Positions 1-39,616 of a stretch of 39,616 nt of DNA are shown here, one piece after another. The notes beneath the pieces are model-generated. The model did no database searches. It worked only from the letters and a program-made list of their open reading frames with translations, and had not been told where the DNA came from. Position numbers and translations under genes: made by a program. This stretch comes from a virus, in the IMG/VR virus record IMGVR_UViG_3300045988_080187, positions 1 through 39,616 of that record, one strand, 5' to 3'. How positions within the stretch are numbered: the stretch's first letter is position 1; each line of letters opens with the position of its first letter.

Positions 1-119
1 ACTTCTCATTGGGCTGATAATCGGCGTCATAAGCCTAACTCCTTTGGCGTATACTTCTTGTCAACTTTCATACCTTTATACTTTGTTGCTTTTTTAAAGT
101 ACGGCAAGTTAACATGTTC
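1..119. repeat. 119-bp exact terminal direct repeat, copy 1. It is identical to 39498..39616, indicating circular closure or terminal redundancy of the assembled genome.
   Basis: The first 119 bases are identical to the last 119 bases of the window. Confidence 0.9.
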
Positions 120-428
120 TTCATGACAAACTACAATCCTAATGAATTGCTTTTTCGCATATATATTCTCCATCTTTTCAATTGATGTTACTCTGTTTCT
201 AAATGGTTTAATAACTGCCGAGAGATATTCTCTTTCAACATCGTCTAATACTGCTGATTCTTTATATTCTTCTAGAAGCCATTTAAGAAAACGCTCCTTG
301 CATTCACCACAGTTCGTGTGAGGACAGTAAACTACATTTTCTCCATATAATCCTCTTAGCCTTGTTTCAAGATGACAATTGTTCAAATTCTCTAATACAA
401 CGTCCTTATACTTTTCAATGTTTCTCAT
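27..428 (-). CDS. Hypothetical protein, 133 aa. It is a paralog of 425..958 through a shared C-terminal domain of about 75 aa.
   Basis: ORF track. The C-terminus VLDDVEREYLSAVIKPFRNRV...KYKGMKVDKKYTPKELGL aligns with ILDDVERKYLSEVIRPFRKKV...MYKGMELHKEYTLEELGL of the neighbouring gene. Its stop overlaps in ATGA fashion the start of the gene that wraps to 39527. Confidence 0.6.
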   Translation of the reverse strand: MRNIEKYKDVVLENLNNCHLETRLRGLYGENVVYCPHTNCGECKERFLKWLLEEYKESAVLDDVEREYLSAVIKPFRNRVTSIEKMENIYAKKQFIRIVVCHEEHVNLPYFKKATKYKGMKVDKKYTPKELGL

Positions 429-958
429 AGCCCTAACTCCTCAAGTGTGTATTCTTTATGTAATTCCATTCCTTTATACATCGCATTCGGTTTAAAGTTT
501 GGGAGATTAATACAATCTTCATCATAAAGTTTAATATGTACAAACTGTTTGGAACCATTACAAGTATCCCAAATTGCAATGTGTTTTACTTTTTTTCTAA
601 AAGGTCTAATGACTTCTGACAAATACTTTCTTTCCACATCATCTAGGATTTTTTCTTCATATGGTCGAGCCATCCAATCTAAGATGTCATTTGTGTAAGA
701 TGAGTAATAACAATCTGTTTCAATACTTTCATCAATTTCTTTTTTGATTTTAAATACTATATTTCCAGGCTCTGTATAATTTTCATTGAACATTTTCTTT
801 AATTCTTCTTTATAGTGTTGTAAATTTGTTTCTTTCATTTCTTTCTCCTTCTTTTCTTCTGGAATATACGTCCAAGTTGTAATTCCACTTTCTATATAAT
901 GCTCGACAATATACTTAGCTCTTATTACTTCCCCATCAAACATTTCTTCAGCGTTCAT
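425..958 (-). CDS. Hypothetical protein, 177 aa, tandem paralog of 27..428.
   Basis: ORF track. It shares a C-terminal domain with the adjacent gene and overlaps its start by 4 nt. Confidence 0.6.
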   Translation of the reverse strand: MNAEEMFDGEVIRAKYIVEHYIESGITTWTYIPEEKKEKEMKETNLQHYKEELKKMFNENYTEPGNIVFKIKKEIDESIETDCYYSSYTNDILDWMARPYEEKILDDVERKYLSEVIRPFRKKVKHIAIWDTCNGSKQFVHIKLYDEDCINLPNFKPNAMYKGMELHKEYTLEELGL

Positions 959-1359
959 TTTCTTTTTTCCTCTGTAGAATTTATATCAATCAATCCATGC
1001 ATAATTGCTTCTTTAGCCGGGAAGAAAGATATTTCATATGCATATTGATTTGTCTTTCTCGGTTCAAGCTGAATAGATGTATATGTAACATCATCAGACA
1101 AATGAGCATAAAACAATTTGTATTCATCTTCACCTGTTCTGATCATTACATTCAAATCGCCATCACTGTCTGTATCAATTGAGATATAGCCTTCAACTGA
1201 AAACAATGTTTCATCTGTTCGGGTATTGAGTGCTACTACTTTTCTTCTAACCTTAAAATTGTTTGCATCATTTCTAAGATTGTAATTAACCGCACATGAT
1301 TTTTGACACCCTGTCAACATGAGTAATGTTGAAAGTGCAACTATTGTTCTACTTTTCAT
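955..1359 (-). CDS. Predicted lipoprotein, candidate superinfection-exclusion or surface protein. The likely start is the M at residue 5 of the track ORF 955..1371.
   Basis: The N-terminus MKSRTIVALSTLLMLTGC carries a signal peptide with an L-T-G-C lipobox. The rest of the protein is hydrophilic and rich in D and T. Confidence 0.6.
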   Translation of the reverse strand: MKSRTIVALSTLLMLTGCQKSCAVNYNLRNDANNFKVRRKVVALNTRTDETLFSVEGYISIDTDSDGDLNVMIRTGEDEYKLFYAHLSDDVTYTSIQLEPRKTNQYAYEISFFPAKEAIMHGLIDINSTEEKRK

Positions 1360-1382
1360 TTTAATTTCCATTTAACTCTTCC

Positions 1383-1769
1383 TCATACTTGTTCTTGATC
1401 AACCTCATCTGTTCCGATTTTTTCTTTAATTTTTTCTTTTATTGCATATGCCCAATTTGCATTTGTATCATCTGGGCATTCAAATCCGATATCTGTTGAA
1501 ATACACGCACATCTTCCTAAATATTCCAAAGGGCAAAGCACGTTACCGTATCCTGTTGCATCGTCCAATAGCGAAGCAACTTCTTCAATTACTTCGTCGT
1601 AATACCCAAGGATACGCATTGAGCCTTCTACTGAATGCTCATATGTATCTTCCAAATTGTGATAGTTGTAATCAGCTAGATGCAATAAATCTATCAATTC
1701 TTCTTTTGTGAAAGACTTCAATGTTGAGTCTGAATATATCTTTTTTCCAAGGCATCCTCTATTGTTCAT
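1383..1769 (-). CDS. Hypothetical protein, 128 aa, Cys-containing (CPLEYLGRCAC...ECPDD).
   Basis: ORF track; function unknown. Confidence 0.5.
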   Translation of the reverse strand: MNNRGCLGKKIYSDSTLKSFTKEELIDLLHLADYNYHNLEDTYEHSVEGSMRILGYYDEVIEEVASLLDDATGYGNVLCPLEYLGRCACISTDIGFECPDDTNANWAYAIKEKIKEKIGTDEVDQEQV

Positions 1770-1917
1770 CTGTTCTTTCCTTCTTCAGCAAATCTACAAT
1801 CTTTGCTAGTTCTTCATATGTCATCACAACATTTACCTTTTCACGTTTATCAAACGCATAATACACTTTCCAAAAAGGTGGAAATTTAATTGCAACATTC
1901 AAATCATACGTATTCAT
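1759..1917 (-). CDS. Small hypothetical protein, about 52 aa. The start was moved to the internal ATG of track ORF 1759..2046, which is preceded by GGAGAAGAAGAA.
   Basis: A strong RBS (GGAGAAGAAGAA) lies immediately upstream of M44. The longer track ORF overlaps the upstream gene extensively. Confidence 0.35.
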   Translation of the reverse strand: MNTYDLNVAIKFPPFWKVYYAFDKREKVNVVMTYEELAKIVDLLKKERTDEQ

Positions 1918-2176
1918 TTCTTCTTCTCCTAACGATTTCATCAACCAATTCTTTGATTGCTTTCTCTCTTTGCTCTTTTTCTCCATGCCACACAAGTTTT
2001 TGAGTGCAGTAAGGGCAATACTCTTCAACACCAACCAAATTTGCATAACAAGAAGGGCAAATTATTCTCCAACCGTTATCTGTAACGACCACTCGCCTAG
2101 GTATATCTTTGTTTTTGTTGTATTCTTTAATCTTTTTCAAGATTTCATCTGCAGCCTGTTTTTCTTCTTTAGTCAT
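1904..2176 (-). CDS. Zinc-ribbon protein, 90 aa (CPSC...CPYC).
   Basis: Two CxxC pairs spaced as in a zinc ribbon; ORF track. Confidence 0.55.
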   Translation of the reverse strand: MTKEEKQAADEILKKIKEYNKNKDIPRRVVVTDNGWRIICPSCYANLVGVEEYCPYCTQKLVWHGEKEQREKAIKELVDEIVRRRRNEYV

Positions 2177-2351
2177 GATTATGTTCCTTCATAATTTTTT
2201 CTCTAATTTCTTTTCCTTTTGTTAATGCTTCTTCTTTTGTTCGAAAGAAATTACCCTTGTAAAGTCGTAAGTAGTCTATGTTTCCATCTTGCCAAGAAAG
2301 CTCGTAACATAGTTCTCCTGTAGGAAGATAGTACCAATATCCACGTTTCAT
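2169..2351 (-). CDS. Small protein, 60 aa. Its C-terminal motif (FRTKEEALTKGKEIREKIMKEH) is shared with 2605..3018.
   Basis: ORF track; similarity to the C-terminus (FKTSEEAQSKGKEIMEQIKEEY) of the 137-aa protein. Confidence 0.5.
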   Translation of the reverse strand: MKRGYWYYLPTGELCYELSWQDGNIDYLRLYKGNFFRTKEEALTKGKEIREKIMKEHNHD

Positions 2352-2608
2352 TCTTCTTCATACTCCTTCTGAATATTGCTTAAATTCACTGTTTTTGTCT
2401 TTTCCATTGGAGCATCAGCATCAGCGTCTATCCAAGAATCCAGCTTTGTATACAGAAGAAGCAATTCTGCTTTTAAACAGGTTAGAAATGCTTCTCTAAT
2501 ATTTTCGTTATCACATTCTTCGTAACAGTATTTTTTGTTTCGAAGCACTCTTTTAACGCTATTGATAGATTTGAGTACATCATTTAACTGCTCGCTTGCG
2601 TTTTTCAT
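2348..2608 (-). CDS. Hypothetical protein, about 86 aa. The start is the internal ATG, which forms an ATGA overlap with the stop of 2605..3018.
   Basis: Track ORF 2348..2767 is trimmed to the M54 codon at 2608..2606, which overlaps the upstream stop at 2607..2605. Confidence 0.45.
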   Translation of the reverse strand: MKNASEQLNDVLKSINSVKRVLRNKKYCYEECDNENIREAFLTCLKAELLLLYTKLDSWIDADADAPMEKTKTVNLSNIQKEYEEE

Positions 2609-3018
2609 GCTTCTTCGTACTCCTCTTTGATTTGTTCCATGATTTCCTTGCCTTTGGATTGTGCTTCTTCGCTTGTTTTGAAACAATTGCCTAACTTCCA
2701 GCAAGCAAAATCCGCGGAAGACCCATTCCAATGCTTGAACTGAGCAAGTTCTAGATATGTTGCCCACTTCCAGTAGGCATCGCCATTTTTAGGTTTCCAT
2801 GGTTTAGGCACTGCTTTGTAATCGCCACTTAAAAGATTTTTGAGGAATATTGATGTTTCACTATGCCAAGCACCGTTTGTTGTTGCTTTAAAACACAATC
2901 CATTTTCTGTGATTTTGTATGAAGCATAATTTATTTTTTTGCCATCAGCATCTGTGAGATTGAACTCTTGTTCAAGTTCAAGCCCTAGCATTTCTGCAAA
3001 TTGTTCCCAATATTTCAT
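2605..3018 (-). CDS. Hypothetical protein, 137 aa, W-rich, whose C-terminal motif is shared with 2169..2351.
   Basis: ORF track. Confidence 0.55.
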   Translation of the reverse strand: MKYWEQFAEMLGLELEQEFNLTDADGKKINYASYKITENGLCFKATTNGAWHSETSIFLKNLLSGDYKAVPKPWKPKNGDAYWKWATYLELAQFKHWNGSSADFACWKLGNCFKTSEEAQSKGKEIMEQIKEEYEEA

Positions 3019-3242
3019 CTTTCTTCCTCTAATAAGTCTCTTGCTCTGTCAATCGTCACACTCATCTTAAATGGTATGCAATCGTCATTCTCAGCGTCTA
3101 GTTCACATGTTGTACAATTGTCGCTCTTAATATCTCGTTCGTATTTTGTGCAAATGTGGTTAAAACAAATTATTGAATGCAATTCATTTGCCAAACATCT
3201 CAATTCTTTTAAGCATTCATCTAATTCTTTGTTATAGTTCAT
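3015..3242 (-). CDS. Small Cys-rich protein, 75 aa, paralog A of a tandem family. The family N-terminus is MNYNKELDECLKEL.
   Basis: The N-terminal motif is shared with 3453..3671 and 3683..3850; it has multiple Cys pairs. Confidence 0.5.
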   Translation of the reverse strand: MNYNKELDECLKELRCLANELHSIICFNHICTKYERDIKSDNCTTCELDAENDDCIPFKMSVTIDRARDLLEEER

Positions 3243-3499
3243 TGTTCTTTTCCAATTTCTGATCTGTCAATTTCTTCAATAATTTTTACAGTTCCTTCTG
3301 TAAGTCTGCGTGCTAGTTCTCCTAGCTTTTGAATATCATCTAAAAGATTTTTATCATGTGATAAAATCAGTTCTTTCAGTTTTAGCATTGCAGATGGTTC
3401 ATCTAACGCAATTTCAAAATCTGCAGAAAACTGTTGAAGCATCCATGTATATTTATCTGTCTGTTTGCAGTCGTTCATTTTTTCCCCCGTATAGTTCAT
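3239..3499 (-). CDS. Hypothetical protein, 86 aa.
   Basis: ORF track. Confidence 0.45.
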   Translation of the reverse strand: MNYTGEKMNDCKQTDKYTWMLQQFSADFEIALDEPSAMLKLKELILSHDKNLLDDIQKLGELARRLTEGTVKIIEEIDRSEIGKEQ

Positions 3500-3671
3500 G
3501 AAGTAAATAATTTACTTTGCAAAATGTGTATTCACTATTTTCTTTTTTATTCAAAATACATCCTTTGCAGAATTTTCCTTTACAAAAACCGAAATAAACA
3601 TTTGCTATGCATTCACGTAATTCTTTTATGTGCATATATATCCACATATCTATTTGTTTGTTGTAATTCAT
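3453..3671 (-). CDS. Small Cys-rich protein, 72 aa, paralog B (MNYNKQID...FCKGKFCKGC).
   Basis: RBS TAGGAGAAACAACA precedes the ATG; it shares the N-terminal motif and the C-x-G-K-F-C motif with 3683..3850. Confidence 0.45.
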   Translation of the reverse strand: MNYNKQIDMWIYMHIKELRECIANVYFGFCKGKFCKGCILNKKENSEYTFCKVNYLLHELYGGKNERLQTDR

Positions 3672-3682
3672 TGTTGTTTCTC

Positions 3683-3850
3683 CTATAATTCATCAATTAA
3701 ATCCCCTAAGGTTATCAGCAAGCAATCACCAAATGGCTCATCAAGAGGACATTCTGTACAGAATTTTCCTTCACAGAAACGCTCATGCAACTTGTCATAC
3801 AACCCATTCAATTCTTTTACACACTCGTCTATTTCTTTGTATTCACTCAT
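3683..3850 (-). CDS. Small Cys-rich protein, 55 aa, paralog C (MSEYKEIDECVKEL...FCEGKFCTECP). It is absent from the ORF track because it is shorter than 60 aa.
   Basis: Hand translation of the minus strand. It is preceded by the conserved initiation cassette AAGGACAAGGATATG. Confidence 0.4.
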   Translation of the reverse strand: MSEYKEIDECVKELNGLYDKLHERFCEGKFCTECPLDEPFGDCLLITLGDLIDEL

Positions 3851-3860
3851 ATCCTTGTCC

Positions 3861-4088
3861 TTACAACCTTTCTATTATTTGCTGAATCTTTTTTATCTTG
3901 TTTTCATACAGAACTCTGTTCTTATGCATCTTCAGTTTCAGCTCGTTTTCTTTCTCTTCTAGTGTCTTTTCATAGCATTCCTTTTTTCTGTACAGCTCTT
4001 CTTTCAACTCCTTGACATTTTTTCTTTTTGAAAGGATCTTCGGATTGTTCGAAAAACACCATTCACTTAATTCTTCTTTAGCATCCAT
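3861..4088 (-). CDS. Small coiled-coil protein, 75 aa, K/E-rich.
   Basis: ORF track. Confidence 0.4.
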   Translation of the reverse strand: MDAKEELSEWCFSNNPKILSKRKNVKELKEELYRKKECYEKTLEEKENELKLKMHKNRVLYENKIKKIQQIIERL

Positions 4089-4102
4089 TTATGACTTCTT
4101 TT

Positions 4103-5089
4103 TTAAAATAGATTTAACTCTTTTTCTTCTGTTTCTCCCAGAATCAGTTTTCGAAATATGCTTTCGAAAATTGGAACTGGAATTGAATTTCCTGCTTGCT
4201 TGTACAATGCACTGTTCATACATCCTTCTTTTCCTGGGTTTACCATTGCTGCATTATCGAAATCCTCATCCGTATACCCTTGAAGTCTCCAACATTCACG
4301 TTCCGTCAAATATCTGTATATTCCATCGTCTAGCTTAATTACACCACTGTTAGGACTCCTCATTTGTTTGCATGTGATCGTATATGCATAGTTCTCAATT
4401 ACATTCACACCAAAACTTGAATTTTTACCAGCTTTGATTTTTTCAATCATCGAAGGCTGCGTGACTCTGTAATAATCAGCAGTATTTTCTTCCAAGAAAT
4501 CTTTGATATCTCTCATCGGTGTATGAATCAAATCTGAAAAATCAAAGTATTCGTTTCCTTGAATACTGACTGTGAAATATCGCTTTCGAGCTTGTGGAAG
4601 TCCAAAATCTCTTGCGTCCAGAAGTTCGAATGATGATACATATCCCATCTTTGCAAGTTCCGACATATACCTATTGTGATTGTGTACCATGTACTTGGAA
4701 CGTACATTTTTGACGTTTTCCCATATCACAACTTTAGGTTTCCAAACACCCATGTTCTGAATGATTTTGATTGTTTCCCACATCAGACTTGAACGTGTCT
4801 CTGAGCCTTCATCAGCACCTTTCTGTTTTCCTGCAATGCTGAAATCTTGGCATGGCGAGCCATGAACAAGAATGTCTGGTCTTAGATTCCACCCAACAAC
4901 GGTTTGCGTCTTGTATTGGAGTTCATCAGCAAACATGGCATTGTAAGACCTAACTGCTTTCTCATCAATTTCTACATAGTCAATTGACTTTATAGGAATC
5001 CCAAGATTTCTAAGAGCACATCTTGGTGAGCCAATTCCGCCGAATAGTTCAAGGATTTGAATCGTTTTTACTTCACCCTCAGAAGTCAT
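4103..5089 (-). CDS. DNA cytosine-5 methyltransferase (orphan; no cognate restriction enzyme in the window).
   Basis: Motif I ILELFGGIG, motif IV GSPCQDFS and motif VI ENV are present in the canonical order. Confidence 0.9.
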   Translation of the reverse strand: MTSEGEVKTIQILELFGGIGSPRCALRNLGIPIKSIDYVEIDEKAVRSYNAMFADELQYKTQTVVGWNLRPDILVHGSPCQDFSIAGKQKGADEGSETRSSLMWETIKIIQNMGVWKPKVVIWENVKNVRSKYMVHNHNRYMSELAKMGYVSSFELLDARDFGLPQARKRYFTVSIQGNEYFDFSDLIHTPMRDIKDFLEENTADYYRVTQPSMIEKIKAGKNSSFGVNVIENYAYTITCKQMRSPNSGVIKLDDGIYRYLTERECWRLQGYTDEDFDNAAMVNPGKEGCMNSALYKQAGNSIPVPIFESIFRKLILGETEEKELNLF

Positions 5090-5949
5090 TTTCCTTCAAA
5101 TTGTCTCTGTAGCTCTAATGCTTTAGCTAATGTTTCCTCATTAACTGGTGTAGAGACAATATCTCCTTTCTCTTGTTTCTTCATATAGTCTGGCATTTCT
5201 ACCTCATTTGATTTGTAATTATTCTGTAATGCATAGAAAGTCTGCCAGTTGTGTTCAACACTCTGATTAACTATTTCAATTCTTTCTGAATCATTCTGAG
5301 ATAGCTTGTCTAGCTTGTTTAACGCAAATTTAAACGCATATTCTGTTTGAACTGCTTTCTTGATAGACTTACGCATGTCTAGAAATGCCTTTAATGCTTC
5401 TCTTAATTCTTCATTTTCAGTGAAAGAATTAACCATTCCATCTAAGTCGGCTTTAGCTGACTTCTTTTTTTTCTTTGTATCTATCTCTGTATCTTCTCTA
5501 CTCTTCTCTATCTCTTTCTCTTTCTCTGTGTTACATTTTGTTTCAATAGTGTTTCCTTGTAACACAGAAGCGTTACATTGTAACAATTTTTGGGCTTCTC
5601 TATGCTTTCTAACACGCTCTGTGACTGCACTTTCACTGCCTACCATTTCAGCCAGTCGTGTCAGTTCTACTTCTGAATCTGTAACAATAAGTAAGCCTTT
5701 CTTTTCGAGGTAGCTGATTGTAACTTGTACATCATCTGCACTTTCATTGATATCTAATGCAATCTCGTCACAGATCGTATCTTCAATTCCTTCATAGAAA
5801 AGTTTCCCATCATCTTCCATAGATTTGAGAAGCATCTTCAAGTAAATAATCGTATACGTGTCTCCACCAGCAATCTGTCTTAATCTTTTTATTGCCTTAT
5901 CTTCAAAGAAGTTTTTAGGCAGTTTTAACCAGTAATATCTTTTTGCCAT
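5086..5949 (-). CDS. Phage replisome organizer (DnaD-like) protein.
   Basis: The N-terminus MAKRYYWLKLPKNFFEDKAIKRLRQIAGGDTYTIIYLKML is typical of the phage replisome-organizer N-terminal domain. It has a central low-complexity K/E-rich linker and a C-terminal DnaD-like region. Confidence 0.75.
   Translation of the reverse strand: MAKRYYWLKLPKNFFEDKAIKRLRQIAGGDTYTIIYLKMLLKSMEDDGKLFYEGIEDTICDEIALDINESADDVQVTISYLEKKGLLIVTDSEVELTRLAEMVGSESAVTERVRKHREAQKLLQCNASVLQGNTIETKCNTEKEKEIEKSREDTEIDTKKKKKSAKADLDGMVNSFTENEELREALKAFLDMRKSIKKAVQTEYAFKFALNKLDKLSQNDSERIEIVNQSVEHNWQTFYALQNNYKSNEVEMPDYMKKQEKGDIVSTPVNEETLAKALELQRQFEGK
5460..5590. promoter_or_regulatory. Candidate origin of replication inside the replisome-organizer gene: inverted repeats TGTTACA/TGTAACA, the 13-bp palindrome GTTACATTGTAAC, and a CT-rich low-complexity tract.
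   Basis: Repeats read directly from the sequence. Phage origins commonly lie within the organizer gene. Confidence 0.35.
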
Positions 5950-6354
5950 TTAAATCTCCTCTATAGTCACGTATATTGATTCTTTTTCTGAATATTGCTT
6001 GTATACGCTTAACCAAGCAATCTGTTTGTCATCATCGTATGCAACTTCGTTTAATGCATCGCATATTGTTTTTGCAATGTTGTCTGCATCTGGTTTCTTT
6101 GTAGGTCTGTTTTGAGCGTTTAGAAGCTCTTCTCGTGCCTTCTTTGATATATGTGTAGGAATTCCCAGATTAGCTACAATTGATACTTTTAAAGCCCCAT
6201 TTAGCTTTGTATTGCCTATCTCTGATAGATATGCTGATTTAATCAGCTGTTCATAGTCTCTTGTTTTCTGTGGTGTATATGCATGACCTGCTCTTGTGAA
6301 TCTTGGTCTACCTTTGGGAACGATCTTCCCTTTGATTCTGAAACTCACTCTCAC
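5950..6354 (-). CDS. rusA: RusA-type Holliday junction resolvase.
   Basis: GKIVPKGRPRF and PDADNIAKTICDALNEVAYDDDKQI match RusA family signatures. Confidence 0.85.
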   Translation of the reverse strand: MRVSFRIKGKIVPKGRPRFTRAGHAYTPQKTRDYEQLIKSAYLSEIGNTKLNGALKVSIVANLGIPTHISKKAREELLNAQNRPTKKPDADNIAKTICDALNEVAYDDDKQIAWLSVYKQYSEKESIYVTIEEI

Positions 6355-6707
6355 AGATAACTCTTCCCATACATCTTGATAAACTCACCTCTTGCATCTG
6401 GCTTTGGTACAGATGGATGAGAAGAAACAAATCTTTCTTCCCATTTTCTCTGCGTATATGCTTTGAGCCATCTTGCTCTCTCTGGGTCTCTGTGAACCGA
6501 ATGATTTCCATCAACATGATGGTATGAGCACAGATAGCACCAGCATCCATCTCTGTCTGATTTGCTTCGATATGCACCGTTGTAAATGTGATGTACATGC
6601 AGATTCATTGTTGAATTGCATATAAAGCACTGCTTTTCTTCTGAAATGATTGATTTTCCTCTAGTCATTGCTTGCGTTACCCCATTCTCTTGACAGCTGA
6701 TTTTCAA
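6351..6707 (-). CDS. HNH endonuclease; the start is uncertain.
   Basis: CFICNSTMNLHVHHIYNG...CWCYLCSYHH: an HNH core with zinc-binding Cys pairs. Confidence 0.7.
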   Translation of the reverse strand: MKISCQENGVTQAMTRGKSIISEEKQCFICNSTMNLHVHHIYNGAYRSKSDRDGCWCYLCSYHHVDGNHSVHRDPERARWLKAYTQRKWEERFVSSHPSVPKPDARGEFIKMYGKSYL

Positions 6708-7005
6708 TTAATCTCAGCTCTAATTTGATTGTGTTTATTGCTTCAAGATTTGCCTTGTATACTGTTTCTGCAACATCTCTCTTGAATCTTGCTTCAGCTA
6801 CACTTGGGATTCCGTAACATGTCTTATCAATCATCCCAATTGCCATCCCTTCATCTCTGAGCTTCAAACACTCCTGTCTTAGCAGAATCTTGTAATCTCT
6901 TTCTGCTGTTGCATATGCAGTTCCACTCTTTCTCAACTCTTTTACTGACAGTGACAACTGCTGTTTTTTCATCTGAAGCTCAGTGTATAAGTCGTATTCT
7001 TCCAT
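6661..7005 (-). CDS. Hypothetical protein, 114 aa.
   Basis: ORF track. Confidence 0.5.
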   Translation of the reverse strand: MEEYDLYTELQMKKQQLSLSVKELRKSGTAYATAERDYKILLRQECLKLRDEGMAIGMIDKTCYGIPSVAEARFKRDVAETVYKANLEAINTIKLELRLIENQLSREWGNASND

Positions 7006-7013
7006 CTGTTACC

Positions 7014-7400
7014 CTAGAATGGAAGGTCATCATCTGAAACACTTACAGGTACTTCTGCTACCTCTACAACTTCATTCTGTTGTGTTTTAGCCGAGTTATC
7101 AGACTTGGATGACAAATACTCCACAGTATTTGCAATCACTTCTGTAACGTAGGCTTTTGTGCCATCCTGTCTTTCATAGCTTCTTGTCTGTAGTCTTCCA
7201 TTCACACCGATCATTCTTCCTTTTTTTTGATAGGTGCATAGGTTTTCTGCTGTTTTTTCAAAGCATACAATCTGTGGAAAATCTGTATGTTCCTTGTCTT
7301 TATTTACAGCTAGAGCAAATACACAGACCTTTGTTCCACTCTGCGTTACTTTCAATTCTGGATTTGCTGTAAGTCTTCCTGTTAATACAACATTGTTCAT
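7014..7400 (-). CDS. ssb: Single-stranded DNA-binding protein.
   Basis: An OB-fold N-terminus (MNNVVLTGRLTANPELK...) and the acidic C-terminal tail DDDLPF. Confidence 0.9.
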   Translation of the reverse strand: MNNVVLTGRLTANPELKVTQSGTKVCVFALAVNKDKEHTDFPQIVCFEKTAENLCTYQKKGRMIGVNGRLQTRSYERQDGTKAYVTEVIANTVEYLSSKSDNSAKTQQNEVVEVAEVPVSVSDDDLPF

Positions 7401-7699
7401 TCTCTGGTCTCCATTGTTTGTTCTTCATATACTGCCAATGCTTTTAGAAAATCATCTTCAATCTTGAATGCAAGTTTGAATGCATCAATAACATCTTGAC
7501 TAGATGTATTTACAATCTTGCGAATTCTGAACAACTCTTTGCCGTTATTCAATTCTCCAAGCATCAGCTTCGTGCTTTCTGTTCTAAACACGTAACCACT
7601 CTCAAATATCTTTGGTTGTTTTCTAAAGAATAATTCATTTTCATTTTCGTAACAGTTTTCACTGTCCAGTAATCTATCCACGATTAGAAATGTGCTCAT
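7397..7699 (-). CDS. Hypothetical protein, 100 aa.
   Basis: ORF track; its start lies in the conserved initiation cassette. Confidence 0.5.
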   Translation of the reverse strand: MSTFLIVDRLLDSENCYENENELFFRKQPKIFESGYVFRTESTKLMLGELNNGKELFRIRKIVNTSSQDVIDAFKLAFKIEDDFLKALAVYEEQTMETRE

Positions 7700-7715
7700 G
7701 TCCTTGTCCTTCTTT

Positions 7716-8048
7716 CTACTTCTTTAATGTGATTCTCAAGCTAGCTTTCACAGTTGCTTCTTTGCAGTATGCTTCATACAGTGCAGGACTTTGATTCTGC
7801 AATGACTTTGAATCAAATCTTTCTGCTGTGTGCTCTGGTGTGTAAGAGATTGTGAAACAGTCGTTCTTGATTTGTGTCACTCCATATTTTTCCATCTGCT
7901 TCATCAGCTCCTGCTTCATTTCATCCTGCTTCGCCTTGATTGCTTTCGCTGTTTCTTCTAGCTTTTTGATATATGTAATTGTTTCCTGTGGAACCTGTGC
8001 CACACCATTTTCATAGATGATTACATCATTTACCTGTAGTTCGCTCAT
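7716..8048 (-). CDS. Hypothetical protein, 110 aa, possibly Gp157-like, the usual partner of Sak-type recombinases.
   Basis: Its position immediately downstream of the single-strand annealing protein, its size and its coiled-coil character; the sequence match is not confirmed. Confidence 0.35.
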   Translation of the reverse strand: MSELQVNDVIIYENGVAQVPQETITYIKKLEETAKAIKAKQDEMKQELMKQMEKYGVTQIKNDCFTISYTPEHTAERFDSKSLQNQSPALYEAYCKEATVKASLRITLKK

Positions 8049-8788
8049 GCTCTCTTCCTTCCTTCAATCTGCGTGATGATTTGATTTGCTAGCTTCTGTG
8101 GCATATCGTTCAGACAGCTTAGTTCATACTTCTTCAGAAGCTGTTCTAGCTTGTCTTCCTTGCCCTCATAAACTGTCAAGAAATACTGCTTCTGTTGCAT
8201 TGTGATTAGTGGAATATAGTGTTCCATCCCATTGTCTGCAATCTCTTTCTTGATTCTTGATTCACTTGCCTGTTTAGCTTGATTGCCATATGTGTATACA
8301 ATTTTGTTTGTACTTAGGTTCTTGATTGTCAGCCCTGTAATCTTGTGATTTTCAACTGTCATGCTTTCTACGCTGAACTTGTCATAGGTCGTTGGCTTTC
8401 CACCTTTATTTGTGACTGTATACAATCCATCCTTAATCCAGATGAATGGTGCTGTATAAAGCTCTCGACCGATGCCCCAATTGAAGCATGCTCTCTTGAA
8501 GCTGTCTGATGCCTGTCCTTTTTCCTTTTCGGTATAGGATTCTGTTCCAACGTCCTGCTTTGATACCCATGCATTCTTGTCTTCATCGAAGATAGATACA
8601 GTGCAGTAAAGTCTGTCACCGATGATTTCATGCTCACGTTCCCAATTTGTGGAACCGACTGTTTCATCAAGGATATTCATGTCGCATCTTGCATCTTTAT
8701 AAAGCAACAGGCTCAAGCCTTTTGAACTGATCGTTGATACTCTTGCATCAACTTCATCTGCTCTCAATTCTCTAAATGCGATTTTCAT
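8045..8788 (-). CDS. Rad52/Sak-family single-strand annealing protein.
   Basis: The motif GQASDSFKRACFNWGIGRELY resembles the Rad52/Sak signature (KRA..WGIGR.LY). Confidence 0.7.
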   Translation of the reverse strand: MKIAFRELRADEVDARVSTISSKGLSLLLYKDARCDMNILDETVGSTNWEREHEIIGDRLYCTVSIFDEDKNAWVSKQDVGTESYTEKEKGQASDSFKRACFNWGIGRELYTAPFIWIKDGLYTVTNKGGKPTTYDKFSVESMTVENHKITGLTIKNLSTNKIVYTYGNQAKQASESRIKKEIADNGMEHYIPLITMQQKQYFLTVYEGKEDKLEQLLKKYELSCLNDMPQKLANQIITQIEGRKRA

Positions 8789-9015
8789 TGGTATTTCTCC
8801 ACTATGTATTCTGCGAGTTCATCTGCAATGTATTGTGTATCAACATTTTTTGCTACTTCGAAATCAATTCCATAAAGCATCATGTCTGCTGCCTTGCATA
8901 AAGCACTGACAACTTTCATATCCAACACGCTTGCATCTTCTTTGCATTTCTCTTTGTACATCTGTTCATGCCTGTCTATTTCTAGATTTCTGACTGTTTC
9001 TGCATAGCTGTTCAT
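8785..9015 (-). CDS. Hypothetical protein, 76 aa.
   Basis: ORF track. Confidence 0.45.
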   Translation of the reverse strand: MNSYAETVRNLEIDRHEQMYKEKCKEDASVLDMKVVSALCKAADMMLYGIDFEVAKNVDTQYIADELAEYIVEKYQ

Positions 9016-9503
9016 TTCACTTTTTCCTCTATTCTGTTGATTCTGCTCAACATGCTTGCTGTTAGGTTAATCTGACGTTCTTGATTGGAAACGATCGTTT
9101 CAAGCGTCTTCTGAATGATGTTGCATGTTACATTCACTGTTTTTGCTAGCTTTGCACTGCCTTCTGTTTCTTCATTGACATCATTTCCAATTGAATCAAG
9201 CTGTGCTAGAAGAAGCTCAATTCCTCTGTCAATATGTCTGCATACTTCAACAGAATTGTCTGGTTCATTGCTCTTTTCCACAGGCTTTTCAGCTAGATAA
9301 TCTTCTGATTTGATTCCGTACTTTAGCTCTAGAAGCATGCTGATCGGCTTTGAAACTGTTCTTGCGCTCAAGCATCCTGCTAGATATTTCCTTGAATATC
9401 CAAGTTGAGTACTGCAATCATCAACTGAATCTTCTTTCTCAAGAATCAGCTTTCTCAGCTTGTCACTGTCAATTTTGATTTTCTCTGATTGTGTATTGTC
9501 CAT
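9012..9503 (-). CDS. Hypothetical protein, about 163 aa. The start was moved to the internal ATG preceded by AAGAAGGGCAAGGAC (track ORF 9012..9596).
   Basis: The conserved initiation cassette precedes M32, which sits 15 nt after the upstream gene's stop at 9521. Confidence 0.5.
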   Translation of the reverse strand: MDNTQSEKIKIDSDKLRKLILEKEDSVDDCSTQLGYSRKYLAGCLSARTVSKPISMLLELKYGIKSEDYLAEKPVEKSNEPDNSVEVCRHIDRGIELLLAQLDSIGNDVNEETEGSAKLAKTVNVTCNIIQKTLETIVSNQERQINLTASMLSRINRIEEKVK

Positions 9504-9520
9504 GTCCTTGCCCTTCTTTC

Positions 9521-9757
9521 TTAATTCACTGTGTGTATGATTCTGTATCTCTTCCACTTCTTGCCAATTCCGTATTTGTAATTTCCGTGTTCCCATTCAT
9601 CAATGACTCTTTCTTTATCACCGTTCGCAAGAAGTGTTTTCTTCAAATCGAAGATTCTTCCAGACAGCCTTGTTTCATTTAGAAACTGAAATGCTTCCAT
9701 TGATGTAATTCCATTGTGGGCTTTCATGTATTCGTATACTTTGTCTACTCTGTTCAT
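9521..9757 (-). CDS. Putative winged-helix DNA-binding protein, 78 aa.
   Basis: ITSMEAFQFLNETRLSGRIFDLKK is HTH-like. Confidence 0.35.
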   Translation of the reverse strand: MNRVDKVYEYMKAHNGITSMEAFQFLNETRLSGRIFDLKKTLLANGDKERVIDEWEHGNYKYGIGKKWKRYRIIHTVN

Positions 9758-9975
9758 ACTTCGCCTTTTCCAAATAACAGATAATCTGATGAACAGTCTA
9801 ATGTTTCACAAATCTTCATTAGCTTTCCTGTTGTTGGGATTGCTTGTTCATTTGATGTGTAGTTAGCAACTGCTTCTCTTGTCAATCCAATCTTTTTTGC
9901 TAGTTCTTTCTGCGTGATGTTCTTTTCTTTCATCACTTTGCTAAGTCTTTCTCCAAAATCTGATTTCACTTTCAA
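9754..9975 (-). CDS. XRE-family HTH regulator, Cro-like, 73 aa.
   Basis: ITQKELAKKIGLTREAVANYTSNEQAIPTTGKLMKICETL is an HTH_3 motif. Confidence 0.8.
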   Translation of the reverse strand: MKVKSDFGERLSKVMKEKNITQKELAKKIGLTREAVANYTSNEQAIPTTGKLMKICETLDCSSDYLLFGKGEV

Positions 9976-10130
9976 CTCCCATATTTCATTATTATTTTTC
10001 GTGATACAAATGCTGTTGCAGCCATTGCGATCATCACTCTTACATCGTTTGCAAATGGTGCCAGAAGTAATGTGATGAAGAATGTTATTCCCAATGCATT
10101 CTGTATTTCACGCCTTAAATGTCTTTTCAT
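9972..10130 (-). CDS. Small membrane protein, about 52 aa, with its start moved to the internal ATG (track ORF 9972..10172).
   Basis: The conserved cassette GGGCAAGGACATG precedes the internal M; one hydrophobic helix (ITFFITLLLAPF). Confidence 0.35.
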   Translation of the reverse strand: MKRHLRREIQNALGITFFITLLLAPFANDVRVMIAMAATAFVSRKIIMKYGS

Positions 10131-10161
10131 GTCCTTGCCCCTTTGATAGAATAGTCTTGCG

Positions 10162-10533
10162 TTAATTCGCAAGTTTTTTATTTGAGAGATGCGTTGCTTT
10201 GGACTGTTTCGCTTCTCTCTTTTTTAATTCTTTGGCAATCTGTATGCTTTCAACGGTTGATATGTCATACCCATCCCATTCAGTGAAAAGCTCATCTAAA
10301 TCAGACTGCCTGTACAACCATCTACCACTTTTCGAAACCATGATTGATGGAAGTATTCTCTGCTGTCTCCACATGTCGATTCTTGAACGACTGACCTTCA
10401 TGTACTTTCTTGCTTCTTCAGTTGTCATAATCTTTTCTTGCTGTGGTGACTTTGCTGCATTTAATGCATTTTTTAATTCGTCAACCTCTTCCAAAAGGCT
10501 CTGAATCTTTTGTGGTATTTCCAACAATTCCAT
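10162..10533 (-). CDS. Excisionase-like / HTH_17 (MerR-superfamily) DNA-binding protein, about 123 aa. The likely start is the internal ATG (track ORF 10162..10611, which starts at TTG).
   Basis: TEEARKYMKVSRSRIDMWRQQRILPSIMVSKSGRWLYRQSDLDELF matches the Xis/HTH_17 pattern. Confidence 0.5.
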   Translation of the reverse strand: MELLEIPQKIQSLLEEVDELKNALNAAKSPQQEKIMTTEEARKYMKVSRSRIDMWRQQRILPSIMVSKSGRWLYRQSDLDELFTEWDGYDISTVESIQIAKELKKREAKQSKATHLSNKKLAN

Positions 10534-10666
10534 ATGCCATCCCCATTCCTTCCAGATATCCCTGCAGGAAGTAGTAGAGCTTTGTTCTCTCTTCTTCATT
10601 TGACTTTTCAAATGACAGCTTCATGTAGTTCTGGAAGATGTTTCTCTGTGCTTCTGTTGTTTCCAT
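10481..10666 (-). CDS. Hypothetical small ORF, 61 aa, overlapping 10162..10533 out of frame. It is possibly spurious, or it is the real first gene of the operon.
   Basis: ORF track only. Confidence 0.25.
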   Translation of the reverse strand: METTEAQRNIFQNYMKLSFEKSNEEERTKLYYFLQGYLEGMGMAYGIVGNTTKDSEPFGRG

Positions 10667-10819
10667 ATTTTCCTTTCTACGAGCTTATCTGCTCGGTGTA
10701 CACCACTAGGAGAGACAAATGAATTAGAAGGGTAAACGTTTAGTGATGTACACCCAGAAGACAAGCTTCTGTGTTCGATTATCAGTAGCATTTAGTACTG
10801 TCAAATCTTTCAATTGTGA
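10667..10819 (-). promoter_or_regulatory. Structured, relatively GC-rich intergenic leader holding a TTGACA box, the 10-bp perfect palindrome GGTGTACACC (10695-10704), a related copy TGATGTACACCC (10744-10755), and two short hairpins. It is a candidate operator, promoter or small structured RNA.
   Basis: Read from the sequence; there are no ORFs in the 153-nt gap. Confidence 0.35.
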
Positions 10820-11125
10820 TTACTTTGAGAACACTCCACGTCTCTTTAACTCTTTTCTGACTTCATTCATCAGCTTTCTGTAGCTTACAAATCCATCTGC
10901 TTCTTCGATTTCAAAATCAGCTGTCAGCATTACTGATTGCGTGTTATTCTCGGTGCAGTAGTCATCCAAGATGGAATTGACATCTTCCATAACATCATCA
11001 CTGTCTTGTCCGAATGCCTTAACCATCTCGCTCCATGATTCAATGCCCCAATCTGAATAGTCTTCATTGATTGTGTTTTCGTAATAATCAGCTAGGATTC
11101 TTACTGCTAGTTCTAGGTTTGTCAT
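10820..11125 (-). CDS. Acidic hypothetical protein, 101 aa, D/E-rich (DNA-mimic or anti-restriction candidate).
   Basis: About 22 acidic residues out of 101; it is the first gene after an operator array. Confidence 0.5.
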   Translation of the reverse strand: MTNLELAVRILADYYENTINEDYSDWGIESWSEMVKAFGQDSDDVMEDVNSILDDYCTENNTQSVMLTADFEIEEADGFVSYRKLMNEVRKELKRRGVFSK

Positions 11126-11267
11126 GTCCTTGTCCTTCTTTCTACTTTGTAAAGTATTTCTTTTTGCTTGTATGAATACTTTATAATAAATATTCTAATT
11201 TGTAAAGCATATCACTGCATTTCCATCAAAATAATTCTAATTTGTAGAATTTAAATGAAAATAAAAA
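11126..11267. promoter_or_regulatory. Operator/promoter array OL-like: three direct CTAnTTTGTA(A/G)A boxes (near 11147, 11199 and 11248). The first 40 bp are near-identical to 13284..13325.
   Basis: Direct sequence comparison with the divergent repressor region. Confidence 0.55.
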
Positions 11268-11540
11268 CTATTCTACAGGTAATTCGATAAACTGCTTCTT
11301 GCTCAATCCACAGAATGCTTTTACATGCTTTCCAATTTTTGTATTCCAACCGTCATACAGTCTTTCTAATCTTCCGTCATCATACTTCTTGATAATTGGG
11401 ATTCCGTAACTGTATAGCGTTTCACTACAGTCATAATTAATTTTTATGACTGCCCTTCCCCAAAAGGTCTTATCTCTCTGTTCTGGTAGTGGTTCTAAAT
11501 CATACTTGTATTCGTTCATTTTCTTTTCCCTCTCTTGCAT
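11268..11540 (-). CDS. Hypothetical protein, 90 aa.
   Basis: ORF track. Confidence 0.5.
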   Translation of the reverse strand: MQEREKKMNEYKYDLEPLPEQRDKTFWGRAVIKINYDCSETLYSYGIPIIKKYDDGRLERLYDGWNTKIGKHVKAFCGLSKKQFIELPVE

Positions 11541-11701
11541 ACTGCTCTGTAATATGTTTCAAACTCTCTCTGCTCTTCATCCCATCCATACAGTCCAAGC
11601 ATTTTATACATCAATATATACAGCTTTTCTCTACTGATATCTGGATGCTTGATTACAGCATTTTCAAACGTCTTGATCGCTTCAATTGTCATTTCTTCCA
11701 T
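11516..11701 (-). CDS. Hypothetical protein, 61 aa.
   Basis: ORF track. Confidence 0.4.
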   Translation of the reverse strand: MEEMTIEAIKTFENAVIKHPDISREKLYILMYKMLGLYGWDEEQREFETYYRAVCKRGKRK

Positions 11702-11902
11702 TTACATACTCTCCTCTATCATCTGCAGCATTACCTTGTTTGCTTCTGTTACACTAAGTGCCCTTGCTTCGCTTTCAACTTTGTTGTCACATAATGTTTT
11801 CACTGAAAATATCTTGTTGTCCTGCAAAGTCATGATTACCATTTTTCTTCCTGCATTGAACTGTCTTTCAAAGATTGCAACTGTTTTGATGTTATTCATC
11901 AT
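11702..11902 (-). CDS. Hypothetical protein, 66 aa.
   Basis: ORF track. Confidence 0.4.
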   Translation of the reverse strand: MMNNIKTVAIFERQFNAGRKMVIMTLQDNKIFSVKTLCDNKVESEARALSVTEANKVMLQMIEESM

Positions 11903-12191
11903 TTTCCTTCTTCTCTAGCTTTCTAGTAAATTTAATAGCATATAAAAACTCATCTAACAGCCTAAACTGCTCCTTCCAATAGCTGATTAAATTCTTTTCG
12001 CCACAACCGTTGATGTGATAACCTGCTTCCAAATCTTCGATTGCTTCTCTATACATCTGCCTAAAGTCATTTGCTGTCTTTCGTGTCGTGAGTCCTACGC
12101 ACAGCTTCTTACCTAACAGAGTACATCTCATTGTACTTGGGCTATAGTTCTGCAGTTCCTGTTCATTTCTCATCTGATTCTTCATTTTCAT
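11892..12191 (-). CDS. Hypothetical protein, 99 aa.
   Basis: ORF track. Confidence 0.5.
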   Translation of the reverse strand: MKMKNQMRNEQELQNYSPSTMRCTLLGKKLCVGLTTRKTANDFRQMYREAIEDLEAGYHINGCGEKNLISYWKEQFRLLDEFLYAIKFTRKLEKKENDE

Positions 12192-12346
12192 TTTCTCCTT
12201 TGATTCAACTCTTCTATCTCATATTCATCATCAATCGGCAAATCATACTCATCCAAAAATATCACTCCGTAATTTGCGAGCTGACTTAAAGCTACCATTC
12301 TGTCGTACTTCGACCATTCACAATTTATCTTCTTTGTAGTTCTCAT
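12188..12346 (-). CDS. Small hypothetical protein, 52 aa (MRTTKKINCEWSKYDRMVALSQLANYGVIFLDEYDLPIDDEYEIEELNQRRK). It is not in the ORF track.
   Basis: Hand translation; an RBS GAGAGGGAATAATC precedes the ATG, and an ATGA overlap links it to the downstream gene. Confidence 0.35.
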   Translation of the reverse strand: MRTTKKINCEWSKYDRMVALSQLANYGVIFLDEYDLPIDDEYEIEELNQRRK

Positions 12347-12364
12347 GATTATTCCCTCTCTTTC

Positions 12365-12604
12365 TTACTTTCCGTATGTGTACAATCTTGAGCCGAATTC
12401 ACCAAATCTCATTACTTCGTTGTAGATTTTCTTGAGCATTAATGCTTGGCATCCATCAGTTGACTTGTAGATGCGAAATCTTCTTCCGTCTTCTCTTTCA
12501 AGCAATTCATCTAGTGACCAATGGAATAAGCCTGCTTCCCATTGCAGCCTCTTTAGTGTTGCATCTTCAATTTCTGTGATCTGTCTTAGTTTTGTCTTTT
12601 TCAT
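12365..12604 (-). CDS. Hypothetical protein, 79 aa.
   Basis: ORF track; the conserved initiation cassette lies at its start. Confidence 0.5.
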   Translation of the reverse strand: MKKTKLRQITEIEDATLKRLQWEAGLFHWSLDELLEREDGRRFRIYKSTDGCQALMLKKIYNEVMRFGEFGSRLYTYGK

Positions 12605-12673
12605 GTCCTTGTCCTTTCTGCAAAAGCAACTCTTTATATGGTGGCTTTTAATTGCTCCACAAATGTCATTTTC

Positions 12674-12865
12674 TTAGTTTTGACTACCCAAGCCCCACAT
12701 GCTACCGAAATACTCATCAATCTGTTCAATGGTGTCATGAAGCAATTCCATTTCAGATGTAAAGCCATAATGATTCTTTGACTCTTCAGCTTCCATCAAT
12801 GCCATTGCATTTCTGATACGCCATATGTTTGCATCTTCAGCAACATTCAATTCAACTCTAATCAT
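12674..12865 (-). CDS. Hypothetical protein, about 63 aa, with its start moved to the internal ATG (track ORF 12674..13030).
   Basis: AGGAGAAGGACATG precedes M56; the ATG overlaps the 3' end of the upstream gene. Confidence 0.4.
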   Translation of the reverse strand: MIRVELNVAEDANIWRIRNAMALMEAEESKNHYGFTSEMELLHDTIEQIDEYFGSMWGLGSQN

Positions 12866-13283
12866 GTCCTTCTCCTTTCGTCCAATAATTGCCAATACAT
12901 CCATGTGAGCTATTCCATGTATCCCAAATCTTTCCGTCTTTAATACAGACTGTATGATGCCCACCGATATGAGCAACACATGTACCTTTGAATTCTTCCA
13001 CAAACTCAACGCCTGTATATTTTTTACCATTGCTTTTCTTTGGCTGTTTGTTCTTAACCCATCCCTTGGATTTCAAATAATCTTCTTCACCCTTCGTTGA
13101 ATTAGGCACAATACCTGTTTCAATAAACATTTCGAATCTTTCTCTTACTGATTCGTTGTAATCTATTCCAAGTGCCAGGCTGATTGCACGGAATGAACAA
13201 TCACCTGTCAGCTTGCCTTTTGGATTTGCATTGAAATAATTGAATGCTTTAGTGTTCGGAAACTTCTTTTCTCTTGATGTCAT
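12858..13283 (-). CDS. Hypothetical protein, 141 aa; first gene of the early leftward operon.
   Basis: ORF track. It sits directly downstream of the OR-like operators, and no Cro-like ORF intervenes. Confidence 0.55.
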   Translation of the reverse strand: MTSREKKFPNTKAFNYFNANPKGKLTGDCSFRAISLALGIDYNESVRERFEMFIETGIVPNSTKGEEDYLKSKGWVKNKQPKKSNGKKYTGVEFVEEFKGTCVAHIGGHHTVCIKDGKIWDTWNSSHGCIGNYWTKGEGHD

Positions 13284-13472
13284 ATCCTTACCCTTCTTTC
13301 TACTTTGTAAAGTATTTCTTTTTGTTTGTACTTATACTTTATACTATTTTCTCTAATTTGTAAAGTGTTTTGATGAAATTCTTTTGATTTTATTCTATTT
13401 TGTAGAATTTGAATCATTTATTGTTTACAATTTGAAAATATGTTGCCATACTAAAGTTATCTAGGAGAAAAT
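13284..13472. promoter_or_regulatory. Divergent repressor/early promoter region (OR-like): three direct CTAnTTTGTA(A/G)A boxes (near 13308, 13360 and 13405) plus an inverted copy TGTTTACAA.
   Basis: Repeats read from the sequence. The region lies between the divergently oriented repressor gene and the early operon. Confidence 0.6.
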
Positions 13473-13874
13473 ATGGATACTATAGGAAATAGAATTAAAA
13501 AGCTCAGAAAAACATTAGGATTGAGCCAACAAGAATTTGCAGAACAAATCGGCGTTAAAGGGGGTTCTATATCTCTTTACGAAATTGATGCAAGAGAACC
13601 ATCAGAAAGAAACAAAGCAGGAATTCTGAAAGAGTTCCATGTTAACCCTGTATGGCTTGATACAGGTGAAGGCGAAATGTTTCTGCCCTTCTCTGAATCT
13701 GATGAAATCATCCGTTTTGCTCGCTCCGTTACTAAAGCTGAAGATGGTGACATCCGTCTTGAGATCATGAAGCTCCTCGCAAGAATGACTCCAGAACAAT
13801 GGGAAGAATCTTGGAATCTCTGGTGTCGTGCAAAGCTCCTTATCAACGACATAAAAAAAGACGGTGTGAAATAA
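13473..13874 (+). CDS. CI-like XRE-family repressor, 133 aa.
   Basis: The N-terminal HTH_3 motif LRKTLGLSQQEFAEQIGVKGGSISLYE; divergent from the early operon and adjacent to the integrase. Confidence 0.85.
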   Translation: MDTIGNRIKKLRKTLGLSQQEFAEQIGVKGGSISLYEIDAREPSERNKAGILKEFHVNPVWLDTGEGEMFLPFSESDEIIRFARSVTKAEDGDIRLEIMKLLARMTPEQWEESWNLWCRAKLLINDIKKDGVK

Positions 13875-13883
13875 CCGTCTAGA

Positions 13884-13909
13884 AAGCGTTCTAAGCAACG
13901 CTTTTTTAT
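13884..13909 (+). terminator. Rho-independent terminator of the repressor gene.
   Basis: Hairpin AAGCGTT-CTAAGC-AACGCTT followed by TTTTTT. Confidence 0.7.
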
Positions 13910-13926
13910 TTGGATGGATAAAATTA

Positions 13927-14088
13927 TCATTCCCTGCTTCCATCGCTCTCAGAATCAATTCTATGCACATTCTCGCATGTTTCAGTATCATCTGCAACCA
14001 TCACAGTGTACGCATACACTTCTTTTACCTGTTCCTCTGTCATACCTTGTAGAAACAGAACGATGTACTTAATCAATATTTTTTTCAT
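13927..14088 (-). CDS. Small ORF, 53 aa, convergent with the repressor gene; of uncertain reality.
   Basis: Hand translation with a good RBS (AGGAGACAAGGACATG); it is not in the ORF track. Confidence 0.25.
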   Translation of the reverse strand: MKKILIKYIVLFLQGMTEEQVKEVYAYTVMVADDTETCENVHRIDSESDGSRE

Positions 14089-14218
14089 GTCCTTGTCTCC
14101 TTTTCAGAATTTTAGTTTCACATCTATTTTCTGCCTAGGAAACAACTGCTTGAATTTCAAATCAATATCTCGCATATTTTGCGAAACTTCTTTTCTTTCT
14201 TTTTCTTTCTTTTCTTAA

Positions 14219-14345
14219 ATAGTAATAATATCTATATAGTAAATATATATAGTATATAGTAATAGTATATAGTATATAGAAAGGTATGCATACACTATGC
14301 ATAGGGTATATATAGGGTATGTATATGGTATCCATAGGGTATCAA
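14219..14345. repeat. Degenerate tandem repeats, TATATAGTA about 5 times and ATAGGGTAT 3 times, upstream of the integrase gene. They are a candidate int/regulator binding array or attP arm.
   Basis: Read from the sequence. Confidence 0.6.
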
Positions 14346-14452
14346 AAACTGCATAAAAACCCATATGTACAGCAAACACTATACACACCACGTATGCATA
14401 TCATTATCTTATTTACACTCTTCGATTTTTTGACCACATGGAGTCCTAGCTA

Positions 14453-14489
14453 TAAAATAAAAAAAAGCAGGAGACATGACTTTCCTGCT
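14453..14489 (-). terminator. Strong intrinsic terminator on the minus strand (hairpin GCAGGA...TCCTGC followed by a U-run on the minus strand). It lies just upstream of the integrase start.
   Basis: Inverted repeat flanked by an A-run on the plus strand. Confidence 0.55.
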
Positions 14490-14531
14490 TTAAATCCTAT
14501 TACTAGGACAAGGACAGGAGTATTATACCAC

Positions 14532-15662
14532 ATGAAAAAGGAAAAGTACATTTACGAAAGAAAGACAAAAAAAGGTTCTCCTTACTTTCAGATTCAGATT
14601 GCATTCAAAGATGAATATGGACAGAGTAAGACTTTCTACGAATCTGTTCAGATTTCTGACTATGAATCCAAGTCACAGGCAAAAGCTGTTGCAATTGCTA
14701 TCCGTGACAAGGCTCTATATGAGATTCAGACCAACAGAATCATCATTGCTTCTCCTACTGTTGGTCAGTTGTACAGCAAAATGTATGAGCTTATTCCTTG
14801 TTCTTTAGGTACAAAGAAATGCTACAGTTCACTTTACAGAAATGGCATTAATGCATTCGAGAATGTTCAGATTTCTAAAATCACTACAGCAGACATTCAG
14901 AAAAACATAAACGAATACGCAGAAAACAAATCAGATGAACGCATTCACAGATACATCATTCTTTGGGGTAAGCTGTACAAAGTTGCATTGATGCTTGGAT
15001 ATGACGTAATTGACCGTTCAAAAATGGTCATAGCTCCAAAATCAAAGAAAATCAAATCAAAGAAAAAGGTCACATGTAATCAAGATACTCTTAACATCGT
15101 TTTGGATTATCTTGCTTCTTACGAAACAGAAAACAACACGCTCAAACACCGTGCACGCATGATTTGGTATCTAATAATCATCATGAACTATACAGGCATG
15201 AGACCTGCAGAAGTTCTAGCCTTGAATGCAGAAGATATCACTAATGACTATATATCAGTCAACAAATCCATAGGCTCTTCAAAAGATGAAACTACTGTAG
15301 TGAAAACCACAAAGACAGCTCAATCAATCAGACAAGTTCCTATTCATCCGGATTTGCTTCCAATTCTCAAACAATTAAAACATGAACAAAAGACTTCCCC
15401 ATTGCTTACAAATCTAGATGGTTCTTTAATTGAACCACTTCAAAGATGCAACATGATTACAAATATCTGTGAAAAAGCTGGAATCAAATTCAACCTGTAC
15501 ATGCTTCGCCACAACATGGCAACCGACCTTCTCAACATGAATATCTCTCAAAGAACAGTAGTAGACATTCTTGGTCACGCTTCCTTCAACATGTCGCTTG
15601 AATATGCACGTTCAACAGAAGAAGATAGAAAGAAAGCTGTCGATTCTAGAAAACTGAATTAA
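14532..15662 (+). CDS. int: Tyrosine integrase/recombinase, about 376 aa. The start was moved from 14319 to the ATG that follows the terminator and an RBS.
   Basis: The C-terminal catalytic region LRHNMATDLL...ILGHASFNMSLEYARS follows the R..H-x-x-R..Y pattern. The N-terminus MKKEKYIYERKTKKG looks like an arm-binding domain. Confidence 0.9.
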   Translation: MKKEKYIYERKTKKGSPYFQIQIAFKDEYGQSKTFYESVQISDYESKSQAKAVAIAIRDKALYEIQTNRIIIASPTVGQLYSKMYELIPCSLGTKKCYSSLYRNGINAFENVQISKITTADIQKNINEYAENKSDERIHRYIILWGKLYKVALMLGYDVIDRSKMVIAPKSKKIKSKKKVTCNQDTLNIVLDYLASYETENNTLKHRARMIWYLIIIMNYTGMRPAEVLALNAEDITNDYISVNKSIGSSKDETTVVKTTKTAQSIRQVPIHPDLLPILKQLKHEQKTSPLLTNLDGSLIEPLQRCNMITNICEKAGIKFNLYMLRHNMATDLLNMNISQRTVVDILGHASFNMSLEYARSTEEDRKKAVDSRKLN

Positions 15663-15667
15663 AAAAA

Positions 15668-15699
15668 GCCTCTGCATTTCACTTTGCAGAGGTTTTTCA
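15668..15699 (+). terminator. Rho-independent terminator after the integrase gene.
   Basis: GCCTCTGCA-loop-TGCAGAGG followed by TTTTT. Confidence 0.7.
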
Positions 15700-15763
15700 A
15701 TATAGAGAGGATTGTATAAAATAGCCATCTATATTTTAGCAAAATGCGTAAAAATATGCCATA

Positions 15764-15970
15764 TTTCTTGGATATTTTCTTGGACAAAATCTGTTTTTAG
15801 CTTATTTATGCATAAATTCATACTTTCTAAAAATACAAGAATGTGATTTTACTAATTTTACTATTCATTATTATTCGTGTATTTACGCTGTTTTCATACA
15901 AATTCAATATCTGAATATAGACTATTCTTGACTACTCGTTAAAAATTTTTCTTGGATATTTTCTTGGACA
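15764..15970. other. Candidate attP region: two exact 23-bp direct repeats TTTCTTGGATATTTTCTTGGACA (15764-15786 and 15948-15970), each containing an internal TTCTTGGA iteration, in the AT-rich gap downstream of the integrase gene.
   Basis: Read from the sequence. attP typically abuts the 3' end of the integrase gene. Confidence 0.4.
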
Positions 15971-16010
15971 GTTCTATAATTCTTAACATAATTTTAGAGA
16001 GGTCGATATT

Positions 16011-16610
16011 ATGGCAATTAGCGAATTACAAAAACAGCTTTCAACTCTTTTAGTCAAATTACGCATCCGTCACGGATTATCTAAATTCAAGATGGCTACA
16101 CTTGCTGAAGTTTCTGACCACACGTGGGATAGATATGAAAACGGTGAATCTTCTCCGACTCTGCCAGAGTTCATTAATATTTACAACGAACTTGGCGAAG
16201 ATGCTTTACGTGATATTATAAGCATAATGTATCCAGATAAATACAATGGACTTGTTTCAGAAAGCAACATCAATGATTTGCGTAAATCTTTGATTCACTA
16301 TTTTACTCACGTAGCTTCAGAGCGTGTTATTCGTGAATGGGCTTTTCTTACTTTTGGTGATCATGGAAGTAGTTCATTGGCTCAATTAGAGATGTTCACA
16401 ATGATTGACCACTTGCCTATGAAATATAGATACATGATTGCTGAATCTATCAATAAATACTACGAAATGGCTTCTGCACATAATGAACTTGTTTCAACTG
16501 ATGAAACACTTCCAGATGTTGAACTATTCCGTATTGGTCTAAATTTAGGAAAAAAAGCAACAATGGAGAAAAAAGAATCATATTCATTAACAAAGAAAGA
16601 CGAGGATTAA
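16011..16610 (+). CDS. XRE-family HTH regulator, 199 aa, with an unknown C-terminal domain of about 130 aa.
   Basis: The N-terminus LVKLRIRHGLSKFKMATLAEVSDHTWDRYENGESSPTL is an HTH_3 motif. Confidence 0.6.
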   Translation: MAISELQKQLSTLLVKLRIRHGLSKFKMATLAEVSDHTWDRYENGESSPTLPEFINIYNELGEDALRDIISIMYPDKYNGLVSESNINDLRKSLIHYFTHVASERVIREWAFLTFGDHGSSSLAQLEMFTMIDHLPMKYRYMIAESINKYYEMASAHNELVSTDETLPDVELFRIGLNLGKKATMEKKESYSLTKKDED

Positions 16611-16897
16611 TTCTTCGCCTTTCTTATTTTTTCCATTATCAGCTCATACTCTTTAGGATACATTATCCTTACTGCTTCAACATGTTCATTTAATGCTTCT
16701 ATCAGTTTGCTTTTTGATATGCTGTTCGCAATCATTTCAAATTCTGTAGGATTAGCATCAACTGATCTTGTTGTGGTGCCTGTATCGCCTTCTTTTCTTA
16801 TTATATATAGTACAGCTAATTTCTCTGCAATCCTGTATGTTAAGTCATCTTCTTCTAATCTTTTAATTTCTTCATTGACTGCATTTAAGTCAATCAT
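16607..16897 (-). CDS. Hypothetical protein, 96 aa.
   Basis: ORF track; convergent with the 199-aa regulator. Confidence 0.5.
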   Translation of the reverse strand: MIDLNAVNEEIKRLEEDDLTYRIAEKLAVLYIIRKEGDTGTTTRSVDANPTEFEMIANSISKSKLIEALNEHVEAVRIMYPKEYELIMEKIRKAKN

Positions 16898-17043
16898 ATT
16901 TTTTTATCTATTTTATCCATACATTTGATTGCATTTAGAATCTTATAGATATTATCTAAATCACTAGCAGTCATCTTTCCTCTGTCTGCAAGCTCTTCTA
17001 ATTCTTTCATTAGCATTGCTCTTATCTTTTCGATGCAGTTCAT
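16894..17043 (-). CDS. Small ORF, 49 aa (MNCIEKIRAMLMKELEELADRGKMTASDLDNIYKILNAIKCMDKIDKKI), not in the ORF track.
   Basis: Hand translation; translationally coupled to its neighbours on both sides (TAATG and ATGA overlaps). Confidence 0.3.
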   Translation of the reverse strand: MNCIEKIRAMLMKELEELADRGKMTASDLDNIYKILNAIKCMDKIDKKI

Positions 17044-17438
17044 TATCTCACCGCCTTAACCGTTATCAATCCACTTGTAATTGTTCCTGCAACACTTAAC
17101 TGCAATGCTATTTTCGCATAGCTGTTTGTGTTTTGTGGTTCGATTTTCACGACATCATGAATTGTCAATGTCTGACTATCTGTTGTTGCACCTACCGTTT
17201 CTATCGCCTGTGCTTCTGTCAATGCTGTTCCATTTGCAAGTAAAGAAGCTGTAACATTTCCTACTGCTACTCCTGTAGTTACAATTTGTGCATCAATCTC
17301 ATAATACCCTGCTTGTCTTAGCTCTACTGTATTATCATTTGAATTCCATATTGCTTTAGAATTACTTTGCATTGCAATATTAAATGGAATATTTGTATTC
17401 GCTGTTACTGCTGTATTTAATATTCTTCCTTTATACAT
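17043..17438 (-). CDS. BclA-C-terminal-domain-like (C1q/TNF-like) protein, 131 aa, lacking collagen repeats.
   Basis: The pattern NIPFN...GYYEIDAQIV...SLLANG...TLTIHDVVKI...ITVKAV parallels the Bacillus BclA C-terminal domain (VPFN...GFYKITV...). This is recalled from memory, not searched. Confidence 0.45.
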   Translation of the reverse strand: MYKGRILNTAVTANTNIPFNIAMQSNSKAIWNSNDNTVELRQAGYYEIDAQIVTTGVAVGNVTASLLANGTALTEAQAIETVGATTDSQTLTIHDVVKIEPQNTNSYAKIALQLSVAGTITSGLITVKAVR

Positions 17439-17501
17439 TCTTTCTCCTTATAAAAAGAGATTGCCATAAGACAACCTCTGAATTTATGCCTTACGCATCA
17501 T

Positions 17502-18239
17502 TTATGCAAATACTGTGCCACCTGCATAATATGGCTGTGGAACATTAAATGCTGGAATTGGTGCAGGTCTCAGCTGACCAACAAGGTACTGATTCTGCAA
17601 TGTCTGGCTCTGTGCAAGTGTCAATGCAGATACCTTTCTTTCTAAATCATCAATCTTTGCCTGCTTTGCATTTAATTCCTGCTGACTCAGTTTATCAATA
17701 ATTGCTCGTGCATTATCGTTTTGGTTATTGATAATGTCTCTAGCATTCATGTTATCAGTATTCTTGATAGCACATGCTTCAGACTGAATATTGAAATTAG
17801 TCTGGTCAATCATTCGCTGAGTTTGACTTGCCTGTTGCAATGCATCGTAGCGATTCTTGCAGCAACAATCTGCTAACTGAGATGACAATGCATAGTTGCC
17901 ATCTTTAATTGCTGACTGTGTATCTGCAAAATTTCTTAGGTTTTCATATCCAACAGAAGACAATCCTTGAGATAACTGCATCATATGCATATTTTCATTA
18001 TCAGATAATCTTCCTACTGCATTCTGTAGATCATTGAAATTCATTGCACTACACAATCCTGCTTCTGTTACAGGCTGTTGTGGTGCTTCGCCTTTATTTC
18101 CGAAAAATCCGTTTCCCATAAAGGCAAACAAGAATAAGATAATAATCCAATAAGCACCATTTCCACCCCAACAGTCATTGTCTCTGTTTCCCATAACTGC
18201 TCCAATGTCGGCAGGTGTCATTCCTTCTGCTAAACTCAT
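17502..18239 (-). CDS. Membrane-anchored protein, 245 aa, with a Gln/Asn-rich coiled-coil region.
   Basis: One transmembrane helix (AYWIIILFLFAFMGNGFFG), a CCC motif and a Q/N-rich remainder. Confidence 0.5.
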   Translation of the reverse strand: MSLAEGMTPADIGAVMGNRDNDCWGGNGAYWIIILFLFAFMGNGFFGNKGEAPQQPVTEAGLCSAMNFNDLQNAVGRLSDNENMHMMQLSQGLSSVGYENLRNFADTQSAIKDGNYALSSQLADCCCKNRYDALQQASQTQRMIDQTNFNIQSEACAIKNTDNMNARDIINNQNDNARAIIDKLSQQELNAKQAKIDDLERKVSALTLAQSQTLQNQYLVGQLRPAPIPAFNVPQPYYAGGTVFA

Positions 18240-18282
18240 GTTTTTCTCCTTTCGCTATATTTCTATCGTTCCATGGCTACGA

Positions 18283-18477
18283 TTAGAAACCTTTTCCTGT
18301 CATAATCCCTTGAATCTGCTTCGCTAGATTCTGTATCATGTTCAACTGCTGTTGATTCATTCCAGAATTCTGCATAACCTGTTTTGCCAGCTGTTCTGGA
18401 TTTCCACTTACATTACTTCTGAACTGATTTAACATCTGTCTCAACTGTGGATTTCTTAATAATTCCATCGGATTCAT
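18283..18477 (-). CDS. Small Gln-rich protein, 64 aa.
   Basis: ORF track; Q-rich repeats. Confidence 0.4.
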   Translation of the reverse strand: MNPMELLRNPQLRQMLNQFRSNVSGNPEQLAKQVMQNSGMNQQQLNMIQNLAKQIQGIMTGKGF

Positions 18478-18820
18478 GTTGCATAACCTCTTTCAATCTT
18501 TCATCTAAATATTCTTTTGTTACATACTGATTCATATCTGTTTGTCTTTGTTCTTGAACTACAGCATAGTTATATTTCTGCATTGTAGGCATTCCATTTA
18601 CCATGCTTTTTACATAAAACATTGGTGCTTCTGAATCCCACAGAACTACTGTATTTCCATTTGCTACAAGATATGATTTTGCTCCAACTTCTCCCTGTAC
18701 CCAAATTCTAGAGTCTGTTGGTTGAATTTGCTGTTGATACCCTTGCATCGGTGATTGCATCTTGTACTGATTCAATGTATCTTGCATTGGCTGTGTATAG
18801 CCATAATATGGATAAGGCAT
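18413..18820 (-). CDS. Tyr/Gln-rich protein, about 135 aa. The start was moved to MPYPYYGY, which is preceded by AAAGGAGAAAATAT (track ORF 18413..18865).
   Basis: An RBS lies upstream of the internal M; a CATACA box sits just upstream. Confidence 0.45.
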   Translation of the reverse strand: MPYPYYGYTQPMQDTLNQYKMQSPMQGYQQQIQPTDSRIWVQGEVGAKSYLVANGNTVVLWDSEAPMFYVKSMVNGMPTMQKYNYAVVQEQRQTDMNQYVTKEYLDERLKEVMQHESDGIIKKSTVETDVKSVQK

Positions 18821-18907
18821 ATATTTTCTCCTTTGTATGCTTATATATTGCCATTTCATCTGCATGATTTGGTGCAGTCTTCATCCATTTTTTATTGCTT
18901 GAAAATA

Positions 18908-18946
18908 CAAAAAAAGTGCAAAAAAAGAGCAATCATTTCTGATTGC
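18908..18946 (-). terminator. Intrinsic terminator after the LuxR-type gene: hairpin GCAATC-N6-GATTGC plus a U-run on the minus strand.
   Basis: Read from the sequence. Confidence 0.55.
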
Positions 18947-19196
18947 CCAATTCGCATGCCTTTTTTACTCTTTTTGGAAGCAATGGAGTATATTTCTGTA
19001 TCTTATCGTACTTGGTTCTTAATATACGAATCATATTGTTTACAGTGCTTCGACTTACTCCAAGTTCGTATGCAATATCTTCTATACAACTTCCATGTGC
19101 TTTCATTGTCATGAGTTTTGCTTCACGTTCTGATAAGCATCCAAATTTTATAAATTCATTTAGACGTATCTCATTCCAAACTACTTGATGTGCCAT
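18933..19196 (-). CDS. GerE/LuxR-type HTH regulator, about 87 aa; the start is taken at the ATG of MAHQVV.
   Basis: LSEREAKLMTMKAHGSCIEDIAYELGVSRSTVNNMIRILRTKYD fits the LuxR/GerE HTH pattern; single-domain size. Confidence 0.6.
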   Translation of the reverse strand: MAHQVVWNEIRLNEFIKFGCLSEREAKLMTMKAHGSCIEDIAYELGVSRSTVNNMIRILRTKYDKIQKYTPLLPKRVKKACELGNQK

Positions 19197-19326
19197 TCTT
19201 GTCTCCAACTGTCAGCTCATCGTATTCTTTTTGCGTGAGCTTCTTCTTTGCTAGCAGTACATCCAAACGTTCCCTGCCCCAATAAGTAGGGTAGTACTTC
19301 TTAGCTAAATCAAATACTGATTTCAT
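19171..19326 (-). CDS. XkdX-like small protein, 51 aa (MKSVFDLAKKYYPTYWGRERLDVLLAKKKLTQKEYDELTVGD...), not in the ORF track.
   Basis: Hand translation with an ATGA overlap to the upstream gene. The pattern Y..W...R..V..G.IT.eEY..IT is typical of the PBSX XkdX family. Confidence 0.45.
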   Translation of the reverse strand: MKSVFDLAKKYYPTYWGRERLDVLLAKKKLTQKEYDELTVGDKNGTSSSLE

Positions 19327-19745
19327 GCTTCTGCTCCTGTATCTATGTCAGACAGAATACTGATGTACGCAATGTCTGCCTGTGCCTGTGTGAGTTGTTC
19401 TGACAGTTCGCTTACCTTGTCTGCAAGCGTTCTTTCCTGCAGATGGATTGTGATTTGATTTGATTCTGTATTCAGAGTAATCTCTTTGCCTAAGATTCTG
19501 TCATAATATTCTGCGATAATCTGTTCACTAGATTCAATAGAAGTCTCTCTAGAACCGTCAATGTTGAACTCTCCGTAAACCATGTGATTTACAGTCTCTA
19601 CTAACTGAACCGTTGCTAAATTTTCTGTAGTACATACCTTCTTCAAATCTTCGATTGTCGTATCACTAAGTACAAACCTCAAATCATTTTCTGTATTGTA
19701 CTCGATTACACTTAATTCCGTTTTATCAGATAATCTTAACTTCAT
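19323..19745 (-). CDS. XkdW-like protein, 140 aa, in the post-tail-fibre position.
   Basis: Called on position and size; the sequence match is weak. Confidence 0.4.
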   Translation of the reverse strand: MKLRLSDKTELSVIEYNTENDLRFVLSDTTIEDLKKVCTTENLATVQLVETVNHMVYGEFNIDGSRETSIESSEQIIAEYYDRILGKEITLNTESNQITIHLQERTLADKVSELSEQLTQAQADIAYISILSDIDTGAEA

Positions 19746-19754
19746 ACTTCTCCT

Positions 19755-21515
19755 TTACGCTGTTCTTCTCCAAATATAAGCACTGTAGTATGGTGGAAGA
19801 TTGCTTGATGAGCCTGTATTGCCATGGCTGTGTGATGCACTTCCACCTGTATTCTCAACGATTGTTACACGTCCTGTTTGACCTGTTCCAACTTTATACG
19901 GAACTACTGACTTTGCATCTCCACCACCACCTGCTGCATAAACTGATGCGTTTGTTTGAGTAGTGTGATTGTGAGAAGGCATTTCATGGACTGTCAGTGT
20001 GTGACCACCTGTTGTATGTGCGTGGGATGAATTTCCACCTGTAGACTTAACTGCATATGAATTACCTGCACCGATTATCATTCGGTCTTTAATCAGCTCC
20101 CATGTTCCACCCCATCTTGTGCTTGGATTAAAGTCTTTATCTTCTGTCGTGTAGATAGTACCTACAGGATAGAAAAAATCTAATACAGACCTAATTACAC
20201 TTTGCTTGTCGAACAGATAGCTATCTGGCCCAAGAACAACTCCCTGCTTAATCATTGCGAATGCGTACTGTCCGACACCTAAATAAGCAGTAGCTGACAT
20301 ACTTTCCCCAAAGCTGTCTGTAACTGTTACTGCAATTGAGAATGACAGTGTGTAATACAAGTCAGTATATGCTTTGCTGAAACTAATATTCCCACTGCTT
20401 AGCGTTGGTGTAACAGATGTTGCACTGCTTGCATCATTACGTTTGATGCTCATGCTCACAGTGTTGTTCAATATCGTAGAATATGTACCACTAGCACTTA
20501 ATGTACCCTTCTGTGATGTATCACTCTCACGCTTCAATGAAGCAGTAACATAAGGCTTTGAGTAAGCATAATACGTCTGCTTTACAGTACCTGTTGACTG
20601 CAAACCTCGATTGTCTGTAGCTGTAACAGTATATGTTCCATTACTCTTATTTGAGACATAACCTGTATAAGCACCATTGCTGTACGACAGAGTTACACCA
20701 TCACAGACTACAGATTTGATTCCTGTTGAGTACTTGGCTGTTACAGGAACAGATACTAGCTTTCTAGAAATCTGCTGAACTGTAACATTTCCATTTTTAG
20801 CTTTTACACCATCATGCTGTTCGGTAAGGCTGATTGTTCCAACTGTTGGATTTGCATCACTTGGAACATGAAGATTGAAATTACATGTTTTTGTATCTCC
20901 AATTTTTGTAGAGCCACTATACGTTTCAACAGATATTCCCCCATAGCCAACTGTAGCTGTGCTGATTTGATCTAGCAGAGATGTTGGTGGAGTCCATGAA
21001 CAGTTGTCTACAACTCCTGTAGCAATCACTCCACTCTTCTTCCCAAAAGAATAAGAAACTTTATGAGTGAAATTTGCATGCTTATTCATGTGAATCGTAC
21101 ATGCAACTCCTGCGGTGATATTTGGACTGTTGTTTGGATATGTGTTGATTGATGGCTGTGAAGCTCTTGGGATAGTACTGAGAGTTAAAGTAAACTCTCC
21201 ATAAGGCATGCTTCCATATCCAGATGAATAATATGAACCGACTGTAGCTGAACCTGTTCCATCGGCATTGTGATTTGCCCAGAATCCACCACTGACTAGC
21301 TTAACCCAGCCATTAGCTGTCAAATGTGAATTTGTATATCCACCACCACCGGTAACATTACAATCAACATTGTAAGCTGAGTAACTACTACCTAAAATCC
21401 ACAGTTCAGTACTTACATACGAACGGTTGTTTGCAATATCGACCTGTGTTTCATCAGCATACACATGAATAGATGAATAGGTAGATAGTGCATGTGAACG
21501 TCTTTCCGTTGCCAT
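19755..21515 (-). CDS. Tail fibre / receptor-binding protein with a C-terminal phage tail-collar domain.
   Basis: YPVGTIYTTEDKDFNPSTRWGGTWELIKDRMIIGAG followed by His-rich repeats (SHAHTTGGHTLTVHEMPSHNHT...HSHGNTG). Confidence 0.75.
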   Translation of the reverse strand: MATERRSHALSTYSSIHVYADETQVDIANNRSYVSTELWILGSSYSAYNVDCNVTGGGGYTNSHLTANGWVKLVSGGFWANHNADGTGSATVGSYYSSGYGSMPYGEFTLTLSTIPRASQPSINTYPNNSPNITAGVACTIHMNKHANFTHKVSYSFGKKSGVIATGVVDNCSWTPPTSLLDQISTATVGYGGISVETYSGSTKIGDTKTCNFNLHVPSDANPTVGTISLTEQHDGVKAKNGNVTVQQISRKLVSVPVTAKYSTGIKSVVCDGVTLSYSNGAYTGYVSNKSNGTYTVTATDNRGLQSTGTVKQTYYAYSKPYVTASLKRESDTSQKGTLSASGTYSTILNNTVSMSIKRNDASSATSVTPTLSSGNISFSKAYTDLYYTLSFSIAVTVTDSFGESMSATAYLGVGQYAFAMIKQGVVLGPDSYLFDKQSVIRSVLDFFYPVGTIYTTEDKDFNPSTRWGGTWELIKDRMIIGAGNSYAVKSTGGNSSHAHTTGGHTLTVHEMPSHNHTTQTNASVYAAGGGGDAKSVVPYKVGTGQTGRVTIVENTGGSASHSHGNTGSSSNLPPYYSAYIWRRTA

Positions 21516-21516
21516 A

Positions 21517-24500
21517 CTACTGCACCACCTTCTTCAGCTTGCCAATGTGATAGAACACAGAAGCATCTTGATTCAGCACATTGCCATATTCCATTCTGTG
21601 CGATGCACACATAAAGTAATCATTAACTGCTAGATTGTTCATTCTACTGTCTGGGCCAAGAACCCCATTTTCTGTATTGTTTGTATAGAAGTGAGAGCCA
21701 TCACTTTTCTGATGAACATAGTTTTTTGAATTTGCTTTTTCGTAGATTCGCACACCTTGTGCATCAATCTTTACTACCTGTTCAATGTTGCTTACACCTT
21801 GATGTGCTCCATTTGCCAATTCTGTTGCTTTATCAGCAGATATCTGTGCGTCTTTGGCTTTATTAATTGCATCTTGATATGACTTAATAGCACTGTCTGC
21901 TGATGCCTGTGCAGAACCAGCTTTATTCAAAGCGTCATTTGCTGTACTCTGTGCATCATTCGCTGTCTGTTTAGCAGTACTTGCATTTGTCTGTGCACTA
22001 TTTGCAGTAGACTGTGCATTGCTGATATCAGCGTCCACATCCTCTGGAGCAGGAGTCCAATCGGTTGCAACGTTACCTAGTTCGAGTTTTGGACATGCAA
22101 AATATACATATTTACCTTCTTCGGTATTTTTCTGCAAAATTTCAAAGCCAAAATATGTCATTCCTGTTCCTGAAGTTTTAAGAATGGAATCTGTAACAGT
22201 GAATGTCAACGAATATTGAGCCCATTCTTTACTTAAAGTAAATTGCCTTACTGAACTATCAAAATCATAACGTCCATTTGAATCATTAAATGCTCGATTG
22301 AACATCATTATACTGATTGGAGAAATGTTATCTGTTTTAGCGTAGATACTATACGTCAATTTATCGCCAACATGAACCACATTACGTTCTGTAACATGTT
22401 TATTGAAAAATACTCTTAAGCCATTCCATGCTTTTTGTGCCGAAAAAATTCTACAATTTTTAAATAAATTCTCTGTCGAATTCAAACCATTAAGTAAGTA
22501 ATAAGTTCCATCTTTAGGAATTCTAGAATTCAGTAGTAAATTCCTTCCACCGACATTTACTCCCTTTAATGTGCTTCCAACAGAATATGATGTACTCTTC
22601 GTGTCATCTGTATATGTAATCACAGTTCTAGTCCAAAGGTATGGCTTATCAGCAGTAGTGTCTGGAACAGTCGTTACCCATGTACCGTTAGGTGTGGATG
22701 TACCATTATACCAAATCTGATAAGTAACCTCAGTAGACTTTACACCTCTACCATTACTTCCATTTTGACCGTTCGCTCCGTTAGTCCCTTGATAAGCGAC
22801 AGAATAAGCAGTTGTAGAGTTGCCATCGGAGTAAGTTACAACAGTTTTAGTCCAAAGATACTGACCTTTGGCAACTGTTGGTGGATTAGCTACCCATGCA
22901 CCTGTAGGAGTTGTAGTTCCACTAGTAGATGCTTGGTAAGTAACAGATTTAGCTGTGATTTTAACCGAGGTTCCATCATTACCTTTATCACCCTTTGCAC
23001 CTGTATTTCCCTGTACACAAGATGGCTCTGAATAACTGATTTCACCTTTCTTGTTTTCTGTTCTTAAACGTTGCCAGATGTAGTTGGTTTCAGTCCATGC
23101 AGGTCTAGATTCACTCCATGAGCCACCTTTCAGCTCTGTTGGAGATGTACTTACATACCACTCTGTTACTGCTTCGGACAGACTCGATGTGATAGTATTT
23201 TCTGTTGCTTCGTCAAAGCTACCAATCTGCAGTGTTTTGGCTTTGATGAGATTTCCATCCAACTCACCGAAATTAATCAAACTAGCATTGACTCCATCGC
23301 CTGTAATCGCTGTTGAATATGGGCCATTGTACCCACTCTTCGAAATACCTAATCCATTCTTGTTTAAACGGATGCAATTCACCATTTGTTCAATATTAGG
23401 TGAGTCACCAACAATAATTTCAGACGGAAATCCATTCACGTAGTTTGTAACTACATATCCACCTAAGCCACCTTTAATAAGCTCTGTTTGATATTTGATT
23501 ACTGCATCTAATATTGACTTTGTTACTGCACTGTCAGCAACTTTTGTTATTTCAGAAATTGTTGATGCAAGTGAAGAACGAACTGAACCAATCTTCAAAT
23601 AATCATATCTTTCTGCTAAAACGTCATACTTGTATTCAATGACCTTTGCTTTTGCATCTACTCCAAGCTCTGAAAATCTAACTGTTACTGTATCTCCAAG
23701 ATTGATTCTTTCTCTAGATAAATTCTTGTACTCTTCTGTATCCTCTAATGCAACAAAAGAAACATCGAGTGATACTTGTGGTACTCCCACACAGTTATTC
23801 TTGATGTACGATTCCGTGTATACCCTTAACTGCTCTACTGTCGGTTCTTCTTCAAAATTTGATGAAAAATCCTTAACAACAGTTCTCTTGAATGGGTATT
23901 TGCTTGCATATTCGCTTTCAATAGGTGTTTCAATGCTTACAACTTTGTCATTAGAATCCTTCCAAAAAGGAACTATACCTGTGATTACTTTGTCTATTGA
24001 TTCTTCTTGTTCTAGGTCTGTTAGATTTTTGCCATACTCAATGACTACTCCTCTATCTATGCCTCTGTGTGCATGCAGTTTGACTGTATAATTATCAAAC
24101 TCATATTCGCCACCGAAGCAGTCAAGAATAGACCCAGCTACCCCACCAAGTCTCTGTCTGAATGATGCAGGTTCCTTCTGTGAGTACTTTGTAGCTGTAT
24201 TCGAAATGTCAGTCCATACACTGAATGGATTGCTTGTCAAAGAATGATCTTTAAGTCCATTTAAGGCTTCAAGAACACCAACAGCATCAAACGGTTTAAC
24301 AGGTACATAGCTTAACTGATAAGAAATGTGTGTTGCTTCAACAGTCACTTTTCCACCAATTGGTTTTGTGATTGTGTCGATTCTGAAATGCTGAACTGCT
24401 TTTCCGTCAGAAGGTATTGCATCTACAATTGCCCCAACCTTGATATCAGAAAAATGCACTCCTGTTATTGGATATGTGAATTTCAATTCATATACGCCAT

Positions 24501-24600
24501 TTAACTTTTCATGCACATAACATGTAATGCAGTCTGTTAAGCATCCAACACCTTGTGAATCAAATTTTGTTTCATTCGCTTTGTACAATACAGGTATCAT
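21517..24600 (-). CDS. Tail-associated lysin / minor structural protein (Tal, endopeptidase-tail family) with collagen-like Gly-X-Y repeats and a C-terminal coiled-coil repeat region.
   Basis: The N-terminal MIPVLYKANETKFDSQGVGCL... minor-structural region; GNTGAKGDKGNDG and GTNGANGQNGSNGRG triplets; a 1027-aa protein between the distal tail protein and the fibre. Confidence 0.8.
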   Translation of the reverse strand: MIPVLYKANETKFDSQGVGCLTDCITCYVHEKLNGVYELKFTYPITGVHFSDIKVGAIVDAIPSDGKAVQHFRIDTITKPIGGKVTVEATHISYQLSYVPVKPFDAVGVLEALNGLKDHSLTSNPFSVWTDISNTATKYSQKEPASFRQRLGGVAGSILDCFGGEYEFDNYTVKLHAHRGIDRGVVIEYGKNLTDLEQEESIDKVITGIVPFWKDSNDKVVSIETPIESEYASKYPFKRTVVKDFSSNFEEEPTVEQLRVYTESYIKNNCVGVPQVSLDVSFVALEDTEEYKNLSRERINLGDTVTVRFSELGVDAKAKVIEYKYDVLAERYDYLKIGSVRSSLASTISEITKVADSAVTKSILDAVIKYQTELIKGGLGGYVVTNYVNGFPSEIIVGDSPNIEQMVNCIRLNKNGLGISKSGYNGPYSTAITGDGVNASLINFGELDGNLIKAKTLQIGSFDEATENTITSSLSEAVTEWYVSTSPTELKGGSWSESRPAWTETNYIWQRLRTENKKGEISYSEPSCVQGNTGAKGDKGNDGTSVKITAKSVTYQASTSGTTTPTGAWVANPPTVAKGQYLWTKTVVTYSDGNSTTAYSVAYQGTNGANGQNGSNGRGVKSTEVTYQIWYNGTSTPNGTWVTTVPDTTADKPYLWTRTVITYTDDTKSTSYSVGSTLKGVNVGGRNLLLNSRIPKDGTYYLLNGLNSTENLFKNCRIFSAQKAWNGLRVFFNKHVTERNVVHVGDKLTYSIYAKTDNISPISIMMFNRAFNDSNGRYDFDSSVRQFTLSKEWAQYSLTFTVTDSILKTSGTGMTYFGFEILQKNTEEGKYVYFACPKLELGNVATDWTPAPEDVDADISNAQSTANSAQTNASTAKQTANDAQSTANDALNKAGSAQASADSAIKSYQDAINKAKDAQISADKATELANGAHQGVSNIEQVVKIDAQGVRIYEKANSKNYVHQKSDGSHFYTNNTENGVLGPDSRMNNLAVNDYFMCASHRMEYGNVLNQDASVFYHIGKLKKVVQ

Positions 24601-24638
24601 GCTTTCTCCCTTACCTGCATATTTTCAAACGAATCAAA

Positions 24639-24680
24639 CTCACCGTTCCGCAAAAAAGAGCAAAGCTCATGCTCTGCTCT
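24639..24680 (-). promoter_or_regulatory. Late-gene control element: an intrinsic terminator hairpin (24657-24680) followed in the transcript by TTTTTTGCGGAACGGTGAG, about 45 nt upstream of the tail-associated lysin start.
   Basis: The motif CTCACCGTTCCGCAAA occurs 3 times in the window (24639, 33266, 38540), each time preceded by a terminator. Confidence 0.55.
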
Positions 24681-25383
24681 ATAATTCGTACCATCTTGGT
24701 TTTACTGTAACTTTTGTGATTCCTGTACCCAATGTGATTGTGTTGTTTCCACTTGTTAAGCCGCCCCATTGGTTTACTTTGATATTGCTGTTTCTGTTAG
24801 CTGTTCCTTCATATGCCTGCTTCGAATCGGTATCTATCTCAATGTAGTCTGTTCCTGCTGTATTTATTACAAATACATTAGTTCCTACTGTCACAGTTCC
24901 TTTTCCATAAACTCTTATTAGTGGTTTGGATGGAAATACAGTCGGATTCAGAATACTTCCGTTTTCAGTTAATACTGTTTCTTGTTCACCAGATTTCAAA
25001 TACCATTGTGGCTTGCAGTCAAATTCAAGTTCAAATGTGCCAATTCCACGTGCAAGTTTTATCTTTCCTTCGATTCCACTTTTCAGTCTTCCTAAGCGAT
25101 ACATATCTTGTTTGAAATCATCTTCAATTCTCACATATCCATCTTGAGATAGAATTGCACTTCTAAACGGAACAAATTTATCTTCAAATTCATGTGCAAT
25201 AAATGCTTGATACGTTATATCAACATTTTTATACCTGCCATTATTGATATGCAAATCACCATTTCTACCTGCTATTTCATAGCTTGTATAGTCTGGCTCT
25301 GGAGAAGCATAGATTCCTGCATCAGAAACAAATACACCATAGTCTTTACAATTGATATTCCCAACAACTAAATTTCCAATCAT
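24679..25383 (-). CDS. Distal tail protein (Dit).
   Basis: Its position immediately after the tape measure gene, its 234-aa size, and the typical Dit N-terminus MIGNLVVGN... Confidence 0.7.
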   Translation of the reverse strand: MIGNLVVGNINCKDYGVFVSDAGIYASPEPDYTSYEIAGRNGDLHINNGRYKNVDITYQAFIAHEFEDKFVPFRSAILSQDGYVRIEDDFKQDMYRLGRLKSGIEGKIKLARGIGTFELEFDCKPQWYLKSGEQETVLTENGSILNPTVFPSKPLIRVYGKGTVTVGTNVFVINTAGTDYIEIDTDSKQAYEGTANRNSNIKVNQWGGLTSGNNTITLGTGITKVTVKPRWYEL

Positions 25384-27656
25384 GCGAATACTTCCTCTTC
25401 TTTCTTTCTGGCTTTTTCGAGCTTAATCATCAATTCTTCTACAAGCTCATCAATATCCATTCCTTCAGAAGCATAGACATTGATTACAATTCCACCACTA
25501 GTCTTGTATTTGCTTGAACCTTCTGACTTATTAGAATCTGTAACGGATTCACCAATTGCTTTCACAGAAGCCTTGACTGACATTGAATCTGCTTCTTTCA
25601 TGACTTCTTTACCCATGTCAGCCATTGAAGAAATTACTTCTGAAGCATTATCATCAATACCTTTTGACATACCATACATGAGCATCTTACCTACCCATGC
25701 AGTCTTCTTTGATGGAGAATGGATTCCAAAGAATCCCTTGATTGACTTCAATACTTTGTTAGTGAACCCACCAATAAGATTGATAATCCAACCTGTCATA
25801 TTGCTGATTCCATTCCAGATTCCTCTAACAAGATTTGAACCCAAATCAGCCCAATTGATATTCTTGAAAGAATTAAATGCTGACTTACCGATATTCCCAA
25901 CTGCTGTCCAGACTAAATTACCAATAGACCTTACTGCTGTTGCAATCAGCTTGATTGCGTTGTGACCTGCTCCAGACCAATCAATGTTTGAAAAGAAATT
26001 CTTAGCATTTTGACCGATTGTCTTAACTGCATTTGGGATTTGTGATGATAGATTTTTAATTCCATCAGTTACCCATTTAATCAAGTTCTTACCTAAATCA
26101 ATCCAATTTAAAGCACTCCAAACAGCTATTACTGCTTCAAAAATCTTCGGAATATTAGCAAGCAAATCTGGAATTGCATTGATAATTCCTTGGCCTAAAG
26201 TAATAAGCATTTGCACACCTGCTACTAGTAACTTAGGCAAGTTGTCGTTAATCAAGCCACAGAATTCAATAATGATTTGTGGTACATAAGCTATCAGCTG
26301 TGGAAGCCCATTTGCAATTCCTTGTACTAGATTCTGCAGAAATTCAATTCCTGCATCGACAATTGTTCCAAAGTTAGCTCTCAATGATTCGGCAAACTGC
26401 AAAATCATAGGTAAGGCTTGTTCCAATAAATTAGGTATACCTTCGATCAATCCTTGAGAAAGACCTACAATCCACTGTGTACCACATTGAATTAACTGAG
26501 CTAATCCATCTCCTGTAAACCACTCAAATACTTTTGTTCCAAGTTCTTGGAAAACAGTTACAACTGATGACAGTGCTTCTGACATTGATGTATATATTCC
26601 ACTCCAATCAACTTGTGTCATTAGAGTTGAAATAATCGTAGGTATAGTTTCAACTATAGATGATAACAATGCAGGTAAAGCACTCACGATTCCACTGACT
26701 AGTGCTGCAGCACTTGTTAAAAGGCTTGGAAGAAGCGTAGATATCATAGTAGGTAATTCTTTATTGATAATAGGGATAACTGCACCAATAGCTTGCACAA
26801 TGCCTTGAAATGCTTTCTCTACAACAGGTAATACATTATTAAATGCAACAGTAGCAGATGATACAAACGTATCTACTGCTTCACCAACATTATCTAAGTA
26901 TCCTTCTACTTCTGTATTTCCAAAAGCAACTAGCAAATTTTCCCATGCCATCTTAGTCATGTTCAATGAGCCTTGAATTGTTGTTTGTGCTTCTTTTGCT
27001 GTAGTACCTGCTATGCCTTGCTTTTCCTGCACTAATTCGATTGCTGTAACAATATCTGAAAATGAATCAATGCTCATATCAGATGCTTTGCCTATAGTCT
27101 TCGCATACTCGTTTGCATCATCAATCAGCCTTTCCATTTCTTCTTTCGTTCCACCATACCCTAGTTTCAAGTTGTCTAGCATTGTATAGTTCTGCTTGGA
27201 AAAACCTTTATATGCATCTGTAATTGATTCTAAATCACCACCAAATGTATTCCAGTTATCAGAAATTGCTCTCATTGCAACTTCTGTTTGTTTAGATGCT
27301 TCTTCTGAATTTCCTTTTAAAGAGCTTATCAACGATGCAGAAAACTGAGTTGCTGTTTCCATATACTTATTTGCAGACATTCCAGATGTCTTATAAGCAT
27401 TGACTGCATTCTTCATTACTGAATCATATGCATCACTATATAGCTTTTTAATTCCACCAGCATTTTGCTGAAAGCCAGAAAAAGAATCAACTGTTTTTTT
27501 TGTTAATAAGCCAATAGCTGTTGCTCCTGCACCAACTGCAACACTAATTCCTTTTGCTACTGACTTAGCTGTATTTGAAACCTTTTCTAATCCTTTATCA
27601 AAGTCAGAAGAATCCATGCTTAATTTGGCGAACATTTCAAATACGTCTACTGACAT
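25380..27656 (-). CDS. Tape measure protein.
   Basis: 758 aa, alpha-helical and Gly/Ala-rich with hydrophobic repeats (IGLLTKK, AIPDLLANIPK...), between the chaperones/lysis cassette and the distal tail protein. Confidence 0.9.
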   Translation of the reverse strand: MSVDVFEMFAKLSMDSSDFDKGLEKVSNTAKSVAKGISVAVGAGATAIGLLTKKTVDSFSGFQQNAGGIKKLYSDAYDSVMKNAVNAYKTSGMSANKYMETATQFSASLISSLKGNSEEASKQTEVAMRAISDNWNTFGGDLESITDAYKGFSKQNYTMLDNLKLGYGGTKEEMERLIDDANEYAKTIGKASDMSIDSFSDIVTAIELVQEKQGIAGTTAKEAQTTIQGSLNMTKMAWENLLVAFGNTEVEGYLDNVGEAVDTFVSSATVAFNNVLPVVEKAFQGIVQAIGAVIPIINKELPTMISTLLPSLLTSAAALVSGIVSALPALLSSIVETIPTIISTLMTQVDWSGIYTSMSEALSSVVTVFQELGTKVFEWFTGDGLAQLIQCGTQWIVGLSQGLIEGIPNLLEQALPMILQFAESLRANFGTIVDAGIEFLQNLVQGIANGLPQLIAYVPQIIIEFCGLINDNLPKLLVAGVQMLITLGQGIINAIPDLLANIPKIFEAVIAVWSALNWIDLGKNLIKWVTDGIKNLSSQIPNAVKTIGQNAKNFFSNIDWSGAGHNAIKLIATAVRSIGNLVWTAVGNIGKSAFNSFKNINWADLGSNLVRGIWNGISNMTGWIINLIGGFTNKVLKSIKGFFGIHSPSKKTAWVGKMLMYGMSKGIDDNASEVISSMADMGKEVMKEADSMSVKASVKAIGESVTDSNKSEGSSKYKTSGGIVINVYASEGMDIDELVEELMIKLEKARKKEEEVFA

Positions 27657-27670
27657 GTTTTTCTTCTCCC

Positions 27671-27703
27671 ATAAAAATAAAAGGTTAGCACCCCATACTA
27701 ACC
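27671..27703 (-). terminator. Intrinsic terminator on the minus strand (GGTTAG-N9-CTAACC plus a U-run) 15 nt upstream of the tape measure start, downstream of the lysis cassette.
   Basis: Read from the sequence. Confidence 0.6.
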
Positions 27704-27782
27704 TATGCGTGTGCGTCCTTTCTGCTTTACCTATCTTTCGATAGTGTCACGCCCCTAGAGTTGCGACCTCTCCCTGTATACG

Positions 27783-28154
27783 CTATATTTTGTGATTGAG
27801 ATATTCATCAATCTCTTTGCTTACTAGCTGAATATCATCGGTGTTTTCTCCACCTAGCTGATTTTTAAGAGTGGCTTGTGTTCCCTTCATAAGCAATCGT
27901 AAAATCACATGGTTATCCTGTTGTTCCTTAGTCATCGTCAGAACTGTTGATTCAAGAGCTTTCAACCTTTTGTTGTCAGAATCTAACAGCTCTTTGTTAT
28001 GTGCTACATCTCTTTCGAGTTTTGCAACAGAAGTCTTTGAACGACACCATGTAATGAATTTAGCGACTGCTGTTACAGCCCCTGCAACACTTGCTCCATA
28101 GACGATCCATTGAGCAATCAAAGCCCACACTTCCATTGGTATCTGTGCAGGCAT
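27783..28154 (-). CDS. Holin-like / lysis accessory membrane protein, 123 aa, with an N-terminal transmembrane segment and a C-terminal coiled coil (XhlA-like role).
   Basis: The transmembrane segment EVWALIAQWIVYGASVAGAVTAVAKFI; located beside the holin and lysin. Confidence 0.5.
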   Translation of the reverse strand: MPAQIPMEVWALIAQWIVYGASVAGAVTAVAKFITWCRSKTSVAKLERDVAHNKELLDSDNKRLKALESTVLTMTKEQQDNHVILRLLMKGTQATLKNQLGGENTDDIQLVSKEIDEYLNHKI

Positions 28155-28157
28155 TTA

Positions 28158-28421
28158 TTACCCCTCAGCTTCGTCTACTGTCTTTTCTGTTTCTTCTTCA
28201 ATATATTCTGTTTCAGAATCCATTTCTTGCTTAAGATTCAATGCAGATACACCAATCAGAACACCTACAAGTGTTCCTAATGCCTGTAATGTCTTTGCAA
28301 CTTCGGCTGTATATGGAAGGTTCCAAATAGCACCAATAGTTGAGTAAAATGTTCCAATTGCAGGTAATGCAATTAAAGCTACCCATTTCAATACTTTGTA
28401 TACTCTGTCATTTAATACCAT
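28158..28421 (-). CDS. Holin of the SPP1/BhlA type, about 87 aa; start at MVLNDRVYK after GAGGAGAAAAATA.
   Basis: Two transmembrane helices (WVALIALPAIGTFYSTIGAIW and LGTLVGVLIGVSALN) and an acidic C-terminal tail. A strong RBS precedes the internal ATG. Confidence 0.65.
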   Translation of the reverse strand: MVLNDRVYKVLKWVALIALPAIGTFYSTIGAIWNLPYTAEVAKTLQALGTLVGVLIGVSALNLKQEMDSETEYIEEETEKTVDEAEG

Positions 28422-28432
28422 TATTTTTCTCC

Positions 28433-29269
28433 TCAAGGATTTGCATTTGTTAGATATGGTGATGTACCACTGTTTACCTTCGCACCACTTGATACATATC
28501 CTTCTTTCTTTCCGTCTGTCACTCTGTACCAAACTGTATTTCCGTTATATGCATAATAGCCATAGTAAGTAACGGTAGTTCCCTTTGCTAAGGTCTTTAC
28601 GATAGATGCTTTAGTGGAAGCATCAGTTCGCATATTAAGTGCAACCTTAGTAACCATCTTCTTTCCTTTGCCATAGCCTTTTACAAATCCATGCTTGATT
28701 GTTCCACCACTAGATGGATTTGATACAGTGTATGGAACTGTTTTAGTTGTCTTCCATGACAGCCCACCACCGTTTCTGATATATGAATAGCCATCTAATA
28801 AGAACAGCATTTGGTTAGCTCTAAGCATGTTTGCTAGGATATAGCCACCTTTACTATTTCTGTATTTCTGTCTGACATGACCTGCACAGATTTCCAAGTG
28901 AATGTGGTTCCCTGTAGCGTATCCAGAAGTACCTTCTTGATACATGATTTCGTTATACCCATAGAATTTACCAACTATAAATGACCGTTTACTATGAGTT
29001 AATGCAAGAGTGATGTATCTTAATGCACCATCTGCACATAAGACCTTCTTTGGTTTTCCATCTTTTCCGTAGCTCCAGAAGAAGCGAGTATTTCCTGTGT
29101 TTGCATTTCCCCATGCACCTGCACAGTACCATCTTGTGTTAGGCATCTTGTTTCTCCAGACATCTACACCTGTATCCATACCTGCAAGATCTACTTCAAA
29201 ACTAGTATGGGAATAGTGATTTTTTCCATCATATCCAGAGCCAACTTGAGACACATTCAGACACTTCAT
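28433..29269 (-). CDS. Endolysin: an M23-like peptidase catalytic domain plus a C-terminal SH3b cell-wall-binding domain.
   Basis: GTSGYATGNHIHLEI resembles the M23 HxH motif (stG.HLHFE). The C-terminus VALNMRTDASTKASIVKTLAKGTTVTYYGYYAYNGNTVWYRVTDGKKEGYVSS is SH3b-like. Confidence 0.65.
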   Translation of the reverse strand: MKCLNVSQVGSGYDGKNHYSHTSFEVDLAGMDTGVDVWRNKMPNTRWYCAGAWGNANTGNTRFFWSYGKDGKPKKVLCADGALRYITLALTHSKRSFIVGKFYGYNEIMYQEGTSGYATGNHIHLEICAGHVRQKYRNSKGGYILANMLRANQMLFLLDGYSYIRNGGGLSWKTTKTVPYTVSNPSSGGTIKHGFVKGYGKGKKMVTKVALNMRTDASTKASIVKTLAKGTTVTYYGYYAYNGNTVWYRVTDGKKEGYVSSGAKVNSGTSPYLTNANP

Positions 29270-29285
29270 TCCGAATATTAATCTG

Positions 29286-29513
29286 TCATAAGTTTCTATC
29301 TTGTTCTCCCTTTACAACCTTTAATCCTGCTTTATTTAGAACATCAGAAATGATTTCATTCGCGTTTCTAGTTTCAACTTTTTTGTTTATCAAATCATAA
29401 TATCGTGTGTTTAATCTCTTATTATCACTTTGATAAAACATAGAATCTGTCACATAAATGCGATATGTTTCATCTTTCTGCTGCTGTTTAAACCGTGCAA
29501 TCAAATAGCACAT
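29286..29513 (-). CDS. Tail assembly chaperone distal part (gpT-like); possibly expressed by a -1 frameshift from 29522..29875.
   Basis: It lies in the -1 frame relative to the upstream ORF with an 11-nt offset; the G/GT position follows the major tail protein. Confidence 0.4.
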   Translation of the reverse strand: MCYLIARFKQQQKDETYRIYVTDSMFYQSDNKRLNTRYYDLINKKVETRNANEIISDVLNKAGLKVVKGEQDRNL

Positions 29514-29521
29514 GAAAGGTT

Positions 29522-29875
29522 TTACTTTGCTTCTGTTTCCTCTGTATTCTCCGTAGCAGAGCCAGAAGCATTCTGTTCCCCACTCTGTACGGAAGATTTG
29601 AAAAGTGACTGTACTGTTTCATCAGAGAATAAGTTGAATAAGTCAAATGCTAATGTTGCTAGATTGCAGTGATATTCTCCATCGGAAAATGCTGTCAAAA
29701 TCTGCATTGCTTCTTTTTTATGATTCTTAATCATATATGAAACAATTGTTGCAATTGGCTTATCCCTATATTTTTTAATTGCTTCATCAGCACAAATAGT
29801 AGAAATAGGTTCAACTACTTCTGCTAACACATCTAAAGCATCTTCATCTTTGATATCTTTAAATGCTCTAATCAT
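29522..29875 (-). CDS. Tail assembly chaperone (gpG-like), 117 aa, acidic.
   Basis: Its position immediately after the major tail protein, and its acidic character. Confidence 0.6.
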   Translation of the reverse strand: MIRAFKDIKDEDALDVLAEVVEPISTICADEAIKKYRDKPIATIVSYMIKNHKKEAMQILTAFSDGEYHCNLATLAFDLFNLFSDETVQSLFKSSVQSGEQNASGSATENTEETEAK

Positions 29876-30480
29876 GCTGTTACCGCCTTAGTCTTACCAG
29901 ATGATGATTGAGGGAATGTTGTACCATCTTGCTTGATATAGATTTCAAATGGAACTTTATCTTGATTCTTAAGTGAATAGTGTGCCATATATTCAAAAGC
30001 AAATTGCCCTTTATTTCTATCGCTTGTCTGGATTTGGAAGCCACCTGTAGATAATGCATTCATTAAATGACATGCAATTACTCCACCTTCTCCATAATCT
30101 GCTACAAGCCAAAAATCATTAAAATCTGTGTCTTTTACTTCGTCTCTAAGTGTGATATGACCTGCATCGTTAGAATCTGAATCAGCTAATGCTGCAAGAC
30201 TTTTTGCTGTTTTATCCGTAACAGAAATAAAAGTCCCACTTGCTTTGATTTCCCATGAATCAAGTTTCTTTAGCTCCTTCGTGTTTTTCGGGCAGTTATC
30301 AATATCTTCACCAAAATCCGTAAATGTTGGTGTTGCTGTAATGTTTGTACCACCAGAAGTTGCCCCCATAATATCAGCATCTTGAATAGTTGCTGTTGCT
30401 GGGTCAAATTTACTGAGTACTACGCCTGCATTTAATTGGATATTTTTAAACGCGTCTGTTGCTACTTTTGCAAAAGTCAT
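29872..30480 (-). CDS. Major tail protein.
   Basis: 202 aa, positioned between the connectors and the chaperones. Sequence recall is weak, so the call rests on position, not a confirmed match. Confidence 0.7.
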   Translation of the reverse strand: MTFAKVATDAFKNIQLNAGVVLSKFDPATATIQDADIMGATSGGTNITATPTFTDFGEDIDNCPKNTKELKKLDSWEIKASGTFISVTDKTAKSLAALADSDSNDAGHITLRDEVKDTDFNDFWLVADYGEGGVIACHLMNALSTGGFQIQTSDRNKGQFAFEYMAHYSLKNQDKVPFEIYIKQDGTTFPQSSSGKTKAVTA

Positions 30481-30489
30481 TTATTCTCC

Positions 30490-30858
30490 TTAATTTGTAA
30501 AATAATCAACCAACAGGTTGATGTATCTGCTTCTAATCGTGTCATCTTCTTCATCGCTTACTGCTTGACAATAAGGTGCCCCAGGATTTACCCAAAGCAT
30601 TCCGTCATCGCAAATAACTTGATTGTTCTCTTTTAACTTGTCTGTTAACTTTTGAACCATTGCATTTATTTCTTTTTCAGATGTTGTACGGTAATACAAT
30701 CTAACAGTATTTGATACTCGGTCAGGCCAACTACCTATTACATTTTGATATGTTCCATACGGATACGAAATTTCTTTCATGTCTGGAACATTCGTATCAA
30801 CATAGAAGGGAATCCCTAAATCATTGAACCATTTGTATATAGCTTGGTATTTATTCAT
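30490..30858 (-). CDS. Tail completion / neck protein, 122 aa.
   Basis: Called on position. Confidence 0.5.
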   Translation of the reverse strand: MNKYQAIYKWFNDLGIPFYVDTNVPDMKEISYPYGTYQNVIGSWPDRVSNTVRLYYRTTSEKEINAMVQKLTDKLKENNQVICDDGMLWVNPGAPYCQAVSDEEDDTIRSRYINLLVDYFTN

Positions 30859-31204
30859 TAGGCAACTCCCATCTTTCTGCTGATACTACACTCATATCAA
30901 TCGTTGAGAATGAAGGCGATGCTTTTTCTTCTGCATTGGATGTCACTCTAAAGATTACTCCATCTTCAATACGCTTGATCACGTCGTGATAATCTAATTT
31001 CACCTGTCTACTTGTCGTTATCCTAAATGTAGATGTAACTCCATCATGTTCTGCAATCTTAGCCTGCATACTATTGTTCTGCGTAATTGCACACATGATA
31101 TGAGCACCTTCTTTCCACGTTGTTATGGTTCCACCTTCGCCATCAGATAAACGTTGTTTTTCTAGAATCACACATTCTTGCATCATTCTTTCATATAGCA
31201 TCAT
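30851..31204 (-). CDS. Head-tail joining (head closure) protein, 117 aa.
   Basis: Called on position and size (phage_H_T_join-like). Confidence 0.5.
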   Translation of the reverse strand: MMLYERMMQECVILEKQRLSDGEGGTITTWKEGAHIMCAITQNNSMQAKIAEHDGVTSTFRITTSRQVKLDYHDVIKRIEDGVIFRVTSNAEEKASPSFSTIDMSVVSAERWELPNE

Positions 31205-31617
31205 TACAATCTCCTATAGCAATTCAATCTGTTTCTGAACGCATCGTACCATGTCACTGCTTCTCCTTTGCTGTTTGTGGCTTTTGTATAGCTATAATCT
31301 GCAAAGTTTTCGCTAGTGAATGGTGTTAATTGTTGCTCTGAATACTTGCTTTGATATGCTTGTATTTCATCTACTAGAGCTAAGAAATCTTTAGGAACTG
31401 CCATTGTGCTGATAATTCCATTAAACGATTCATCTGACAGTGTTAGTTCATCTGTGTACTTGTACACACCATCGTTGAATACACTTCCGTACACTCTGAA
31501 ATATTGATTTTTCTGAACGAAAGGGAGAGCAATTCTGCCTTCCTCAATCGTCCACGTTCCTTTAAAGCTATCTACAATAAAGAAATTGTTTATTCGCTTC
31601 ATGATTTCGTAGAGCAT
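31204..31617 (-). CDS. Head-tail connector / adaptor protein, 137 aa.
   Basis: Its position immediately after the capsid gene. Confidence 0.5.
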   Translation of the reverse strand: MLYEIMKRINNFFIVDSFKGTWTIEEGRIALPFVQKNQYFRVYGSVFNDGVYKYTDELTLSDESFNGIISTMAVPKDFLALVDEIQAYQSKYSEQQLTPFTSENFADYSYTKATNSKGEAVTWYDAFRNRLNCYRRL

Positions 31618-31636
31618 ATTGTTCTCCCATTAACGA

Positions 31637-32602
31637 TTACGCTTTAACCTTTAATACGACAACTTTTTCTTCGTTTGTAAGAGCAGTAACACCATGAGCT
31701 GTGCAAACGATGTCATCTGATACGCCAACATGTCTATCATGTTCAACAAGTTCACCTCTCTTGATGAAATATGTAATTGCAGGTGTATCTTCTTCTGATT
31801 CTGCATCATTTGTAAGCTTGATAATTGGATTGAAGTATGCAGGTGTTGTTACCTTTGTTACCTTGTTTCCAACTTCTGCGTAAGGAAGTGTTTTCTTAAT
31901 TTCTGCGATGTTTGATTCAGAAACTGTTACAGTTCCTTCCTTGTCAATCTTGTACCACTCAGCAAACTTCTTAACCTTCTTTGATACCTGTACATCACAT
32001 CCTGCGATACGACCAATTGCACCATTTTTCAGTACGCCTGCTTCATATTTGTCTGCTGATGTAAAATCTGCATCTTTTCTGAGTGTTGTCTTCTGTTCTG
32101 GTGAAATTAGAAGAACCTTACGTGAATCTTCCTCTTCATTGAACATGTCTACAGCATCAACAATTGATGTGTATTTGATTACAGCTGATGTTGCATCACT
32201 AATATTCTTTGATTCGTATAAAGCAGCAACCCTGTCGTTGTCGAGTTTTGCTGAAATTGATTTAGAAATCTGTGATGTTGCTTCTCCAATTGGGTTGCCA
32301 TGACCACTCAACTGTGCTTCATCTGTTAACGAAACGCCCTTACCAATCTTCTTGATTTTGTGCTGTGATGTTGTATAAGACATCTTGGATGTGTCAATTG
32401 CAACACCTTCCTCAAGGTCTTCAGCGTCTCCAATGTAACCCCACTTTGGAATAGTTACAGTTGAGCCTGCTGTTCCTTCTAATGTTGTATCAACCTTTGT
32501 ATAGCCACTCATTACTGCCTTAGCCTTAACTTTGGCAACAATCATGTCAGTCACTACCTGTGGGTCAAATACATCGCCATTTTTCAATGTTGTCTGTGCC
32601 AT
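31637..32602 (-). CDS. Major capsid protein (HK97 fold).
   Basis: 321 aa, immediately after the scaffold gene; T/S/G-rich, as capsid proteins of this class typically are. Confidence 0.8.
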   Translation of the reverse strand: MAQTTLKNGDVFDPQVVTDMIVAKVKAKAVMSGYTKVDTTLEGTAGSTVTIPKWGYIGDAEDLEEGVAIDTSKMSYTTSQHKIKKIGKGVSLTDEAQLSGHGNPIGEATSQISKSISAKLDNDRVAALYESKNISDATSAVIKYTSIVDAVDMFNEEEDSRKVLLISPEQKTTLRKDADFTSADKYEAGVLKNGAIGRIAGCDVQVSKKVKKFAEWYKIDKEGTVTVSESNIAEIKKTLPYAEVGNKVTKVTTPAYFNPIIKLTNDAESEEDTPAITYFIKRGELVEHDRHVGVSDDIVCTAHGVTALTNEEKVVVLKVKA

Positions 32603-32613
32603 TTGTTTGTCTC

Positions 32614-33195
32614 CTATTTTGTCAATGTCGCATATAAGTCTGGATCTTCTGTATGTAATTTCACTCTTTCTCTATATCCCATCTTTGCGAACTCTTCTTT
32701 TGTTACAGTTGCACCTGTATTCTTAGGTGGATTATCAACAACGGCACCTTTTGTACCTTCTTTTGTGATAAATTCCGACCATTTTTCTTTTGCCCCATCT
32801 TCAAGGCTTTTTGAATCTTTAAACTTCCCATCATCTGCAAGTTCGTATTTATCTAGATTTGTGAGCTCTACAATCTGAGTAATAGTCTTTTCTTTAATAC
32901 CTGCTTCTCTGAGTAAGTTTGCATAGGCTTTCTTCTTTTTGCCTAATTCCACACTTTTTACCTGCTGTTCTTTGTAGGCTTCAAAGTCTGAATGTTCTTT
33001 TTCATACTTTTCTTTGTATGAATCATTGTTTTCTGCACCGTTCTTTACAGATTGTTCAGCTTCGTCAAGCTGTGTTTGAAGATTCTTATTTGTTTCTTTC
33101 AAACCATTTACTGTTTCTGTGTGTGCTTCGATAATTGCACTTACTTGTTCTTCAGTAAGCCCCATACCTTTTAAAAATGCTCTGGATAATGCCAT
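32614..33195 (-). CDS. Scaffolding protein.
   Basis: 193 aa, coiled-coil and K/E-rich, directly upstream of the capsid gene. Confidence 0.75.
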   Translation of the reverse strand: MALSRAFLKGMGLTEEQVSAIIEAHTETVNGLKETNKNLQTQLDEAEQSVKNGAENNDSYKEKYEKEHSDFEAYKEQQVKSVELGKKKKAYANLLREAGIKEKTITQIVELTNLDKYELADDGKFKDSKSLEDGAKEKWSEFITKEGTKGAVVDNPPKNTGATVTKEEFAKMGYRERVKLHTEDPDLYATLTK

Positions 33196-33265
33196 TTATA
33201 CGTGTCTCCTTTTCTTCGGTGGCGATTCTTTGCCATTCAACACTTGTATTTTTGCTTGAAAATCA

Positions 33266-33318
33266 CTCACCGTTCCGCAAACATAAAAAAAAGTGAGAAT
33301 TCCTCTCACTTGATTTTT
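33266..33318 (-). promoter_or_regulatory. Late-gene control element: an intrinsic terminator (GTGAGA-N5-TCTCAC, flanked by A and T runs) followed in the transcript by TTTGCGGAACGGTGAG, about 75 nt upstream of the scaffold start.
   Basis: Second copy of the conserved motif. Confidence 0.55.
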
Positions 33319-33647
33319 TCTTTCAGTACGGTCTGAAATATTGCTTTGTATTCTTCAGCATGTTCACTCGCAGATGGCTTAAGAAATGGCTGTGCTTTTT
33401 GCCTAGATGTGCCGAATTCTACATATGGTGCATATTCAACATTCGTTCCAATGTATTCATCTCCATCAGCATATTGATGCCCAATACTATTTCTTAGGTT
33501 TCCTGTATCAACAGGACAAGCTATTTTTGCATAGCCTTCAGCTTGCATTCCTATTGCTTCCATTGCCCTTTCAACAGCATTGTTCTTCTGATTGATGATA
33601 TCCTTTCGCCTGTCATTCTTAAATTCTATTTCACAGTATTTAGACAT
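33306..33647 (-). CDS. HK97 gp10-like protein, about 113 aa; the start was moved to MSKYCEIEF (track ORF 33306..33725).
   Basis: The motif PVDTGNLRNSIG is the HK97-gp10 family signature. Confidence 0.6.
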   Translation of the reverse strand: MSKYCEIEFKNDRRKDIINQKNNAVERAMEAIGMQAEGYAKIACPVDTGNLRNSIGHQYADGDEYIGTNVEYAPYVEFGTSRQKAQPFLKPSASEHAEEYKAIFQTVLKEKIK

Positions 33648-33648
33648 G

Positions 33649-33852
33649 TTATTTTTCACCTTTCTTTTGGCCGAAATCTCTGTAAATATATTTTTCAAGG
33701 TCATTAATAGCTTTTTTATTTTCATTGAATGCTTTTTTTACGTCATTCGGTGCATCTTCTCGGATCTTTAATTCAAGAGTTTCTTTGTCTATGACATACC
33801 ACTTCCTATCAATATCTTTTAATTCAATCATAGTTTTCTCCTTCTCAACCAT
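33649..33852 (-). CDS. Small hypothetical protein, 67 aa.
   Basis: ORF track. Confidence 0.4.
   Translation of the reverse strand: MVEKEKTMIELKDIDRKWYVIDKETLELKIREDAPNDVKKAFNENKKAINDLEKYIYRDFGQKKGEK

Positions 33853-39616: not shown

Follow-up and report, generated by a model that had tools for sequence, protein, structure and literature searches.

Two tandem, probably repressor-bound early modules around an exchangeable gene cassette in the immunity region of a temperate gut phage

The immunity region studied here carries two copies of one module, arrays A and B, which very probably are cognate promoter-operator modules. The analysed stretch of DNA (the window, 39,616 nt) is a ~39.6-kb temperate phage genome from gut metagenomes. 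We suggest that in this phage the two arrays serve as repressor-bound, tandem and co-directional early modules placed around a swappable gene cassette, and we give this whole reading a probability of about 0.7. It is a phage immunity switch of an ordinary type, set in tandem, and does not form an OL/OR pair in the manner of lambda. Coordinates of the features are collected in Table 1.

The two arrays form a 137-nt direct repeat with 79% identity, no gaps and an offset of 2158, as found in a repeat search. The box pattern TCTANTTTGTARA, with up to one mismatch allowed, matches six times in the window. All six matches are exact (11141, 11194 and 11236 in array A; 13299, 13352 and 13394 in array B) and none lies outside the arrays; 1.02 matches are expected by chance, and six or more appear in 0 of 100 shuffles. 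Hence the two homologous box arrays of the original prediction are confirmed. The near-identical stretch reported as common to both is also real, with a longest exact run of 33 nt (CCTTCTTTCTACTTTGTAAAGTATTTCTTTTTG), and the 34-mer quoted for it is correct at 33 of 34 positions. The spacing of the boxes is identical in the two arrays, as had been claimed. However, it is not a uniform value of about 50 bp but 53 and 42 bp.

Besides the boxes, the repeat takes in a start codon, RBS, 5'UTR, -10 and -35, and therefore the whole promoter module is duplicated. The order within each array is start codon and RBS, box 1, -10 TAAAGT, box 2 over the -35 TTTACA, and box 3. The intergenic region of array A lies between the ORFs 10820-11125(-) and 11268-11540(-), and that of array B between 12858-13283(-) and 13473-13874(+). 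Both arrays are directed leftward, on the minus strand, with the repressor gene to the right of the pair and not between its members.

Table 1. Features of the duplicated module and its surroundings (positions in the window; a dot marks features given without strand).
Feature	Position	Strand	Remarks
Conserved hairpin	10682..10767	-	27-bp stem; immediately precedes the RBS of the first core early gene
First gene after array A	10820..11125	-	acidic 101-aa protein
Array A	11120..11256	-	distal copy of the putative promoter-operator module; repeat copy with three exact boxes and a promoter-like site
A box 1	11139..11155	.	TTTCTACTTTGTAAAGT; pattern matching, A/B comparison
Array A promoter-like site	11206..11178	-	TTTACA-17-TAAAGT; promoter scan; -10 at 11183..11178
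A box 2	11192..11208	.	ATTCTAATTTGTAAAGC; overlaps the -35 (11206..11201)
A box 3	11234..11250	.	ATTCTAATTTGTAGAAT; perfect dyad
Accessory cassette between arrays	11268..13283	-	eight small genes: 141, 63, 79, 52, 99, 66, 61 and 90 aa
Array B	13278..13414	-	proximal copy of the putative promoter-operator module, adjoins the repressor gene; 137-nt repeat with three exact boxes and a promoter-like site
B box 1	13297..13313	.	TTTCTACTTTGTAAAGT; ~+24 of the inferred early start; 100% identical to A box 1
Array B promoter-like site	13364..13336	-	TTTACA-17-TAAAGT; promoter scan; -10 at 13341..13336
B box 2	13350..13366	.	TCTCTAATTTGTAAAGT; overlaps the -35 TTTACA (13364..13359, minus strand)
B box 3	13392..13408	.	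ATTCTATTTTGTAGAAT; perfect 6-5-6 dyad between divergent promoters
Degenerate fourth box	13415-13431		CATTTATTGTTTACAAT; direct repeat of the box 3 region; overlaps the promoter-like -35 of the repressor gene
Promoter-like site of the repressor gene	13415..13452	+	-35 TTTACA 13424-13429, TG, -10 CATACT 13447-13452, 17-bp spacer
Immunity repressor, 133 aa	13473..13874	+	Xre/P22 C2-like HTH N-terminal domain (~residues 1-64) and three-helix C-terminal domain

With 4.0 and 5.05 helical turns between their centres, the three boxes lie on one face of the DNA. Their common register is a 17-bp 6-5-6 one with half-site centres 11 bp apart. It is perfect in box 3 (ATTCTA-N5-TAGAAT), and the only two perfect sites of this form in the window are the two copies of box 3; boxes 1 and 2 are only half-symmetric. 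A 6-2-6 register (TACTTT-GT-AAAGTA), perfect in box 1, was dropped, as it is absent from boxes 2 and 3 and has half-site centres 8 bp apart. The DNA-binding domains of P22 C2 and 434 act as dimers on dyad operators, and the separation of 11 bp would fit this binding mode. Between arrays A and B, box 1 and the -10 are 100% identical, box 3 94% and box 2 82%; identity is down to 44% in the spacer between boxes 2 and 3 and to 18% beyond the repeat. Replication iterons are ruled out, since the arrays sit in the immunity region and vary with the repressor type.

The promoter-like site of each module matches the consensus at 9 of 12 positions with a weak -10 (TAAAGT, 4 of 6), and promoter-like matches in the region are no commoner than in shuffled sequence (17 versus 17.0). 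Its elements are kept as TTTACA and TA(A/G)AGT across all immunity types. The inverted copy TTTACAAT, which had been noted in the divergent region, is present there (13423-13430) and falls on the -35 hexamer in the repressor gene's promoter-like site. The repressor may regulate its own synthesis via the degenerate fourth box that overlaps this hexamer. Position 11125 had been taken as the start of a separately repressed early unit whose first gene encodes an acidic protein. The protein is indeed acidic (pI 4.15, 23 D+E in 101 aa), and its gene starts there with a promoter-like copy of its own. However, the terminator scan found no intrinsic terminator between arrays A and B, and the distal unit therefore lies within the proximal one instead of being separate.

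The repressor belongs to the Xre / P22 C2-like phage repressor family, with an HTH_3/HTH_19 domain of the C2/434 fold. Its Pfam matches are HTH families only (HTH_19 at 1.5e-10, and HTH_3), its PHROG matches are transcriptional repressor families, and its PDB matches by sequence are 434 Cro, P22 C2 and ImmR. The AF2 model is all alpha (pLDDT 88), and the top Foldseek match is the P22 C2 DNA-binding domain with TM of 0.89-0.91 and rmsd of 1.2-1.3 Å. A LexA/S24-type C-terminal domain was not found in Pfam or in the PDB by sequence and fold. Among relatives the repressors are mosaic: the N-terminal HTH varies, with KGGSISLYE, KAPQVSLIE, NGISISHFE and NNTSISLFE as variants of the recognition helix, and the C-terminal domain is nearly identical. 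A search of genome contigs with the repressor returned only distant HTH proteins with 35-51% identity over partial lengths.

The relatives are ~25 related gut phage contigs, which fall into several types by the HTH domain of the repressor. Many of them are near-identical, and independent comparisons are few: array A is represented by ~4 distinct sequences of T1-type and 5 of T2. A blastn search of positions 9000-16000 of the window against 50,697 phage records gave no match, and the pattern scan of viral contigs matched a single contig, that of relative L001. The left half-site tracks the repressor type in both arrays, being TCTA in T1 (the type of the window), TTTA in T2 and GTYCA in T2b. In ten type-1 arrays the boxes are invariant, and the spacer is hypervariable in sequence and constant in length. 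Conservation amid variable spacers and a half-site that follows the type support the view that the boxes behave like operators of the adjacent HTH repressor.

Because array B is physically linked to the segment that codes for the HTH, hitchhiking could explain why it matches the type, and array A alone is informative here. In a comparison of the window (T1) with L021/L016 (T2), the genes that flank array A are 86-99% identical (93-99% against L021), and the stretch from box 2 to box 3 is only 53% identical. It also differs by a 10-bp indel, which shortens 42 to 32 bp and keeps the helical phase. Array A is thus a ~125-bp type-specific island amid conserved genes. One relative, L023, goes against this pattern and combines a T2 repressor and T2 array B with a T1-like array A; its contig ends just right of the repressor.

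The right half of boxes 1 and 2, TTTGTAAAG, is common to all immunity types and doubles as the -35 in box 2; therefore part of the box conservation reflects promoter, not operator, constraint. One may go further and suppose that this core is a promoter element (-35/UP-like) or is bound by a factor that does not depend on type, for instance the Cro-like HTH_19 protein, with repressor contacts confined to box 3 and to the region of its own promoter. The Cro-like protein is 97-99% identical across types, so its target would be type-independent, and the segment that swaps most clearly together with the HTH runs from about box 3 to the repressor gene. However, the left half-sites of boxes 1 and 2 switch between TCTA and TTTA in both arrays. 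Box 1 lies in the 5'UTR, where it has no -35 role, and all three boxes share the 17-bp register of box 3. We consider this limited role of the repressor quite unlikely.

Array A could instead be a recombination scar, that is, a passive promoter duplicate which arose from cassette insertion and has no regulatory role. A start codon and RBS within the repeat are what unequal crossing-over would give, the cassette content is highly mosaic and single-array relatives exist. In L001, moreover, the -10 of array A is interrupted by an IS-like element, and the phage contig is otherwise intact. Against a passive scar, the spacers are down to 44% identity, whereas boxes, -10 and -35 have been kept. Array A also matches the repressor type as an island in flanks of 93-99% identity, with an indel that leaves the helical phase intact. 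In the double-immunity relatives described below a terminator follows the 53-aa gene, so that the core operon appears to depend on the promoters of the inner arrays. We regard a mere scar as very improbable; array A looks like a duplication in origin that is kept under selection.

The genes around the modules are exchanged among relatives. Those of the cassette have essentially no matches in Pfam and PHROG, almost all being without a known family, and the gene content of the cassette varies. The first gene after array B (141 aa) has no HTH domain by Pfam or PHROG and is replaced in relatives by genes of 79, 89 or 44 aa. In the place of the 101-aa protein, to which the Pfam and PHROG searches assigned no family, relatives carry a 144-aa, 57-aa or 89-aa gene. 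Genes also switch between the positions after B and after A, as is expected if the modules act as recombination joints.

The conserved hairpin marks the start of the conserved core early operon, whose first gene (61 aa) lies at 10481-10666. It has a dG of -46.8 kcal/mol and a z of -2.75, and among relatives its stems are kept and its loop varies, with one compensatory pair in L026. A search with Rfam at a permissive threshold over 9500-14500 gave no match, and the arrays and the hairpin are outside known RNA families. Another RNA hairpin, in the box 1/-10 region, was rejected as a feature of the transcript from array A, since its 5' arm lies upstream of the inferred start. The Cro-like HTH_19 gene (9754-9975) does not adjoin the operators but is located 3.3 kb away. 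It is the only Cro-like HTH gene and hardly varies with type; a type-specific Cro was not found.

The likeness to lambda and P22 immC, on which the original prediction built an OR/OL arrangement with looping, is considerable in parts. An HTH repressor with a P22 C2-like DNA-binding domain goes with two homologous clusters ~2 kb apart, each with three dyad-type sites of ~17 bp, and one cluster shares a divergent region with the promoter of the repressor gene itself. Immunity types are set by a swapped HTH domain together with operators. However, the arrangement itself is not that of lambda, whose clusters flank the repressor gene with divergent PL and PR; here both lie on one side of it in the same orientation, in tandem on one leftward operon. 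The sites are 42-53 bp apart rather than adjacent. The LexA-like C-terminal domain, which in lambda provides cooperativity and RecA-dependent cleavage, and a cognate Cro beside the operators are absent, and the first early gene is non-HTH and variable. Unlike in lambda, the distance between the clusters varies, and some relatives lack the second one.

Under a lambda-like mechanism (looping in lambda is summarised in PMC11149083), the main purpose of the two arrays would be to let repressor oligomers bound at both form a ~2.2-kb loop, with tighter repression and an adjusted synthesis of the repressor itself as the result. Two three-site arrays ~2.16 kb apart, numerically near the lambda OL-OR distance, would suit it. 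So would boxes in helical phase, a separate helical C-terminal domain that in the model could oligomerise, and the presence of two arrays in most relatives with enough DNA. However, the arrays are co-directional on one side of the repressor gene, the repressor is without an S24-type C-terminal domain and a type-specific Cro is lacking. In double-immunity relatives adjacent arrays differ in type. A site for looping alone would need neither a gene start nor promoter elements, yet array A is always accompanied by both. The A-B distance among relatives ranges from 257 to 2471 bp, and L008 and L026 carry a single array; therefore a fixed long-range loop is not a conserved requirement. We find such a lambda-like OL/OR role of the two arrays unlikely.

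Some features of the tandem modules resemble the TP901-1 / phi13-type switch, in which CI has a helical C-terminal domain and acts at the operators OR, OL and OD (PMC11149083). As modelled, the repressor here would be in keeping with a short CI that joins an HTH N-terminal domain to an all-helical, non-protease C-terminal domain. Around the divergent promoters of both systems lie three related palindromic operators that are set apart from one another, and one of the three is downstream of the lytic promoter. Unlike in TP901-1, no MOR-like HTH gene follows the lytic promoter here by Pfam and PHROG, and a second copy of the entire module lies downstream, a duplication not described for TP901-1. 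However, the Foldseek match to TP901-1 CI is weak, covers the N-terminal domain only and ranks 47th, with no detectable similarity of the C-terminal domains.

Repressors that control several dispersed sites are familiar from the P1 C1 operators and the conserved inverted repeats of phiC31. The stoperators of mycobacteriophage L5-type are a further case (PMC9283540, PMC6550527). As in all of these, one repressor would control more than one co-directional early site or promoter, and repressor and sites evolve together into new immunity types. However, the six sites here form two clusters, whereas stoperators and P1 C1 operators number ten or more genome-wide. In contrast to the asymmetric monomer site of stoperators, the best site here is a perfect dyad, and the repressor has the Xre/P22 C2 fold. 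SinR and the arbitrium-phage repressors (PDB 1b0n, 9sf2, 9iaq), in which an HTH is joined to a helical multimerisation domain bound by a small antirepressor, share the two-domain all-helical architecture and give weak whole-length Foldseek matches. The conservation of the C-terminal domain across immunity types is also what a shared partner or induction route would give, yet the resemblance is low (rmsd of 8-11 Å over the full length) and serves as a lead only.

We thus propose the following working scheme, for which repressor binding, promoter activity and cooperativity are deduced from the sequence. In the lysogen, P22 C2-like repressor dimers would bind the boxes cooperatively through the helical C-terminal domain, box 3 with its perfect dyad being taken as the strongest site. 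The bound repressor would shut both early promoters: occupancy of box 2 would occlude the -35, which is of sigma-A type, and box 1, at about +24 in the 5'UTR, would act as a roadblock. The promoter of array B (P_B) would drive the variable accessory cassette and read through into array A. The promoter of array A (P_A) would independently drive the next genes and the conserved core early operon, namely the hairpin, the 61-aa gene, an HTH_17 gene, the Cro-like HTH gene and the replication genes. In each array a putative strong RBS and start codon lie downstream of box 1. Recombination at the conserved promoter/RBS sequence is the most likely origin of the two copies and of their reshuffling; it may insert, delete and swap gene cassettes and even whole foreign immunity modules.

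The scheme is a working model, at the level of sequence, of how an uncultured group of human-gut phages switches between lysis and lysogeny, with candidate operators, promoters and residues likely to define the immunity types. It also accounts for the origin of heteroimmune variants, in which the HTH domain is swapped together with the ~125-bp operator islands at two loci. The duplication of the promoter-operator module is accompanied by rapid exchange of accessory genes in the early region; these genes are candidates for roles in anti-defence or host takeover. The findings leave current ideas on phage repression as they are.

Some relatives carry two repressors and three arrays, as seen in L033 (T2 and T2b) and L048 (40.5 kb; T1 and T2b), and in these the neighbouring arrays are of different types. 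In the truncated contig L014 a T1 repressor goes with a T2b-like second array; a T2b repressor was therefore expected further right, and this is borne out in L048. Tentatively, the module might be seen as a portable, immunity-matched docking joint, at whose conserved promoter/RBS half recombination would capture cassettes and complete foreign immunity modules. The dual-repressor prophages would then be immune to two types and still inducible, because the promoter of the core operon would answer to the outer repressor only. If functional, such recombinants would be natural prophages that widen host immunity by capturing a rival's repressor. The captured foreign immunity module would consist of the 53-aa gene, the repressor, the array and a small ORF. 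An assembly chimera is an unlikely source of L033: its junction has ~6 nt of microhomology, and the same architecture is present in L048, which comes from another sample.

We suggest, with a probability of about 0.7 and on the basis of sequence comparison, that the phage carries two tandem early promoters, each of which would be shut by the phage's own repressor at three in-phase operators. The window is a temperate phage genome, circularly permuted and of ~36% GC, with nearly all genes on the minus strand. The two intergenic regions noticed in the original prediction are real and share a 137-nt direct repeat (79% identity, ungapped, offset 2158, longest exact common run 33 nt), with array B adjoining the repressor gene and array A lying beyond a cassette of small genes. 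At up to one mismatch, TCTANTTTGTARA has exactly six matches in 39.6 kb, all exact and all within the two arrays, versus 1.02 expected by chance; 0 of 100 shuffles reach six. Boxes 1-3 are equally spaced in both arrays, as had been stated, at 53 and 42 bp rather than a uniform ~50 bp. These centre-to-centre distances correspond to 5.05 and 4.0 helical turns, and the box centres lie at ~+24, -29 and -71 relative to the inferred early start.

Beyond the boxes, the repeat comprises a whole expression module, including start codon, RBS, -10 and -35. Its ACTTTA is TAAAGT on the minus strand, and box 2 has the complement of TTTACA as its right half. Box 3 forms a perfect 17-bp dyad, ATTCTA-N5-TAGAAT, its two copies being the only perfect instances in the window; boxes 1 and 2 retain the left half TCTA and have TAAAG as the right half. 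Between the arrays, identity is 100% in box 1 and the -10, 94% in box 3, 82% in box 2 and 44% in the spacer. The promoter-like sites are consensus matches only, and such hits are no more frequent in the region than in its shuffles. The inverted box copy reported earlier exists and turns out to be the -35 of the repressor-gene promoter-like site.

Positions of the features discussed (window coordinates unless a related contig, L-number, is named)
Feature	Position	Strand	Details
Array A	11120-11256		plus-strand order: start-codon complement and strong RBS (CATGTCCTTGTCCTT), box 1, ACTTTA, box 2, spacer, box 3
Array B	13278-13414		same order
TCTANTTTGTARA matches, array A	11141/11194/11236
TCTANTTTGTARA matches, array B	13299/13352/13394
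Early promoter-like site, array A	11206..11178	minus	TTTACA-17-TAAAGT
Early promoter-like site, array B	13364..13336	minus	TTTACA-17-TAAAGT
Repressor-gene promoter-like site	13424..13452	plus	TTTACA-17-CATACT, upstream TG
Long early operon	start at 13283	minus	leftward
141-aa gene	12858-13283		first gene after array B
Repressor (HTH) gene	13473-13874	plus
53-aa gene	13927-14088	minus
Short tandem repeats	14188-14343		TTCTTTTCT; TATATAG/TATATAGTA; ATAGGGTATAT
Integrase gene	14319-15662	plus
Cro-like gene	9754-9975
Promoter-like site upstream of stem-loop	10124-10152	plus
Stem-loop with T run	10156-10183	plus
Hairpin	10682-10767
CATRTCCTTGTCCTT sites	3848, 7697, 9501, 10128, 11123, 12602, 12863, 13281, 39408; 14504-14518		last site on minus strand
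IS-like element	L001 3989-4672
Array A of L023	L023 3953-4086
Double-repressor loci	L033 5500-8900; L048 7800-11033; L014 5500-6486		two repressors differing in HTH type, both genes intact; three arrays

The 133-aa repressor has HTH_19/HTH_3 domains and matches PHROG repressor families and, in sequence, 434 Cro, P22 C2, PezA and ImmR. Its AlphaFold model (pLDDT 88) is all helical, with residues 4-64 forming five helices and residues 75-131 three. In Foldseek the N-terminal domain superposes on the DNA-binding domain of P22 C2 (TM ~0.9, rmsd 1.2 Å), and over the whole length the resemblance to SinR, DdrO and arbitrium-phage repressors is only weak; no LexA-like protease domain was found in the repressor. 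The 70 homologues in a large protein database are mosaic: residues ~55 to 133 are nearly identical and the HTH domain occurs in distinct versions (T1, that of the window, T2, T2b and T3). This swap over the near-constant part is seen across the window repressor and homologues P0001-P0043, and the constancy suggests a common oligomerisation surface or induction partner. A conserved gene for a 53-aa protein runs convergently to the repressor gene in every case.

In the proposed mechanism the repressor would occupy the three operators of each array, with box 3 as the strong dyad. Occupancy of box 2 would occlude the -35, and that of box 1 would act as a roadblock. The -35 of the putative repressor promoter is overlapped by a degenerate fourth box, which may provide autoregulation.

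The comparison that bears on this mechanism covers ~40 fetched loci, giving ~25 informative contigs from human-gut metagenomes and few independent lineages. In type 1 relatives the boxes, -10 and -35 are invariant, and the box 2-box 3 spacer is hypervariable at constant length. Boxes 1 and 2 might be thought to belong to the promoter or to bind a factor independent of type, and the TTTGTAAAG half is indeed common to all types. The specific half-site goes with the repressor type in both arrays (exception L023): TCTA-N5-TA(A/G)A in T1, TTTA-N5-TAAA in T2, with the third site 31-32 bp from box 2, and GTYCA-N3-GTAAA in T2b, with the third site inverted. We regard both alternatives for boxes 1 and 2 as improbable. 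Comparison of the window with the T2 phages L021 and L016 gives 86-99% identity for the genes flanking array A (93-99% for L021); the box 2 to box 3 stretch is 53% identical, with a 10-bp indel that shifts the spacing by one helical turn. By this alignment array A is a local type-specific island. Linkage alone was rejected as the cause of the match, since array A lies 1.5-2.5 kb from the repressor gene with a mosaic cassette between, and gene conversion from array B fails because the spacers differ. The one clear mismatch, L023, has a T1-like array A, with a box 2 -35 reading TTTATA, despite a T2 repressor and T2 array B; its contig breaks off immediately to the right of the repressor gene.

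The original prediction likened the two arrays to lambda OR/OL and proposed repressor looping. Several features count against a lambda-like arrangement. Both arrays are found on the same side of the repressor gene and in the same orientation, and their box 1 to box 1 distance among relatives is 257, 261, 1480, 1503, 1848, 2158, 2366 or 2471 bp. In L008 (T1) and L026 (T3) there is just one array, and behind it come a 57/58-aa gene, the conserved hairpin and the core operon. The protein encoded by the first early gene is not of the HTH kind and varies between relatives, and the only Cro-like gene shows 97-99% identity between T1 and T2 phages. Looping is thus unlikely to be the main purpose of the arrays. 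The locus resembles known temperate-phage switches functionally (lambda and TP901-1 are summarised in PMC11149083); however, it lacks the flanking divergent arrangement, S24-type C-terminal domain and cognate Cro that define lambda OL/OR, has no counterpart to the MOR of the TP901-1 CI/MOR switch, and has only six sites, unlike dispersed stoperator systems. It is best filed under Xre/C2-type repressors with multiple operator-promoter modules (for multi-site repressors see PMC9283540 and PMC6550527), its distinguishing feature being the tandem, co-directional duplication tied to cassette exchange.

The second array is always accompanied by extra genes, which shift between positions after B and after A: a 63-aa gene is in the cassette in the window and after array A in L001, and an 89-aa gene is after B in L015 and after A in L038. 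The RBS/start sequence CATRTCCTTGTCCTT (AAGGACAAGGAYATG on the minus strand) has ten window sites versus 0.34 expected by chance, nine on the strand that suits gene starts in minus orientation. Breakpoints of the mosaicism among relatives fall at this sequence, and in L001 it is where array B directly joins a 79-aa gene. Set beside boxes that follow the repressor type, a passive recombination scar is highly improbable; we read the modules as probably both regulatory units and recombination joints.

No terminator-like site was found between the arrays, and proximal-promoter transcripts are therefore expected to cross the distal array. L001 (IMGVR_UViG_3300045988_111740) is a natural insertion mutant of the putative distal promoter: a 684-bp IS-like element splits array A between the -10 and box 1. 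The ends of the element are inverted over 13 bp (CATAATTGACCAT), the target duplication measures 8 bp (TACTTTAT), and the element carries a Cys-rich 145-aa ORF that seems to resemble the zinc-ribbon N-terminus of a transposase.

The most interesting lead is the double-immunity recombinants. In L014, whose contig stops a short way to the right of the T1 repressor, the second array is T2b-like, so that a T2b repressor was expected further right. A later metagenome scan met this expectation with L048, a 40.5-kb contig with T1 and T2b repressors and three arrays (T2b, T1, T2b-like). L033 has the same design with T2 and T2b, and the microhomology at its novel junction is limited to ~6 nt, which counts against an assembly artefact. 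In all three an inner module (53-aa gene, repressor, array, 44-47-aa ORF) sits between cassette and distal array, and such phages are possibly prophages with double immunity. Downstream of the 53-aa gene adjoining the inner repressor there is a terminator; hence core operon expression there seems to need the inner arrays' promoters, which indirectly favours promoter function.

The 141-aa protein (PHROG 3754, unknown function; no Pfam family) has GDC and HH motifs that recall small cysteine peptidases, and its gene is absent from some close relatives. Immediately 5' of the 61-aa gene RBS, a hairpin (27-bp stem, 32-nt loop) heads the core early operon; it has no U tract or Rfam match, and its stems are kept in all relatives, with a variable loop and one compensatory pair in L026. 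A stem-loop between the HTH_17 and 52-aa genes, opposite to the early operon and directly preceded by a promoter-like site, may end an antisense transcript or be a bidirectional pause site. Integrases of relatives have 376 or 422 aa, so that the 447-aa ORF probably reaches too far at its 5' end. The dense tandem repeats found between the 53-aa gene and the integrase coding region may serve as binding sites for regulatory or recombination proteins.

What the first reader, a model, noticed from the sequence alone, without database searches (positions are those of the whole stretch)
17043..19196. A GerE/LuxR-type regulator with Tyr/Gln-rich, membrane and BclA-C-like proteins sits where the lysis cassette normally lies
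In PBSX/SPP1-like phages, lysis genes (holins and lysin) follow the tail fibre and the xkdW and xkdX genes. Here XkdW-like (19323-19745) and XkdX-like (19171-19326) genes are followed instead by five genes of a different kind. These are a single-domain LuxR/GerE-type HTH of 87 aa with its own terminator, a Tyr/Gln-rich protein (MPYPYYGY...), a Gln-rich 64-aa protein, a 245-aa membrane protein with a Q/N-rich coiled coil, and a 131-aa protein patterned like the C1q/TNF-like C-terminal domain of the exosporium protein BclA. GerE-like regulators and Tyr-rich or BclA-like proteins are hallmarks of spore coat and exosporium modules. One possibility is therefore a phage-borne spore-surface or lysogenic-conversion cassette; another is a receptor-binding accessory complex. 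The lysis genes have been moved elsewhere, into the tail module. This is the most plausible candidate for an undescribed system in the window.
Basis: partly seen in the sequence, partly recalled or inferred. Interest (0 to 1): 0.8.

Follow-up and report, generated by a model that had tools for sequence, protein, structure and literature searches.

The report
Widespread gut-phage membrane-fibre accessory operon
The five genes are real. They belong to a seven-gene operon of unknown function that thousands of gut phages carry at the far end of the prophage, and it is not a spore-coat cassette because this phage's host (Bulleidia) and many other carriers do not form spores.

Summary
All five genes exist at the stated coordinates. 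Profile searches support the LuxR/GerE-type HTH (above Pfam's cut-off) and the BclA_C (C1q/TNF-like) domain (significant, below cut-off).

The unit is larger than reported. It is a collinear operon: HTH, Tyr/Gln-rich protein, Gln-rich 64-aa protein, single-pass membrane protein with an invariant CCC motif, C1q/TNF-like protein, and two small helical proteins (19196 to 16607, minus strand).

The same gene order recurs in 89 viral or metagenomic loci and in 44 bacterial genome loci. Carriers include Collinsella, Bulleidia, Bacteroidales, Selenomonadaceae and Mollicutes. The membrane protein family has about 2,600 clusters at 50% identity and no Pfam family.

This phage integrates in Bulleidia, a non-spore-forming genus, so the spore-surface reading fails by its own criterion. 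The receptor-binding-accessory reading is also weakened: near-identical modules sit behind different tail-fibre cassettes.

In other prophages the module lies after holin and endolysin, at the prophage end. It is an extra accessory unit, not a substitute for lysis.

My best guess, at low confidence, is a self-regulated accessory operon that builds a membrane-anchored fibrous complex acting on the envelope of the infected or lysogenic cell. Function is untested.

The parts
18933..19196 (-). HTH87: a single-domain LuxR/GerE- or sigma-70-region-4-type HTH and the first gene of the module. The mosaic junction with the tail-fibre cassette lies at about 19208.
   Evidence: Pfam GerE scores 28.6 bits, above the cut-off of 23.5, with Sigma70_r4_2 at 22.1 bits. 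Homology with sister phages that carry other fibre cassettes resumes at 19208. An HTH gene lies 77-168 nt upstream of the Tyr/Gln-rich gene in about 30 loci.
18927..18948 (-). Intrinsic terminator overlapping the HTH stop codon. A 112-nt spacer follows, with A/T-rich -10-like boxes, and then a strong RBS.
   Evidence: Nine-pair stem plus a T7 run. A hairpin plus T-run at the same place, with different stem sequences, occurs in L003, L004, L025/L032, L033 and L038, followed by TATAAT-like boxes.
18413..18820 (-). YQ135: an N-terminal Tyr/Pro/Gln-rich disordered region, a small beta-alpha-beta3 core (residues 37-88), a C-terminal amphipathic helix (102-117) and a disordered tail.
18283..18477 (-). 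Q64: a small Gln/Asn-rich helical protein. Its start overlaps the 3' end of YQ135 by 65 nt.
   Evidence: phrog_22984 at E=6e-6. Found in 77 of 89 loci, always between the YQ and TM genes, with a median overlap of -13 nt. No PDB relative.
17502..18239 (-). TM245: the signature gene. It has a conserved N-terminal peptide (MTPADI..), one transmembrane helix flanked by Gly-rich stretches, long N/Q-rich helices with an invariant QLADCCC motif, and a Pro/Tyr-rich C-terminal tail. In most relatives the tail is Cys/Gly-rich; this clade has lost that.
   Evidence: phrog_16490 at E=2e-27. More than 1,300 homologues, none with a Pfam family. 2,596 clusters at 50% identity reach E<=1e-3. Invariant residues are listed. 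The AF2 model shows long helices at low confidence, pLDDT 52.6. It is the only module protein with a hydrophobic segment. Tail cysteines are analysed.
17456..17479 (-). Weak terminator-like hairpin between TM245 and Bcl131. It may act as an attenuator that sets stoichiometry.
   Evidence: Ten-pair stem plus a T-run. Hairpin plus T-run with unrelated stems occurs at the same place in several clades: L004, L024, L025/32, L030, L033 and L043.
17043..17438 (-). Bcl131: a stand-alone C1q/TNF-like (BclA_C-type) jelly-roll domain. It has no collagen repeats, no signal peptide and no Cys in this clade.
   Evidence: Pfam BclA_C at E=7.6e-8 and 32.7 bits, below the cut-off of 38. Eight of 23 family members hit BclA_C. 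Precomputed PF18573 hits are recorded on sister contigs. The only PDB profile hit is cerebellin-4, a C1q domain, at E=1.1. It follows TM245 in 82 of 89 loci.
16894..17043 (-). s49: a short helical protein whose start overlaps the Bcl131 stop. It matches the N-terminal helical domain of a 130-190-aa family whose middle is Arg/Tyr/Ser/Asp/Gly-rich.
   Evidence: Iterative HMM hits in 67 of 89 loci, directly after Bcl131 with a median gap of 6 nt. Alignment A6.
16607..16897 (-). s96: a small helical protein and the last gene of the operon. Its ATG overlaps the s49 stop (ATGA).
   Evidence: Homologues of about 105 aa occupy the same position in L004, L021, L022, L030, L050, L072, L101, L104, L108, L117, L131 and the C. 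perfringens phages.
16601..16617 (.). Hairpin between the convergent genes s96 and HTH199; a probable bidirectional terminator.
16011..16610 (+). HTH199: an Xre-type HTH protein convergent with the operon. It travels with the module in this clade and is the last gene before the prophage end.
   Evidence: Pfam HTH_31 at E=7e-6. It is adjacent to host genes in integrated copies L138, L140, L141, L142 and L143. A 203-aa counterpart is present in L004.
15825..15842 (.). Approximate phage/host junction (attP core). In integrated copies, homology to the window stops here.
   Evidence: blastn end points are 15825 (L138, L140, L143) and 15842 (L141). Host genes follow in those loci.

Best explanation
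The finding is the first five genes of a seven-gene accessory operon that is exchanged between phages as a unit. In temperate gut phages it normally sits after the lysis cassette, at the very end of the prophage. This much is shown.

The rest is inferred. The operon appears to have its own small LuxR/sigma-r4-type regulator. A terminator after the regulator gene insulates the downstream genes from late read-through. A promoter-like box then appears to drive five or six strongly translated genes.

TM245 is the only membrane protein. It would anchor in the cytoplasmic membrane by its single N-terminal helix. Its N/Q-rich helical region, stapled or metal-bridged at the invariant CCC motif, would form an oligomeric (probably trimeric) stalk.

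The stand-alone C1q/TNF-like protein Bcl131, trimeric by analogy with that fold, would associate with the Cys/Gly/Tyr-rich C-terminal tail of the stalk. The Tyr/Gln-rich YQ135, Q64 and the two small helical proteins would serve as assembly or cross-linking partners.

The complex would change the envelope of the infected or lysogenic cell. The most likely roles are excluding superinfecting phage, keeping progeny from readsorbing, or otherwise converting the cell surface.

It is not a spore-surface cassette. It is not tied to the phage's receptor-binding proteins.
For: Shown:
- Strict collinearity of [HTH]-YQ-Q-TM-Bcl-[s49]-[s96] in 89 viral or metagenomic loci, and independently in 44 genome loci from several phyla.
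- The family is very large and unannotated.
- The module is 95-98% identical behind different tail-fibre cassettes, with a junction at 19208.
- The module plus HTH199 form the extreme end of the integrated prophage.
- In L134, L136, L093, L117, L109, L122 and Vescimonas fastidiosa MM35 the order is (fibre)-holin-endolysin-module-integrase or host DNA. From general knowledge of Firmicutes prophages, this is the classical site of accessory or conversion genes.
- A terminator with non-homologous stems is conserved after the HTH gene, followed by a -10-like box.
- Only TM245 has a hydrophobic segment.
- BclA_C similarity.
- The number of Cys in the TM245 tail correlates with the number in Bcl131: rho 0.56, n=67. 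This fits contact between the two.
- Relatives occur in sipho-, myo- and podo-type phages and in early regions of C. perfringens phages. This argues against a morphotype-specific virion part.
- No match to known defence systems.
Against: - No experiment and no expression data exist. The timing of expression (lysogen, early or very late) is unknown.
- None of the partner proteins has a signal peptide, and the topology of TM245 is ambiguous: K+R counts are equal on both sides of the helix. An extracellular stalk capped by Bcl131 would therefore need non-classical release. Alternatively, the whole complex is cytoplasmic.
- The TM245 model has low confidence, and oligomeric state was not computed.
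- A six-protein machine conserved across phyla is unusual for superinfection exclusion, which is normally one or two lineage-specific proteins.
- Strong ribosome-binding sites and low-complexity, structural-looking proteins would also suit a late, abundant product.
- The Cys correlation is not corrected for phylogeny.
- In crAss-like phages only TM245 is confidently found.
Confidence: 0.35

Rival explanations
1. Lysis or egress accessory. TM245 would act on the cytoplasmic membrane at the end of infection, like an i-spanin, a T4 T-type holin or an antiholin, with its soluble partners. The HTH, made at the tail end of the late operon, would switch the module on last.
For: The module directly abuts holin or endolysin genes in L005-7, L134, L136, L093 and L144, and in the window it occupies the usual lysis-cassette position. 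TM245 has the N-terminal TM plus long helical, Cys-containing region and Pro-rich end seen in i-spanins and class III holins. In the window the HTH gene overlaps the last late gene by 26 nt and is followed by a terminator, so a feed-forward 'very late' switch is possible. Wall-less Mollicutes also carry the module, which points to the membrane as the target.
Against: Every genome examined also has a canonical holin, or an endolysin or candidate lysin, elsewhere or next to the module. No lipoprotein partner (o-spanin) exists, and the host is monoderm. In C. perfringens phages and a Bacteroides phage the gene sits among early or recombination genes. There is no sequence similarity to any holin or spanin family.
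Confidence: 0.2
2. Virion-associated accessory fibre or decoration. TM245 (stalk), Bcl131 (TNF-like knob) and YQ135 (small trimerisation-like domain plus helix) would assemble in the cytoplasm into a fibre carried by the particle. This resembles the coiled-coil needle with a TNF-like knob of Sf6, or a split BclA/adenovirus-type fibre.
For: None of the soluble proteins has a signal peptide, as expected for virion parts. The N/Q-rich, Lys-poor helical region is typical of phage fibres and trimeric adhesins, with weak YadA and HA2 profile hits. The C1q/TNF-like fold is a common fibre head. In one large clade and in a Lachnospiraceae isolate the module sits inside the head gene cluster. Ribosome-binding sites are strong.
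Against: A bona fide transmembrane helix is unexpected in a tailed-phage particle. The same module occurs in sipho-, myo- and podo-type genomes and moves between head, early and prophage-end positions. It is uncoupled from the tail-fibre cassette. It carries its own regulator and terminator, which is unlike structural genes.
Confidence: 0.1
3. Phage-borne anti-phage defence, abortive-infection or counter-defence system, with TM245 as a membrane effector and the soluble proteins as sensors.
For: Prophage-end location, own HTH regulator, a multi-gene conserved operon and a membrane protein. From general knowledge, many prophage defence systems occupy such loci.
Against: No PADLOC model matches beyond generic HTH noise. 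No enzymatic, NTPase or nuclease domain is present in any member. The proteins are low-complexity or fibrous, which is atypical for defence systems.
Confidence: 0.1
4. One reading: a spore-coat or exosporium (GerE- and BclA-type) cassette that modifies the host's spore surface.
For: Real GerE-family and BclA_C profile matches. Composition is reminiscent of coat proteins: Tyr-rich, Cys-rich and Arg/Tyr/Ser-rich. Q64 has a faint Coat_F hit at E=0.04.
Against: The host is Bulleidia, a non-spore-former. The module is found in Collinsella, Bacteroidales, Paludibacteraceae, Selenomonadaceae and Mollicutes genomes. Bcl131 lacks the collagen repeats and N-terminal targeting region of BclA. The HTH matches sigma-r4 and other HTH families about as well as GerE.
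Confidence: 0.02

Closest known systems
BclA / C1q-TNF superfamily fibres (B. anthracis exosporium BclA; TNF ligands as type II membrane proteins with stalk and trimeric head)
   Same: Bcl131 matches the BclA_C jelly-roll profile. Together with TM245, the parts list of membrane or basal anchor, elongated stalk and C1q/TNF-like head is the same.
   Different: Stalk and head are separate polypeptides. The stalk is helical and N/Q-rich rather than collagen. There is no exosporium-targeting N-terminus and no signal peptide on the head. The module is encoded by phages of non-sporulating bacteria. The association of the two proteins is inferred, not shown.
Prophage-end 'moron' or lysogenic-conversion and superinfection-exclusion genes (e.g. 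Sie2009 of lactococcal P335 phages, Ltp of TP-J34, genes between lysin and attR in streptococcal and staphylococcal prophages)
   Same: Position after the lysis genes at the prophage end. An insulating terminator and promoter-like box. A membrane-anchored product. Exchange as a cassette.
   Different: Six to seven conserved genes rather than one or two. Conserved across bacterial phyla and also present in phages without obvious lysogeny genes. No sequence similarity to any described Sie protein. Expression in the lysogen is not demonstrated.
Two-component spanins (lambda Rz/Rz1) and the class III holin T of T4
   Same: TM245 has an N-terminal transmembrane helix followed by a long helical, Cys-containing region with a Pro-rich end. 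The module is frequently adjacent to holin and endolysin genes.
   Different: No outer-membrane lipoprotein partner. The hosts are mostly monoderm. No profile similarity. Canonical holins are present alongside.
PBSX late-operon end (xkdV-xkdW-xkdX-xepA-xhlA-xhlB-xlyA)
   Same: Small genes of unknown role lie between the tail fibre and the lysis or prophage end, including accessory proteins without signal peptides (XepA).
   Different: No Pfam match to XkdW, XkdX, XepA or XhlA for any gene here. The 140-aa and 51-aa genes belong to the fibre cassette, not to the module.

Membership tests
LuxR/GerE-type HTH (Pfam PF00196) | Profile match above the curated gathering score over the HTH core | tested here: met
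   28.6 bits against a cut-off of 23.5, covering residues 25-66 and profile positions 3-44 of 57. Sigma70_r4_2, HTH_11 and ParB HTH score 22-23 bits, so the safe assignment is the LuxR/sigma-region-4 HTH superfamily.
GerE proper (spore-coat gene regulator of Bacillus) | Acts in the mother cell of a sporulating host | tested here: not met
   The host is Bulleidia sp., a non-spore-former. HTH-bearing modules also occur in Bacteroidaceae, Paludibacteraceae and Selenomonadaceae loci.
BclA_C (Pfam PF18573; C1q/TNF-like jelly roll) | Profile match at or above the gathering score | tested here: inconclusive
   E=7.6e-8 but 32.7 bits, below the cut-off of 38, covering 77 of 128 profile positions. Eight of 23 family members match, best E=1e-8. 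Precomputed PF18573 hits are recorded on sister proteins. No structure was predicted for this protein.
BclA exosporium glycoprotein | Collagen-like GXX repeat stalk and N-terminal exosporium-targeting region on the same polypeptide | tested here: not met
   The 131-aa protein consists of the domain only, with no GXX repeats.
Spore coat / exosporium module | Restricted to endospore-forming hosts | tested here: not met
   Full modules occur in Collinsella, Bulleidia, Bacteroidales, Selenomonadaceae and Mollicutes genome loci.
Two-component spanin | An i-spanin (N-terminal TM plus periplasmic coiled coil) together with an o-spanin lipoprotein carrying a lipobox | tested here: not met
   TM245 has the i-spanin-like layout. 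No other module protein has a signal or lipobox-bearing hydrophobic N-terminus: the fraction with a hydrophobic window is 0-1%.
Known anti-phage defence systems (PADLOC-DB 2.0) | Profile match of at least one signature protein | tested here: not met
   Only generic HTH matches for HTH87. TM245's best E is 0.024. The others have none.
Moron / autonomous accessory transcription unit | Own promoter and terminator, located between conserved modules, present or absent independently of its neighbours | tested here: inconclusive
   The upstream terminator is conserved with a -10-like box after it. Terminal hairpin at 16601-16617. Sharp mosaic junction at 19208. The module occupies different genomic positions in different phage groups. 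Promoter activity and expression in the lysogen were not testable.
XkdW / XkdX (PBSX) for the two upstream genes | Match to Pfam XkdW or Phage_XkdX profiles | tested here: not met
   No Pfam family at E<=1 for 19171-19326. Only a Pyr_redox chance hit for 19323-19745.

The most novel reading that the evidence does not exclude
Gut phages of at least four bacterial phyla share a previously unrecognised machine. It would be a membrane-anchored fibre built like a split TNF-ligand or BclA: a helical stalk with CCC 'knots' and a Cys/Gly tail, plus a separate C1q/TNF-like head, assembled with prion-like Tyr/Gln-rich partners. Infected or lysogenic cells, or the membrane debris they release, would display it to engage other phages, other bacteria or even the mammalian host.
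Probability: 0.15. Interest if true: 0.85.

Novelty: categorically new. Interest (0 to 1): 0.62.

Why it matters
The signature protein family has about 2,600 clusters at 50% identity. It has no Pfam family and no functional annotation in the public phage records examined; the only labels are homology-based ones such as 'spike protein/glycoprotein'. Its operon keeps the same gene order in phages of Bacillota, Actinomycetota, Bacteroidota and wall-less Mollicutes.

A conserved multi-protein accessory system this common in human gut viromes should reflect a general step of phage-host interaction that is not yet described. Candidates are envelope conversion, exclusion or egress.

The system is now directly testable, because cultivable carriers were identified:
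- C. perfringens phages HMD-PC1, XP41-N3 and vB_CpeS-17DYC
- Vescimonas fastidiosa MM35
- Lachnospiraceae bacterium JLR.KK009
- Bulleidia isolates
- Bacteroides phage C3_41T2LP (TM245 homologue only)

The result also corrects an attractive but wrong inference. 'GerE' and 'BclA' domain names do not imply sporulation.

Tried and rejected
- DNA similarity of 16500-19800 to 50,697 phage records found no match.
- Profile searches of all module families against PDB sequences gave only coiled-coil noise (HA2, YadA, SYCE2) for TM245, cerebellin-4 at E=1.1 for Bcl131, and nothing for YQ135, Q64, s49 or s96.
- The AF2 model of TM245 has mean pLDDT 52.6, too poor for a fold search.
- The BFVD search returned only unannotated relatives whose machine-made names derive from the coiled coil.
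- NCBIfam and PADLOC returned nothing beyond the HTH.
- A search for Rosetta-stone fusions of TM245 with Bcl131 among the best 150 representatives found none. One 387-aa protein is a probable tape-measure chimera.
- The positive-inside rule gave no topology call for TM245.
- Rejected readings: spore-surface cassette (host range); receptor-binding accessory (uncoupled from fibre cassettes); replacement of the lysis cassette (the module normally follows the lysis genes).
- The plasmid collection gave only 2 hits, one of them a prophage in a Vescimonas megaplasmid.


Full report
**1. Observation**

The window is a complete 39,616-bp temperate siphophage contig. Its late genes run on the minus strand from terminase (about 38.5 kb) to a DUF859/Gp10_C tail fibre at 19755-21515.

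- HTH87, 18933-19196.
- YQ135, 18413-18820, starting MPYPYYGY. The longer 150-aa ORF is an over-extension; homologues start at the same Met.
- Q64, 18283-18477.
- TM245, 17502-18239.
- Bcl131, 17043-17438.

- HTH87 passes Pfam's GerE threshold (28.6 against 23.5 bits), though it scores almost as well against sigma-70 region 4 and other HTH families.
- Bcl131 matches BclA_C at E=7.6e-8, below the curated threshold (32.7 against 38 bits). Eight of 23 family members match, and precomputed hits are recorded on sister proteins.

The terminator after the HTH gene is real. A Dp-1 holin (28158-28415) and an SH3_3-bearing 278-aa protein sit between the tail chaperones and the tape measure. The 278-aa protein is a candidate lysin whose catalytic domain is unassigned.

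The 'XkdW/XkdX-like' labels are not supported by profiles.

**2. The unit is larger and is a conserved operon**

Two further genes are translationally coupled to Bcl131 and end at a hairpin shared with the convergent gene HTH199. They are s49 (16894-17043) and s96 (16607-16897).

I collected 89 loci that encode TM245 relatives, from annotated phage records, metagenomic contigs and IMG/VR. I then ran iterative HMM searches seeded with the window's own proteins. The order [HTH]-YQ-Q-TM-Bcl(x1-2)-[s49-like]-[s96-like] recurs almost everywhere:
- YQ in 84 loci
- Q64 in 77 loci
- Bcl in 82 loci
- s49-like in 67 loci

Gaps between genes are tiny or negative. An independent set of 44 loci from GTDB species genomes shows the same order.

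TM245 relatives number more than 1,300 in a word-indexed search. In an exhaustive HMMER scan they form 2,596 clusters at 50% identity. None has a Pfam family.

In the PHROGs library, YQ135, Q64 and TM245 fall in families of unknown function.

**3. Not about spores, and not tied to the receptor-binding proteins**

Integrated copies of this very phage were found. They end with module-HTH199 followed by host genes.

The host-flank proteins fall in clusters (>=90% identity) with proteins of Bulleidia sp. The flavin reductase is the exact sequence recorded for isolate HCP3S3_F2. Bulleidia is described as non-spore-forming, with 36.6% G+C like the window (PMC11636350, PMC3713990).

Full modules also occur in Collinsella, Bacteroidales, Selenomonadaceae and Mollicutes/Anaeroplasmatales genome loci. 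Some of these are MAG bins, but several sit on contigs of 120-290 kb.

Sister phages share the module at 95-98% DNA identity but carry unrelated or 66-76%-identical tail-fibre cassettes. The homology break falls exactly at 19208. So the 140-aa and 51-aa genes belong to the fibre cassette, and the module is a separate exchange unit.

**4. Where the module sits**

In seven other prophage loci the module follows, or is flanked by, an endolysin or candidate lysin. A holin is also seen next to it in L134, L136 and the cultured Vescimonas fastidiosa MM35. The module is followed by the integrase or host DNA. The loci are L134, L136, L093, L117, L109, L122 and MM35.

In L005-7 it precedes holin and endolysin. 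In one large clade and in a Lachnospiraceae isolate it is inserted in the head gene cluster. In the isolate, a C5 DNA methylase is inserted within the module.

In C. perfringens phages it lies among early genes. In crAss-like phages and a Bacteroides phage only the TM245 homologue is confidently detected.

The module is therefore an extra, mobile unit. In the window it abuts the fibre genes only because holin and lysin moved elsewhere.

**5. Anatomy of the proteins**

TM245:
- It has a conserved N-terminal peptide and one hydrophobic helix flanked by Gly-rich stretches.
- About 170 residues of N/Q-rich, Lys-poor helix follow, with an invariant QLADCCC motif. The motif is duplicated in some relatives.
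- The Pro/Tyr tail is Cys/Gly-rich in nearly all relatives (for example GCGCNTGCGC). The window clade has lost this.
- The Cys count of that tail correlates with the Cys count of the neighbouring Bcl protein (rho 0.56, n=67). This is not corrected for phylogeny.

s49-like proteins elsewhere carry an Arg/Tyr/Ser/Asp/Gly-rich middle.

No module protein other than TM245 has a signal peptide or transmembrane segment. TM245's topology is not decided by charge.

**6. Regulation**

A hairpin plus T-run with unrelated stem sequences follows the HTH gene in the window, L003, L004, L025/32, L033 and L038. An A/T-rich -10-like box follows it, then a strong RBS. This suggests an insulated transcription unit whose promoter may depend on HTH87.

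A second, weaker hairpin between TM245 and Bcl131 recurs in several clades.

**7. Interpretation**

The following is secure. This is a conserved, self-contained, horizontally exchanged phage accessory operon. It has one membrane protein and a C1q/TNF-like protein. It is unrelated to sporulation and uncoupled from receptor-binding genes.

The function is inferred. I favour, at about 0.35, a membrane-anchored and probably trimeric fibrous complex that alters the envelope of the infected or lysogenic cell, for exclusion or surface conversion. The reasons are:
- its position at the prophage end
- its own regulator and insulating terminator
- its presence in early regions of some phages
- its independence of virion morphotype

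Rivals are:
- a lysis or egress accessory (0.2), supported by adjacency to lysis genes and an i-spanin/holin-T-like layout
- a virion fibre (0.1)
- a defence or counter-defence system (0.1)
- the spore idea (0.02)

**8. Novelty**

No described system matches:
- PADLOC and NCBIfam give no match beyond generic HTH hits.
- The PDB profile searches find no significant relative.
- The literature searches found nothing relevant.

The parts (HTH, jelly roll, coiled coil) are familiar. The assembly, its composition and its cross-phylum conservation are not.

Noticed in passing
window 27783-29269 (minus strand): A Dp-1-type holin, a 278-aa SH3_3 protein with an HIHLE motif (named 'Morphogenesis protein 1 hydrolase' in one nr record), and a 123-aa TM-plus-coiled-coil protein are inserted between the tail assembly chaperones and the tape-measure gene. 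This is an unusual place for a lysis cassette, and the catalytic domain of the 278-aa protein is unassigned.
   Followed up: partly
window 19209-23200 compared with L138-L143: Near-identical phages swap the distal tail region (the C-terminal part of Tal, the DUF859 fibre and the 140- and 51-aa genes) for other cassettes, some with an extra 660-860-aa protein. The junction with the module at 19208 is sharp.
   Followed up: partly
window 15825-15842; L138/L140/L143 and L141/L142: The same phage lineage is integrated at two different Bulleidia chromosomal sites, next to feoB or next to a pfkB-family kinase. The end points differ slightly (15825 against 15842). The integrase is 445 aa in one sister contig and 422 aa in another.
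   Followed up: partly
window 17456-17479 and the same position in L004, L024, L025/32, L030, L033, L043: A terminator-like hairpin with a T-run lies between the membrane-protein gene and the C1q/TNF-like gene. Its stems are unrelated in different clades. It may be an attenuator that sets the ratio of upstream to downstream products.
   Followed up: partly
L119 6934-8049 (Lachnospiraceae bacterium JLR.KK009, CP143549.1): A C-5 cytosine DNA methylase gene is inserted inside the module, between the TM245 and Bcl131 homologues. The operon therefore tolerates cargo insertion at the hairpin position.
   Followed up: no
P0239 and P0297 (TM245 relatives): The segment carrying the invariant ..Q(L/I)(A/S)DCCC motif is tandemly duplicated, so the stalk seems to be built of repeatable CCC-containing units.
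   Followed up: no
L107, L111, L112, L114, L123 (including Mollicutes/Anaeroplasmatales and other MAG loci): TM245 homologues appear split into two ORFs under translation table 11. For the Mollicutes-type loci this would fit TGA read as Trp (code 4). Otherwise these are frameshifts.
   Followed up: no
window 16011-16610 (+): A 199-aa Xre-type HTH protein with an uncharacterised C-terminal domain is the last gene of the integrated prophage. It is convergent with the module and travels with it in this clade and in L004. It may be part of the module's control.
   Followed up: no

Follow-up and report, generated by a model that had tools for sequence, protein, structure and literature searches.

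A temperate gut phage was found to carry its lysis genes inside the tail operon, between the tail assembly chaperone genes and the gene for the tape measure protein. We refer to the whole stretch of DNA that was analyzed, 39,616 nucleotides of an IMG/VR virus record (IMGVR_UViG_3300045988_080187), as the window. A check of the open reading frames found every gene of the original prediction at its claimed position on the minus strand, in the order major tail protein, G, T, endolysin, holin, a 123-aa membrane protein, a spacer and the tape measure gene. These genes very probably constitute a working lysis cassette that moved as one block from a position behind the fibre genes to the boundary of T and the tape measure gene. 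Its unusual location would be due to a ready-made post-fibre block having been spliced in at gene boundaries. Such a placement is ordinary phage mosaicism, in a new variant. The genes are as follows.

29872 to 30480, minus strand: major tail protein gene, 202 aa (phrog_885, E 4e-22)
29522 to 29875, minus strand: putative tail assembly chaperone G, 117 aa (by position, with homologues at the same place in relatives)
29286 to 29513, minus strand: T part of the putative chaperone, 75 aa, its frame being -1 relative to G (by frame analysis)
28433 to 29269, minus strand: endolysin, 278 aa from the first ATG, with an M23-like endopeptidase of the phi29 gp13 C-terminal type and a C-terminal SH3b domain
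28158 to 28421, minus strand: 87-aa holin of the Dp-1 family; two transmembrane helices, acidic tail (PF16938, phrog_881)
27783 to 28154, minus strand: 123-aa protein with an N-terminal membrane anchor, the rest helical or coiled coil; the conserved third cassette gene
25380 to 27656, minus strand: gene of the tape measure protein, 758 aa, N-terminus intact (phrog_58, E 8e-71)

The major tail protein has more than 590 relatives in IMG/VR, and the N-terminus of the tape measure protein aligns with those of its relatives. The Dit and Tal genes were also identified with PHROG among the tail genes, and Tal carries the usual tail endopeptidase-type domain. G and T, which had no family match in Pfam, PHROG or NCBIfam, are putative chaperones by position and by homology to relatives; the motif YRIYVTD is common to T of the window and T of the relatives. 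The -1 frame of T extends as an open frame about 26 codons upstream of the G stop, and relatives have the same two-ORF layout. No canonical slippery heptanucleotide (X XXY YYZ) was seen in the G/T overlap, the sole slippery candidate in G being A-AAG directly before the G stop (GCA AAG TAA).

The 278-aa protein had been proposed to be an M23-like peptidase with an SH3b domain, and both parts of this assignment were borne out. In Pfam, residues 210-262 match SH3_3 (PF08239; E 2.5e-11, 44 bits against a cut-off of 27), and PDB profiles of SH3b domains of endolysins were matched as well. Peptidase_M23 (PF01551) gave no match in Pfam even at E 0.1. The AF2 model (pLDDT 88.8) was matched by Foldseek to phi29 gp13 (3csq, E 2.9e-9, rmsd 2.9 over 182 columns) and, each with probability 1.0, to lysostaphin, EnpA, LytM and zoocin A. 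A PDB profile search aligned the protein with residues 170-329 of gp13 (E 6e-14), and there is a weak match to the phrog_9066 endolysin. Among 71 homologues H21 is invariant, and D27, H92, H122 and H124 are present in at least 90%; these residues align with SFSH..D, VHES and GDHWH of gp13, the spacing being H-x5-D and not H-x3-D. From the model and these motifs, the protein is an M23/LytM-type peptidase of the gp13 C-terminal subtype, predicted to cleave peptidoglycan cross-bridges. Clustering at 90% identity groups it with proteins of many contigs, 90 members in all. A homologue of 55% identity occurs in Stecheria intestinalis, and the lysin profile found only one MAG contig among bacterial genome contigs.

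The adjacent gene, which begins 11 nt past the lysin stop, encodes the holin. Its earlier label, SPP1-type, had to be replaced: NCBIfam holin_SPP1 was not matched, and the only Pfam family at E ≤ 0.1 was Phage_holin_Dp1 (PF16938; E 1.8e-19, 70.3 bits against a cut-off of 25, full-length at 1-63 of 63), with phrog_881 holin at E 7e-21. The hydrophobic segments span residues 14-32 and 45-63. The 87-aa protein is thus a holin of the Dp-1 family, with a predicted role in hole formation and the timing of lysis. The 123-aa protein has, as foreseen, one N-terminal hydrophobic helix (residues 9-30). It gave no informative family match in Pfam, PHROG or NCBIfam, and a homologue search returned seven unnamed proteins. 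Proteins 57-60% identical to it sit after the holin in three other loci (L175, L176 and L004), and it is probably a holin partner or a lysis regulator. The third genes of homologous cassettes fall in two unrelated families. All three cassette genes are under purifying selection (dN/dS 0.04-0.46 overall, 0.06-0.16 for the lysin and 0.04-0.28 for the 123-aa protein), and their pairwise identities reveal that the cassette genes are themselves mosaic.

The resemblance to gp13 raises the question of whether the 278-aa protein is instead a virion-associated tail lysin used for entry, as gp13 is in phi29, with neighbours that are not holins. The best structural and sequence match is indeed this tail enzyme, the gene lies in a tail operon, and one member of the lysin cluster (GenBank TPA DAH27145.1) is named "Morphogenesis protein 1 hydrolase". 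Yet the match to gp13 covers the catalytic M23 domain only, and what follows is a wall-binding SH3b domain, a structural domain being absent. The holin encoded next scores above the Pfam threshold for the Dp-1 family, and wherever the precomputed Pfam record served to annotate a locus, the lysin homologue adjoins such a holin; most loci of the family are outside the tail module. Tal already supplies the usual tail endopeptidase-type domain. No second lysin or holin signature was found in the 29 other window proteins scanned, a scan in which membrane proteins such as holins are easily missed. We consider the tail-lysin explanation highly unlikely and treat the protein as the endolysin of a lysis cassette.

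The 5' end of the lysin gene has been altered.

29297 to 29299, minus strand: codon ATA at the place of the ancestral lysin start (from a nucleotide alignment of lysin 5' ends)

The ancestral start codon is ATG in L175, L176, L004 and L002, TTG in L167 and ATA in the window; ATA also occurs in the near-identical L005, L008, L009 and L010 and, by identity, in L006. The Shine-Dalgarno (SD) sequence GGGAG lies 6 nt upstream of the ATA codon. The lysin may start at the ATA (29299) or at the first ATG (29269), at an uncertain level of translation, since the ancestral ATG is now ATA and the next ATG is without an SD. The reading frame is open up to 29311. We had also considered ATGACAGATTAA as a vestigial, frameshifted lysin start. 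This was rejected, as alignment with L002, L175 and L176 identified these bases as in-frame lysin codons 3-6, the real change being ATG to ATA. The start-codon change, shared by the window and five near-identical contigs, could be taken as the mark of a decaying remnant, with lysis carried out by something else. Against this stand the intact reading frame, the size of the lysin cluster, dN/dS values of 0.12 between two ATA-carrying genomes and of 0.04-0.22 for the other genes in comparison with close relatives, and the lack of an alternative lysin among the 29 other scanned proteins. Decay is extremely improbable, and the cassette is best regarded as functional.

Homologous cassettes occupy three positions. 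We call type A those at the boundary of T and the tape measure gene (the window, L005, L006, L008-L010, L165-L167, L171 and L176), and type B those between the major tail gene and G (L004, L012-L014 and L023), the latter in an HK97/Clp-type phage lineage that is unrelated to the window. The third position is the canonical one: the cassette clearly follows fibre or Tal genes in the annotated loci L002, L003, L007, L175 and L178, and in 44 of the 52 IMG/VR loci the lysin adjoins neither a major tail nor a tape measure gene, its place being apparently post-structural. The cassette genes at these three positions are closely related (up to 93% identity for the lysin, 85% for the membrane protein and 78-86% for the holin). 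The lysin and membrane protein of type-A L176 are 93% and 85% identical to those of canonical L175, and the holin and membrane protein of type-B L004 are 78% and 80% identical to them. In L175, a 2.9-kb contig, a fibre gene is followed by the lysin (86%), the holin, the 123-aa family protein, and then the spacer element, a homologous hairpin and an SD. The entire block is thus found behind a fibre gene, in agreement with the proposal of a transplanted module. With window positions 25000-31000 as query, blastn against annotated phages returned only short tape-measure matches and one unannotated faecal contig.

The site that the cassette would have left can also be recognized.

18933 to 19326, minus strand: vacated canonical site, with a 51-aa ORF (19171-19326) and a GerE-like 91-aa gene (18933-19208), by synteny with L178

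L178 shares with the window the fibre (76%), p140, the 51-aa ORF (78%), p150 and p245. Between its homologues of the 51-aa ORF and p150, where the window has the GerE-like gene GerE91, L178 has a lysin, a holin and a 127-aa gene. The supposition that the usual post-fibre site is now held by a GerE-like gene therefore withstood the comparison.

The expectation that G, GT and the tape measure gene are almost always contiguous failed in this lineage. Among the 80 closest relatives by major tail protein, T abuts the tape measure gene in 47, and the remaining 33 have cargo at this joint, which is an antisense bPH_1 gene (E 8e-33) in 30 and the lysis cassette in three. This joint often carries cargo. 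One could propose, conversely, that the order of T, lysis genes and tape measure gene is the ancestral norm of the family, with nothing relocated and with the post-fibre order derived or independent. In its favour, the order is stable across divergent type-A phages (L176 is 59% identical to the window in the major tail protein, 38% in G and 57% in T), and there is the type-B lineage (L023, major tail 68%, lysin 65%). The arrangement is thus not unique to this phage, being present in the divergent L176 and, at another joint, in an unrelated lineage. However, the three contigs that have it among the 80 closest relatives are all near-identical, and the lysin family lies outside the tail module in most loci. 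The block also brings a terminator and a foreign SD, both of which follow the post-fibre cassette in L175, and L178, with a window-like fibre module, has its cassette at the corresponding post-fibre position by synteny. An ancestral order is very unlikely on this evidence, and relocation is preferred. The direction and number of the transfers cannot be reconstructed from these sequences.

Genome comparison, the route suggested for finding the insertion boundaries, located both joints.

29306 to 29312, minus strand: left joint, after the T codon AAG (K, 29312-29310), at the SD-like AAGGGAG
27657 to 27670, minus strand: passenger ribosome-binding region, with GGGAG at 27670-27666, now serving the tape measure gene (window/L175 similarity)

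In relatives that lack the cassette, T ends in GL(V/I)VK directly at the tape measure ATG, the sequence being ...GTGGTGAAAC followed by ATG. The window has ...GTTGTAAAG followed by GGAGAAC..., and L176 has the same left joint. The last seven codons of T in the window (GEQDRNL) and its stop codon come from the 5' end of the inserted block. The right joint is at or beside the ATG, as the window and L175 remain similar from the terminator onwards, past the SD and up to the ATG of the next gene. The block, about 29309 to 27657, comprises the ribosome-binding site of the lysin, the lysin, the holin, the membrane partner, the spacer of about 80 nt, the terminator-like hairpin and the ribosome-binding site of the next gene at the donor site. 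Both joints are at SD/start-codon boundaries, and the block gives T a seven-codon tail and a stop, and the tape measure gene an SD.

The spacer between the 123-aa gene and the tape measure gene is 126 nt long and contains a hairpin and a T-run.

27705 to 27782, minus strand: conserved structured spacer element, present in all type-A loci and in L175
27671 to 27704, minus strand: intrinsic-terminator-like site, with a hairpin (27704-27682) and an interrupted T-run (27681-27671), from consensus scan and folding

The hairpin is followed by TTTATTTTTAT, the T-run stopping 15 nt short of the ATG at 27656. A strong terminator had been anticipated here. Its position was right, but the hairpin is moderate and not strong in view of its folding energy (-10.5 kcal/mol, z -3.4) and of the three G-C pairs among the ten of its stem, which also has three G-U pairs. 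The terminator consensus scan was not above chance, with 11 sites found against 9.2 expected. The homologous hairpin of L175 differs by two both-sided changes at the stem base (A-T to T-A and G-C to A-T). L005, L006 and L008 have a different hairpin and T-run at the same place (-11.5 kcal/mol), so that there are two alleles of similar stability. We also entertained the hairpin as part of a tape measure 5' allele, with a mosaic break at ...CGCACACGCAT, and rejected it, because L175 places the hairpin in the cassette block. The hairpin is terminator-like, with predicted termination, and by its homology to L175 appears to have travelled with the cassette as a passenger.

Upstream of the hairpin, the stretch 27704-27782 had been described as GC-richer and structured. 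The composition holds (50.6% G+C versus 36.5% for the window), whereas the folding of the spacer is unremarkable by itself (z -1.8 to -2.1). Its 5' hairpin is AGAG-GTCGCAA-CTCT, after which a long-range helix, GCGTG/CACGC, encloses the hairpin CTATC-GAAA-GATAG. The spacer sequence is kept in all relatives that share this arrangement and is also found 3' of the post-fibre cassette in L175, and its 5' module recurs in early-region spacers of about 150 nt in other phages. Compatible with the relocation is a reading of the spacer (27657-27782) as a cis-acting leader, a conditional terminator or nut/put-like antitermination site, that gates the next gene, here the tape measure gene. It would account for the recurrence of the element, then a terminator-like hairpin, then the SD and ATG of a same-strand gene in three contexts (before the tape measure gene, after the L175 post-fibre cassette and in the early-region spacers of other phages). 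Phages that are otherwise diverged have an identical 20-nt core. In each of the two length classes the terminator directly adjoins the long-range helix, and a both-sided change, from TGCTAG/CTAGCA to TGCCAG/CTGGCA, is seen in the long class. On the other hand, independent sequences are few, and RNAalifold found no covariation in the short class (six type-A spacers). The folding energy is not exceptional, no alternative antiterminator pairing is evident, and the exact 20-mer could equally mean recent exchange or a recombination "linker". Rfam 15 gave nothing better than E 3.7 for 27657-27782, and the related elements were also without a match. A regulatory leader is possible, if on the unlikely side. 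More doubtful is the broader proposition that these spacers of about 80-150 nt are an undescribed family of phage cis-regulatory RNAs for conditional termination that moves with gene modules, co-opted here to control how much of the tape measure and distal tail proteins is made, or when. The features of such a family would be the invariant hairpin AGAG-GUCGCAA-CUCU, GCGU(A/G)..AC before it, and the long-range helix stacked on the terminator hairpin; the RNA would be either a nut/put-like site of antitermination or an attenuator that binds a factor.

Late genes of this phage have a box, consisting of a hairpin, a T-run and GCGGAACGGTGAG, before terS, the scaffold gene and Tal. No such box follows the hairpin that precedes the tape measure gene, and for this reason that gene probably needs read-through. 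Neither was a sigma-70-type promoter found on the sense strand of the spacer, late promoters here probably not being of the sigma-70 type. We infer that the tape measure protein and Dit are most likely made by read-through past the hairpin; alternatively, the hairpin could terminate efficiently and an unrecognized promoter could lie in the spacer. Co-transcription of the cassette with the late structural genes would suffice for holin-timed lysis: the holin and its 123-aa partner would set the time, and the cytoplasmic endolysin would then gain access to the wall. The hairpin would be inherited baggage; as a partial terminator, it would leave less transcript of the tape measure and Dit genes than of the head and tail-tube genes, and the spacer element upstream might modulate this.

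These observations describe a clean module exchange, in which different phages have an essential function and its trailing, putatively regulatory RNA, in closely related form, at three gene boundaries. Both joints are at ribosome-binding sites, where T takes over a stop codon from the block and the tape measure gene an SD. For annotation, a gp13-like hydrolase inside a tail operon is not automatically a tail lysin, and an empty post-fibre site does not imply a phage devoid of a lysin. The terminator before the tape measure gene makes the dosing of low-copy tail proteins testable, and the conserved spacer element points to a possible new RNA motif of phages. No published case of lysis genes placed between chaperone and tape measure genes came up in a full-text literature search of incomplete coverage.

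The canonical cassette of Gram-positive siphophages, an endolysin and a holin at the end of the late operon, has the same components, tight spacing and late-gene strand, and relatives of the window have their cassette there. What differs is that the tape measure, Dit, Tal and fibre genes lie downstream of the cassette and terminator in the window. In phage P2 the lysis genes Y, K, lysA, lysB and lysC are located between head-completion and tail genes, within the structural array, and are expressed with the structural genes. P2 is, however, a myophage of Gram-negative hosts; its chaperone (E/E') and tape measure (T) genes do not flank the cassette, and no homology to the window cassette is known. 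Lysostaphin and the C-terminal domain of gp13 share with the window lysin the fold and the H..D, H and HxH motifs. Lysostaphin also has the same order of M23 and SH3b domains but is a secreted staphylococcal bacteriocin, and gp13, unlike the window lysin, is a tail protein with an extra lysozyme domain. In cluster F1 mycobacteriophages, LysF1a (88 aa, two TMDs) and LysF1b (a single N-terminal TMD) are both required for efficient lysis (PMC13056207). The window has the same pairing of a two-helix protein (~88 aa) and a single-pass anchored protein beside the lysin, in another type of host and with no homology expected; by this likeness of layout, the holin and the 123-aa protein may function as LysF1a and LysF1b do. 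Insertions near the tape measure gene have precedents in Microbacterium cluster EI, where unknown genes separate the major tail gene from the tape measure gene (PMC7302621), and in Tyroviruses, with a recombinase between neck and tape measure genes (PMC9703825). The window cassette resembles such tail-operon morons in its insertion precisely at gene boundaries, as does bPH_1 at the same joint in relatives, but its cargo differs from theirs in providing an essential function, in lying on the sense strand and in bringing a terminator.

The window covers an almost complete temperate siphophage genome, whose lysis genes are embedded in the tail module:

terminase, SPP1-type portal, MuF-like protein, scaffold and capsid (late genes), minus strand
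between the capsid and major tail genes, minus strand: three connector genes
29872-30480, minus strand: major tail gene (phrog_885)
3' of the major tail gene, minus strand: 117-aa ORF (putative G), then 75-aa ORF (putative T) in the -1 frame of the 117-aa ORF
between T and the tape measure gene, minus strand: 278-aa, 87-aa and 123-aa genes, then a 126-nt spacer
25380-27656, minus strand: tape measure gene (phrog_58, E 8e-71)
3' of the tape measure gene, minus strand: Dit, Tal, DUF859 fibre protein and a group of small genes
after the small genes, opposite strand to the late genes: integrase

We take the 117-aa and 75-aa ORFs to be the G and T chaperone parts from their position, frame and homology to relatives. 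This order bears out the original prediction of lysis genes between the chaperones and the tape measure gene (27657-29269). Between the MuF and scaffold genes, upstream of the capsid gene and thus in an odd spot for a connector gene, lies a gene for a phrog_5 Neck1/tail-completion-like protein (33306-33725, minus strand; E 4e-25). The MuF-like minor head protein (544 aa; 33828-35462, minus strand) is extended at its C-terminus by a region with an HExxH motif (VTHEYGHMI). It weakly matches the anthrax lethal factor domain (PF07737, E 0.008) and could be a fusion of MuF with a toxin or a metalloprotease.

The 278-aa protein carries an SH3_3 domain at its C-terminus (E 2.5e-11); its N-terminal domain gave no match to the Pfam M23 model. 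The AlphaFold model, built on 71 homologues (pLDDT 88.8), resembles the phi29 tail enzyme gp13 (3csq, E 2.9e-9), lysostaphin, EnpA, LytM and zoocin A. The lysin family profile matches gp13 residues 170-329 (E 6e-14), and the H..D, H and HxH motifs, the most conserved positions in the family, align with gp13. The 87-aa protein, with two hydrophobic helices, had been called an SPP1-type holin; the type is wrong, as its full-length match is to the Dp-1 family (PF16938, 70 bits; phrog_881). The 123-aa protein has a single N-terminal hydrophobic helix and a helical remainder, and family searches returned no informative match; homologues of 57-60% identity come after the holin in the comparison contigs L175 (2.9 kb), L176 and L004. 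The two-component holin-like pairs of cluster F1 mycobacteriophages (PMC13056207) offer an analogy, on which we read it as a putative holin partner or lysis regulator. Purifying selection acts on all three genes (dN/dS 0.06-0.16 for the lysin, 0.2-0.46 for the holin and 0.04-0.28 for the 123-aa gene). Among the post-fibre genes, the ten largest ORFs of the early region and those head and packaging genes that were scanned, no further lysin or holin signature was found.

With the lysin family as probe, three placements of the cassette were found. In the majority of loci (lysin identity 86% down to ~30%) it lies outside the tail module. In the annotated loci L002, L003, L007, L175 and L178 the lysin is directly 3' of the fibre or Tal genes; the remaining IMG/VR loci of this kind have neither a major tail nor a tape measure gene beside it, and in many of them it follows Dit/Tal genes or precedes an integrase. 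The window's own order (type A: major tail, G, T, lysin, holin, 123-aa gene, tape measure) is present in the near-identical L005, L006, L008-L010, L165, L166 and L171, in L167, and in the divergent L176 (identity to the window 59% for the major tail, 38% for G, 57% for T and 83% for the lysin, with the capsid at 83% as compared over 63 residues). Type B (L004, L012-L014) belongs to a phage unrelated to the window, with a Clp protease, a TTP_1 tail tube and a capsid of HK97 type; here the lysin, holin and 123-aa gene stand between the major tail gene and G, and the tape measure gene follows G. L023 is a more divergent type B without the 123-aa gene, and the cassette is absent from this joint in more distant relatives of the type-B tail tube. 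By pairwise identity, the cassettes are closely related across the three positions: 93% (lysin) and 85% (123-aa protein) between L176 and the post-fibre L175, 78% (holin) and 80% (123-aa protein) between L004 and L175, and 86% (holin) between L176 and the post-fibre L002. In L004 a terminator-like hairpin (GAAGTAC-TTAAA-GTACTTC, then TCTTTTATT; ~7955-8000) separates the major tail gene from the lysin, and the cassette, chaperone and tape measure genes are all 3' of this attenuator.

On the 3' side of the 123-aa gene, L175 has the same spacer start as the window (TAGCG..GGGAGAGGTCGCAACTCTAGGGAGCGTGAG ... ACACGCAT). Its hairpin GTAGTTAGTATGGGGTGCTAACTAC is a homologue of AGGTTAGTATGGGGTGCTAACCT in the window, and two changes at the base of the stem are both-sided; its T-run and ...AAAGGAGAAAAAACCTATG come next, the latter aligning with the window's ...GGGAGAAGAAAAACATG. 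The similarity therefore extends to the start codon of the next gene, which encodes an unrelated protein in L175 and the tape measure in the window. At the left joint, the T gene of cassette-less relatives ends ...GGATTGGTGGTGAAAC and directly abuts the tape measure ATG; the window has ...GGATTAAAGGTTGTAAAG followed by GGAGAAC..., the lysin SD region as found in L004, L175 and L176. This comparison places the insert (~29309-27657) exactly between the last core T codon and the tape measure ATG. The insert supplies T with a new 7-codon tail and stop codon, and the tape measure gene with a new SD:

29288-29286, minus strand: new T stop, TGA, within lysin codons 4-5
27670-27666, minus strand: new tape measure SD, from the insert

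The fibre protein of L178 is 76% identical to that of the window, and this locus also has homologues of the window genes p140, the 51-aa ORF (19171-19326; 78%), p150 and p245. Its lysin, holin and a 127-aa gene lie between the homologues of the 51-aa ORF and p150, the position held in the window by the GerE-like 91-aa gene. The synteny agrees with the proposal that the cassette was displaced from a post-fibre site now held by this gene and, together with the L175 block with its 3' element and the exact joints, supports the reading of a transplanted module. At the former lysis site (18933-19326, minus strand) the GerE-like gene has the look of a self-contained insertion. Its start is overlapped for 38 nt, in a different frame, by the 51-aa ORF (minus strand), and its stop by a hairpin with T-run (18948-18927).

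In place of the ancestral lysin start codon (ATG in L002, L004, L007, L175 and L176; TTG in L167), the window and its near-identical relatives have ATA (29299-29297) and keep the SD GGGAG 6 nt upstream. The next in-frame ATG (29269) is without an SD, 16 nt past the T stop, and a start there drops ten conserved residues (TTYDRLIFG+M). Between two ATA-carrying genomes dN/dS is 0.12, still purifying selection. The lysin could possibly start by weak initiation at AUA or by re-initiation at Met11, and is 288 or 278 aa long by the start used (29297-29299 or 29269). We speculate that either start would lower lysin output at the new, more promoter-proximal position.

The state of the joint between T and the tape measure gene was counted in the 80 IMG/VR relatives closest to the window in major tail protein (identity 55-62%, except three near-identical contigs). 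T abuts the tape measure gene in 47/80; an antisense bacterial PH-domain gene (bPH_1, PF08000, E 8e-33) occupies the joint in 30 and a lysis cassette in 3, so the assertion that G, GT and tape measure genes are almost always contiguous does not hold in this lineage. Because one or the other cargo is found there, we read the joint as a recurrent cargo site in the lineage, the unusual part being the cargo itself. The bPH_1 gene (for example L067:7256-7678, minus strand of the locus; the other 29 loci are among L066-L142) is a moron, convergently transcribed within the tail operon. The tape measure gene is interrupted by an HNH/NUMOD4 endonuclease in five of the 47 abutting relatives (L110:7219-9858, L142, L085, L066, L068), being split after ...FAKQNYT by a ~0.8 kb HNH_3/NUMOD4 insert, which suggests an intron or homing element; Rfam gave no group I intron in L110 at the gathering threshold.

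Of the strong intrinsic terminator predicted before the tape measure gene, the hairpin and T-run are present; the strength is not, as the dG of -10.5 kcal/mol falls within the span of the genome's other terminator-like hairpins (-8.6 to -15 kcal/mol) and the T-run is interrupted. Three other late-region hairpins have the box GCGGAACGGTGAG right after the T-run:

24638-24680, minus strand: hairpin, T-run and GCGGAACGGTGAG before Tal
33265-33311, minus strand: hairpin, T-run and GCGGAACGGTGAG before the scaffold gene
38539-38580, minus strand: hairpin, T-run and GCGGAACGGTGAG before terS

This 16-mer is found 3 times, where 0.12 matches would be expected. Directly upstream of the box before terS, a 111-aa ORF (38571-38906, minus strand) has a sub-threshold match to the RinA family of phage late activators (TIGR01636, E 3e-5, 24 bits; cut-off 31.9). 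We infer that the boxes may be late promoters or activator sites restarting transcription past each terminator; the hairpin and box composites look as if they divide the late region into units. The box is absent after the hairpin that precedes the tape measure start. On the simplest reading, tape measure and Dit would be transcribed by read-through from the scaffold-proximal unit, with the passenger hairpin attenuating their transcription, which would fit the low virion copy number of both proteins. At the post-fibre site of L175 the same element and hairpin stand ~24 nt before a same-strand gene, so read-through or regulated termination seems to be the element's normal mode of operation.

The 20-nt core of the structured stretch in the spacer, GAGAGGTCGCAACTCTAGGG, is also found beyond the type-A phages and L175, in ~150-nt early/middle-region spacers of the contigs L163, L164/L172, L168, L169, L173 and L174, two of which bear a related lysin at a post-structural site. 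In every context the order is a GCGT(A/G)..AC box, the hairpin AGAG-GTCGCAA-CTCT, AGGG, and a long-range helix closing just before the terminator-like hairpin, T-run, SD and ATG. For this helix the short class has GCGTG/CACGC and the long class TGCTAG/CTAGCA; the long class shows one both-sided change to TGCCAG/CTGGCA and both-sided changes in an inner hairpin too. Rfam has no match for the spacer element or related elements. This putative conserved spacer RNA is the most novel element of the case; given its few independent sequences, we regard it as a lead and not a finding. The ~150-nt spacers have covarying helices and a terminator-like hairpin after the shared 5' module; next comes a 103-aa gene, and a sigma/RinA-like regulator follows a few genes further downstream. 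L169:1283-1337 (+) matches the type-P1 twister ribozyme below threshold (37.7 bits, E 4e-5; gathering score 67.2).

A full-text literature search returned no report of a lysis cassette between chaperone and tape measure genes; PMC7302621 and PMC9703825 describe other insertions in the stretch from the major tail gene to the tape measure gene. The case is a well-documented instance of ordinary phage mosaicism; its outcome is unusual and recurs in two lineages, at two joints. Lysis cassettes embedded in structural arrays are known from P2-like phages.
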